Assembly: GCA_038087875.1 (NCBI GenBank)
Contig: CM075994.1
Location: forward strand, 1,614,001 to 1,678,000
Source of the DNA: Malacoraja senta
Lineage: Eukaryota
DNA length: 64,000 nt
Direction of reading: 5' to 3'
Position 1 is the stretch's first letter. Each line of letters begins with the position of its first letter. This document shows, piece by piece, positions 1 through 64,000 of the stretch. The notes below the pieces were generated by a model that saw only the letters and a program-made list of their open reading frames with translations, ran no database searches and had not been told where the DNA came from. Position numbers and translations under genes: made by a program.

Positions 1-199
1 CAGCTGTTCCACTGAGTACAACTGATGTTGACGGCACCGTGCTCATTTAAACTCGAAGCACTTAGATTCATCAAAAACAAGTTCCTTTTCATGAAACCCT
101 GCAGTCAGTAACCAGCCCATGCATATTTTGTGAACTTGGCATTGAATATTGGCCCTGGTTTGTGTGATCCCATCCCAGTGCAGCTCAAGGCATTCTCAC

Positions 200-600
200 T
201 GTGTCCCTATTATTGTGCCTAGTTCATTCTCCCTCCATCCGTCAGTCTCCACCTCTCCTCCACTCTCACCGACTGTCTTCCTCTGCCTCTCCCCCAACCA
301 TGCCACTTCACCCTCTGTATCTCACTCTGCCTCTCCCCCACTCCCTCTATCTCACCCTGCTCCCTCCGTCTCCCTCGTCCGTCTCTGACTCTCTCCCTCC
401 CTCCGTCTCACTCTGCCTCTCTCTCCTTCCGTCTCTCTCTCCCCCTCCATCTCTCTCTCCCTCACACCAACTCTCCCCTGCTCTCACCTCCAGTCTGCTT
501 TTTCCATCTCCCTCTCTCCACCTCCCTCCCGCTCCCTCCGTCTCTCGCTCCACTTCTTCCCCACTCGCTACATCTCTCTTGATCCTCCCACCATTCTGCA
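200..600. repeat. CT-rich low-complexity tract
   Basis: Pyrimidine-rich simple sequence. Confidence 0.85.
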
Positions 601-3600
601 CCTTGATCAGCACAGACATTGTGGGCTGAAGTTCCTGTGCTGCTCTGGTTTCTTAAGGCACAGTTGGGATGAGACCTTTGCAAGAAATGGAAACATTGCT
701 TCCATCCTCTGAGGGTGCGAATTCATGTTTGAGGTACTGTCTGGGAACTCCACCCGTTTGTTTGATTCGATTGAACTTGGCGAGAGTTCATTTCCGTAAC
801 TGAAGCTGTCGAAGGCTCCCTGGCGCTGCCTGGCTCGGTTCCACAGGTTAGGTTACAGCAATAAAGATAAATGCCACAGAACCAACCCAGACCACCGACC
901 CCATTTCTCTTTCGACAAATACTTCCTGACCTGCTGGGAGTTTTCAGCACTTTGTTTTTATTTCCAAGTTACAGCATCTGCTGTTTAAAAAAAAAAAAAA
1001 TTCATGATTACAGGCTAGTTAACATTAACATGAAGAGGAGTTTTATACAAATCACAGGAAATCCTTGCCAAACAAGCCCAGCAATTACGTATGTGGTGTC
1101 TGCCCCAGGCACGACGCCTCAACAAAGACAATAGTTAATTAGGTTAATGAGGGGCGGCACAGTGGTAGAGTTGCTGCCTTACAACGCCAGAAAACTGGGT
1201 TCAATCCTGACTACCGGTGCCGTCAGTACGGAGTTCATACATTCTCCCTGTGTTTAGTTTAGTTTAGAGATACAGCATGGAAACAGGCCCACCGAGTCCA
1301 CGCCGACCAGTGATCACCCTGAAGCTAGTTCTATTCTACACACTAGGGACAGTTTACAGAAGCCAATTAACCTACAAACCTGCATGACTTGAGTGTGGGA
1401 GGAAACCAGAGCACCTGGAGAAAACCCATGTGGTCACAGGGAGAACGTACAAACTCCATACACAGAACACACGTAAACAGGATCGAACCCGGTCTCTTGG
1501 CGCTCTAAGGCAGCAACTCTACCGCTGCACCACTGTGACGTGATAGGTGTATAGAAAGTGCAGCTGGAGGAGGTAGTCAAGACGGGTACTATCGCAACGT
1601 GTAAGAAACATTTAGAAAGGTACAGGTAAAGAATAGGTTTGGATATGGGCCAAATGCAGGCAGGTTAGACTAGTGTAGATGGAGCATGTTGGGCAGTGTG
1701 GGCACGTTGGGCCGAAGGGCCTGTTTCCATGCTGTGTGACTGTAACTCTATGGATATGGGCCAAACGAGGGCAAATGGGACTAAATTAGATGGGGTAATT
1801 TGGTCGGTATGGATGAGTTGGGCCTATGACTCTTAACTCTAAGTTTAAGAAGATTTTTAAATAGTTAATTGGGTGGTGAGTAGGAAAAGTTTATGAAATG
1901 AATTTTAGACCAAAGAATCCCAACATCATTAAATGAAAGCCACGTGTTGTTGTGATAACCCTTCATAAATGACTGATGTCATCACCACTGCTCCTCTTTG
2001 GAGCTGTGCTGGGATTTCTCAAGGAATTTCTGCCAACCCATGGTCAGTGATGAACATGCCCAGGATATTTTTTATTTTTAATCTATTTTAACGTTTAATT
2101 TAGAGTTTAGAGATTCAGAAATCGGAGGTGCAAAGGGACCTGGCAGTGCTAGTGCAGGATTCCCAATAAGTTAATTTGTAAGTTGAATCGGTAGTAAATA
2201 GAGTCATAGAGTGATACAGTGTGGAAACAGGCCCTTCGGCCCAACTTGTCCACATGGGCTAACATGTCCCAGCTACACTAATCCCACCTGCCTGTGCTTG
2301 GTCCACATTCCTCCAAACTTGTCCTACCCATGTTCCTGTCTAACTGTTCCTTAAACGTTGGGATAGTCCCAGCCTCAACTACCTCCTCTGGCAGCTTGTT
2401 CCATGCACCTACCACCCTTTGTGTGAAAAAGTTATACCTCAGATTCCTATTAAATCTTTTCCCCTTGTGCATCTACCTGATTCCTCTCAAGAAATTAAAT
2501 GCAATGCTAAATGCATTAAATGCAATCCCCTCTCATCCTTCTAAATTCTAAATATAAGCCCAGTCGACCCATTCTTTCATCATCTGTCAGTCCTGCCATT
2601 GCAGAAATTAACCTGGTGAACCTACGCTGCACTCCCTTGTACAGAGCCCAGGTGTGGTCTCACCAGGGCTCTGTACAACTGCAGTAGGACTTCATTGTCC
2701 CTATATTCAAATCCTCTCACTATGAAGGCCAACATGCCATTTGCATTCTTCACTGCCTGCTGTACCTGCAGGCTTACTTTCAGTGACTGATGTACAAGGA
2801 CACCCAGGTCTCGTTGCACCTCCCCTTTTCCTAACCCGACATAATTCAGATGATAATCTGCAGGTATTGACAGCAGCCGTAGTCAGGATCGAGCCCAGGT
2901 CTGGCACCCGGGCCAGTTGCGATTGTAAGGCAGCAACTCTACCGCTGCACCACCGTGCCGCCCTCTACTTTTACTATTGTGCAAGCCTAATTTGTTATTA
3001 AAATATCCTGGAGCCCCTGTTCCGGGCAACAGCCCAGAACTCAAACTTGAACTACGATCAGAGACTGTGGGTAAATGTGTCAGTGTAGTGGAATAATGCT
3101 TCAGCCAGCAATCTCGTCCAGCTGATGAATCATCTCAAGCAACACGTGGCAGAAATGGAATTGAAGGAGCCCAAGACTGCAAGAAATTGCAGGGAATTTT
3201 GGATGTAGCCCAGACCATCACACAGACCAGACTCCCCACCACCAGTGACTCCATCTACACTTCATGCTGCCTTGGGAAAGTAACCAACATAATCAAGGGC
3301 AAAACTCAAAATACTAGAGGAACTCAGCGAGTCAGGCAGCATCTGTGGAGGACATGGACAGGCAACGTTTCGGGTTTCAAGGTCAGTTTATTGTCACATG
3401 TACCAATTAAGGTACAGTGAAATTTGAGTTACCATACAGCCACACTAAGTGAAAAGCAACAAGGCACACAACCACATAAAATGTAATATAAACATCCACC
3501 ACAGCGGTTGGGACCCTATGCCAACAATAATCAAGGATCTTTCCCACCCCGGGCATTCCTTCTCCCCGCTCTCATCCGGCAGAAGGTGCAGAAGCTGTAA

Positions 3601-3675
3601 AGTGAGCTCCACCAGACTCAGGAACAGCAGACCTTCCTTAGACAAGGGCGTAGCTGGACGCATCTTCCTGAGGCG

Positions 3676-3800
3676 GGGGGGGGGGGGGGGGGGGGGGGAA
3701 GGAAAGAAGGAAAGAAAGAAGGAAGGAAAGAAGGAAGGAAAGAAGGAAGAAAGGAAGGGAGGGAGGGAGAGAACAGGAGAGGAAGAGAGGAGGGAGGGAT
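3676..3800. repeat. Poly-G plus (GAAG/GGAA)n simple repeat
   Basis: Directly visible in the sequence. Confidence 0.85.
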
Positions 3801-4247
3801 CAGTGGTCAGAGGCAGCAGGCCTGGGGCACATTTGCTTTCCAGATGAAATCGATAAGGTGGGTAGACGGAGATGGGAATAAACGCACTTAGCAGGCAGAC
3901 AAGGCAGAAACAAATAGTACATAGAGTGGGGGGGAGGGGGTGACAGTGTGTCGGAAACAGTGTGGGGAGGGTGGAGTATTTGTCAGTGGGCGCGGCAGTG
4001 GTGAGGAAGTAGTCAAAGCCAGCAGATACTCTACTGAAAGGCTTCTCAGAGTAAGAAGCTGCCTTTGCTGTATTCTTGTTCATGCCTGCCTCCCTGCTCA
4101 GGAAACTTGGCATCTGAGTGAATAATTATAGCAAATGACCGCTCCCTGGTACAAGCCTCTCATTGTATAATCAGCTGTGAGGGCCGTGGAAACTCCGCAT
4201 GGAAGATGTATTATTTTCCACAATGAACTAGGGATAACAAAGAACTA

Positions 4248-4540
4248 AGGTGGTAAAATTGCTGCCTTACAGTGCCAGAGACCCACATTCGATCCTAACT
4301 ATGGATGCTGTTTGTATGGAGTTTGCACGTCTCCCTGTGCCACGTGGGTTTTCTCCGGTGCTCCGGTTTCCTCCCACACTCCAAAGACGTACACGTTTGT
4401 AGGTTAATTGGCTTTGGTAAATATTGTAAATTGTCCCTAGTGTGTAGGATAATACTAGTGCACAGCGATCGCTGGTCGGCGTGGACTCGGTGGGCTGAAG
4501 CACCTGTTTCTGTGCTGTATCTCTAAACTAAATTAAACTA
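4248..4540 (+). mobile_element. tRNA-derived V-SINE (HE1-like), representative copy
   Basis: B-box-like TTCGATCC, V-domain GGAGTTTGCACG..CTCCC...GTGGGTTTTCTCCG.TGCTCCGGTTTCCTCCCAC and a (TAAAC)n tail. Further copies or fragments near 1.2-1.5, 4.7, 7.3, 22.5, 26.2, 36.0, 40.1, 43.8, 54.0, 57.1 and 58.5-58.9 kb. Confidence 0.85.
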
Positions 4541-5550
4541 GTGTATGGGTGATTGCTGATCGGCGAGGACTAGGGGGGGGCGAAGGGCCTGTTTCCATGC
4601 TGCATCTCTAAATTCTAAACTAAATTCTAAACCCGAACCAGTTTAGTTTAGAGATAGTTTGGAAACAGGCCCTTGGTCCCACCGAGTCTACACCGACCAT
4701 CAATCACTTGTTCACACTAGTTCTATGTTATCCCACTTTCCCATCCACTCCCTACACACTAGGGACAATTTACAGAGGCCAATTAGCCTCTTTTGGGATG
4801 TGGGAGGAAACTGGAGCACCCGGAGGAAACCTAAGCGGTCACGGGGAGAACATGTAAATTCCACTGGCAGACATCACCCGAGGGCGAGGATCACATTGTG
4901 TCTGGTGCTGTGAGACAGCAGCTCTACCAGCTGCGCCACTGTGCCATCATTGTTAACATAGAACAGGAACAGGCCCTTTGTCCCGTTATGTCCAAGCCAA
5001 GATATGCTAATTTCAGCAGCATGTACACAATCCATATCCTTCCACTCCCTACATACCTGTGTGCCTATCCAAAAGACTCTTAATTGCCACTATCGTATCT
5101 GCCTCCACCACCACCCCTGGGCGCGCATTCCAGGCACTCACCACCCTCTGTATGACAAACACCTAATCTAAACTAAACTAAATATGGTCTCAGTGGGCTA
5201 TTTCTATACAGTGGGTACTTAATCTGGAATTGTGCTTATATATAGAGATAAGTTACTGATCTGCACCTCGGTTTACTGACCTCGGTACATGTGATAATAA
5301 AGAGCCATTGAACCATTGAGGCAAGGTGATTCCACTAGTGACACTGTCTTGTCTGAACTGTCACACACACTCATGAATGCAGTGGGAGTTCAGGCCACAG
5401 ATTCCCACGTAGTTTACACCGAGTGATAAGCCTGTCATGTCCTGGCATCTTTCCAACTCATTCCTTCCATGAACACTGGCTTCATTCTGCTGTTGAATTA
5501 TAGCCCAAAGACATGTACATCTGACTGCCTGAACATAACTCCCAATCATA

Positions 5551-5765
5551 GACACAAAATGCTGGAGTAACAGCAGGTTGGGCAGCATCTCTGGAGAAAA
5601 GGAATAGGTGATTTTTCGGGCCGTGACCCTTCACTCAGTCTGAAGAAGGTGTTCCAACCCGAAACGTCACCCGTTCCATTTCTCCAGAGATGCTGCCCGA
5701 CTTGCTGAGTTATTCCAGCATTTTATGCCTTTCTTCAGTGTAGACCAGCATCTGCAGTTCCTTCC
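5551..5765. repeat. Representative Penelope-derived fold-back (inverted) repeat; many copies in the window
   Basis: gacacaaa.tgctggagtaac...cagcatctctggaga is mirrored by tctccagagatgctg...gttattccagca. Further copies near 13.1, 15.3, 19.6, 19.9, 20.4, 25.6, 37.3, 52.3, 56.6 and 57.8 kb. Confidence 0.7.
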
Positions 5766-7650
5766 TAAACATAACTTTAATTTATATCGGCAGCCAGCTC
5801 TCCTCCCTCTGCCCCCCCCTTCATACTCACCCACATTTCCATTTCCCCTCCATCCACCTGCATTCCTTCCTCTGGCTTCACGATTCATGCCTCTTCTCCC
5901 CTTATCGCCATATCTTCAGGGTGCAGCGGGTAAAGCAGCTGCCTCACAGCGCTAGAGACCCAGGTTAGATCCTGACCACAGACGGGTGCTGTCTGTGTGC
6001 AGTTTGTACCTTCTTCCTGTGACTGCCTGGGTTTTCTTCAGGTGCTCCCGTTTGCTCCTACATTGCAGGTTTGTAGATTAATTGGCCTAAATCTCCACGC
6101 TATATCTTTCAAACTTCTCACACTTTGTCTTTTCATTTCTGGCCTTCCAACAAAGGCAATAGGTGACTTTTCAGGTCAAGAGCCTTCTCTCAGTTTGAAG
6201 AAGGATCTCGACCTGAGATGTAACCTCTTCCTTTTCTCCAGTGATGCTGCGTGACCCGATGAGTTACTCCAGCAATTAGTGATGAGCAGAGTTAGATTTA
6301 GTTCTTGGGGCTAATGGAATCAAGGGATATGGGGAAAAAGTAGGAAAGGGGTACTGATTTTGGATGCTCAGCCATGATCATCTTGTATGCCATTTGTATC
6401 TCGAAAGGCCGAATGGCTTACTCCTGCACCAATTTTTTATGTTTCTATGTAATTTGTGCCTATTCACCTATCATTTACCAGGCTTTGTCTTGCCCTCACC
6501 TCTTGTTCAGCATCCCCCTCCCCCCACCCCACACCTATAATTAGTCTGAAGAGCAGTCCCGACCTGAAACTTCACCTATTTCTTTTCTCCAGAGATGCTG
6601 CCTGACCCACTGAGTTACTCCAGCACTTTGTGTCTATTTTTTTGTAAACCAGCAGTTGCAGTTCCTTGTGTCTATATTTAACAGCTTTACAAACTCACTT
6701 TCTCCAGGATGTCAAGTGTATACCAAAGGCAAAGCACCTGGCGTAGGTGATCTTTGTAGTGTATTTACTCATCATATTGATCTTTAACTCAGGTAATGGA
6801 TTTGACCTTGATCCCTGAACTTACATTCACTACCATTGACTAAAGAAAAGTATTTGTGTTGCCTCCAACCCAATGGTCTGAGCATTGAATTCTCCAGTTT
6901 CAAGTAATACCCTCTTGCCCTTTTCTCTCCCTCACCACCCACTCTGGTGCGCATAAATTTCCCCATCACCCCAAGCCAGCTGTGTCTTCCCCCTTTTCCC
7001 GACATTCACCAGACACCACACACTTCCCCAAGTCCCCAACTTCCATTTTATCCCCGCTCTTTCACCTACCCCCGTCCCCTGCCTCCAGCTTTACATTTCT
7101 CTTCCTCCATCTGATACCCTTCTGTCCCCTTTTCACCTCTGGCCCTTGTCACTTAATCTACCCATCTGTCAATCAAACCTCCCCCCTCCTCACCTGTATC
7201 CACCTATCACTTGCCTGGCTTTGTACCTACCCCCTTCCAACGTTCCCCTCCTTACTACAATCAATCAGAAGAAAGTTGGCACAATAGCACAGCGGTAGAG
7301 TTACTGCCTTACAGTGCCAGAGATCTGGGTTTGATACTAACCTCGGGTGCTGTCTGTACAGAGTTTGTACGTTCTCCCTGTGATAGTGTGGGTTTTCTCC
7401 GTGTGCTCCAGTTTTCTCCCATACTCCAAAGGTGCACAGGTTTGTAGGTTAATTGGCTTCCTCAGACTTTTAGACTTTAAAGATACAGCGTGGAAACAGG
7501 CCCTTCGGGTGATCGCTGGTCGGCAGGGTGGGATGAGGGGCCTGTTTCCATGCTGTTTCTCTAAAGTCTAAAAGTCTAAAGAAGCCAATTAACTTACAAA
7601 CCTGTGTGTCTTTGAAATGTGGGAGGAGACTAGAGCCCAACTGAACTAAA

Positions 7651-9414
7651 ACCCCTGTCTCACGGCGCGAGCTGACCCACGAGGTACCCCGAGCTTAAAA
7701 CAAATTTAACTCGTGGTAATCACGTACGATTAACGTAGCGGGAACGTCGGAACTCGTGGACGCAACTTAGCGACTCGTGGCGCTAACGGTAGGTACCCGT
7801 GAAACTTGTTAACTCTTGGAAAAATTCAAACATGTTTAAAGTTTTCCACGAGTAAAATGTACTCTTGAGGTTAAAATTTGAAACATTTAAACACGTTGTA
7901 AGAACGTAGTGACCCGTGCGTTTACCTTAGTGACTCGCGAGTCTACCGTGGGAACTCTTTAACTCAGCGGGCAGGCAGCATCTCTGGAGAGAAGGAATGG
8001 GTGATGGGATGACATTTCCAAATTGGGGGAGGGGGGTGGAGGGAGGGGGGGGTGGAGGAGAGAGGGTGGAGGGAGAGACAGATGGGGGTGTCTTCATTCA
8101 CTAGCGGTGGGTGCCTGTCACTGAAACAGGTAGGTGAGATTTCACATCCACCTTGTGTGTGTGTGTGTCTCTCTCTCCCCCTCCCTCTCACACAGGCTGA
8201 GAGACTCTGCCTCTGTGAGTGTACGTCCCTTTCTCCCCCTCTCCCACACACAGTAAGACCGAGGTGTTTTTCTCTCCCTGTCACGCCGAAGTACACCACA
8301 CTGCCTCTGTGTCTCTCTCCCCCTCTCTCCTTCATACACAGTCAGAGGTCCACACTGTCTCTGTGTCTCTCTCTCTCGCCTACACACACACACACAGACT
8401 GAGGTACACACTGCCCATTGTGTGTGTGTGTCTGCCTCTGTCTCTCTCCCACACACACAGTTAAAGGTACTCCACGCTGCCTGTGTGTGTGTGTCTCTCT
8501 CTCTGTCCCACCCCCCACACCCACACACAGTCAGTCAGTCAGAGGAACTCCACACTGTGTGTGTGTGTGTGTGCGCCTCTGTCTCTCCCTATCACAGTCA
8601 GAGTGAGGTACTCCCCCCGCAGTCTCTCCGCGGCCTCTCCCCGGGCAGGGTGTATCTGCCTCAGGCTGCCCAGGCAGTCTGACACAACTCCGGTGGCGGG
8701 CTCCATACACAGCAACTTCCCCCTGTCCTCCTGGGAGCGGCGACGGAGGACAGGGGGAAGTTGGCCACCAGCGGGGCAGTCTAGGCTCTCCATGCAGTCC
8801 GAGTCTCGCTGGATCCTCGTAATCCTCTGCCTCTGTCAAATGGGTGAGTTTAACCTGACCCCCCCCAACCTCCCTCCACCTCAACTCATGCCTGAGCACT
8901 AAAGCAGCTCAGGAGGCGAACCCTGAGCTCCGTCTCCAAACAATCTGATGTGCGCATCCGTGCACATTCAAAGATTTCATCTCCAGTCTCCCCGCAGTGT
9001 GTAGACCTGGCAGTAAATTCAATTAAAATATAGCAAACCTCCGCCTGCTGGTCTTCTAACTACGTGATGTGTGTTTCAAACAAATCATCAGTATAACTGC
9101 TCTGGCACTGGACGGTGCACATTTTCCCTTTGTAGGTCACATCAATAGATGCGGCCTTCAAAGCCGCAGGATGGAGATGTTGCTTATTAAAACAGACCTT
9201 CATTGAAGGTTGGCTCAAGAGTAACTCGGGAAAGGAACTTGTTAACTCGGGAGATGAACTTGGAACATCGCAGAAATGACAGTTAACGGCAAACTTGAGT
9301 CATACCCGTGGGAACTCGGCTAAACTCTTGATCATACACTTGGAATCTCGTGCACAACCACGAGTCTTTCGCTCGGGGTACCTCGTGGGTCAACTCGCAC
9401 CGTGAGACAGGGCT
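7651..9414. mobile_element. Non-autonomous TIR DNA transposon, PIF/Harbinger-like
   Basis: ~43-bp near-perfect TIRs (CCCTGTCTCACGG.GCGAG.TGACCCACGAGGTACCCCGAGC) and repeated AACTCG/GAACTC subterminal motifs. The TSD is not clean, so the superfamily call is tentative. Confidence 0.7.
8150..8610. repeat. Compound (GT)n/(CT)n/(CA)n minisatellite-like array
   Basis: Recurrent ~55-60 bp unit cacactg...(gt)n(ct)n...(ca)n cagt.agaggt. Confidence 0.8.
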
Positions 9415-10271
9415 TTCAGGACCCCAACCCAAAATGTCACCTGTCTACTTCCCTCCTCAGATGCTGTCTGACCTGCTGCCTTCCTCCAGCACTTTGTTTC
9501 TTGCACATGGTCTAAATCTTTGGATCTCAAGCAGTTTATAAGCATCTGAGAATTGAACTTCTCCTACATAACATTGTTTACGGGTCATATCACAGACACC
9601 AGTCCCTACCGTAGCATTCACTGACCTATTTCGCTTAAGCTGATTAACAGTAGACTTAACTATCAGCAGGGCCCAGGAACTTAAAGTCAGCACTACAGCT
9701 GAAGTGGGTTATAAACAGCAGAAGTAGAATCTTAAAACTTATATATTCACTCTTACTGCAACAGTTATAATGTTTATTTCACAAGTTCAAGGAGCAGAAT
9801 TAGGCCATTTAATCATGGCTGATCTTACTTTCCCTCTCAACCCTATTCTCCTGCCTTCTCCCTGTAACCCCTGACACCTTACTAATCAAGAATCAGCATT
9901 AAAAATATCCATTGGCATCTGTGGCAATGAATTCCACAGATTCACCACCCTCTGACTAAAGACATTCCTCCTCATCTCCTTTCTAAAGGTACATCCTTTT
10001 ATTCTGAGGCTGTGCCCTCTGGTTCTAGACTCTCCCACTGGCAGAGACATTTTCTCCACATCCTCTCTCTCCAGGCTAATCTAATGGTCTTGTAGCTTTC
10101 TCCTGTACGCCGAGTCATCACCGCCCACAGTTCGGCCGACAGCACTGATGACACAGTGTCAGCCTCTCTCATCTCCACTGAATCTTCTCTCAAACTTCCC
10201 AGTTATAAAACAAACAATCCCCTAAGCAGACTCTCCAGCCCGGGCAAAACCCTCACCAATCTCCTCTACAC

Positions 10272-10637
10272 TACAGATTGTTAAGGGCTTGGACACACTA
10301 GAGGCAGGAAACACGTTCCCGATGTTGGGGGAGTCCAGAACCAGGGGCCACAGTTTAAGAATAAGGAGTAAGCCATTTAGAACGGAGACGAGGAAACACT
10401 TTTTCTCACAGAGAGTGGTGAGTCTGTGGAATTCTCTGCCTCAGAGAGCGGTGGAGGCAGGTTCACTGGATGCTTTCAAGAGACAGCTAGATAGGGCTTT
10501 AAAAATAGCGGAGTCAGGGGATATGGGGAGAAGGCAGGAATGGGGTACTGATTGGGGATGATCAGCCATGATCACATTGAATGGCGGTGCTGGCTCGAAG
10601 GGCCAAATGACCTACTCCTGCACCTATTGTCTATTGT
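10272..10637 (+). mobile_element. CR1 3' fragment
   Basis: Near-identical to the 3' end of CR1 'D' (ESRTRGHSLRIR and 3'UTR). Confidence 0.85.
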
Positions 10638-11714
10638 CACCCTCTCTTGTACCATCACATCTTGTAGTATGCTGACAGATCTGTACACAAGTGCCAAGAT
10701 GTGTAAAAGCTTTAGATAATTTAAGAATAAGGAGTAAGCCATTTAGAACAGAGACAAGGAAACACTTTTTTCTCACACCAGTCTCACCCCAGACACTCTC
10801 TCTTCTCCTCTCTCCCATCAGCCAAGAGGTACAAAAGTTCAAAAACGCATACCTCCAGATTCAGGGACAGTTTCTTCCCAGTTGTTGCCAGGCAACTGAA
10901 CTGTCCTCTCACCAACTAGAGAGCGGTCCTGACCTCCCATCTACCTCATTAGAGACCCTCAGACTATATTTAATTGGACTTTACTAGACTTTAACTCACA
11001 CTAAACATAATTTCCTTTATCCTGTATCTGTACACCGTGACAGCTTGATGTATTGTCTCTCGCTGACTGGAGAGCACGCAACAAAAAAACTTTCCACTGT
11101 ACCTCAGTTCACGTGACAATAATAAAATAAACTAAGAGTTAATTGTCCAATGTATCGGGACAGCAGCAATGAAGTTCTAACTTGAGTAGGTTTAGGTTTA
11201 TTATTGTCATGTGTACCGATGTACAGTGAAACGTTTTGATTTGCATGCTATCCAAACAGATCAGATAATAGACAGTCAGAATCGTATTACCCAGGATGGA
11301 AATATCAAATACTCAAGGGCATCACTCAAAGGGGTAAAGTTTAAAGGAGATTTTGGGGACAAGTTATTTTACACAGAGGACGGTGAGTGCCAGGAACCTG
11401 CTGCCAGGGATGGTGGTGGAGGCGGGTATGATAGGCACGTGTTTATGCAGGGAATGGAGGGATGTGGATTATGTACAGGGCAATAAGACTGGTCTTAGCA
11501 TCATGTTCAGCATAGACATTGTGGGCTGAAGGGCCTGTTCTTATGCTGTACTGTTCTATGTAATATTTCCAATACTCTTCATAAATACAATCATGTTTAA
11601 CTCAAATACAATAGAGCAAAGGGGAAGATACAGTGTGCAGAATATAGTTCCCAGCATTGTAGTGCATCAGTTCCAGAGACAAAGTCCAGTGTCCACAATG
11701 AGGTAGAGGTCACT

Positions 11715-12935
11715 TCAAGTCAAGTCACTTTTATTTCTATATCACATTTAAAAAACAACTCTCGTTGACCAAAGTGCTTTACATTGGTGGAGGTACTAAC
11801 GTTATACAACAGTGGTTCATAGATTAAGTACATACATAAATACATACATATAGCCCTCTCTCAGAGGACGTCAAGAAAGGCTTGAGAGTAAAGATGAGTT
11901 TTAAGTCTCGACTGAAAAGAGTCGATGGAGGGGGCAGTTCTGATGGGAAGAGGGATGCTGTTCCACAGTCTAGGAGCGGCAACCGCAAAGGCGCGGTCGC
12001 CCCTGAGCTTATGCCTAGACCGCGGGATGTTCAGTAACCCCAAGTCAGCCGATCTGAGGGACCTGGAGGTGGTGTGGTGGGTAAGCAGACTTTTGATGTA
12101 GGTGGGGGCAAGCCCGTTAAGGGCTTTGTAAACATAAAGGAGGATCTTGAAATTTATTCGGAACCGCACATGGAGCCAGCGGAGAGAGGCCAGAATCGGG
12201 GTGATGTGGTCCCTTTTTCGTGTGCCCGTCAGGAGTCTCGCTGCGGCGTTTTGGACCAGTTGCAGGCGGGACAGGGAAGATTGGCCGATGCCAGTGTAAA
12301 GGGAGTTGCAGTAATCGAGGCGGGAGGAGATAAATGTGTGGATGATCTTTTCGAGGTCGTCAAACTGGAGAAATTGTTTTATTTTAGCTATCATCCGAAG
12401 CTGGAAGAAGCTAGCTTTTACCACGGCATTGACTTGTTTGTCAAATTTCAATGCGGAGTCAAATATCACGCCAAGGTTTTTGACGTGAGGTTTGACTAAT
12501 GGGGTACGGCTTCCAAGGCTGCCTGCTATCGTTTTGATTGAGTCCGAGGGGCCGAGAAGGATGACCTCAGACTTACTCTCGTTTAGTTGGAGGAAGTTCT
12601 GGGCCATCCAACACTTTATATCCTCGAGGCAGTGGATACGGTTAAGTAGATTTGATCGGTTGTTGGGCGTCAGGGGGAGATAGAGTTGTGTATCGTCTGC
12701 GTAGCAATGGAAGGAAATGCCGTGCCTTTGAATGACTTGGCCTAAGGGGAGCATATACAGGGAGAAGAGAATGGGGCCAAGGATGGAACCTTGTGGAACC
12801 CCACAGCAGAGATTAGCTGGGGAGGAGAAAGAATTGCCTATGTTAGTAGAGAAAACTCCTACCTTTGAGGTAGGAGATGAACCAGCTCAGGGCAGTGCCA
12901 GCAATACCAACCCTGTACCGGAGACGGTCAATTAC
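11715..12935 (-). mobile_element. L2-clade LINE, 5'-truncated
   Basis: ORF 11861-12754 with HCYADDTQLY, SRLDYCNSL and LQLVQNAAARLL motifs, plus a short tandem-repeat tail near 11715. Confidence 0.9.
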
Positions 12936-14139
12936 AATGGTGAATCGAACAGTACCCTGGGCTATGGAAGGACTGTTAAGAAGCCTGGTTACAGAGGGGA
13001 AAGAGCTTTTTCCGAGTCTGGTGCACATTTTACCGGCATACTGAATTAATCCAGTACTTTGTGTCTTTGTTTTTTGTATAAACCAGCATCTGCAGTTCCT
13101 TGTGTCTCTAGGAATAATGCAGAAACAAAGAACTGCAGATGCTGGAGTACACAAAAGTGCTGGATTAACTCAGCAGTAACTGAAGAAGGGTCCTGACTCG
13201 AAACGTCACCTTTCCATGTTCTCCAGAGATGCTGCTTGACCCGCTGGGTTTCTCCAGCTCTTTGTGTCTTTCTGTCTCCAGAAATAATCTTGGTTTATTT
13301 GATAAGGTTTCCTCTTGCAGTTGTCTTTGGTGTTGGCAAATTCAAGAGCGGTCTATCTCTCGCTGAGATCGATAAAAGACAGGCACAACTTTCTCACAGT
13401 GCTGACATATCAGAGGAGCAACTCTCTGATGCTGAGAGGATTTCTCACGGACCACAAATCTGACCGAAGCTGTTTATCTTTATGGAGTTGGGAAGTGATA
13501 CAGCACCCTGTTAAACTAAATTGACACTAGCTGCACTTCAGCTGCCTGGTACACAGCTATTTAGAGGATGCTCACATTCGCTGGTCATTTGCCGCTATGT
13601 TTTGTCTGTCTCTCTGCACGAGAGCACAGTAAAAGCCAGAAAAGCGGAACTGAACTTTTACTCTTTCAGCTAGTTTTTGTTTGTGTAAACCAGTATCTGC
13701 AGTTCCTTGTTTGCCGTTATTCTGCCTTGCGGTAAATGCTACGATATGTTGTGTTTTAATTTGCTACATTCTGCATTACATTTAAAGTGAAAAGCGTAGG
13801 AAGGAACTGCAGAAGCTGATTTACACCGAAGGCAGAAATAACTTCTGGACGCTGACAGATCCGTACACAAGTGGCAAGATGTGTAAAAGCTTTAGATAAT
13901 TCTGGCACCACTTAGACAGGAGTTGTGGACGTTGCCCAGACAATCCCACAAACCAAGCTCCCTTCCATTTACACCTCACACTGCCTCGGCTTTACGCTTT
14001 GGTTTTACGCTGGAGTAACTCAGTCAGAGGGCCAGGCAACACATCTGGAGATAGAAACGTGGCCTATTCCTTTTCTCCAGAGATGCTACTTGTCCCGCTG
14101 AGTCACTCCAGTATTTTGTGTATATCTTTAAAATAAAAC

Positions 14140-14930
14140 GCACCGGACTCCGAAAGGTCTTCGCGTCCCATGCGAGAAACGCGAGCCTTTGGTTGGTGGT
14201 GGTGGTGGGGTCAACCCGTTTGATCACAGACCCGGCAGAGTCCGCTCGGACCGGGGAGGTGCATGGGGGTGGAGAGGAAGGGAAGAAGGGAGAAGAGAAA
14301 GAGGGGAGGGGGGGTGGGAGGGGTGGAGAGAGAGTGTGGAGAGAGAGGGGGGGAAGAGAGAAAGGGGAGAGGGGGAGAGAGGTGATGGCCTGGTTTAATG
14401 TAGCACCTCCCTTGTTTAGCTACGGCGCTCCGGCCGGTGCGGGTCAGGGGCATCGAGGGTGATCTCTTACCATGGCATCGTAGCTCAGCTTGTTCATGAA
14501 ATGAGCAGCCTCGCTGCCCTTGTAGTAGTTGAACCAGATGGTGCCCTGGTACTGATCGCCCGCGTCCAGCAACAGCACGTTGGCTTCGCGGGCCCGCAGC
14601 TCCTTGACCTTGGTGAGTCTGCGGGCCACGCCGGCGAAGCAGCGGCTGGTGTCGGCGCCGCACCTGCCCGAGTCCTCGCTCGTCTGCTCCACCCGGCCGT
14701 GTACATCGTTGGTGTGGAGCACGGTGAGCTGGAAAGCGGCGGCGTGCCCGGTGCACAGCAGCAGGTAGAGCGGCAGCAGCAGCAGCAGCGGCAGCAGAGA
14801 GGTGGAGGAGCAGCCCATGGTCTGTGCCGGACGCGGAGATACAGCAGCTCGGTGATACGGTGCGTTTAGCGGGAGCTGCTGATAGCGCGGATGCGCTACG
14901 AGTTTGACTGGAGACTCAGCGCTCGGTTAA
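14140..14930. promoter_or_regulatory. CpG-rich island over NT5E exon 1 and proximal promoter
   Basis: Visibly high GC and CpG density around the ATG at 14818 compared with the flanks (judged by eye, not computed). Confidence 0.6.
14471..14818 (-). CDS. NT5E: Ecto-5'-nucleotidase (CD73), first coding exon: signal peptide plus N-terminal metallophosphoesterase region
   Basis: Translation MGCSS...(Leu-rich signal)...AAAFQLTVLHTNDVHGRVEQ...LLLDAGDQYQGTIWF...LSYDAM. It contains the HTNDVH and DAGD metal-ligand motifs and ends at a phase-0 GTAAGA donor after YDAM, as in vertebrate NT5E exon 1. The region is CpG-rich. Confidence 0.95.
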
Positions 14931-16407
14931 GCGAAGGCAATAAGTAGCAGTGGGAGTGGGAGTGGGAGAGGCTTCCCTCAAGGATCCTGCGCTGCAGTCA
15001 CACGGGCTGAGTGTATCCAGGGCATGTGGATAAACAGGTCAGACTGGGAGGGGCCACTGGTTCTTCACAGTACACCTTGGCCCATCCCCAAAACTGTGAT
15101 GACCTCGGGTGCCGTCTGTGTGGAGTTTGCACGTTCTCATTGGCCTCTGTAAATTGGCCCAAGGCTGTAGGTGAGAGATGGGGACTTGGAAGGAATTTGG
15201 ATGGACAAGGAACTGCAGATAAAACACGTGTTGGAGTAACTCAATGAGTCAGGTCGCATCTCTAGGGAACATGGTAACGTTTCGGATGGTGTCCCTTCTT
15301 CAGACTACAGAGGCAGGAACCTTGACCCAAAATCAAAGTGCTGGAGGACCTCAGTGGGTCAGGCAGCATCTGTGGAGACTGATCAGTCTGGAGAAGGATC
15401 CTGACCCAAAATTCCATTCACCAGAAAGTTGCCTGGGTTAGAGTCTGAAGATGGGTCCCGATCCGAAAGACAACCACCCTTTTTTTAGTTTAGTTTAGTT
15501 CAGAAACAGGCCCTTTGGCCTACCCTGCCAATTAACCTACAACCATCTTCATCTTTGGAGTGTGGGAGGAAACCGAAGATCTCGGACAAAATCCACTCGG
15601 TCACGGGGGTGAACGTACAAACTCCGTACAGACAGCACCCGTAAGGCAGCAACTACCACAGCACCGCCGTGCCACCCAGAGATGCAACCTGACCCGCTGA
15701 ATTACTCCAGCGCTTTATGTGTATCTTGGGTTTGAGAGTATATGCTTTAAGGAGCAGTTCGACAGACTTGGATTGTTTTCTCTAATATGACGGAATTGTT
15801 GGGGGGAGGAAGGGGGGGGGGGGTGGGGGGAGAGAGAGACCTGATACATGATAATGAGAGGCATAAATTGGGTAGACAGTCAGAACATTTTTTTGCAGGC
15901 TATAAACGTCAAAGACCAGGCATAACTTTATGGTGAGAGAAGCAAAGTTTAAAGGAGAAGTGTGGACTTTCTGCTGACTGGATAGCACGCAACAAAAAAG
16001 CTTTTCACTGTACCTCAGTACACATGACAATAACCTAAACTAAACACACAGGCCAAGGAGATCAGTTTAACTTGGCATCATGTTCGACATGGATATTGTG
16101 GGCCGAAGGGCCTGCTTCTGTGTTGTATGGTCTAGGCTCCATGTTCATCCACCATTCAGGATGAACGGTGCAAATTGGATTGAACTTTGGACAGTCATGA
16201 GGTGTCAATATCTGTAGAATGTCCATCCCTGACCCACCTTTGTCACCAATCATATATGACTGGACCAGCTCCATGCTGACTCCAACATCTGATAGTGCTC
16301 CATTTAACAAAGGTAACACTGTTATTGCAAAGAAGAGATGGATGGCATGGGCTATGGATCACATGTAGGCAGGAGGGATTAGTTCAACTTGGCATCATGT
16401 TTGGCAC

Positions 16408-17684
16408 CAGGCACGCGCCGTCAGGGTAGGCAAGGTAGGCACTGCCTACCCTGACTAAAATTATGACATGGTAATCATTAAATATAAATAGTAAAGGCAT
16501 GGGAGAATTATGCCTATCTAAGAGATCGATCTCTTTGGTAGGCATAATTCTCCGCGCCTTTCAACCGCAGCACTTGTAACACGGGAAGCTCTGTGCAGCC
16601 CACGTGCCGTCAGCGTTGCTTGAAGCTGTCAATTTCAAGGGGAACTGAAGGCAGCTGAAATTCTGCCTTTGCAGTACTGCGCATGCGCAGCGCAAGTTTA
16701 TTGGCGGGTTTTTCAAATATGGATTGCCATTATCTGAAGGGTATGTTAGGAAGCAAAGAGAGAAGAATGGAGTTCGTGTACCGATAACGTGGTAAGTACA
16801 TTTCTTGGTGCTTTATGTTTTTAAATACTGTATTTCCCGGGGTGGGGGAGAGCTCCTTTCACAGTGTTTGGGGAGTCTGGCCCGGGGTAAATTTGCAGGG
16901 AAGGCAGGATCGTTGTGAAGGAGGGGATCGGGGCCAGTAATCCACTTGCGACGCTCCGGGCACGGAGGAGTGAAGTAGCTTGGGTGGCTGCGAGTGGCCG
17001 CCGGGACCGGACAGCCCATTCTGCCGGTCCCCGCACACCTCTGGCAGTGCTCTCCGTCTGAAAACCTCTCTCCTGCCGCTCACCGGCCTCACTCAGGCCG
17101 GTGAGTGGCAGGTGATAGGTGTTCAGACGGAGGGCACTGCCAGAGGTGAGCGGGCCGGCAGAAAGCGCTGAAGTGGCAGCCGGTTCTGCTGTCGGGTCCT
17201 GGCAGCCGCTCGCAGTCACCCGAGCTGCTTCCTTCCCCAGAAGTGGCGGCCAGTTCTGCTGTCCGTGCCAGGAGCGTTGTGGCAACGGTGAGTGAGTCTG
17301 ATATGATCTCCGACCCCCTCCTTCTCAACATCCTGCCCTCCCCGCAACTTTAACCCCTGGCACAGACTCTCCACATGCTGAGAAAGTAACTCTCCCTCCA
17401 GTTGGACCCTTGAATTAGTATTGTCATTCAATAAGATGACAACTGATTCATGTTGTCCCGGTGTGCTCCAATTTTTCCCACCATCTCTCCACCTGCCTTC
17501 ATCCTCCATCCCCCACCCATTCAGTAATTAAAAAATGAAGGAGATTTAGAAGCCTTGGGCAAATTGAATTGTAACTTATTTCAATTTTTTATTTTTAATG
17601 AGAGAACAATCTGCGCATGCCAGGTTTAAGATTTTTTTTTAAGCCGCCTGCCTACCCTGAATAATTACTCACGGCACGTGCCTG
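16408..17684. mobile_element. Non-autonomous hAT-superfamily DNA transposon
   Basis: 14-bp TIRs CAGGCACGCGCCGT / ACGGCACGTGCCTG (13/14 match) and a perfect 8-bp TSD TTTGGCAC at 16400-16407 and 17685-17692. Subterminal CAGGGTAGGCA / TGCCTACCCTG motifs. No transposase ORF recognised. Confidence 0.9.
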
Positions 17685-18755
17685 TTTGGCACGGACTTAA
17701 GAGTTATAGTCATACTGCATGGAAACAATCCCTTCGGACCAACCTGCCCACGCCGACCAACATGTCCGATCTACACTAGTCCCACCTGTGTGCGTTTGGC
17801 CCATATTCCTCGTTTGGCCCATACAGCTCATTCTGTATACCCACCATAGTTTGTGTAAAAAAAGTTACCCCTCAGGTTCTAATTAAATCTCCCCACCCCT
17901 CACCTTAACCTATGCCCTCTGGTTCTCGATTCCCCTACTATGGGCAAGAGACTCTGTACATTTACCCTATCTATTCCTCTCACAATTTTGTACACGCCAC
18001 ATCCTCCTGTGCTCCAAGGAATAGAGTCCCAGCCTGCTCAACCTCTACATATAGCTCAGGCCCTTGAGTCCTGGCAACAACCTTGTAAATTTTCGCTATA
18101 ACATCTTTGCTATAACATGGTGCCCAAAGCTGATGAGGCATAGCTGCACCATGACCTCCCAACTACTAAAATCAATACTTCGACTGATGAAGGCCAAAGT
18201 GCCAAAAGCATTGTGGGCATAAGGACCTGCTCCTCTGCAGTACTGTTCTAATTTCTAATACTATGCAAAATAAAGTCAAGTAAAAACTCTAGTACAATAG
18301 ATACAAAGCATACAGAGTGCAGAATATAGTTCTCAGGATTGTAGCGCATCGGTTCCATGGATATAGATCTTGTGCAGGCAGAGAGGATTAGTTAAATTGG
18401 CAGCATATTCGACACACAATGATGTCCTTGTTACTGTGCTGTACTGTTCTATGTTCTTCTTCACAGCTGCAGCAGCATGGTCATTGTGGGCAGAAGGTCT
18501 GTTTCTGTGCTGTACTATCCTCTGTTCTACATTCTATGCAGCATGACCTGCTAGTTTTCTCCAGCACTCTTTGAAAGGGATGTGGGATCAGTGTAAATAG
18601 GAGCCTGATGGTAGGCATGGCTCAGCGGGCAGAAGGGCCTGTTTCTGTCCTGTGTGAGTCTTTGACTCATTGAAGACTTCCCACTCCTGACACTGGCTCT
18701 CCAGACTATGTTTAACTGAGAGGTGCTGTGGGCTGTGGTCAGGTGGTTCGGGAAA

Positions 18756-18955
18756 NNNNNNNNNNNNNNNNNNNNNNNNNNNNNNNNNNNNNNNNNNNNN
18801 NNNNNNNNNNNNNNNNNNNNNNNNNNNNNNNNNNNNNNNNNNNNNNNNNNNNNNNNNNNNNNNNNNNNNNNNNNNNNNNNNNNNNNNNNNNNNNNNNNNN
18901 NNNNNNNNNNNNNNNNNNNNNNNNNNNNNNNNNNNNNNNNNNNNNNNNNNNNNNN
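18756..18955. other. Assembly gap (200 N)
   Basis: Exactly 200 N. The round number suggests a placeholder of unknown true size. Confidence 0.99.
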
Positions 18956-19159
18956 CAGTGGGCCGAGAGGCCTGTTTCTGCGCAGTATCTCGAAACTAAA
19001 CTAAACTAAATGCAGCAGCTCTACCACCCTTCTAAACTCCAGCGAGTACAGGCCCAGAGCCGTCAAACACTCTTATCCCCGGGATTATTCCCATTAACCT
19101 TCTCAGGACCTTGGTGAATGCCGATTTTAACGGGTGTTTTAATTTTGTGGCCATTCTAG

Positions 19160-19329
19160 GCAGCACGGATATATCGGTGGTCTCGGCTTACATCAAGCAG
19201 ATGCAACTGGTTTACCCTGCGGTTGAAGGACGGATCTTGTTCACGCAAAGCAGCGGCACACACCCCACCATGAACCTGCACTTCGCATTGCCTCTCTTCT
19301 CGATTCTCGCCGGGTTCCTGCACTTGTAG
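19160..19329 (+). CDS. NT5E: Ecto-5'-nucleotidase (CD73), terminal coding exon with GPI-anchor signal
   Basis: Acceptor ccattctAG at 19158-59, then (G)STDISVVSAYIKQMQLVYPAVEGRILFTQSSGTHPTMNLHFALPLFSILAGFLHL*. This matches the CD73 C-terminus (human, from memory: DINVVSTYISKMKVIYPAVEGRIKFS plus hydrophobic tail). Confidence 0.9.
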
Positions 19330-21920
19330 ATCCTGGCGAGTCATGGCGGAAGAGTTCAGGGAAATAGCAGCTTGCATTTTTTAATTTAAAAAAATCAACG
19401 TATATTGGACACAATGACAGCAACAAATCCAATCTTCTCTTCCAAGCCAGCAGCAGGTCAATCCCCAGCCTGACTGTGGGATCCAGAGACACCGGAGGTT
19501 TCTGAGATTGCAAAACCCCACATTATTTATGAAGGATGCAAGGAACAGCAGATGCTGGTTTTCAAAAGGAAAAGGGCACAAAGTGCTGGAGTAACTCAGC
19601 GGCTCAGGCAGCATCTCTGGAGAACATGAATAGGTGACGTTTCGGGTCGAGTCGCTTCTTCAGACTGGGTGAATCTCCCCTGCACACTCTGCTGCACAGA
19701 TGCATCTTTCCTGCAGTGCAGCACACAGTATTGCAGCAGCTTGATATGGTTGCGATGGACAGGGACCTTTCACACAGACCAGACTCCCCACCATCGACTC
19801 CATTTACACTCCACGCTGCCTCAGTAAAGCAGCCAACATAATCAAAGATACACAAAAATGCTGGAGAAACTCAGCGGGTGCAGCAGCATCTATGGAGCGA
19901 AGGAAATAGGCAACGTTTCGCGCCAAAACCCTTCTTCATAGATGCTGCTGCACCCGCTGAGTTTCTCCAGCATTTTTGTGTACCTTCGATTTTCCAGCAT
20001 CTGCAGTTCCTTCTTAAACAAAATCAAAGACTTGTCCCACCCCGGTCACTCCTTCTCTCCGCTCCCCTCAGGCAGAATACACAGAAGCTTGAAAGCGCGC
20101 ACCACCGGACTCAGGAACAGCTTCTTCCCCTCTGTTATTAGGCTTCTGAATAGTCCTTCTATAAGCTGAGGTAATGTATGATTCACCTCTACCTCATTGA
20201 GGACATTGGCTCCTGCTTCAGGCTCAAGAAGGGTGGACAAGATGGAAGAACCTGACACTAAACTTCCCCTATCCATATTCACCAGAGACAGACTGCTGGA
20301 GTAACTCAGTGAGTCAGACAGCATCCCTGGAGAAAAGGAATAGGTGACGTTTTGGATCGGGACCCTTCTTCAGACTGATAGAGATGATGGGGCGGTGAAA
20401 AAAAATGGAGGTGAGGAAAGACCAGAACAAATCAGTGCCGGCAACAGATGACCTCAGAAAGGGTGGAGCTAATGACCCATTGTTGACCTCGGGAAAGGTG
20501 GAGTCCATAGACTATTCTCCAGAGATGTTGCCCAACCTGCTGAGTTACTCCAGCACTGAATTTATGAATCACCGTTCTTGACCTCAGGAAGACCCGAGCA
20601 CTTTACAACCACGTCCAGAGAATTGTTGCTGCTGTAACGCGGTGGAATGCAGCAACCAATTTGCAGGGCTTTGTTGACAGGGCAGTGAGTTAGATGACTG
20701 GTTTATCTACCCTTGGATTTAGCAGGAGGGGGAAGAATCGGCCTGAGCGCTGGTTTGTGCAGTTTGCAAACATCAACCTGTACTGTGGGCTGGGATATAG
20801 GCTAAATGCAGGCAGGTGGGATTAGTGTAGATGGGGCATCGTGGACGGTGTGGGCAAGTTGTGCTGAAGGACCTGTTTCTTTGCTGTATGACTCTATCAA
20901 ATTACAACATTGAAAGTCATGTCCACAACCTCCCGCAGCGACCAGCATTCACGGAAGCCTCCAAAGTACCCGTGGACACCATGTCTTCCTTCTCCGGGGA
21001 ATCGAGGGCACGGACGTAATGCCTGGAAAGAGGGGCAGGCAGTCGACATGGACCGGACCCTCGACTGTCCGATGCCTGGGTCATCTTGGCCAGCCCCAGG
21101 AGCAAACATACAGGGAGATTCCCCCCTCCCATCGACCCTCCTCCCCCCACCCCGGGCGACCAATGGTCAGGAGTGTGGAGGAAGCCGACTGACATCAAGC
21201 TATTACTGAGATCACAAGAAGATTGACTTCACAAACACACAGCACGGACTCGAACAGAACATTGGTGGTGGGATCACAGCTGTAGGGATCAGCAGAACCT
21301 ACAGACTACACAACTCCGAGGCACAAAGACTTTCACCCACTGTGATTCACAAGGAATTCCTTTGAAATCAGGTCACTTTAATCAAAGCACAAAGCTTATG
21401 TTTTACCAAAGACACATGTAGATAAATGGAAATCACTGTTGGCACAGGAGTAATGATACAGTTTTATATTGAAAGTGGTTGATTTACAATATTTTTGATT
21501 GGTGTCACTGGATGCACATACATTAAACCTTCGTTATTATACACCTCTTTATAATGGATTTTAGTTCTAACGGACTATCGTTAAGAACACAGTCTGCTAG
21601 TTGCAATGTGAGGCTGTTGAAATTGGCATGGCATTGAAATTGGCAAGCAATCGCTTTCAACCGCACTTAATTTATTTAAACAATGTAACAAACAGCCTTT
21701 AGTATTTGTCGCTTGCAGTAACAAAAAAACATTTTTAGGTGTTAATGAATTTGTACTTGAAAACATTTCATTGCTGCACAACACCCGTGTCAGCTCGGTG
21801 TGGGGAGCAAATCCCTGACTCGGTGATATGGGCAATCGGCAATAACGGCAGCATTCCCCCCCCCCCCCCGCCCCCCATGGTCTGTTATAGCGAAGGTTTG
21901 CTGTACTGACACCGATTATG

Positions 21921-21926
21921 AATAAA
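21921..21926 (+). promoter_or_regulatory. Candidate NT5E polyadenylation signal
   Basis: AATAAA at the end of an AT-rich non-repeat tract (~21200-21930; ATTTATTTA at ~21670), followed by T-rich sequence, ~2.6 kb after the stop codon. Confidence 0.4.
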
Positions 21927-23596
21927 AGTAATGTAATTTTATATGATCTTATAAAGTTGATTTGAGCAGCAAAATTAATTTTATTCCAATTATTTGTAAT
22001 AGATCACAGGATTTTATTTAGTTGGAATTAGTTTTTATTCAAACCCTACTTTATTTTTCCTCACGGTCGAGTTAAGTATTTATTTTTCAAGCTGTGCAGA
22101 GAAAAGTTTGGGAGCCTGGACCTGTTTAGTTTTAGAGATACAGCGTGGCCCACCGAATCCGCACCGGCCGATTTACGAGGATGTTGCCATGAATCGAGGG
22201 CCTGAGCTATAGGGAGAGGTTGAGCAGGCTAGGAATATATTCCTTGGAGCGCAGGAGATTGAGGGCTGATCTTATAAAGGTGCACAAAATCATGAGAGGA
22301 ATAGATTGGGTAAATGCACAGCCTTTTGCCTGGAGTAGGGGAATCATAGGTTCAGTAGGAAAACCATAGGTTTAAGGTGAGGGGTAACTTTTTTTTACAC
22401 AAAAGTTGGCGAGTATATGGAGCGAGCTGCCAGAGAAGGTAGTTTAGTTTAGAGATACAGCGTGGAAACAGGCCCTTGGGCCCACATAGTCCGCACCGAC
22501 CAGCAATCCCTGCGCACTAGCACTATCCTACACTCACTAGGGACATTTACATTTATACCAAGCCAATTAACCTACAAACCTGTACGTCTTTGGAGTGTGG
22601 GAGAAAACCCACGCAGGTCACAGGGAGAAGGTACAAAAACATACAGCACCTATAAATCAGGATCGAACCCGGGGCTGTAATTCTACCGCTACGCCACCGT
22701 GCTGCCATCAACTGCTGCAGTTGAGACAATGTTTAAGAAACATAGACAGGTACACGAATAGGACAGGTTTAGTGGGATATGTGCTAAATACAGGCAGGTG
22801 GGACTAGTATAGATGGGACATGTTGGTTGACCTGGGCAAGTTGGGCCGAATATCCTGTTTCCACACTGTATGACCAGCGACCAGCCACATACTAATTCTA
22901 TTCTATACACGAGGAACAATTTTTACAGGAACTAATTAACCTTAAAACCTGCATGTATTCGGAATGTGGAAGGAAACCAAATTACCTGGAGAAAACCCAC
23001 GTAGTCCCAGGGTGAACGTACAAACTCCGCACAGGCAACACCCATAGACTCGCGTCTCTACCACAGTGCTGCCCAGTTTTACAGCATTATAGAAAAAGCA
23101 GAAGTGCAAGGGGGTGCAGTGAGGTAGATTTGGAGATCGGAACTAACCCCTTGCTTATGGGAGAACCATTCAGTAGTCTGATAACAGAAGGAAAGAAGCT
23201 GGTCCTGAATCTGGTGGTACAACGGAGGAGGAGCCATCTTGGTGAACAGCTGCTAATCAGTTCACTGCTAATCAGCAGCCGTCCATTTAATTCACTTTTT
23301 TTTTGTAGTTTTAGTTAGTCTTGTGTGCTGTCTGTAGGAGAACTAGACTTTTAATGTAGGGGCAAGGGGGTAACCTTATTTCTAGGTCCCTACCTGGTCG
23401 GTGAGGCAGCTTTTTCTCCGGGTTGCCCCGTCGACCCGTCCTCGTGGCCTACCAGCGGGCGTGGAGCGCCATTTCCTGGCGGGGACCGCCCAGCACCTTC
23501 AGCTTCGGTGGCGGCACAGCACTGGAGCGCTATCACGGAGTGGAGCAGGCGATGCCTTGCCTGGGTCGCCGTGCTGGATCGACGCGCTGGAGCTCA

Positions 23597-24606
23597 GTGA
23601 GTGTAGTCCCCTACACTCACTGAGCCAATGTGTCAAACATATCAATGAGTGGATCAACCAGAACTTCCTCCAGCTCAATGCAAATAAGACAGAAATTATT
23701 GTCTTTGGTCCCAAAAAAACAAGGTTAGAGGTGAGTGCTCAACTCGACTCAATTGCACTGAAAACTACAGACAAAGCCAGAAACCTTGGTGTAGTTATGG
23801 ACTCGGATTTGAATTTTAACAGCCATATAAAGACCATTACCAGATCTGCCTATTACCATCTAAAAAATATTGCAAGAATCAAGGGATTGCTGTCCAAAGA
23901 AGACACTGAAAAACTTGTTCATGCATATATTTTTAGTAGGTTAGATTATTGTAATGGTATCTTTACAGGTCTCAATAAAAAATCAATTAAACAACTGCAG
24001 CTTATCCAAAATGCCGCTGCCAGAGTCTTGACCAACACCAAGAAAATGGACCACATTACACCTGTCCTTAAATCTTTGCACTGGCTCCCTGGGTGTAAGA
24101 GGATAGATTTTAAAATTCTGTTACTGAGCTACAAGGCACTGAATGGTCTAGGTCCAAAATACATCTCTGACCTACTTGTTGTATATGAGGCGCCTAGACT
24201 CCTCAGGTCTTCAGGGACAGGTTTACTCTGTGTTCCCAGGGTCAGAACTAAAAAGGCTGAAGCAGCATTGGGTTTTTATGCTCCACACCTGTGGAACAAG
24301 CTCCGTGAACACCTGAGCACAGACTGTAAGCGCATTTAAATCAGGCCTTAAAACACTGTTGTTTACTAAAGCTTTTACATAACCTGACATGCAGGTAATC
24401 TTAACTGTCTAATTTTAACCCTTTTATGTGCTTTTTAAAATTGTTTTATTGCTTCATTGACGTTGTTTTATTATTCATACTTTTGTCGTATTGCTTATTT
24501 TGCCATTTTTAATTATTGACTATTTTATTTTTTCTTTCCTGTAAAGCACCTTGAATTGCTGTTTGCACGAATGGTGCTATACAAATAAATTTGCCTTGCC
24601 TTGCCT
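23597..24606 (+). mobile_element. L2-clade LINE 3' fragment inserted in a GC-rich repeat
   Basis: NFLQLNANKTEII, SRLDYCNG and QNAAARVL motifs; (TTGCC)n tail at ~24591-24606. Confidence 0.88.
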
Positions 24607-27600
24607 GTGACCGCCGAGCTCAACATCTCCGGGCTGCGGGCCTGCGGAGCGCAGCGGGCGGCGCCGACTTCAACATCGGGAGCCTGGGAGCTCAAAACCG
24701 GCGCGGCCTTGTCGGCTTCGGAAGCTGCGGTCTACGGCAATGGAAGCGGCCGTTCCAGGTGGCCCAGCCGCTGAGAGGACTCTCCTGACGCCGGGGCAAC
24801 GGCACCCGGCGAGAACGCCCAGGAACATCGGGCCTCCATAGAGGCAATAGCGGAGGCCTCAATAGGCCTGACTGTGGGAGAACTGGGGATGGGGACTGGA
24901 CATTGTGCCTTCCCCCACAGTGGTAACCATTGTGGGGGGATGATTTTTGTATGTAGTGTCTATTTTAGTCTGTGTCCAAAATGGCGGTCGGAAGGGAGAG
25001 TGGACGCTGGCGCGGTTTAGCTGCCACTGCTCTCTCTTCACATTGTGTTTCTGATTTTTATTTTCTTTGTGTGTCTTTGGATCGAATTCTGTCTTTAATT
25101 TGTGTATTGGTGATGTCTTTATAATTTATTTTACTCCGATTATTTGTTTCTTACTTGTTAAACTCTGTAAGATGTCCTTGAGACTTTGGTATAAGGCGCC
25201 CATAAATAAAATTGATAATAATTATTATTATTACATGCATGCTTTCAAGCTTTTGTATCTACTGCCTGACAGGTGAGGTGAGAAGAAAGAATGACCGAGT
25301 GAAAATAATCCTTGAATCTGTTGGCCACTTTGCCGAGGCAAGGTGAAGAATAGACGGAGTCCATAGAGGGGCGGGGAGGTTGGTCTGTGTAATGGACTGG
25401 GCAACATCCACATATCTCTGCAATTTCTTGCAGTTTTGAGCTGTTGCTAAACCAAGCTGATACACGTGTAGAAACAAAGAACTGCAGATGCTGTTTTTTT
25501 ACCAAAGATGGACACAAAGTGCTGGATTAACTCACCGGTCAGGTAGAATCTTTGGAAAAAAAGGATGAGTGAAGAAGCCCTTCTTCAGAGCCGACCCGAA
25601 ACTTCACCCATCCATTTTCCAACATCACGCATACATAAATCCAATCGAATGTACACTGAAGTGGTCTGAAGAAGGCCTCCGACCGGAAACGTCGCGTATC
25701 CAAGTTCTCCAGAGATGCTGTCTGACCCACTGAGTTACTCCAGCACTTTGTGTCTATCTCCGATAATATGCTTTCTACAGTGTATTTAAAAGTTGGAAAA
25801 AGTAGTTGGAGACATGCTATATTTCCTTAGTCTATCTACCCAACTAAGTAAAACAATGAAAGACACAAAGTGCTGGAGTAACTCAGTGGGTCAGACAGCA
25901 TCTCTGGAGAACTTGGATACGCGACGTTTCCAGTTGGAGGCCTTCTTCAGAACACTTCAGTGTACATTCGATTGGATTTATGTATAGTCTTATCTCATTT
26001 GTTTAGATAACATGCAAAACAAAGCTTTTCACTGTAGCTGCCTACTGCAACATATCAATTACGTTTAAGGAGTAGAATTGTGGGGCTGAAGTTTGCACTT
26101 TAAATTGGTAATTTGGAGATAAGACCAGGAAATATTCTTCAATGCAGAAACATGTGTGGTTTAGTTTAGAGATACAGCATGGAAACAGGCCATTCAGCCT
26201 ACCGAGTCCACGCTGACCATCGATCACCTGTTCACACTAGTTCCATGTTTTCCCACTTTCTCACCCACTTCCTACACACTAGGGGAAATTTACCTACAAA
26301 CCCACACGTCTTTGGTATGTGGGAGGAAACCGGGGCACCCAGAGGAAACCCACGCAGTCATAGGGAGAACGTGCAAACTCCACACACAGACAGCACCCGA
26401 GGTCAGGATCGAACCCGGGTCTCTCTGGTGCCCTGAGGCAGCAGCTCAATCCACAAGTCCAAGGAAGGCGATGGCTGGAGGCCTTGTAACAGCCTGGGGC
26501 TCGCCTGGGTCGGGCACCGCTCATAAGAACTAGAGCACCGACTGGACTTTGAAAATGGCGCCTCTGGCAGGTGGGTGCAGTGGACTATTTCTGTACACTT
26601 GCTAATCGGGGGGGATGGGCTTAGGTATGGTGATACTCTGCTGAGCTATTTGTAAGAAAATAATTTAATTATGCATTGGTACATGTGACAATAAAGCACC
26701 ATTGAACCATCTACCATCCCTAATAAGTTGGATGAGTTGAATGTGCAGATAGCTATTAATGACTATGATATAGTTGGGATCACGGAGACATGGCTACAGG
26801 GTGACCAAGGCTGGGAGCTGAACATCCAGGGATATTCAATATTCAGGAGGGATAGACAGAAAGGAAAAGGAGGTGGGTAGCGTTGCTGGTTAGAGAGGAG
26901 ATTAACGCAATAGAAAGGAAGGACATTAGCTTGGAGGATGTGGAATCGATATGGGTAGAGCTGTGAAACACTAAGGGGCAGAAAACGCTAGTGGGAGTTG
27001 TGTACAGGCCACCTAACAGTAGTAGTGGAGTTGGGGATGGCATCAAACAGGAACAAAGGTAAAACAGTTATAATGGGTGACTTTAATCTACATATAGATT
27101 GGGTGAATCAAATTGGCAGGGGTGCAGAGGAAGAGGATTTCTTGGAATGTATGCGGGATAGTTTTCTAAACCAACATGTAGAGGAACCAACGAGAGAGCA
27201 GGTTATCCTAGAATTGGTATTGAGTAATGAGGAAGGGTTAGTTAGCAGTCTTGTTGTGCGTGGCCCCTTGGGCAAGAGTGACCATAATATGGTTGAGTTT
27301 CATTAGGATGGAGTGACATAATTAATTCAAAAACAAGGGTTCTGAACTTAAAGAAAGGTAACTTTGAGGGTATGAGACGTGAATTGGCCAAGATAGACTG
27401 GCAATTGATTCTTAAAGGTGGATATGCAATGGAAGGCATTTAAAGGCTGCATGGATGAACTATAACAATTGTTCATCCCAGTTTGGCAAAAGAATAAATC
27501 AGGTAAGGTAGTGCTTCTGTGGATAACAAGGGAAATCAGGGATAGTATCAAAACAAAAGATGAAGCATACAAATTAGCCAGAAAAAGCAGCCTACCAGAG

Positions 27601-28030
27601 GACTGGGAGAAATTCAGAGTCCAGCAGAGGAGGACAAAGGGCTTAATTAGGACAGGGAAAATAGATTATGAAAGAAAACTGGCAGGGAACATAAAAACTG
27701 ACTGCAAAAGTTTTTATAGATATGTGAAGAGAAAAAGATTAGTTAAAACAAATGTAGGTCCCTTGCAGTCAGAAACAGGTGAATTGATCATGGGGAACAA
27801 GGACATGGCAGACCAATTGAATAACTACTTTGGTTCTCTTCACTAAGGAAGACATAAATAATCTGCCGGAAATAGCAGGGGACCGCGGGTCAAATGAGAT
27901 GGAGGAACTGAGTGAAATCCAGGTTAGCCGGGAAGTGGTGTTAGGTAAATTGAATGGATTAAAGGCCGATAAACCGCCAGGGCCAGATAAGCTGCATCCC
28001 AGAGTATTTAAGGAAGTAGCCCCAGAAATA

Positions 28031-31000
28031 ACCATATATCCATATAACCATTACAGCACAGAAACAGGCCATCTTGGCCCTTCAAGTCCGTGCCGAACAC
28101 TTCCCCCCCCCCTTCTTTCTTCCCCCCAGTCCCATCTACCTGCACTCAGACCATAACCCTCCATTCCTTTCCCGTCCATATACCCATCCAATCTATTTTT
28201 AAAGGATAAAATCGAACCTGCCTCCACCACTTCCACTGGAAGTTCATTCCACACAGCTACCACTCTCTGAGTAAAGAAGTTCCCCCTAATGTTACCCCTA
28301 AACTTCTGTCCCTTAATTCACAAGTCATGTCCCCTTGTTTGAATCTTCCCTACTCTCAATGGGAAAAGCTTATCCACGTCAACTCTGTCTAACCCGCTCA
28401 TCATTTTAAAGACCTCTATCAAGTCCCCCCTTAACCTTCTGCGCTCTAAAGAATAAAGACCTAACTTGTTCAACCTTTCTCTGTAACTTAGTTGCTGAAA
28501 CCCAGGCAACATTCTAGTAAATCTCCTCTGTACTCTCTCTCTATTTTGTTGACATCCTTCCTATAATTAGGCGACCAAAATTGTACTCCATACTCCAGAA
28601 TTGGCCTCACCAATGCCTTGTACAATTTTAACATGACATCCCAATTTCTATATTCAATGCTCTGATTTATAAAGGCCAGCACACCAAAAGCTTTCTTTAC
28701 CACCCTATCTACATGAGATTCCACCTTCAGGGAACTATGCACAGTTATTCCTAGATCCCTCTGTTCAACTGCATTCTTCAATTCGCTACCATTTACCATG
28801 TACGTCCTATTTTGATTTGTCCTGCGAAGATGTAGCACCTCACATTTATCAGCATTAAACTCCATCTGCCATCTTTCAGCCCACTCTTCCAAATGGCCTA
28901 AATCTCTCTGTAGACTTTGAAAATCTACTTCATTATCCACAACACCACCTATCTTAGTATCATCTGCATACTTACTAATCCAATTTTCCACACCATCATC
29001 CAGATCATTGATGTACATGACAAACAACAGTGGACCCAACACAGACCCCTGAGGCACCCCACTAGTCACCGTCTTCCAACCTGACAAACAGCCATCCACC
29101 ATTACTCTCTGGCATCTCCCATTCAGCCACTGTTGAATCCATCTTGCTACTCCACCATTAATACCCAACAATTGAATCTTCTTAACCAACCTTCCATGAG
29201 GAACCTTGTCAAAGGCCTTACTGAAGTCCATATAGACAACATCCACTGCTTTACCCTCATCAATTTCCCTAGTAACCTCTTCGAAAAATTCAAGAAGATT
29301 CAGGCACAAATCCATGTTGACTGTTCCTAATCAGACCCTGCTTATCCAGATGCTTATATATATTATCTCTGTATCCTTTCCATTAATTTGTTCACCACTG
29401 ACGTCAAACTAACAGGCCTATAATTGCTAGGTTTACTCTTAGAACCCTTTTTAAACAACGGAACAACATGCGCAGTACGCCGATCCTCCGGCACTATTCC
29501 CGTTTCTAATGACATTTGAAATATTTCTGTCATAGCCCCTGCTATTTCTACACTAACTTCCCTCAATGTCATAGGGAATATCCTGTCAGGACCTGGAGAC
29601 TTATCCGTTTTCATATTTTTCAAAAGTGTCCGCACCTCCTCTTCTTTGAATCTCATAGTTTCCATTACTACTCTGCTTGTTTCCCTTACCTCACATAATT
29701 CAATATCCTTCTCCTTGGTGAATACCGAAGAAAAGAAATTGTTCAATATCTCCCCCATCTCTTTTGGTTCTGCAGATAGCTGTCCACTCTGACTCTCTAA
29801 TGGACCAATTTTATTCCTTGTTATCCTTTTGCTATTAATATAGCTGTAGAAACCCTTTGGATTTACTTTCACCTTACTTGCCAAAGCAACCTCATATCTT
29901 CTTTTAGCTTTTCTAATTTCTTTCTTAATATTCTTTTTACATTCTTTATACTCCTCAAGCACCTCATTTACTCCATGTTGCATATAATTATTGTAAATCT
30001 CTCTCTTTTTCCGAACCGTGTCCAATTTCCCTTGAAAACCTTGGCTCTTTCCAATTTTTACTATTTCCTTTCAACAGAACAGGGACATAAAGATTCAGTA
30101 CTTTTAAAATTTCACCTTTAAATGTCCTCCAAAGCTCTTCTACGTCCTTCCCATAAAACAACGTCCCAATTCACTCCTTTTAAATCCTTTCGTATCTCCT
30201 CAAAGTTAGTCTTTCTCCAATCAAAAATCTCAACCCTAGGTCCAGTTCTGACCCTCTCCATAATTATATTGAAACTAATGGTATTGTGATCACTGGACCC
30301 GAAGTGCTCCCCAACGCATACCTCCGCCACCTGCCCTGTCCCATTTCCGAACAGGAGGTCCAGCACTGCCTCTTCTCTAGTAGGTACCTCTATGTATTGC
30401 TGCAAAAAACTTTCCTGCACACATTTTACAAACTCCAAACCATCCAGCCCTTTTACAGAATGTGTTTCCCAGTCTATGTGTGGAAAATTGAAATCTCCCA
30501 CAATCACTACCTTGTGCTTACTACTAATATCTGCTATCTCCTTACATATTTGCTCTTCCAATTCTCGCTCCCCATTTGGCGGTCTATAATACATAGATAC
30601 ATAGAAAATAGGTGCAGGAGTAGGCCATTCGGCCCTTCGAGCCTGCACCGCCATTCAATATGATCATGGCTGATCATCCAACTCAGTATCCCGTACCTGC
30701 CTTCTCTCCATACCCCCTGATCCCCTTAGCCACAAGGGCCACATCTAACTCCCTCTTAAATATAGCCAATGAACTGGCCTCAACTACCCTCTGTGGCAGA
30801 GAGTTCCAGAGATTCACCACTCTCTGTGTGAAAAAGTTTTTCCTCATCTCGGTCTTAAAGGATTTCCCCCTTATCCTTAAGCTGTGACCCCTTGTCCTGG
30901 ACTTCCCCAACATCGGGAACAATCTTCCTGCATCTAGCCTGTCCAACCCCATAAGAATTTTGTACGTTTCCATAAGATCCCCCCTCAATCTTCTAGATTC

Positions 31001-32287
31001 TAGCGAGTATAAGCCAAGTCTATCCAGTCTTTCTTCATATGAAAGTCCTGACATCCCAGGAATCAGTCTGGTGAACCTTCTCTGCACTCCCTCTATAGCT
31101 ATAATGTCCTTCCTCAGATTTGGAGACCAGAACTGTACGCAATATTCCAGGTGTGGTCTCACCAAGACCCTGTACAACTGCAGTAGAACCTCCCTGCTCC
31201 TATACTCAAATCCTCTTGCTATGAAGGCCAACATACCATTCGCTTTCTTCACTGCCTGCTGCACCTGCATGCCTACTTTCAATGACTGGTGTACCATGAC
31301 ACCCAGGTCTCGCTGCATCTCCCCATTTCCTAATCGGCCACCATTTAGAAGATAGTCTGCCTTCCCGTTTTTGCCACCAAAGTGGATAACCTCACATTTA
31401 TCCACATTATACTGCATCTGCCAAACATTTGCCCACTCACCCAGCCTATCCAAGTCACCTTGCAGTCTCCTAGCATCCTCCTCACAGCTAACACTGCCCC
31501 CCAAATTAGTGTCATCCGCAAACTTGGAGATGTTGCTTTCAATTCCCTCGTCCAGATCATTAATATAAATTGTAAATAGCTGGGGTCCCAGCACTGAGCC
31601 TTGCGGTACCCCACTAGTCACTGCCTGCCATTGTGAAAAGGACCCGTTTATTCCTACTCTTTGCTTCCTGTTTGCCAGCCAGTTCTCTATCCACATCAAT
31701 ACTGAACCCCCAATACCGTGTGATTTAAGTTTGTATCCTAATCTCTTATGTGGTACACCCCTATAAGTGTTGCTACACCTTTCCCATTTCTCAGTTCCAC
31801 CCAAATAACCTCCCTAGACAAGCTCTCTAATCTATCCTGCCAAAGCACTGCTGTAATATCTTCCTTGACAAGCAATGCAACACCCCCACCTCTTGCCCCT
31901 CCAATTCTATCACCCCTGAAGCAACGAAATCCTGGAATATTTAGTTTCCAATCACAGCCCTCATGCAACCATGTTTCACTGATCGCCACAACATCATACT
32001 TCCAGGTGTCAATCCAGGCTCTAAGCTCATCCACCTTTCTTACAATGCTCCTAGCATTAAAATATACACATTTAAGAAACCCACCACCACTTATTCTCTG
32101 TTTATTATCTTTTTCTTCTTTCTCCCCTACATTTTGGGTCCGAGTGCTTCCCTTCTCTGCCTCCTGCCTCCCACATTTTCTACTAGCTTTCTCTATTTGA
32201 GTCCCTCCCCCCAACCGTTCTAGTTTAAAGTCTCCCCAGTAGCCTTTGCAAACCTCCCCGCCAGGATATTGGTCCCCCTCGGGTTCC
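28031..32287 (-). mobile_element. CR1 LINE 'B' (different subfamily), itself split by CR1 'C'
   Basis: ORFs 31738-32301 (LKCVYFNARSI, ISETWL), 30118-30654, 29363-30025 and 28488-29315 (KYADDTK). Confidence 0.9.
30594..31753 (-). mobile_element. CR1 LINE 'C', 5'-truncated, young
   Basis: Open RT C-terminal frame to 30683 and a (TCTATGTA)n tail. TACA is repeated at both junctions. Nearly identical to 60270-61440. Confidence 0.9.
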
Positions 32288-33759
32288 AATAGTGGATGCA
32301 TTAGTGATAATTTTTCAAAACTCTTTAGATTCTGGAGTAGTTCCTGAGGATTGGAGGGTAGCTAATGTAACCCCACTTTTTAAAAAGGGAGGGAGAGAGA
32401 AAACGGGGAATTACAGACCAGTTAGTCTAACATCGGTAGTGGGGAAACTGCTAGAGTCAGTTATTAAAGATGGGATAGCAGCACATTTGGAAAGTGGTGA
32501 AATCATTGGACAGTCAGCATGGATTTATGAAAGGTAAATCATGTCTGACGAATCTTATAGAATTTTTCGAGGATGTAACTAGTAGAGTGGATAAGGGAGA
32601 ACCAGTGGATGTGTTATATCTCGACTTTCAGAAGGCTTTCGACAAGGTCCCGCATAAGAGATTAGTATACAAACTTAAAGCACACAGTATTGGGGGTTCA
32701 GTATTGATGTGGATAGAGAACTGGCTGGCAGACAGGAAGCAAAGAGTAGGAGTAAACGGGTCCTTTTCAGAATGGCAGGCAGTGACTAGTGGGGTACCGC
32801 AAGGCTCAGTGCTGGGTCTCCAGTTATTTACAATATATATTATTGATTTGGACGAGGAAATTGAATGCAACATCTCCAAGTTTGCGGATGACACAAAGCT
32901 GGGGGGGCAGTGTTAGCTGTGAGGAGGTTGCTAGGAGGCTGCAAGGTGACTTGGGTAGGCTGGGTGAGTGGGCAAATGCATGGCAGATGCAGTATAATGT
33001 GGATAAATGCGAGGTTATCCACTTTGGTGGCAAAAACAGGAAAGTAGACTATTATCTGAATGGTGGCCGATTAGGAAAAGGGGAGATGCAACGAGACCTG
33101 GGTGCCATGGTACACCAGTCATTGAAAGTAGGCATGCAGGTGCAGCAGGCAGTGAAGAAAGCGAATGGTATGTTAGCATTCATAGCAAAAGGATTAGAGT
33201 ATAGGAGCAGAGAGGTTCTACTGCAGTTGTACAGGGTCTTGGTGAGACCACACCTGGAGTATTGCGTACAGTTTTGGTCTCCTAATCTGAGGAAAGACAT
33301 TCTTGCCATAGAGGGAGTACAGAGAAGGTTCACCAGACTGATTCCTGGGATGTCAGGACTTTCATATGAAGAAAGACTGGATAGACTCGGCTTGTACTCG
33401 CTAGAATTTAGAAGATTGAGGGGGGATCTTATAGAAACTTACAAAATTCTTAGGGGGTTGGACAGGCTAAATGCAGGAAGATTGTTCCCAATGTTGGGGA
33501 TGTCCAGAACAAGGGGTCACAGTTTAAGGATAAGGGGGAAATCTTTTAGGACCGAGATGAGGAAAAACATTTTTCACACAGAGAGTGGTGAATCTCTGGA
33601 ATTCTCTGCCACAGAAGGTAGTTGAGGCCAGTTCATTGGCTATATTTAAGAGGGAGTTAGATGTGGCCCTTGTGGCTAAAGGGATCAGGGGGTATGGAGA
33701 GAAGGCAAGTACAGGATACTGAGTTGGATGATCAGCCATGATCATATTGAATGGTGGAG

Positions 33760-33965
33760 GACAGCAGTCGAAAATGACGCGCTGTGCTGTTTGCTGGTCT
33801 GCTCCACACACGCAGGCTGATGATGAACGCAGCCCCCAGCGATGCATGTTGGCGTTGAACCGGCCGACCCCTGTATGGAGCTGGTTCAGGGCGACCCACT
33901 CTTTGCGGGGCAGGTCCGAGCCGGGTGGGTCTCGAGGTGTTGCTCTTGGTGTGGGGACTGCACTG
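33760..33965 (-). mobile_element. Non-LTR retrotransposon ORF C-terminal fragment, Vingi/Ingi(I-group)-like
   Basis: Minus-strand translation PPGSDLPRKEWVALNQLHTGVGRFNANMHRWGLRSSSACVCGADQQTAQRVIFDC, a W..LN.L.TG.GRF motif followed by a degenerate CxC...C zinc knuckle. Confidence 0.65.
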
Positions 33966-34057
33966 TTGACGGGATTTTAATTGTGTGTGATTCCTGGATG
34001 TTGTTAATCCCTTTATCCTGTTACTGTGGCGGCTTGATTGAAATCATGTATACTGAC

Positions 34058-35935
34058 AATTAGTTAAGACCAAAGTTGGACCCTTGAAGACCGAAAAAGG
34101 TGAATTTATTATGGGGAACAAGGAAATGGCAGATGAGTTGAACAGGTACTTTGGATCTGTCTTCACTAAGGAGGACACAAACAATCTTCCTGATATAGTA
34201 GTGGCCAGAGGATCTGGGGTGATGGAGGAACTGAAGGAATTCCACATTAGGCAGGAAATGGTGTTGGATAGACTGATGGGACTGAAGGCTGATAAATCCC
34301 CAGGGCCTGATGGTCTGCATCCCAGGGTACTTAAGGAAGTGGCTCTAGAAATCGTGGATGCATTGGTGATAATTTTCCAATGTTCTATAGACTCAGGATC
34401 AGTTCCTGTGGATTGGAGGGTAGCTAACGTTATCCCACTTTTTAAGAAAGGCGGGAGAGAGAAAACAGGGAATTATAGACCAGTTAGCGTGACATCGGTG
34501 GTGGGGAAGATTCTGGAGTCAATTATAAAAGATGAAATAGCCGCACATTTGTATAGCAGTAACAGGATCGGTCCGAGCCAGCATGGATTTACGAAGGGGA
34601 AATCATGCTTGACTAATCTTCTGGAATTTTTTGAAGATGTAACAAGGAAAATGGACAAGGGAGAGTCAGTGGATGTAGTGTACCTGGACTTTCAGAAAGC
34701 ATTTGATAAGGTCCCACATAGGAGATTAGTGGGCAGAATTAGGGCACATGGTATTGGGGGTAGAGTGCTGACATGGATAAAAAATTGGTTGGCAGACAGG
34801 AAACAAAGAGTAGGGATTAACGAGTCCCTTTCAGAATGGCAGGCAGTGACTAGTGGGGTACCGCAAGGCTCGGTGCTGGGACCGCAGCTATTTACAAATT
34901 ACATCAATGATTTGGATGAAGGGATTCAAAGTAACATTGGCAAATTTGCAGATGACACAAAGCTGGGTGGCAGTGTGAACTGTGAGGAGGATGCCATGAG
35001 AATGCAGGGTGACTTGGACAGGTTGGGGGAGTGGGCAGATGCATGGCAGATCATAATGAATGGCGTGCTGGCTCGAAGGGCCGAATGGCCTCCTCCTGCA
35101 CCTATTTTCTATGTTTCTAGAAGTTTAATGCGGATAAATGTGAGGTTATCCACTTTGGTAGCAAATACAGGAAGGCAGATTACTATCTAAATTATGTCAA
35201 GTTCGGGAAAAGGGGAAGTACAACGGGATCTGGGGGTCCTTGTACACCAGTCTATGAAAGTAAGCATGCAGGTACAGCAGGCAGTGAAGAAAGCGAATGG
35301 CATGTTGGCCTTTATAACATGAGGAGTCGAATATAGGAGCAAAGAGGTCCTTCTGCAGTTGTACAGAGCCCTAGTGAGACCACACCTGGAGTATTGTGTG
35401 CAGTTTTCTTCTCCTAATTTGAGGAAGGATATTCTTGCTATTGAGGGAGTGCAGCGTAGGTTTACAAGGTTAATTCCCGGGATGACGGGTCTGTCATATG
35501 CTGAGAGAATGGAGCAGCTGGGCTTGTACACTCTGGAGTTTAGAAGGATGAGAGGGAATCTCCTTGAAACATATAAGATTGTTAAGGGTTTGGACACGCT
35601 AGAGGCAGGAAACATGTTCCCGAAGTTGGGGGAGTCCAGAACCAGGGGCCACAGTTTAAGAATAAGGAGTAAGCCATTTAGAATGGAGATGAGGAAACTT
35701 TTTCTCACAGAGGGTTGTGAGTCTGTGGAATTCTCTGCCTCAGAGGACGGTGGAGGCAGGTTCTCTGGATGCTTTCAAGAGAGAGCTAGATCGGGCTCTT
35801 AAAAATAGCGGAGTCAGGGGATATGGGGACAAGGCAAGAACAGGGTACTATTTGGGGATGATCAGCCATGATCACATTAAATGGCGGTGCTGGCTCGAAG
35901 GGCCGAATGGCCTACTCCTGCACCTATTGTCTATT
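34058..35935 (+). mobile_element. CR1 LINE 'D', 5'-truncated, with a ~68-bp CR1-tail insertion at ~35052-35119
   Basis: RT ORF 34084-35190 (KFADDTK), downstream fragments and a typical 3'UTR. Confidence 0.9.
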
Positions 35936-38900
35936 GACTGGATAGCATATAACAAAAAGCCTTTTCACTGTACCTTGGTACACATGACAACAAAACTAAA
36001 ACTCGGGGCAGCAGAGTTGCTGCCTTACAGCGCCAGAGACCAGGGTTCGATCCTGACTACGGGTGCTGTCTGTACGGAATTTTACGTTCTCCGTGACCGC
36101 GTGGGTTTTCTCTGGGTGCTCTTCCCACACTCCAAATCCATACAGTTTTGTAGGTTAATTGGGTTTGATAAAATTGTAAATTGTCCCAGTGTGCGTAGCA
36201 TAGTGCTAGTGTGCGGGAATCTCTGGCTGACGTGGACTCGGTGGGCCCGGGAGCCTGTTCCGTGCTGTATTTCTAAACTAAAACTGAAGAGAAACTAAAC
36301 CTAAACCATAACTAAAACTAAATAAACTTACATTGAACTGTGGGTGTGGAATCCCAACCCTGTAGCGTGCCAGTGACAACCGTGAATCAGGAAAGCTAGT
36401 GTTTCTTGGCTTCTGACATCACATTTATCAAAAGATTAAACCAATGTGTGAAGGGAATGAACAATCAAAATATTATTCACTTACCTTAAAGGTCATGTAT
36501 TATGTATTAACACAGGGGCGTGATCAGTTAACCCTTTGACCGTGTAGCACTTGGTGATAAATTACAGGATAACAAACAGCACTAGGGCAGATCGTGCGAC
36601 AAGCCTGGAATGGGCGGGAGTGGAAATTGTGCAACGGTGCAAGGTTTAATGCTTGCATTTGTCGTGAAAGTCAGCGCTCCACTACCTCCGCTTCTTTCCT
36701 GTGGGGTGCCGAGGCCAAGCATTTCCCACGGTCACTGCTGAGCGGGTGACTTTCACAGTGGCCTGGGGTGGACCACGAGTGGAGATACCAGGAGGAAAGA
36801 GTGGATGTGGAAAGTATATTTTCATTGGTGGGAGAGTCTAGGACCAGAGGTCACAGCCTCAGAATTAAAGGGCGCTCTTTTAGAAAGGAGGAGAGGAGGT
36901 ACTTCATTAGTCAGTGGGTACTTAATCTGTGGAACACATTGTCACAGAGGGCTATTCTTAAGGCAGAGATCAACAAATTCTTGATTATAACGAGTGTCAA
37001 GGGTTATGGGGAAGGCAGGAAAGTGGGATTAGGAGGCAGAGATCAGCCATGATTGAATGGCAGAGTAGAGTCGATGGGCTGAATGGCCTAATTCTACTCC
37101 CATAACTTGTGGTGGAGAATGCTGTGGAGGAGGGAACACATACTCAAAGAGGTTTTGGCTTTGAGCTACCAGAGACCACATTTGTAGTATGGTGTTCATT
37201 TCTGGTTGCCCCATTATAGGATGTGGAGGCTTTGGAGAGGGTGCAGAAAAGGTTTACCAAGATGCTAAAAGATAGACACAAAAAGGGGCAACTCACCAGG
37301 ACAGGCAGCATCTCTGGAGAGAAGGAATGGTTGATGTTTTGGGTCGAGACCTTTCAGTCTGAACTGTCTTGATCTGAAACGTCACCCATTTCTCCTCTCG
37401 GGATGATGCCTGTCCCGCTGAGTTACTCCAGCTTTTTGTGTCTATCATCGGTTTAAACCAGCATCTTCAGTTCTTTCTTACCTAGATGCTACCTGGATTA
37501 ATGATAATAGATTTTTTAATTTTTTATATAGCGCTTTTCAGGACTCAAAGTCGCTTAGAAGGATTAGAAGGTATTAGCTACAAAGAGGTTGGACAGACTT
37601 GGATAGACACAAAATGCCGGTGTTCCAGGGAAACGCCTCTTCCTCTTCACCTTTCTAACACGGAGCCTCCAGAATTGACACCTGTTTTTTGTTTTCTAGT
37701 CAGTGCATAACTTCCATCGTTTTGTAATCTTTTTATGAAGGATCTCTCAATCTTTATGAGCTACCATACCTGGCCTTGCCAGTTTTCAACCTTTAAAAAG
37801 ACAAGACAAAATGCTTAGCGGGTCAGTCAGCATTCCTGGGGAACATTTCGGAAGTGGCGTTTCGGATCAGGATCCTTCTTCAGACTAATTGTAAAGGGGG
37901 ATGTAGAAAGTCTTGCAAATATCAGGTGAACTGTTGGTGAGGGGGGACAAATTACCAGGGGTGCCAGGGAGATGGCTGCCCTGTCAGCAGTCTGTTTGTT
38001 TTTTCATTCTTTTTGTTATTTTTAGTGTGTTAAAAGTTTGTTTTAATGTTCTTCGGTTTGTTTTATGTGGGGGGAGGGGGGAGGGGGGAGGGGGGAACTT
38101 TTTTCAGGTTCTGCCGGAGATGTGATTAATTTTCGGATCACATTCTCTGGCGCGCTCTGCGGCCTTCCATTCGATGGAGCTGGAGGCCTCCTCGAACTGA
38201 CTTTGAGCTCTATCGCGGGGCGCGGACTTTACATCGGAGCTGATCCCTTGCCTGGGATCGCTCCCACCGCGGACTTACCATCAAAAGCTCGCAGTCTTTC
38301 GGAGAGGCTAGACGGGAAGTTCCAACGTCGCAGAAGGTTCGACCAGCCCCAAAGCGAGGTTCGATCGCCCGGCGCGGGGGAGCTGATATCCCCCCGATGC
38401 GGGAGCTTGATCACCTCGACGTGGAGGGCCCGAATGCCGCCGGCTACGGGAGTGAAGATCGTCCCGTCAAAGGGGGGCGCGAGGCCCACGACCGGGAAGA
38501 ACTAAGGGAAGGACTTGAACTTTATTTCGCCTTCCACCACAGTGAGGAATGTGTAAGAGTCACTGTGGTGGATGTTCATGTTAAAATGTGTTTTTGACTG
38601 ATCTGTTGCTTTTAATGAAACCTGGCCAATGAAATTCCTCGTATGTTGCAAAACATACTTGGCGAATAAAATGTGATTCTGATTGTTTGGTAGATAGCTG
38701 GATAAAGGGCAGAGGTGACAAGACAGAAGGTGTGATACAAAAAGAATGAAGAGTTGTGAATTGTGAAGCTAGAGGAAGCCATGTAGGTGAAAGGGGAGGA
38801 ATCGGTGCTTGTCCGGGGGGGGGGGGGGGGGGGGGGGAGTATTAGAGGTTACCTACAACTATGTGCAAGTCCAAGTGGGCCACATGGGAGAAAAAGGGTG

Positions 38901-41017
38901 TTAGAGCTTACCTAGAATTGGAGAAATCAACATTTATACCATTGGGTTGTAAGGCCTGGATAGTGTATGTGGAGAGGATGTTTCCATTATTGGGAGAGTC
39001 TAGGACCAGAGGCCAAAGTCTCAGAATAAAAGAACGTACCTTAATAAAGGAAATGAGAAGGAATTTCTTTAGTCAGAGGGTGGTGATTCTGTGGAGGCCA
39101 AGTCAATGGATATCTTTAAGGCAGAGATAGAAAGATTTTTGATTAGCAAGGGCATCAGGGCTAAAATGGAGGGCAGGAGAATGGAGTTGAGAGGGAAAGA
39201 TAGATCAGCCATGAACTTATTCTGCTCCCAGATCTTATAAGCTACCCATGCAGAATAAGAGGTTCAAATTTAAACTTCATAAGTCGTAGGGGCAGCATTA
39301 GACCATTCAGCCCATCGATTCTATGCCGCCATTCAATCATGGTTGATTTACCTTTCCCTCTCAATCCCATTCGCTTACCATCTCCTCAAAATATTTGACA
39401 CCCATACTAATCAAGAACCTATTAATCTCCACCTTAAAAATCCCCAACGTCTTTAAACAAGCTTCCGTACAGGCACAGGCTCTGAAACGTAGCGCTGCTT
39501 GGATCAAGAACATAAATGCACACCATCGATTCAGAAACATTCTGAGAATGATGTCTGTGTGGCAGCAGGCTGGGCTCAGAACTGACTTTGGCCGTTGTCT
39601 CTGCAGAGTTTGCACGCTCCCTAGGCTTCCTCCGTGTGCTCCAGTCTGTTCTCCAGTTGTATGCACATGCTGTTGGGATAAATGGTCGCTGTGAATTACC
39701 CCAGTGCAGGTTGATGACAAAGGAGTTTATCGAAATATGAGTGTGCGGCGGAATAAAGTGCAGGGAAAGGAATAAGGAGAGAGGGAAGGGGATGAATGAG
39801 ATTGCTCCCCGGTAGCTGGAATGGATGTGATGGGCCGAATATTCCCTTGAGGTTTAATTTAATGATGCTGCATGGAAACATGCCCTTCCACGCCGACCAT
39901 CGTTCAGCCTTTCCCACTAATTCGAAAAAGGACACAGTGTTGGAGTAACTCGGCAGGTCTGGCAGCATCTCTGGAGAACATGGATAAGTGGTGTTCCGTT
40001 TCCAGCACTTTGTGTCTTTTTTTTGTAAACCAGCATCTGCAGTTCCATGTTTCTATGTTATCCCACTTTCTCATCCACTTCCTTCACACTAGGACAATTT
40101 TACCAATTAACCCACAAACCCACATTCCTTTGGGATGTGTGGGCACCCGGAGTAAACCCACGCACTCACAGGGAGAACGTGCAAACTCCACACTGACAGC
40201 ACCCAAGGTCAGGATCGAACCTGGGTCTCTAACGTTGTGAGACAGCAACTCTAGCAGCTGTGCCACGCTGAAGTGATGAGATTTTGTTTTATTTATCCAG
40301 TGTTTGTATTAAAGTGTTACAAAGGTTGTACTTTAACTTGAAGAACAAAGTCAAGAAAGGCTTGGATAGAGTGGATGTGGAGAGGATGTTTCCACTAGTG
40401 GGTGTGTCTAGGCCATAGCCTCAGAATAAAAGGACATACCTTTGGAAAGGAGTTGAGGAAGAATTTCTTTAGTCCGAGGGCAGCAAATCTGTGTAATTTA
40501 TTGCCACAGACGGCTATGGCCAAGTCAATGGATATTTTTAATGCGGAGATTGACAGATTCTTGATTAGTATGGGTGTCAGGGGTTATGGGGAGAAGGCAG
40601 GAGAATGGGATTGAGAGGGCAAGATAGATCAGCCATGATTGAATGGCAGAGTAGACTCAATGGGCCGAATGACTTAATTCTGCTCCAATGAAGAATGGTA
40701 ATAGATACCCTAGGTGAGAAATACTTTCAGACAAACATAGTTCTAAGACATTTCACTTAGAGGGTTGTGGGTATATGGAACGAGCTGCCAGAGGTGGTAG
40801 TTGAGGCAGGTACTATATGTGTTCAAAAGATAATTTGGACTGGTTCATGGATAGGTAAGGTTTAGAGATACGAGCAAAATGCAGGCAGGTGGGACCAGTG
40901 TTGATGGGGCTTCTTGGTCGGTGTGGGCAAGTTGTCCTGAAGGGCCTGATTCCATGCAGTATGACTAACTAAACAGCACATAGACAGGTACATGGAGAGG
41001 AAAGGTTTTGAGAGATA

Positions 41018-41599
41018 CTAGATCAAGTGGAACCCATTGGGTTCCTGTCACACGGGAGGCCTGGTCCCCCAACGCAACCCATTCCCCCAACGCAGTATTC
41101 GACCACTCGCCTATAACCCCCATGGGAGGCGTGGTCCCCCAACGCAACCCATTCCCCAATGCAATATTCTACCACTCACCCGTTCCCCCAACGCAATATT
41201 CCAGCACTCACCCATAGCCCCCAACTGCGCAGGGGCGGCTCATTTCCTCGTAATTACCCTCCCTCATTAGACTTTAAAAAAAATCTAATTGTACTTGCAC
41301 TTGCTGCCAGGCCTCAGTGTCCTGGGATTTGTAACATTGTAGAGGGCAGGGCTACAATCTCAATGCGATGTCATAGCTGTAACTGCCACTGCAATGTTCA
41401 AGTAATTTTTCTCAAAGTGGGGTTTTGTAAAGTTGAAAATGTGAATAACTTGTAAAATATGACCTCAATGTGAACGAAACTTGATAAAAAGACACCACAA
41501 GACAATTGTGAATAAGGTGGTCCAAAAATTGCAGCGCTATCGTGTACCGTTTTGACATAGAAACAAACAAGATGAGAGTTTTAGTAATATATAGATAGA
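41018..41599 (-). mobile_element. Non-autonomous Helitron (582 bp)
   Basis: Minus strand starts TC (TCTATCTATATATTACTAAAA) and ends CTAG, with the hairpin GGAACCC-aat-GGGTTCC (41029-41045) just before the end. Inserted between A and T of a CR1 tail (gagagata|tggaccaaatg) with no TSD. Internal tandem repeats at 41050-41220. Confidence 0.88.
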
Positions 41600-42339
41600 T
41601 GGACCAAATGCGGGCAGGTGGAAGCAGTGCAGATGGGGAATGTTGGTAGGCACGGCCAGGTTGGGCAGCAATTTCCATGCTGTGTAACTCTAGGACTGCA
41701 GCTGTAATACCATCCCTCCATTTGGCCAGAAGTGTCTTTATTGTGATTGAGAATCCAGTGGTGTGGGGGTTGCTATTTACAGTTGAGGTTATTACTGTAA
41801 TCACATCACATTACTGCAAATGCACATTCATCCAGTTGAACACAAAGTAGATTGTCCACCTGCGGCTCATACCGGGAGTGCTGATCTGGCCAAAATCTAC
41901 TGAGACCACTCTAGTGACCTTTGGTTTGATCTCTTAATCCAGTGCTTGCAAGGTCATTCTTGTTTGCCCACAGCACAGAGTTACGCCTGCACATTGTCCA
42001 CACAGCAACAAGGGTCTGCACTGGGCATGTTAGAAAACGGTTTGCAAAACCCGCGTTCTCCGAGCAATCAATCTTGGTCTACCTAGCGATAAAAGTCATC
42101 AGAGCTTCTGTGGTGCAATGATGCACATTGTTTATTGTTGCTGCCCAGAGCAATACACACAGGTTCAGAAATAAGATCAGCGTTTTCATTCAAGGAAAAC
42201 TTATGTCCACGTTCACACCAGTCCCACTAAAATCACTTGGTAATCCGTGCACATAATTAAACTCCCCCGCGGTAAATACACAGATTGGCTCTATTGCACT
42301 CCAGCTCCTAGAGTAACAGGAAATGGATCTCAATACTCT

Positions 42340-42378
42340 TCACTTCCACGTGGATGCAGAGCCAGTCTCCTTCTGCAC
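42340..42378 (-). CDS. SNX14: Sorting nexin 14, last coding exon (stop TGA at 42342-42340)
   Basis: gttccAG|VQKETGSASTWK*, comparable to the human C-terminus VQKEVTSVTSWM*. It is followed by non-repeat 3'UTR-like sequence with minus-strand AATAAA near 42135 and 41740. Confidence 0.85.
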   Translation of the reverse strand: MQKETGSASTWK

Positions 42379-44046
42379 CTGGAACACACAGAAGATTACT
42401 TAGAAAAAACCACAGCCCACAAACGGATTAATAACATGGAACGCAAAGTGCTGGAGTGACTTAGCGGGTCAGGCAGCTTCTCTGGGAACACCCTCCCCTT
42501 CTTACTCTCCACCCCCCCCCCCCGCCCATCTCGCCTGTGCCCACCTGGACTCGCATCTATTTCTTCCCCTCCTCCTACATTAGAGTCATAGAGCATGAAA
42601 ACAGGCCCTTCGGCCCAACTTGCCCACAACGGCCAACATGTCTCATCTACACTAGTCCCACCTGCCTGCTTTTGGCCCATATCCCTCTAAACCTGTTCTA
42701 TCCATGTACCTCTCCAAATGTTTCTTAAACGATGTGATAGTACCCGCTTCAACTACTTCCCCCGGCAGCTTGTTCCATACACCCAACACCCTTTGTGTGG
42801 AAAATGTATAGAAAAAACAGTCCTACCAGTTCACCACTGAAACGTTCTACAATATAATAAAATACCCAAATACATTTTCCATGTGCATTGAGAATAGTCG
42901 AGGCACCTGCAAAGAAGATTACGAGGATGTTGCCAGGACTCGAGGGCTTGAGCTATAGGGAGAGGTTGAGCAGGCTGGGAATCTATTCCCTGAAGCGCAA
43001 GAGGCTGAGGGATGATCTTCTAGAGGTGTACAAGATCATGAGAGGAATAGATTGCCCAGTGAGGGAGAATAGAAAACCAGAGGTTTAAAGAGGGTGAGAG
43101 AGATTTAATAGGAACCTGAGGGGTACCTTTTTTACACCAAGGGTGATTGGTGTATGAAACAATCTGCCAGTTGAGGTAGTTGAGGCAGGTACTATGCAAT
43201 GTTTAAGAAACAATTAGACAGGTACATGGATAGGACAGGTGTCGAGGGATATGGGCTAAACATATGCAGGTGGGACTAGTGTAGATGGGATATGTTCGTC
43301 GGTGTGGGCCAAAGGGCCCGTTTCCACACTGTATGACTATGACTTTTCAAAGGGGAAACTGTCCTTTCCAGTTCACTACTGAAAAGTTCTATAATTTAAT
43401 AAAATATCCTAATAAATTTTTCATACGCATTGGGAACAGTTGAGGCACTTTTGACAGGTGGTACACTCAACGCAAAAGTTCAGATCTTTGAATGGTTACA
43501 GTATAGTGAGGGAGGTCATTCAGCCCATCGTGTCTGTGCTGGCCCTCTGCCAGGGGAGTACGAGGTCCTTTCTCTACAGCATGACAAACTCTCCTCCTTT
43601 GTCTAGTTACCTCTTGAAGTCCCCAAAGGAATCTGCACCACAACTACAGACTCTGAGCTCCAAGTTCCAACCCCATGCTTTAAACTTAGAGATATAGCGC
43701 GGAAACAGACCCTTCGGCCCACCAAGTCCACACGGAACAGCGATCACCCTGTACACTAACCTACTCACACTGGGGACAATTGTATAGCTTACAGAAGCAA
43801 ATTAACCTACAAACCTGTATGTCTTTGGAATGTAGGAGGAAACCGGAACACCCGCAGAAAATCTACACAGTCAAAGGGAGAACGAACAAACTCCGTGCAG
43901 ACAGCGCTCGTAGTCAGGATCGAACCAGGGTCTCTGGCGTTGTAAGGCAGCAACTCTACTGCTGTTCCACCGTGCTGCTAAAAGTTGTTCCCAATAATAT
44001 TGTCAAGACTCGACACGTAAACACTCGACGTACTGTGCCTCCTTAC

Positions 44047-44103
44047 CTTACTGAGTTCAGGAAACATTTCCTGGAGTACGATATCCAGCAGCACATACGT
44101 TAG
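44047..44103 (-). CDS. SNX14: Sorting nexin 14, penultimate coding exon (57 bp)
   Basis: ttttctttcAG|LTYVLLDIVLQEMFPELSK|GTAAGG. Confidence 0.93.
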
Positions 44104-45844
44104 CTGAAAGAAAAGGCAACTGAGTAAATGTCCATCTCTAATCCTAACTTGGGTAAACAAAGAATCTTTTTAAACATTCCTGCACCTTGTTTTGCAACCA
44201 CTTGTACGATTTAGTGAAGATGACTTTTAATACCCTATCAGTCAGCAGCCTGACATTATTTATGCCCATCCCATGCAAACACAGGCACAAATATATTTTG
44301 TTTAGCGTGCCAAACTGTATTAGGTATTGTGGCTGCATTTAACCGATGGTAAATAAATCTCCATTTACAATCTCATGAACATCTTTCAGAACTTGGTCTT
44401 AGAGACCCTCAGACTATCTTTAATTAGACTTTACCCTGCACTGAACATTATTCCCTTTATCTGTACAATGTGGATGGCTTGATTGTAATCATGTATCGTC
44501 TTTCCGCTGACTGGATAGCATGTAACAAAAGTGCTCTTCACTGTACCTTGGTACACATGATGATAAACTAAGGAGAGAGGATGGTCTGAAGAAGGGTTTC
44601 GACCCGAAACGTTGCCTATTTCCTTCGCTCTACAGATGCTGCTGCACCCGCTGAGTTTCTCCAGCATTTTTGTGTACCTCCTGATGATAAACTAAACTAA
44701 TTTGCCTTGTTCTAAAACTTCACATCGCTATGCAGTACAAGAGAGCACCTTCTTTCTCTCCAGAACATAGAACAGTTCTGCACAGGAACAGGCCTTTTGT
44801 CACAATGTCCATGCCAAACATTGTAGGCCAAAGATCAACTAATCTCCTCTGCCTACACGTGTCCCATATCCCTCTGCATATCCATGTGCCTATCGAAAGG
44901 CAACTTAAAGGCCACTATCATATCTGCCTCTACCATCACCCGAGTCTGTGTGATCCAGGCACCCACCATCGTCTGTGTAAAAAACCTGCCCCGCACTTCT
45001 CCTTTTAACTTTGCCCCTCTCACTTTAAAGCTATGCCCTCTAGTCTTTGACATTTCCACCCTGAAAAAGGTTTGGAATCTCTCCCTTCAGCCAGTGGTGT
45101 TGAATAAATCTCCATTTACAAACTTGTAAATATCTATCAGCCACTTTATTCTTAAGGGATTATTATTATTAATCCTAATTATTATTATTTACTCCAAAAA
45201 CGTACAGGTTTGTAGGTTAATTGGCTTGATAAATGTAAAAATTGTCCCTTGTGGGTGTAGGATAGTGTTAATGTGTGGGGATCGCTGGTCGGCATGGACC
45301 CGTGGGCCGAATGGCCTGTTTCCGCGCTGTACCTCCAAAACTAAAAACTAATATATTATTATATAGTCTTATTTATTATATCATATATTGTCTTAGTTAT
45401 TATTAAGGGACAATTCCTGTTCTAAAACTTCACATCATCAGCATTATGCAGTATATTTTTCTCACTGCGAGAATGCCTTCTTTATCCTTATTGCACTTCC
45501 AAGCTGGGTTTGAAAGCTGCATCAATAATTTTGCAAATTAATGTCCAATTTCACAACTTTGCTTCTCCCCATCAGCTGCCTCAACCGTTCCCTCGCCCAT
45601 ATTGTCTGATTGCATTGTGCACCATCCAGTTTTCTGCAGTTTCTTGTGGTCTTGGGCTGAGCTGTTCCCTGACCAAGTGCACTTTTGTAATTAAAGGAGG
45701 TGCCGGACCACCAGTTGCTGGAAAATCGGTGTTGGACCTGTACAATTAAGCCAAACCTAAGTACAATGGGAAGAGCGAAGAGAAATACAGTGTGCAGAAT
45801 ATAGTTCTCAGCATTGTAGCCTAACAATGCTAGTAAACGCTTAA

Positions 45845-48800
45845 AACCAAGATGGCGCCTGTCTGTGGCGACATGTTGCCAGCAGCACAGCAGAAAATCA
45901 TCAAATATAAGTTCTCAGCTTACCTGTATAAAAGAAACAGCAGAAACCAGCGATGCAACTGGCAAGCTGCTCATGCATTTAAACGCATTAGCGCTACTGC
46001 GGTCTACCGACAGCAACGGAGCTGCCGACTGTAAGGAAATTCCCGATGCAAGGGGAATCCTAGATCTGGTGGAGCGTCGTAGGAACAGCAAGTACTGTAC
46101 CTGGAAACACTCGGGAGGCCTCCATTGTGTCTGGAAACGCAGCCGGCGGGCAGGACTACAAGTCAGACTGAAGCGCAGGGGACCACGACACCCTCTCCCT
46201 ACCATCCTATCGGCCAATGTACAATCACTGGAAAATAAAGTGGAGGACGTAAGGACAAGGCTGCTTTACCAAAGGGAGCTGAGGGAATGTTCTGTGTTCT
46301 GTTTCACAGAGACATGGCTCACCCCCAGACCCCCGGACTCAGCTGTCCAGCCTGAAGGATTCTCCATCCACCGTGTGGATCGTACGTAGACATCTGGGAA
46401 AGGGAAAGGCGGGGGCATCCGCCTCATGATCAACTATTCGTGGTGCTCAGAAGTGGCAGTTCTGTCTAACTCTTGCTCTCCGCACCTGGAACATCTGGCG
46501 GTGAAATGCCGCCCCTTCTATCTCCCGAGGAAATTCACCTCCATCATTCTGACCATGGTCTACATCCCACCCCAGGCAGTCGTCCGTCTAGCATTGGAGG
46601 AGCTGCACGCCGTGGTCAACAAGGACAAGGACAAAGGACATTTATTGTCACATACACCAATTGGTGCAGTGAAATTTGAGTTACCATGCAGCACACAAAT
46701 AAGATCAACACAACACTTTAGAATTTAACATAAAACACTTCCCCCCACAACGGAATCATCAACGTTTCCCACTGTGAGGGAAGGCACCAAAGTTCAGTCC
46801 TCTTCCTCTGTTCACCTGTGGTCGGGGCCTATTAAGGCCTCCACAGTCGCTGCAACGGTGGCCCGATGTTTGTTTCAGGCCCTCGAACGGAAGAACATTC
46901 TCAGCGGCCCAGAGCCTCCGAATCGTCCGCTTCCTACCGGAGACCGCGGCTTCCGAAGTCCACAGGCCGAGATTCAACTCTGGCTACCTCGGCGAGAGAT
47001 CCCAGGCTCCGCGATGTCAAAGTCAGCGCCGCCAGCGGCTGAAAGCTCCGCAGACCACAGCTCCACGGTATTCAAAGTCGGCAGTCCCAGCACTCTGCAG
47101 CTCCAACACGGCGATTCCCGGTAAGGCATCGCTCGCTCCGCGATGGAATCCAGTGCTGCGCCGCTGCTGAAGCTGAAGCACTGGCCGGTCTCCGGCAGGA
47201 AAGGCCGCGCCAATCCAGATGGTACGCCGCGAGGAGGGGGCGAAGATGCGGTTCGGAGAATAGTCACATCCTCGACCAGGAAGTCACTAAGATAAAACAG
47301 TTTCCCCCTCCCCTACATAAAAAAGACTAAAAGACCTCCAAAAACAAACTTTAAAACAGACTAAAAATAACAAAATGAATGAATGGACAGACAGCTGCAG
47401 GCGAAGCAGCCACTCAATGGCGCCACCACTCGTCAAGCACCAGACAGCGTACCCCGAAGCGTTTACCACCATAGCCGGGGACTTCAACAAAGCCAACCTG
47501 AAAAAAATCACTCCCAAACTACCATAAATATGCCTCCTGCAGCACCAGAGGATTAAACACCCTTGACCACTGATATACGACCATCAAGGATTCCTATCTC
47601 TATATCCCTCGCCCTCTATCCCTGAATCCAACCATTCAGCAGTGCTGCTTCTTTCTGCATATAGGCAGCAACTGAAGAGCGCACCCCCAGAGGTGAGTAC
47701 TGCACAGAGCTGGTCTGGGGAGGCAGAGGAACATCTACAGGACTGCTTGGAGTCAGTAGATTGGGCAATGTTCAAGGACGGCAATGGACCTGAATGAATA
47801 CGCCAGTCATTACAGACTTCCAGGAAATGTTAACCAAAAGCCTTGGATGAACCGGGATATCCGCATTCTTTTGAGGATCTGATCCCGGCATTCAGGTGTG
47901 GTGACATAGAGGTCTATAAGAAGTCCAGATATGACCTTGACAAGGCCATCAAAAAGGCCAAAAGGGACTTCCGCTCAAAGCTGGAGCGGATGTTCTGCAA
48001 CTGTGGCAGGGCTTGAATGCCATCACCTCCTACAAGGCGACACCAGGAGGCAGCTCAAGCGACAGCGAAGAATCACTCCCTGCGCTTTGAAAGGGAGAAC
48101 ACTGATGTGCCTTCCCAAGCCTCCATATGCCCTGATGGTATTACAGTCACAGAGGAAGACGTCAGAAGATCCTTCAGGGGGTGAACCCTCGGAAAGCGCC
48201 TGGATCTGATGATATACCCGGTCGCGTTCTCAAAACCTGTGCAGACCAACTGGCTGGGGTTTTTGCGGATATTTTCAACCTCTCACTACTGAGGTCTGAG
48301 GTTCCCATCCTCTCGATATCAGTAAAACCAATGAACTGATTGTGGACTTTGGAAGAGGAAGGATGAGCATCCACAATCCTGTTTATATCAACATGGTGGA
48401 GAGTCAAAAACTTTAAATTCTTGGGCGTGCATATTTCCGAAGATCTTTCCTGGACCAAGCACACTGATGCAATTATAAATAAAGGACATCAATGCCCCTA
48501 CCTCCTGAGAAGATTAAGGAGATTTGGTCTGTCAAAGAGGATTCTCTTGAACTTCTACAGGTGTACAGTAGAGAGCATGTTGACTGGTTGCATCATGGCC
48601 TGGTTCAGCAACCTGAACGTCCAGGAGCAGAAAGACTGCAATAAGTTGTGAACACTGCCCAGTCCATCACCGGCTTTGACCTCCCCACCATCGAAGGGAT
48701 TTATCGGAGTCGCTGCCTCAAAAAGGCTGCCAGCATGATCAGAGACCCACACCATCCTGGCCACACGCTCATTTCACCACTGCCATCGGGAAGAAGGTAC

Positions 48801-49072
48801 AGGAGCCTGAAAACTATAATGTTCAGGAACAGCTTCTTCCCTACAGCCATCAGGCTATTAAACACTACAATAAGCTCTGAACTACAATAGACTATTTTAT
48901 TACACTATTATTGTTTGTTTTTTGAGTGTGTGTGTGTGTGTACTTGTGAGTATGTGTATATATACACACACACAGAACTTTTTTCTCTCTCGTTTATCAT
49001 ATTGTTTACAGTGTACTATGTTTACATATTTTCATTGTTCTATCTGGGACATATGACAATAAAACACTCTTG
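45845..49072 (+). mobile_element. Rex1/Babar-like LINE, decayed, RT core deleted, interrupted at 46620-47430
   Basis: 5' AAGATGGCG; APE motifs PLPTILSANVQSLENK, CFTETWL and AGDFN; C-terminal FKFLGVHISEDLSW, LNFYRCTVESMLTGCI and DPHHPGH; tail TGACAATAAA. Confidence 0.8.
46620..47430 (-). mobile_element. GC-rich non-coding retroelement; related copies at ~23320-24960 and ~37970-38680
   Basis: GTCAA duplicated at both junctions; 3' TGTGACAATAAA plus (TGTCCT)n tail. Shares GGCGC.GACTT..ACATCG..GAGCCTGGGA and GCCTTCC..CACAGTG motifs with the other copies. Confidence 0.65.
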
Positions 49073-49310
49073 ACTGGTTCAATACAAAGCCATCCTGAAT
49101 CCATCTTAAAACGAGTCTTTGGAAAATGGACCAACCCAGCTTTTGAGCTTTCACAAACATCGATGAATTAGTCTGACGAAAGGAGACATAGCTGTAAGAC
49201 GGAAAATGCGTGGGAAATGCATTCCCCTGCTTAGTCCAAACCCTGTGGTTTGTGGCTGATCAGAGTCTGTGTGCGATGAGATAAGACTCGAACGACCGCG
49301 ATGCACTGAC

Positions 49311-49402
49311 CTGTTTGTTCAGGACAGGCTGCTGCAGCCCCTCAAACAGCAGTCTAATCCCCTCATACTTCGCTTCTTCCCCAATGCACTTCACAAAGTA
49401 AT
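49311..49402 (-). CDS. SNX14: Sorting nexin 14, internal exon (92 bp)
   Basis: ggcAG|(D)[36 protein letters not shown]. Phase 1-0; PXC/Nexin_C region. Confidence 0.95.
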
Positions 49403-52400
49403 CTGCCAAGTAAAGAAACTGGTTTAGCAACCGATAAAATAATAAGTACAATCAACCCGTACCATGTCTAGGTTTATTATTGTCACATGCATTCCAGGTT
49501 CAGATATTATACATAAATACAATTATGTCAAACTTAAGTACAATAAGGAGATCGAGGGAGAGGGAGGAATAACCACGATGGGATCAGTCTTTGATTATGC
49601 TTTTCCGAGGCAGCATGGTGTAGATGGAGTCATTGGTGGAGAGTCTGGTCTGTGGGATGGACTGGGCTACTTATACAACTCTGGTTTCTTGTGGTCTTGA
49701 GCAGAGCTGTTCCCAAACCAAACTGTGATGCAACCTAATAGTGCGCTTTGTATGGTGCATCTGTAGGCGTTTGTGAGTTATTGGAGACATGCCTCGGTCT
49801 TTTAAGGAAGTGGAGGCGTTGGTGTGAACTTATTAATGCTTATAAGCCAAAGTCTCGGCCAAGAGTTTAGAAGGATGAGGGGGGGGACCTCACTGTAACT
49901 TACCGAACAGTGAAAGGACTGGATAGAGTGAATGGTGGGAGTGAGAGTCTAGGACAAGAGACCATAGCCTCAGAATAAAAGGACGTACCTTTTATGTGTA
50001 GATGAGGAGGAATTGTTTTAGTTAGAGGGTGATGAATCTGTGGAATTCATTGCCACAGACGACTGTGGAAGCCAAGTCAATGGATATTTTTAAGGCGGAG
50101 ATTGACAGACTCTTGATTAGTACGGGTGTCAGGGGTTATGGGGAGGTGAATGGGGCTGAGAGGGAAAGATAGATCAGTCATGATTGAATGGCAGAGTAGA
50201 CTTGATGGGCTGAATGGCCTAATTCTGCTCCTATAACTTATGAGGTGGAATGTGTTCAGTACAAACGCAGGTCGTTTTCAGTTGGTAGTTTTCTGAAACA
50301 AAATCCCTCCTTCTCACACAATGAATGTACATCTGACCATCATTTTCAAATTTGCACACTTATCATTTTCATGTCAGGAGTATTTTCCTCTTAATTTCAC
50401 AATTAAGCTCCAAGAGGGCTGTGACCCTTGCTCGGCCGGACGCAAGACGGAGCCTGCAGGGGGAAGCTGCCCAGTCGACCTCTGCTCGTTCCCCAAGAGC
50501 AGCGACCAGGGAGGTGGTGACAACAATGGGTGGGGAGCAAGGACGATAGTGGAGGAGAGGGAACCAAGGTCTAGCCGCGTCTCTTGAGGTCGGCTGCAGG
50601 AGGCACCCCTGAGGAACAAAGGTGGACGGGCGAAGAGAGGGACGTCGCATCCAAGGATAGCGATGGCTGAAGGCCCGCAGCAGCCTGGGACTGGCCTGGA
50701 ACAGGCACCGCTCATAACAGCTAGAGGGAGACTGGACTGAAAATGGTGCCTATTGCGTGCAGGATCCGTAGACAATTTCTTTACCATTTGCTAATTGGGG
50801 ATTGTGCTAAGTTTTGGCAATAGGTTTGGCAATTCTCTACTAGACTGTTTGTAAGAAAATAATTTCAATGTGCGTTTGCACTTAGCACATGTGGCACTAA
50901 AAGCACCATTGCATTTATTCGGCTTCCTTCAATCTGCGCTTGGACAAATACTACCTGCTGTCATGGGCATTTGCTCTAACCTCAGCTCTGGAACCAAGGT
51001 CGTAATCATGTCTGGAGCTACATTTCCTGGGCAAAATTCAAGCTGGGCATCAGTGCGCATGCATATGGTGAGTACAGAGGCACAGGAACAGGCTGTGCCG
51101 AACATGCCGCCAAGATAAACTAATCTCCTCTGCCGGCACATGACCCACATTCCCCCATGCCCTGCATTTTCATGTGCCTATCTAAAAGCCTCATAAACAA
51201 CTATCGTACCTGCCTCCACCACCATTCCTGGCAGCACATTCCAGGCACCCACCATTTCTCCGTGGAAAACATATGTCTGTGCATCTCCTTTAAGCTTTAG
51301 CCCTCTCACTTTAAACCTACGCCATCTAGTCTTTGATATTTCCACCTTGGGGAAAATGCTTTTGAGTGTTTACCCTATCTAGGCCTCCCATATCTTTATA
51401 ATCCTGTCGGGTCTCCCCTCAGCCTCCAACGCTCCAGAGAAAACAATTCAAATTTGTCCAATATCTCCTTCTAGTTAATATCCTCATTTAGTTTAGTTTA
51501 TTGTCACGTGTATCGAGGTACAGTGAAAAGCTTTTGTTGCGTGCTAACCAGTCAGCGGAAAGACAATACATGATTACAATCGAGCCATCCACAGTATAAA
51601 GATACAGAATAAAGGGAATCATGTTTAGTGCAAGACAAAGTCCAGTAAAGTCTGATTAAAGATAGTCTGAGGGCAGATAGTAGATCAGGACTGCACTCTA
51701 TTTATTGGTTGGATGGTTCATTTGCCTGATAACAGCTGGGAAGAAACAGTCCCTGAATCTGGAGGTGTGCGTTTTCATACTTCTATACCTCTTGCCTGAT
51801 GGGAAAGGGGAGAAGAGAGAGTGACCGGGATGAATCACGTCCTTAATCCAGACAGCATTCAGGTAAACCTCTTCTGCAGCCTCACCAAAACCTCCAGCAA
51901 TAATGGGGCGAGCAGAACAGCACACAAAACTCCAAATGCAGCCTATGAAAAGTCCTATAAAGCTGCACCGTGACTTCCTAAGTGAGCGATAAGTGGTATC
52001 CACAATGACAGCTTCTATCATTCTGCTGATGACTGAGTAGACTGATTTGGCCATAACAAGCCCACTTTTTGTGAATGAAGTCCACCTGAGTACACATTGA
52101 TATACTCCCACAGCGGGTGGTGGCGGAATGGAATGAACTGCTAGAGGAGGGACTTGAGGTACTATAACAACATTTAAAAGACATGTAGGAAGGGACTGCA
52201 GAAGCTGGTTTACACAGAAGATAAACACAAAGTGATGGAGCAACTCAGTGGGTCAGACAGCATTGCTGGAGAAAAAGAACAGGTGACGTTTCGGGTCAGA
52301 ATCCTTCTTCAGAATGAAAGTTGAGGGGGAGCGGGGGGGGGGGAAACTGGAGATATGAAAAGGCCAGATCAAATCAGGGACAACAACAAATGGCAGGATT

Positions 52401-53131
52401 TGCTGATTTGTTCTGGCCTTTTCCCACCTCCAGTTCTTCTCTGCCCACACCTCACCTCCACTTTCAGTCTGAAGGGTTCCTGCCAAAATCACCTGTTCCT
52501 TTTCTCCAGAGATGCTGTCTGACCTGCTGAGTTACTCCAGCACTTTGTGTCTAATTTGATCATTTAAAAGACACTTGGACAGGTACATCGACGGGAAAGA
52601 TTTGGAGGGATATGGACTAAAGGCCACCTTCTGAAGGCCAGTACAGCATGTGCGATAAATGCTAGCGTAACCAGAGTCACCCAGTTGCAAAGATATGAAG
52701 AAATATTTTTTTTTCAAAAACTCTCGGAACCCAACAGTAAAGGCCCTCAGGAGCACAGCATTCATTATACTAATTGGGTGTCACAGTGGTAGAGTTGCTG
52801 CCTTTTATCACCAGAGACCAGGTTCGCTGGACGGCATAGAGTCGGTGGGCTGAAGGACACATTTCCGCACTGTATTTCTAAAGTACTACTTTGTGCAGAG
52901 CACGTGACAGAAAAAATTGTATGTACAAGGTCATGATTTTGTTTAATCACATCTGATTAAATGTTAGGAATTTTGTCTGAGCAGAGTTTTGCTGGCATTG
53001 AAAGAATGCTGAACAGCGGTTCTGTGGAGAGAGGAAGCAACACACAAGCCTCTGCCAGAAATCTGTAGATGTCCTAGTTTGGAAAGAAATTACAACAGGG
53101 TGTCTTTTTATTCAGTAATTGACAATGTTCT

Positions 53132-53335
53132 TGTGGTGTATGCCCCTTTAAGAGATATCATACACCTATTGTAATACCGGTAGCCACAAAAGGGGGCTTG
53201 CTTAGTATAAAAGCCCTGGTGGTAGTGTGACCTCTCTTTCTTCTTTTCCCCCTCTGAAACCATGATTAAAGGCACGTTGGTTTTACCTGATGGTTTCTCG
53301 ATGGTTATTTAAGTATCTGACTCCAGTACTTAACA
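53132..53335 (+). mobile_element. Solo LTR (204 bp)
   Basis: TG...CA ends, 5-bp TSD GTTCT (53127-31 and 53336-40), TATAAAA at 53206 and ATTAAA at 53265. The paralogous segment at ~57664 has a single GTTCT (empty site). Confidence 0.85.
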
Positions 53336-54801
53336 GTTCTTATCTCTCTGCTGTGAAACGTGGACTTAGGGTCCAATAAATGAAAAGACACTGGACGGGT
53401 TCATGGATAGAAAAGATCTACAGGGATATGGGCCAAACGTGGGCAGGTGGGATTTGCATAGATGGGGCATCTTGGTCGGCGTTGGCAAGTTGGGCCAGAG
53501 GGCCCGTTTCTGTGCTATATGACGCGATGACGCTATAACTTGGGCAAAAGCATATTTTTGGAGCACGGATCTTTAGAACTATAACCGGGATACGTCTAGT
53601 CCCAAAGCCTCTGCTGTATCCAGTGCACTCAGACACTTCCAATAACACAGGGATGAATCAAATTGACTGAAGATTGGCTTCTGTGATAGTCCCTGTCTCT
53701 GGTCTGCCCCTCTCAGTCTCAGCGTAACGAGATCGGTTCATAATCCAGCACTGTCACCACATCCTCACCACATCCCCATGCCCCACCACCTCGCTGCTGG
53801 TTTAAGAGACAATGTACTCACAATGAACACTATTTACAGGAGGAGATTTTCAGAAATCAAGTACACTGAACTGTTGCCAACTCAAAGTTATTTTTCTGCT
53901 AAAAACGTTATATATCCCAATCTTTGAATAATGCGGGCAGAAAACAAAACGGGAATGCAGAAGAAACTATTTTCAGTCAATAGGCACAGCGGCAGAGTTG
54001 CTGCCTTACAGCGCCAGAGACTCGAGTTCAATCCTGACTACGGCTGCTGTTTGCATGGAGTTTGAACATTCTCCCTGTGATCGGTGGGTTTTCTCCGGGT
54101 GCTCCGGTTTCCTCCCACATCCGAAAGACGGGCAGATTTACAGTGCCCTCCATAAAGTTTGGGTCAAAGCCCCATCATTTATTTATTTGCCTCTGAACTC
54201 CACAATTTGAGATTTGTAATAGAAAAAAAATCACATGTGGTTAAAGTGCACATTGTCAGATTTTAATAAAGGCCATTTTTATACATTTTGGTTTCACCAT
54301 GTAGAAATTACAGCTGTAGAAATACATAGTCCCCACATTTCAGGGCACCATAATGTTTGGGACACATGACTTCACAGGTGTTTGTAATTGCTCAGGTGTG
54401 TTTAATTGCCTCCTTAATGCAGGTATAACAGAGCTCCCAGCACCTAGTCTTTCCTCCAGTCTTTCCATCACCTTTGGAAACTTTTATTGCTGTTTATCAA
54501 CACGAAGACCAATGTTGTGCCAATGAAAGTCAAAGGAGCCATTATGAGACTGAGAAACAAGAATAAAACTATTAGAGACATCGGCCAAACATTAGGCTTA
54601 CCAAAATCAACTGTTTGGAACATCATTAAGAAGAAAGAGAGCACTGGTGAGCTTACTAATCGCAAAGGGACTGGAAGGCCAAGGAAGACCACAGCTGATG
54701 ACAGAAGAATTCTCTCTATAATAAAGAAAAATCCCCAAACACCTGTCCGACAGATCAGAAACACTCTTCAGGAGTCAGGTGTGGATTTGTCAATGACCAC
54801 T

Positions 54802-54935
54802 TCTTCTTTCGTGTGGCGTGCACAGCCTAAAGTTGTTGGACAACTTGTTCTATTTGATCTTCCGTTTGTGCACGTCGAGTTGATTGCATTAGTCGAAACA
54901 GGGTGGACCACGTGAAGGTTGCAATCTTCCACCCC
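54802..54935 (-). mobile_element. ~134-bp non-autonomous non-LTR element (ribozyme head, GAA-repeat tail), possibly Vingi/Ingi-related
   Basis: Flanked by the direct repeat (c)aatgaccac(t) at 54791-54801 and 54935-54945. The 3' end is ...GCACGCCACACGAAAGAAGAA. Removing the insert and one repeat restores the Tc1 reading frame (DLSMTT-VRRRLHE). Confidence 0.85.
54882..54935 (-). ncRNA. Minimal HDV-like (delta-like) self-cleaving ribozyme motif, 54 nt
   Basis: Minus strand reads GGGGUGG AA GAUUGCA ACC UUCACGU GGU CCACCCU G UUUCGA CUAA UGCAAUC. P1 is 7 bp with a G1-U wobble, P2 is 7 bp, P3 is 3 bp, L3 is UUCACGU (fits UYCHCGY), P4 is vestigial (U-UUCG-A), and J4/2 is CUAA with the putative catalytic C at 54892. 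Folded by hand. Confidence 0.85.
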
Positions 54936-57900
54936 AATGACCACTGTCCGCAGAAGACTTCATGAACAGAAATACAGTGGCTACACTGCAAGATGCAAAC
55001 CACTGGTTAGCCGCAAAAATAGGATGGCCGGGTTACAGTTTGCCAAGAAGTATTTAAAAGGGCAACCACATTTCTGGAGAAAGGTCTTGTGGACAGATGA
55101 GACAAAGATTAACATATATATGAGTGATGGCAAGAGCAAAGTTTGGAGGAGAGAAGGAACTGCCCAAGATCCAAAGCATACCACCTCATTTGTGAAACAC
55201 GGTGGTGGGGGTGTTATGGCCTGGGCATGTATGGCTGCTGAAGGTACTGGCTCACTTATCTTCATTGATGATACAACTGCTGATGGTAGTAGCATAATGA
55301 ATTCTGAAGTGTATAAACACATCCTAGATGGCCGGCGGTTCATTCTACAGCAAGACAATGATCCCAAATATACTGCTAAAGCAACAAAGGAGTTTTTCAA
55401 AGCTAAAAAATGGTCCATTCTGTAGTGGCCAAGTCAATCACCCGATCCGAGCACAATTGAGCATGCCTTTTATATGCTGAAGGGAAAACTGAGGGTGACT
55501 AACCCCCAAAACAAGCATAAGCTAAATATGGCTGCAATAGAGGCCTGGCAGAGCATCACCAGAGAAGACACCCAGCCACTGGTGATGTCCATGAATTACA
55601 GACCAAGCAGTCATTGCATGCAAAGGATATGCAACAAAATACTAAATATGACGACTTTCATTTACATGACATTGTTGTGTCCTAAACATTATGGTGCCCT
55701 GAAATGGGGGGACTATGTATAAACACTGCTGTAATTTCTACATGGTGAAATCAAAATGTATTAAAATGGCCTTTATTAAAATCTGACAATGTGCACTTTA
55801 ACCACATGTGATTTATCTCAAATCGTGGAGTACAGAGACAAATAAATTAATGATGGGTCGTTATTTATGGAGGGCACTCTATTGGTTAATTAGCTTTGGT
55901 AAGTTGTTAAAATGTCCCTAATGTGTAAGATAGTGCTAATGTTCGGGGTGATCATCGCTCGGTGACCTGAAGGGCCTATTTCAGCGCTGTATCTCTAAAC
56001 TGTAGAGGAGAACGGAGAACAGTACAGCACAGCATTCTATGTCTGATTTGTCTCAAGACATGGCATGTAAGTAGTGCTAGTGCAAAGTGACAGTCTTATA
56101 GGTGTGTAGATCCAAATTATATAAAGTTTTAATGCAAATGTCCAAAAGTTGCTTCCTTGCATGCATCCATTTTGTATATTTACCATCCATGGCAAAAAGT
56201 GGATTACCAAATTGTGTGCTATCCAATCCGCTGACTGGACATCATGCAACAAAAAAGCTTTTCACTGTTCCTGTACAGTGTACACGTGACAATAAACTAA
56301 ACTACAATGAGGTGTTCTGAGTAAGTTATCGCAGTGATAAAAGGTGGTACGGATAAGCTGAGCATGACAGCTCTCACTCACCATGCTCGTTGAAAGCAGA
56401 AACGTCAAGACTGCAATTCTTTTTGCCTTGTGACAACTGAGAGTCTTTTACCCAAGGAAGAGGAATCAAAAACCAGACGACATAGGTTTAAGGTATGAGG
56501 GGCTAAATTTAATAGGAACCTGAGGGGCAATTTTTTCCACACAAAGGATGGTGGGTTTACTAAATGACCTAGACACAAGATGCTGGAGCAACTAAGTGGG
56601 TCAGGCAGCGTCTCTGGAGAAGAGGAATAGGTGACATTTTGGATCTGAAACCTTCTTAAGATTCATTCTGAGCCTAAGGAAGGGTTCCAACTCAAAATGT
56701 CACCTATTCTTTTTCTCCAGAAATGCTGCCTGATCCGCAGAGATACTCCAGCCATTTGTGTCTATCCGGTATAAACCAGCACCTACAGTTTCTTCCAGAG
56801 GAAGTAATTGAGGCAGGCACAAAAGCATTGAAAAGCACTTTGACAGGGACAAGCATAGGAAAGGTTCAGAGGGATATGGGCTAAACGCAGACAGGTGGGA
56901 CTTCTTGGTCAGCAGTAGCAAGTTGGGCCAAAGGGCCTGTTTCTGTGCTGTATAAGTCTGTGACAGGCATATTTCTGGAGCACAGATCTTCAGTGCTACA
57001 AGTAGGACACATTTGGTCCCAAAGTTCTATGTTATCCCACTTTCTCATCCACTCCCTACACACTAGGGACATTTACAGAGGTCAATTAACCTACAAACCC
57101 GCACATCTTTAGGATGTAGAAGGAAACCTGAGCACCCAGAAAAAACCCACGTGGTCACAGGGAGAACATGCAAACTCCTCACAGATAGCACCCGAGATCA
57201 GGATTGAACCCGGGTCTCTTGTGCTGTGAGGCAGCAACTCTACCAGCTGCGCCACTGGGCTGCCACAGGCCACGTTTTCAATGGTAGTTCAGGATGTGCG
57301 CTAAACTGCTGGTGTTACCAGAGTCACCCAGCACCAGAGAAATTAACAAATTTAAAAAAAACGTAATCTAACAGTAAAGGCCCTCAGGAGCACAGCATTC
57401 ATTATACTACTTAGAGCATAGCATGTCAGAGAAAATGTTGTATGTTTAAGGTCATGGTTCTGTTTAATCACATCTGATTAAATTTTAGGAATTGTGTCCG
57501 AGCATAGTTTTGCTGGCATTGAAAGAATGCTGAACAGGAAGTCTGTGGAGAGAAACAATTCAGGCGACCACTGGCATCACACAAGCCTCTGCCAGAAATC
57601 TGTCCATGTCCAAGATTGGAAAAAAATGACAACAGGGTGTGTTTTTATTCAGCGATTGACAATGTTCTGTTGTGTAACTTGGACTTATGTTCCAATAAAT
57701 GAATTTAAAAGACACTTGGCACAAACAATGCTGGCTTATACTAAAGATGGACACAAAGTGCTGGAGTAACTCAGCGGGTCAGGCAGCATCTTTGGAGAAA
57801 AAGGATGGGTGACGTTTTGGGTCGTGACCCTTCTTCAGACTGAAGAAGTCTAAAGAGTCCCGATCTGAAACGTCACCTATCCTTTTTCTCCAAAAAGACT

Positions 57901-58250
57901 CTTAGATAGGTACATGGATAGGGAAAGGTTTAGAAGGATACGAGCTAAATGGGATAGTTTAGGTGGAGCATCTTGGTCGGCATGAACGTATTGGGCCAAT
58001 GGGCCTATTTCCATGCTGTATGACTATGACATGAACATAGAGGCTCTGCCGCACTTCATATAGTGGCCGCTGGGGAAATACCTAGAACTGCTTTTACTTG
58101 GAACATCATCTGATGTTTTAAAGACAATAAAATTGAATCAGCTTTTATTGCAAACCATGGCCAACTTCATGACAGCAGTTCCCTTTGCTCCTGAAGTAGC
58201 AGCGTTTGTCACTGTTGGCTTGCCAGCCCTGAACCACTCTAACTTCCTAC

Positions 58251-58346
58251 CTGGAATGTAATTCATCATTTCATCAAACGTTTGCTTTGCTCTCTTCTGT
58301 CTGTCTTCAGTGGAGCGAGCATCAGTATTCTCACAGAAGACTGCAT
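58251..58346 (-). CDS. SNX14: Sorting nexin 14, internal exon (96 bp)
   Basis: ttacAG|(D)[37 protein letters not shown]. Phase 1-1. Confidence 0.95.
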
Positions 58347-59214
58347 CTGTAATACAATAAATCATGTTTCAGTCTTCCGCAGAAACCCGGCTGAGGTTGG
58401 TGGTCAGGAAGTTTCACAATCAGGAGGAAATAAGATGGTTCAGAAAGGGGCCACTGAATCCACTACCTAAACGTTAGTTCTGTTATCTCACTGTCACATC
58501 CACTCCCTACAGACTTGGGGTGGCACCGTGGCTCAGCGGTAAAGTTGCAGCCTTACAGCTCCAGAGACCTGGGTTCAATACTGACTACGGGTGCTGTCTG
58601 TACAGAGTTTGTACGTTCTCCCCGTGACCGCGTGGGTTTTCACAAGGATGCTCCAGTGTCTCCCACACTCCAAAGACGTACAGTTTTGTAGGCTAATGTG
58701 TGTAGGATTGTGCTAGTGTGCAGGGATCGCTGGTCGGTAGGACAACGGGCCTATTACCACGCTGTATCTCTAAACTAGGAGCAATTTACAGAGGCCAATT
58801 AACTTACAAACCCGCATGTCGTTGGTATGTAGGAGAAAACTGGGGCACCCGGAGGAAACCTACGCCGTCACAGGGGGAACGTGCAAACTTCACACAGACA
58901 GCATCCAAGGTCAGGATCGACCCCGGGTCGCTGTGAGACAGCAGCTCTACCAGCTTCACCACTGTGGTAAGTTGATCTTGCTAAGATGCAGTTCAAGCAT
59001 TGATGTAGTTCACAGCTATAATTTACTGCAGGAGGAATCTATAAACAGCATCAAACACCAGCCTCCAATCTTCACCTGATCACCGTGAACACAACAAACT
59101 CTACACTGTAATACAAACAATGAATTCAATGAAACGATGGAGCATGATACACGTGCAAAGCATGAAACCACATCTAAGATAGAGGGATCAGCAGATCAGT
59201 AAACCATGGGGTAT

Positions 59215-59600
59215 GATTTGCAGACCTGCTGGATCTCCCGGTTTCTAAATATTTTAACTCCCCTTCCCATTCCCACACTGAAGATTCAGTCCTGGAAGGA
59301 CTGCATTGCCATGATGAGGCCACACGTAAATTGGAGGAACAGCACCTCATATTCCGCTTGGGCAGCTTACAACCCAGTGGTACGAACAACAAATTCTCTG
59401 ATTTCAACTTACTAAGAACTCCCCCTCCTCTTTTCTTCTTCCCCCCCCCCCTGGGTTTGAACCCATTTCTCCTCTTCCTTCCCTCCTCTGGCTTCACATT
59501 TTGCACTTCTTCTCTCCTTACCTCATACTTCTTGGCTCTCCATCTCTGGCCTTTGTTCAACCATCTACCAATCAGCCCCCCGTCACCTGTCTATCTTTGA
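59215..59600 (+). mobile_element. Penelope-like element remnant (GIY-YIG C-terminus and 3' region)
   Basis: Translation FNSPSHSHT...LHCHDEATRKLEEQHLIFRLGSLQPSG.N.KFS.F. Related remnants at ~6855-7270 (+) and ~38690-38950 (-). Confidence 0.75.
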
Positions 59601-59624
59601 TGTAAACACATTGTAATCATGCAT

Positions 59625-61445
59625 AAAACAAATGTAGGTCCCTTGCAGTCAGAAACAGGTGAATTGATCATGGGGAACAAGGATATGGCGGACCAATTGA
59701 ATAACTACTTTGGTTCCGTCTTCACTAAGGAAGACATAAATAATCTGCCGGAAATAGCAGGGGGCCGCGGGTCAAAGGAGATGGAGGAACTGAGTGAAAT
59801 CCAGGTTAGTCGGGAAGTGGTGTTGGGTAAATTGAATGGATTAAAGGCCGATAAATCACCAGGGCCAGATAGGCTGCATCCCAGAGTACTTAAGGAAGTA
59901 GCTCCAGAAATAGTGGATGCATTAGTGATAATTTTTCAAAATTCTTTAGATTCTGGAGTAGTTCCTGAGGATTGGAGGGTAGCAAACGTAACCCCACTTT
60001 TTAAGAAGGGAGGGAGAGAGAAAACGGGGAATTACAGACCAGTTAGTCTAACATCGGTAGTGGGGAAACTGCGAGAGTCAGTTATTAAAGATGGGATAGC
60101 AGCACATTTGGAAAGTGGTGAAATCATTGGACAAAGTCAGCATGGATTTACGAAAGGTAAATCGTGTCTGACGAATCTTATAGAATTTTTCGAGGATGTA
60201 ACTAGTAGAGTGGATAGGGGAGAACCAGTGGATGTGTTGTATCTGGACTTTCAGAAGGCTTTCGACAAGGTACCACATAAGAGATTAGGATACAAGCTTA
60301 AATCACACGGTATTGGGGGTTCAGTATTGATGTGGATAGAGAACTGGCTGGCAAACAGGAAGCAAAGAGTAGGAGTAAACGGGTCCTTTTCACAATGGCA
60401 GGCAGTGACTAGTGGGGTACCGCAAGGCTCAGTGCTGGGACCCCAGCTATTTACAATTTATATTAATGATCTGGACGAGGGAATTGAAAGCAACATCTCC
60501 AAGTTTGCGGATGACACTAAGCTGGGGGGCAGTGTTAGCTGTGAGGAGGATGCTAGGAGACTGCAAGGTGACTTGGATAGGCTGGGGGAGTGGGCAAATG
60601 TTTGGCAGATGCAGTATAATGTGGATAAATGTGAGGTTATCCACTTTGGTGGCAAAAACGGGAAGGCAGACTATTATCTAAATGGTGGCCGATTAGGAAA
60701 TGGGGAGGTGCAGCGAGACCTGGGTGTCATGGTACACCAGTCATTGAAAGTAGGCATGCAGGTGCAGCAGCCAGTGAAGAAAGCGAATGGTATGTTGGCC
60801 TTCATAGCAAGAGGATTTGAGTATAGGAGCAGGGAGGTTCTACTGCAGTTGTACAGGGTCTTGGTGAGACCACACCTGGAGTATTGCGTACAGTTTTGGT
60901 CTCCAAATCTGAGGAAGGACATTATAGCCATAGAGGGAGTGCAGAGAAGGTTCACCAGACTGATTCCTGGGATGTCAGGACTTTCATATGAAGAAAGACT
61001 GGATAGACTTGGCTTATACTCGCTAGAATTTAGGAGATTGAGAGGGGATCTTATAGAAACGTACAAAATTCTTATGGGGTTGGACAGGCTAGATGCAGGA
61101 AGATTGTTCCCGATGTTGGGGAAGTCCAGGACAAGGGGTCACAGCTTAAGGATAAGGGGGAAATCCTTTAAGACCGAGATGAGGAAAAACTTTTTCACAC
61201 AGAGAGTGGTGAATCTCTGGAACTCTCTGCCACAGAGGGTAGTTGACGCCAGTTCATTGGCTATATTTAAGAGGGAGTTAGATGTGGCCCTTGTGGCTAA
61301 AGGGATCAGGGGGTATGGAGAGAAGGCAGGTACGGGATACTGAGTTGGATGATCAGCCATGATCATATTGAATGGCGGTGGAGGCTCGAAGGGCCGAATG
61401 GCCTACTCCTGCACCTATTTTCTATGTATCTATGTATCTATATAG
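59625..61445 (+). mobile_element. CR1 LINE 'E', 5'-truncated, with an uninterrupted 574-aa RT frame
   Basis: ORF 59619-61343 with all RT motifs ([30 protein letters not shown]), a 3'UTR and a TCTATGTA repeat tail. The endonuclease domain is absent. Confidence 0.95.
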
Positions 61446-61641
61446 CTCGATTGTAATCATATATTGTCTTTCTGCTGACTGGTTAGCACGCAACAAAAGC
61501 TTTTCACGGTACACGTAACAATAAACTAAACTGTAACTGGATAGAAGTGCAGTGGCTGAGGTGGAGTTAACCAGGCAGGAGTGATCTCTGAGGTGGGCTC
61601 TGTGGTCCAACGTATGCCCTGCACACATGGCCTTAACTCAC

Positions 61642-61806
61642 CTCTCAGCAGAGTTATGAGGGAGACCACTCGATGCTCCTGGAGAAGGTGATCCAGCTTA
61701 CGCTGGAGGTAGTTGTCAGCGTATGCCTCCAGCGTGTTCTTCAGCAGAATCCGGCCACCCATCAGCAAATGATGCAGCCAGTCGGGGATGTGGAAAACAA
61801 CCCGGG
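61642..61806 (-). CDS. SNX14: Sorting nexin 14, internal exon (165 bp)
   Basis: cacAG|(A)[60 protein letters not shown]. Phase 1-1, compatible with the neighbouring exons. Confidence 0.95.
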
Positions 61807-62741
61807 CTGTGAATCAGAGCAAAGTCCCACCGTCAGCATGGTAATCATAGTTGTCACCCACAGCTCACTCACCCCAGTTCTTTCCTTGGTTGTTGCTCCC
61901 TCCACATCTTTCCTGTAATGGGGCAAGCAGAACTGCACACAATATTCCAAATGTGGCCAAACCAAAGTCCTAGGGAGCTGCATTCATGCCCTCATAAGTT
62001 GATAAGTTGTTGGAGCAGAACTTGTCCTCCACAGCCTTTCTAGGTAGAAAGAAAATTCTCTCTTTCTGGAAGAAGTCGTAGCCACAGGCTCAACCAGATG
62101 CCATTCATAGTATAATTTAGCAATGGCTGGTTCTCCTCTTTGAGAATTGGCAGCCACAAGCTCAAATCTGATGTCATCCACTGGGTAACTGGACAGGGAA
62201 TAAGCCCCCTCAGAAACCAAAGCGGTCATCTAATGTGTGGAGCTGCAGGAGATGGGCAAGGTCCTCAACGAGTAATTCTCCTGTGTTTTTACCGCGGAGA
62301 AAAACACGAAGACTGGGGAACTTGGGGCGGTTTGATGGAAATATAGAATCATACAGCATGGAAACAGGCCCTTCGTCCCAACTTGCCCACGTTGACTAAC
62401 ATCGCCCTTCTACACAAGTCCCATCTGCCTGTGTTTGGCCAATATCCCTCTAAATCTATCCTATCCATGCACCTGTTTAAATGTTTCTTAAACGTTACGA
62501 TAGTCCCTGCCTCAACTATCTCCTCCGGCAGCTCGTTCCATAAACCCACCACCCTTTATGTAAAAAACTTACCCCCAGGTTCCTATTAGATTTATCGCCC
62601 CTCACCTTAAACCTGGGTCCTCTGGATCTCGATTCCCTTATGCTGGGCAAGAGACTCTGTGCATTTACCCGATCTATTCCTCTCATGTTTTGTACACTTT
62701 GCTCGTCACAATTCTTTAGCCAAGTCCGAATACCTACTTAC

Positions 62742-62865
62742 CCACGTACATCATGTAATCGTAAATGCCATCCAACGTCATCATTTCCATGAAGTAGTTC
62801 TGATTGTACTTTTTCTCTGTGCTTTCGGAGCGATTTGCATTGTTTTTGTACAAGTCGGTAAAGAG
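62742..62865 (-). CDS. SNX14: Sorting nexin 14, internal exon (124 bp)
   Basis: tttc[43 protein letters not shown]+G|GTAAGT. Homologous to human SNX14 [27 protein letters not shown]. Confidence 0.93.
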
Positions 62866-63684
62866 CTGAAAGATAGGAGTCCATCAAAAATACCAACCAT
62901 CAAGTTAATTCACACACACATAGACACCGTGCCTTTTACTTTCACAGGTATATGATCCCTTGTACAACAGAAACCAGTGACATATTTCTTATGATTCTTT
63001 CAATAAGACGTATCGAGGTACATCGATCTTATACAGCTGCTTTGATCTTGCAGAGGTGCGTGCTTATAGAGATGTATAAAATCGAGGGGAATTGAAAGGG
63101 TGAATACACAATCTTTTACCCAGAGTAGGGGAATCAAGATCCAGAGAACATAGGTTTAAGGCGAGAAGGCAAGATTTAATATGGACCTGAGGGGCGACCT
63201 TTTCCACTCAGAGGGTAGTGGGTATATAGAATGCTACCAGAGGAGGTAGTTGAGGCATGGAAAAATAAGAACATTTAACAGACATTGGGACAGGTACATG
63301 GATAGGAAAGGTTTAAAGGGATATGGGCCAAGTGCGGGCAAATGGCATTAGCTTAGACGGGGCATCTTGATCGGCATGGGTGAGTTGAGCCAAAGGGCCT
63401 GTTTCTGTGCGGTATAATTATGACTCTTAAGACAGCGAGTCAGGTGCAATATCAGGCAAAACTCTGGCAATGAAAGACTGCACTAGAGCACACCGCCTGT
63501 CCACTGCCCTTAACACAGGATCTTGCATCTAAACTAAGCAACAGTTCATTGGGAAACGATATTAAGAAATAAGACAACTGATTGAGAACATTTAAGGAAT
63601 TAACACATTGCATACAGCAGTGTATAGACTTTATCTTGCACTAAATGTTATTATCTTTATCAGGTGTACATTTATCAGCTGTAC

Positions 63685-64000
63685 CAGGCACATGCCGTAA
63701 TTACTCAGGGTAGGCAGTCAGTCTTCTTTAAAAAAAATCTTAAACCGCGCTTGCGCAGATTGTTCTCCTCTCCGTAAACTGTCAGTCAACTTTTATAAAG
63801 TCTTCAAAAGCCATATCTCTTAATAAAGTACCGTATTTCCCGGCAATGAAGACGCACCCCCATTTTGAGTTGCTAAATTTTGAAAGAAGGCTGGCGGGAC
63901 ATAGAATTTCTCACACTCAAAAAAATAAAAATAAAAATAAAGAAAGCAACAATTCAATTTGCCCAAGGCTTCCAAATCTCCTTCATTCTGAATTGCTGAA
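63685..64000. mobile_element. Second copy of the same hAT family, opposite orientation, cut by the window end
   Basis: Starts CAGGCACATGCCGT..CAGGGTAGGCAG and matches the reverse complement of 17520-17684 (for example aattcaatttgcccaaggctt). Confidence 0.85.

What the first reader, a model, noticed from the sequence alone, without database searches (positions are those of the whole stretch)
54791..54945. A ~134-bp mobile element whose 5' end is a complete minimal HDV-like ribozyme
Seen in sequence: the insert that breaks the Tc1 ORF is bounded by a 9-11 bp TSD. On the minus strand it begins GGGGUGG-AA-GAUUGCA-ACC-UUCACGU-GGU-CCACCCU-G-UUUCGA-CUAA-UGCAAUC, continues for ~70 nt and ends in a GAAAGAAGAA tail. 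Every part of the HDV double pseudoknot is present in the correct order: 7-bp P1 with G1-U wobble, perfect 7-bp P2, 3-bp P3, L3 UUCACGU, a G available for P1.1, and C-U-A-A J4/2. P4 is reduced to a UUCG stub. The predicted cleavage site (5' of G at 54935) coincides with the element/TSD boundary. Established: HDV-like ribozymes process the 5' ends of R2, L1Tc/Ingi and other non-LTR elements, and P4-less minimal forms can be active. Inference: this is a promoter-less SINE-like parasite that cuts itself out of read-through transcripts and is mobilised by a LINE recognising its GAA tail. I cannot tell whether this family has already been described in cartilaginous fish.
Basis: partly seen in the sequence, partly recalled or inferred. 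Interest (0 to 1): 0.92.

Follow-up and report, generated by a model that had tools for sequence, protein, structure and literature searches.

The report
Short retroposon headed by minimal HDV-like ribozyme
A 135-base jumping element, present about a thousand times in this genome, starts with a very small self-cutting RNA motif of the hepatitis-delta type, and RNA molecules in living tissue begin exactly at the predicted cut.

Summary
Window 54801-54935 (minus strand) is a 135-nt retroposon with a 10-nt target-site duplication, inserted in a Tc1-like transposase gene. RNA reads from Tc1 copies without the insert show the empty site.

The own genome holds at least 1,400 candidate copies, and 1,023 carry a perfect first 35 nt. 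Of 18 copies chosen by their 3' halves, 17 start at G1.

Its first 54 nt fit the HDV-like double pseudoknot. P4 is cut down to a U(UUCG)A stub. The three best Rfam matches are HDV-family models, all below their thresholds.

An RTE-like LINE with the same (GAA)n tail starts with a homologous core. Between the two elements P1 is exchanged at 6 of 7 pairs, and P1.1 and one P2 pair also change on both sides.

In four RNA runs, template-switch-oligo sequence is joined directly to G1. RNA 5' ends therefore lie at the predicted cleavage site.

Catalysis itself is untested, and no intact partner LINE was seen. I file it as a new variant of a known kind, alongside R2 SIDEs, NARTc and bipartite RTEs.

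The parts
54801..54935 (-). The whole 135-nt retroposon copy. Position i of the element is coordinate 54936-i.
54882..54935 (-). 54-nt minimal HDV-like ribozyme candidate (element positions 1-54).
   Evidence: descriptor; RF00622 at 25.1 bits, RF02682 at 17.5, RF00094 at 16.9, all in register; covariation.
54929..54935 (-). P1 5' strand GGGGUGG. The predicted cleavage is 5' of G1 (54935).
   Evidence: It pairs with 54900-54906. The LINE module has CCUCUCC/GGAGAGG at the same place. Template-switch-oligo junctions lie at 54935.
54900..54906 (-). P1 3' strand CCACCCU. Position 32 (54904) is A in this copy and G in most copies.
   Evidence: 22 of 30 loci have G32. T>C at 54904 in about 80% of reads. 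U5 pairs with either letter.
54920..54926 (-). P2 5' strand GAUUGCA.
   Evidence: It forms 7 perfect pairs with 54882-54888.
54882..54888 (-). P2 3' strand UGCAAUC.
   Evidence: The LINE has GCAGUC opposite GACUGC, so U12-A52 becomes C12-G.
54907..54919 (-). P3 (ACC/GGU) enclosing L3 UUCACGU. C22 (54914) is the P1.1 partner of G37.
   Evidence: L3 is identical to the consensus L3 of Rfam's CPEB3 ribozyme model, as printed.
54899..54899 (-). G37 (J1/4), which pairs with C22 to form P1.1.
   Evidence: The pair is C-G in the short element and G-C in 20 of 21 distinct LINE rows.
54893..54898 (-). P4 reduced to U(UUCG)A.
   Evidence: Read directly. The LINE has a 96-nt closed domain at this place.
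54889..54892 (-). J4/2 CUAA. The candidate catalytic C44 is at 54892.
   Evidence: It aligns to the GCUAA/CGAA of the HDV-family models.
54811..54881 (-). Body with no detected relative. It is predicted to form a long-range 8-bp stem (54867-54874 with 54817-54824) around a 7-bp hairpin (54840-54846 with 54830-54836).
   Evidence: -16.2 kcal/mol, z -1.6, weak. No similarity to the LINE loci.
54801..54810 (-). GAAAGAAGAA tail. Other copies extend it by 0-4 more GAA units.
54936..54945 (-). Target-site duplication, 5' copy (AGTGGTCATT).
54792..54801 (-). Target-site duplication, 3' copy. Its first A is shared with the tail.
54166..55862 (+). Host Tc1-like DNA transposon whose transposase frame is broken by the insert.
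   Evidence: Inverted repeats, frames, and PF01498 split across the insert.

Best explanation
This is one copy of a young, high-copy, non-autonomous non-LTR retroposon. Its head is not a polymerase III gene remnant but a 54-nt, P4-less HDV-like self-cleaving ribozyme.

Proposed mechanism:
1. Copies lying in the sense direction inside host or transposon transcripts are transcribed passively (inferred).
2. The ribozyme cuts 5' of G1. This frees an RNA whose first base is the first base of the element. The RNA 5' ends at G1 are shown; that the ribozyme makes them is inferred.
3. An RTE-clade LINE of the same genome, which also ends in (GAA)n and starts with a homologous ribozyme-like module, copies this RNA into new sites by target-primed reverse transcription starting on the GAA tail. 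This leaves 9-14-bp duplications. The tail and the duplications are shown; the identity of the mobiliser is inferred.
For: Family
- The own genome gives 1,411 candidates for the whole element. All 40 scored are 99-100% identical, and 39 cover positions 1-135.
- There are 1,023 exact copies of the first 35 nt and 0 in the reversed control.
- Flanks differ between loci. Exact duplications of 9-14 bp are found in 24 of 32 loci.

Precise 5' end
- I took 18 copies on contig C1 chosen only by a perfect 3' half.
- Eleven have the perfect 5' 35-mer in place.
- Six start at G1 with point changes.
- One is truncated at position 16.

Fold
- All helices and joining strands of the double pseudoknot are present in order.
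- In a 74-nt search of 4,227 Rfam families, the three best hits are CPEB3_ribozyme (25.1 bits, E 2.9e-5), HDV-F-prausnitzii (17.5) and HDV_ribozyme (16.9). All are on the minus strand and in register with G1.

Comparative support
- Of 30 loci fetched with the LINE 5' region, 26 begin, after unrelated flanks, with CCTCTCC-TG-GACTGCA-ACC-TTGACGT-GGA-GGAGAGG-C.
- Positions 10-28 match the short element at 17 of 19 letters and at the same offset.
- On the 37-column alignment, 6 of 7 P1 pairs and the P1.1 pair differ on both sides yet stay paired. Of all cells, 86.7% are paired, against 73.7% in shuffles and 46-64% when the partners are slid.
- In 23 of those 26 LINE copies, a closed 86-101-nt domain (96 nt in 17) is followed by C/T/G-R-A-A and GCAGTC, which pairs with GACTGC.

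RNA
- In two single-cell runs, 633 and 542 reads carry a 30-letter extension beyond 54935 (agreement 0.81 and 0.74).
- That extension is the exact reverse complement of the Drop-seq template-switch oligo printed in PMC5927767.
- The sense-strand depth just inside the element is 742 and 702.
- Two bulk oligo-dT runs from another study show the same junction with an oligo differing by three letters (229 and 232 reads, agreement 0.44-0.48).
- The reads hold 7 G: 3 from the oligo and 4 from the element. Invasion at the element's own GGGG would give 4 G or fewer.

Partner
- The LINE's endonuclease has 985 relatives, many named 'craniofacial development protein 2-like'.
- All 9 LINE 3' ends examined run from the TAA stop straight into a GAA-rich tail.
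- A second RTE-like family in the genome ends in GTAA-type repeats instead.
Against: - No cleavage was measured. RNA ends at G1 would also arise from transcription starting there.
- All Rfam scores are below their gathering thresholds (25.1 against 35, 17.5 against 44, 16.9 against 50). In the first 3-kb scan only RF02682 appeared, at E 4.9.
- The LINE module gets no HDV-family hit at all, even in a 166-nt search. It also departs from the usual pattern, with C1-G36 in place of the G-U wobble and an A-A mismatch in P3.
- The covariation is in effect one event between two lineages, so the cell counts overstate it.
- By BLAST alone the 19-nt similarity has E 0.94 in 164 kb. Its weight rests on the identical offset from the 5' terminus.
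- The read-laying table of molecule starts and ends lists none. The reads with the oligo are counted there as loose ends.
- Reads that cross G1 into genomic flanks exist, for example 281 reads of one copy in run X23. The bulk libraries look unstranded, so uncleaved sense RNA cannot be told from antisense RNA.
- The LINE copies differ from each other by about 10%. The longest open frame among 150 scored matches is 440 aa. No working source of reverse transcriptase for the recent burst was therefore found.
- The 3' body of the short element matches no LINE.
- The nested minimum-energy fold is not better than shuffles (z -0.39). That method cannot score pseudoknots.
Confidence: 0.8

Rival explanations
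1. The element is an ordinary SINE-like RNA with its own promoter, for polymerase III or II. Transcription starts at G1, and the HDV-like pairing is a structured 5' domain with no catalytic role.
For: RNA 5' ends at G1 and sharp genomic 5' ends are what a fixed transcription start gives too. Template switching does not tell a hydroxyl end from a capped or triphosphate end.
Against: - ARAGORN finds no tRNA-like head.
- No small-RNA family matches; the only credible Rfam hits are ribozymes.
- I saw no A and B boxes by eye, and I ran no formal scan for them.
- A DNA promoter should be conserved in sequence. Here P1 is exchanged on both strands between the two elements while pairing is kept.
- The homologous module heads a 3.2-kb protein-coding LINE.
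Confidence: 0.08
2. The fold is a real relic of an HDV-like ribozyme but is no longer active without P4. The 5' end is made by another nuclease, or by the reverse transcriptase stopping at the structure.
For: P4 is reduced to one pair and a tetraloop, and scores lie below the Rfam thresholds. The majority variant weakens P1 by a U-G pair.
Against: - A reverse transcriptase blocked by structure would stop 3' of the helices, not at the first base of P1.
- The core letters are kept: L3, the CCCUG that runs into G37, and C-N-A-A before P2.
- The first 35 nt are kept perfectly in 1,023 copies.
- P4-less forms are reported active. I saw that paper (Riccitelli 2014) only as a reference entry, and the claim is otherwise recalled.
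Confidence: 0.08
3. The resemblance to an HDV-like ribozyme is chance within a repeat.
For: The descriptor was written after the hit. A 1.9-Gb genome could hold some chance matches: no hit in about 38 Mb of shuffled sequence only bounds the rate.
Against: The motif sits exactly at the 5' terminus of the element. A second element has the same architecture with different helix sequences. RNA ends map to the predicted site.
Confidence: 0.02

Closest known systems
R2 SIDEs and R2/R1 hybrid SIDEs of Drosophila (Eickbush and Eickbush 2012, PMC3414825; abstract and outline read)
   Same: They are short non-autonomous elements made of a 5' HDV-like ribozyme that sets the 5' end, plus a 3' end used by a LINE's reverse transcriptase. 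The hybrid SIDEs show that the ribozyme head can be joined to a foreign 3' end.
   Different: SIDEs are rare, sit in rRNA genes, depend on 28S co-transcription and keep a full-size ribozyme. This family is dispersed, has about 1,000-1,400 copies, lives in a vertebrate-type genome with Tc1 and RTE elements, and has a P4-less ribozyme. Its body is not taken from the LINE.
HDV-like ribozymes at the 5' ends of RTE, Baggins, R2 and L1Tc LINEs (Ruminski et al. 2011, not held; known to me through passages of PMC6765202 and PMC5786205)
   Same: The RTE-like LINE found here starts with such a module, and the short element carries a homologous core. The reviews describe these elements as promoter-less and released from co-transcripts.
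   Different: The LINE module here is not recognised by any Rfam model and has C1-G36 at the cleavage site. The short element is non-coding.
Bipartite non-autonomous RTEs such as MAR4, RTESINE2 and WALLSI3 (Kojima 2018, PMC5786205; passages read)
   Same: They are short RTE-dependent elements that keep the LINE's exact 5' end. Kojima suggested that a 5' ribozyme may be the reason.
   Different: Those are internal-deletion products with both UTRs of their LINE. Here only 19 nt of the ribozyme core and the GAA tail are shared. P1 is replaced, P4 is deleted, and the body is unrelated.
NARTc/L1Tc of Trypanosoma cruzi (PMC3185411, PMC3383444; search-listing abstracts only)
   Same: A truncated non-autonomous partner shares the LINE's 5' HDV-like ribozyme.
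   Different: There the same 77 nt also act as an internal promoter, the tails are poly(A), and the host is a protist.
Mammalian CPEB3 ribozyme (Rfam RF00622)
   Same: It is the best-scoring model. L3 UUCACGU is identical, the CCCUGU after P1 is identical, and the P1.1 layout is the same.
   Different: CPEB3 is a single-copy intronic ribozyme with a normal P4. The score here is 25.1 bits, below the 35-bit threshold, so this is not a member by Rfam's rule.
Minimal P4-less HDV-like ribozymes from the human microbiome (Riccitelli et al. 2014; seen only as a reference entry; content recalled)
   Same: They are natural HDV-like ribozymes with P4 reduced to a short linker.
   Different: Those come from microbial or metagenomic sequence and not, as far as I recall, from a eukaryotic retroposon.

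Membership tests
HDV-like self-cleaving ribozymes | Nested double pseudoknot with P1, P2, P3, P1.1 and P4 in the canonical order (PMC4908430 passage) | tested here: met
   P1 has 7 bp, P2 7 bp, P3 3 bp and P1.1 one C-G pair, all in order. P4 is only U(UUCG)A. P1, P1.1 and one P2 pair covary with the LINE module.
HDV-like self-cleaving ribozymes | The cleavage site lies at the first nucleotide of P1 and leaves the ribozyme as the 5' end of the product | tested here: met
   Genomic copies start at G1 in 17 of 18. Template-switch-oligo junctions lie at G1 in 4 RNA runs from 2 studies. That cleavage causes these ends is inferred.
HDV-like self-cleaving ribozymes | Catalytic cytosine in J4/2, directly before the P2 3' strand | tested here: met
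   C44 (54892) sits in CUAA and aligns to the model's GCUAA/CGAA. This is met at sequence level only.
HDV-like self-cleaving ribozymes | G-U wobble closing P1 at the cleavage site (recalled as typical of the family) | tested here: met
   G1-U36 is present in the short element. The LINE module has C1-G36 instead.
HDV-like self-cleaving ribozymes | Score at or above an Rfam gathering threshold | tested here: not met
   RF00622 scores 25.1 against 35, RF02682 17.5 against 44 and RF00094 16.9 against 50. The missing P4 costs score.
HDV-like self-cleaving ribozymes | Divalent-ion-dependent self-scission that is lost on mutating the catalytic C | not testable with these tools
   This needs a bench assay.
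Non-autonomous non-LTR retroposon with a ribozyme head (SIDE / bipartite type) | No coding capacity, target-site duplications, a LINE-type tail and many dispersed copies | tested here: met
   The element is 135 nt, has 9-14-bp duplications and variable (GAA)n tails, and occurs in at least 1,023 copies.
Non-autonomous non-LTR retroposon with a ribozyme head (SIDE / bipartite type) | [quoted passage not shown] | tested here: not met
   Only positions 10-28 and the GAA tail are shared with the RTE-like LINE. No LINE shares the last 26 nt or the P1 of the short element.
Non-autonomous non-LTR retroposon with a ribozyme head (SIDE / bipartite type) | An active autonomous partner in the same genome | tested here: inconclusive
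   An RTE-like family with GAA tails exists with 2,118 candidates. Among the 150 scored, the longest open frame is 440 aa, and copies differ by about 10%.
Classical SINE (polymerase III head) | A head derived from tRNA, 7SL or 5S with an internal promoter | tested here: not met
   ARAGORN finds none and no such Rfam hit appears.

The most novel reading that the evidence does not exclude
A natural 54-nt, P4-less HDV-like ribozyme works in vertebrate cells as the head of a retroposon that is still amplifying. It takes the place that a polymerase III promoter has in ordinary SINEs.

The head is a portable module. Compared with the LINE version, its P1 helix was exchanged wholesale and its P4 was deleted, and it was joined to an unrelated body.

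If so, about a thousand sense-oriented copies are potential self-cutting sites within host transcripts.
Probability: 0.65. Interest if true: 0.7.

Novelty: new variant of a known kind. Interest (0 to 1): 0.6.

Why it matters
Ribozyme-headed LINEs and a few rare derivatives are known, so the principle is not new. This case adds three things.

- It is a very small natural HDV-like ribozyme in an animal genome. Comparative evidence and RNA-end evidence for it were obtained without any bench work.
- It shows that such a head can carry a short element to SINE-like copy numbers, with about 1% divergence between copies.
- It gives a clear case of modular change in the ribozyme: P1 swapped, P1.1 inverted and P4 deleted.

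If the ribozyme is active, every sense-oriented copy in an intron or UTR could cut its host transcript. That is testable with the RNA data of this organism. The 54-mer would also be a compact self-cleaving tag that is active in vertebrate cells.

Tried and rejected
- **Searches for a LINE sharing exact parts of the short element.** I used patterns with 'not' letters behind the shared part. Behind the ribozyme I got 1 hit, an old diverged copy. In front of the last 26 nt I got 1 hit, a copy with a 6-nt deletion. For the same P1 with a different P4 I got 15 hits, each different and mostly deletion variants. I rejected the idea that the element is a simple internal deletion of a LINE that still exists here.
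- **5' 60 nt as a DNA query.** It found nothing. The tool skips very common words, so this is not informative.
- **Window and first 30 loci.** They hold no partial relatives.
- **Second RTE-like family** (41-42% identical to the first). It ends in GTAA-type repeats and is broken into frames of 376/294 and 342/232 aa. I rejected it as the partner on the tail.
- **Joint alignment.** MAFFT placed the 3' part of the short element inside the LINE's P4. I therefore counted P2 by script and gave only the first 37 columns to the count of structure pairs.
- **LINE duplications.** My crude script found them in only 3 of 9 truncated copies, at 10, 10 and 12 bp.
- **Sequencing-run index.** It lists no holder on record as RNA. 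The raw-read RNA runs were found by species label.
- **Earlier findings of this scan.** There is nothing on this genome or sequence, and the two word hits are unrelated.
- **Literature.** Searches found no paper describing this family or any HDV-like ribozyme in sharks, skates or teleost short elements. Repbase and Dfam could not be consulted, so an existing entry is possible.


Full report
**1. What is at the site**

On the minus strand a 135-nt insert runs from G 54935 to A 54801.
- It is flanked by AGTGGTCATT at 54936-54945 and at 54792-54801.
- It interrupts the transposase frame of a Tc1-like element on the plus strand. The inverted repeats are at 54228-54366 and 55676-55814. The frames stop and resume at the insert. 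Pfam PF01498 is split across it.
- RNA reads from Tc1 copies without the insert join 54790 to 54935, skipping 144 nt with 11 ambiguous letters. The counts are 364, 354, 397 and 441 reads in four runs. This is an independent picture of the empty site.

**2. It is a family**

- The own genome (1.94 Gb) gives 1,411 candidates. All 40 scored are 99-100% identical, and 39 cover positions 1-135.
- The 3' 75 nt alone give 1,400 candidates, so there is no large excess of 3' ends.
- The first 35 nt, with R at position 32, occur exactly 1,023 times. The reversed control gives 0.
- The 30 loci fetched have unrelated flanks, with two exceptions. L002 is a 100% identical inverted duplicate of 3,135 nt around the window's own copy. 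L005 and L006 are 99% identical over 3.1 kb.
- Exact duplications of 9-14 bp (median 11) abut G1 in 24 of 32 loci. Six have imperfect duplications and two could not be scored.
- Tails vary from GAAAGAAGA to six more GAA units.
- Position 32 is G in 22 of 30 loci and A in 8, the window among them. Of the first 100 rows, 17 have A.
- Older copies exist. L031 has about 10% changes and small deletions.

**3. 5' ends**

To avoid choosing copies by their 5' part, I took the 18 copies that lie on C1 below 199.75 Mb. They were selected only by a perfect 3' half.
- Eleven have the perfect 35-mer at the expected place. One of these has a 13-nt internal deletion.
- I fetched the other seven. Six start at G1 with point changes, and one is truncated at position 16.
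- In total, 17 of 18 start at G1, and none carries extra 5' bases.

**4. The fold**

Positions 1-54 read as follows.

| Part | Letters | Positions |
|---|---|---|
| P1 | GGGGUGG / CCACCCU | 1-7 / 30-36 (G1-U36) |
| J1/2 | AA | 8-9 |
| P2 | GAUUGCA / UGCAAUC | 10-16 / 48-54 |
| P3 | ACC / GGU | 17-19 / 27-29 |
| L3 | UUCACGU | 20-26 |
| P1.1 | C22-G37 | 22 / 37 |
| P4 | U(UUCG)A | 38-43 |
| J4/2 | CUAA, with C44 | 44-47 |

- My descriptor finds this one site in the window and none in 300 shuffles. I wrote it after seeing the hit, so it is partly circular.
- In a 3-kb scan Rfam gave only RF02682, at 17.5 bits and E 4.9.
- In a 74-nt scan with laxer filters, the three best of 4,227 families are RF00622 CPEB3 (25.1 bits, E 2.9e-5), RF02682 (17.5) and RF00094 (16.9). 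All are in register and all are below threshold.
- The printed CPEB3 consensus shares L3 and the CCCUGU after P1.
- The nested minimum-energy fold is unremarkable (z -0.39). That is expected for a pseudoknot.
- ARAGORN finds no tRNA.

**5. A related LINE**

- Just upstream of the copy in L015 lies the 3' end of a LINE that ends ...GGGCTTAA(GAA)5.
- Its C-terminal 142 aa have 2,118 candidates in the genome. The best of the 150 scored are 80-89% identical. The longest open frame is 440 aa.
- All nine 3' ends examined pass from the TAA stop into GAA-rich repeats.
- The endonuclease part has 985 relatives. Many are named 'craniofacial development protein 2-like' and carry PF14529/PF03372. From recall, that label is given to RTE/BovB-type endonucleases.
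- Other features are the length of about 3.2 kb, the single frame and the near-absent 3' UTR. From recall, these are also RTE traits.
- The 5' region has 62 candidates. Homology among copies begins sharply.
- Of the 30 loci, 26 start after unrelated flanks with CCTCTCC TG GACTGCA ACC TTGACGT GGA GGAGAGG C.

**6. Comparison of the two heads**

- Positions 10-28 agree at 17 of 19 letters at the same offset. This is the only similarity in 164 kb of LINE loci. BLAST alone gives it E 0.94, so its weight rests on the register.
- On the ungapped 37-column alignment of 3 short-element and 26 LINE rows, the count of structure pairs gives the following.
  - P1: 6 of 7 pairs change on both sides, and 94% of cells are paired.
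  - P1.1: C-G in the short element, G-C in the LINE.
  - P3: the A17-U29 pair exists only in the short element.
  - Overall: 86.7% of cells paired, against 73.7% in shuffles (0 of 500 reach the observed value) and 46-64% when partners are slid.
- This is essentially one exchange between two lineages, not many independent events.
- Downstream, 23 of the 26 LINE copies have a domain of 86-101 nt (96 nt in 17). In each of the five whose fold I printed, its two ends pair with each other.
- That domain is followed by CGAA (13 copies), CAAA (5), TGAA (4) or GGAA (1), and then by GCAGTC, which pairs with GACTGC.
- P2 thus shows U12-A in the short element against C12-G in the LINE.
- The LINE therefore has the same architecture with a long P4. 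No Rfam model detects it, and its C1-G36 pair and A-A mismatch are atypical.

**7. RNA**

Four raw-read RNA runs under the same species label were laid on 54700-55040. They come from two studies.
- In single-cell runs X21 and X22, 633 and 542 reads carry a loose end directly beyond 54935. Its 30-letter consensus has agreement 0.81 and 0.74.
- That consensus is the reverse complement of the Drop-seq template-switch oligo quoted in the Methods of PMC5927767.
- Its median length is 31 letters, which is the whole oligo.
- The reads lie mainly on the minus strand. Sense depth inside the element is 742 and 702 in the bin 54916-54927, against 266 and 248 antisense.
- Roughly three quarters or more of the sense reads that reach the 5' end stop there with the oligo. 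This is a rough ratio from binned depths.
- Bulk oligo-dT runs X23 and X24 show the same junction, with a consensus differing at three letters (229 and 232 reads, agreement 0.44-0.48, mixed with genomic flanks). I recall that consensus as the SMART-type oligo.
- The reads hold seven G: three from the oligo and four from the element. This argues against oligo invasion at the element's GGGG.
- RNA molecules therefore begin at G1.
- The tool's own table of starts and ends lists none, because these reads are counted as loose ends. Only 24 of 706 loose-end rows were shown.
- Reads that cross G1 into genomic flanks also occur, for example 281 reads of one copy in X23.
- Loose poly-T before 54807 (217 and 188 reads) shows oligo-dT priming on the GAA tail, or polyadenylation. 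I cannot tell which.

**8. Reading**

The simplest account is a ribozyme-headed, LINE-dependent retroposon.
- Shown: the family; its sharp ends; the fold and its covariation with a LINE module; RNA ends at G1; a GAA-tailed RTE-like LINE.
- Inferred: catalysis; passive transcription; the identity of the mobiliser.
- The element is not a plain deletion product of the LINE.
- A second RTE-like family with GTAA-type tails shows that tail type distinguishes LINE families here. This makes the shared GAA tail meaningful.

**9. Known or new**

- Reviews state that RTE and Baggins LINEs carry HDV-like ribozymes, lack promoters and are freed from co-transcripts. They also state that some non-autonomous elements use such ribozymes (PMC6765202 passages).
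- Kojima lists bipartite non-autonomous RTEs and links them to 5' ribozymes (PMC5786205 passages).
- R2 SIDEs are the worked example (PMC3414825 abstract).
- New here are the P4-less natural form in an animal retroposon, the copy number and youth of the family, the exchanged P1, and the RNA-end evidence.
- Searches found no description of this family. Repbase and Dfam were not available.
- The element's sampled words are held in full by runs under seven organism labels from 11 studies. I did not lay those runs.

Noticed in passing
window 53301-56435 and L002 (G000:C18:1555709-1558843): The 3,135 nt around the element are 100% identical, in inverted orientation, to a stretch about 110 kb away on the same contig. 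This is a recent inverted segmental duplication or an assembly duplicate. L005 and L006 are likewise 99% identical over 3.1 kb, about 46 kb apart.
   Followed up: partly
window 54166-55862: This is a Tc1-like DNA transposon with 139-nt inverted repeats that are 94% complementary. The family is transcribed on the plus strand in all four RNA runs, and most expressed copies lack the insert.
   Followed up: partly
window 54861 (loose ends): A second expressed subfamily of the short element has an 8-nt deletion and several changes just after the ribozyme. It shows in 204-337 reads per run at agreement 0.80-0.85. The ribozyme's 3' end is unchanged.
   Followed up: no
window 54936 and 54807 (loose ends): In the single-cell runs, 154 and 153 reads continue beyond 54936 into A-rich sequence (agreement 0.38-0.45). 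Another 217 and 188 reads show poly-T before 54807. The second group fits oligo-dT priming on the GAA tail. The first group is unexplained.
   Followed up: no
L075 (G000:C6153:174210-178278), L076 (G000:C1:16058244-16062312): This is a second RTE-like LINE family, 41-42% identical in the C-terminal region. It ends in GTAA/TAAG-type repeats instead of GAA, and its frames are broken (376/294 aa and 342/232 aa).
   Followed up: partly
L015 800-1270: The GAA-tailed LINE copy is itself interrupted by a fragment of another LINE on the opposite strand. That fragment has a C-terminal region of CR1/L2-like appearance. The naming is from recall.
   Followed up: no
L060 1639-1700 (minus strand of the locus): There is a SECIS_1 match of 28 bits (threshold 35, E 0.084) over the start of the LINE's reading frame. 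It is probably chance.
   Followed up: no
window 56570-56764: A near-perfect hairpin-like inverted repeat has 96-nt arms that are 77% complementary, with 3 nt between them.
   Followed up: no
The nearest named relatives of the LINE endonuclease come from teleost fishes (67-85% identity over part of the query). After them come schistosomes and molluscs. The host taxon of the window was not determined.
   Followed up: no
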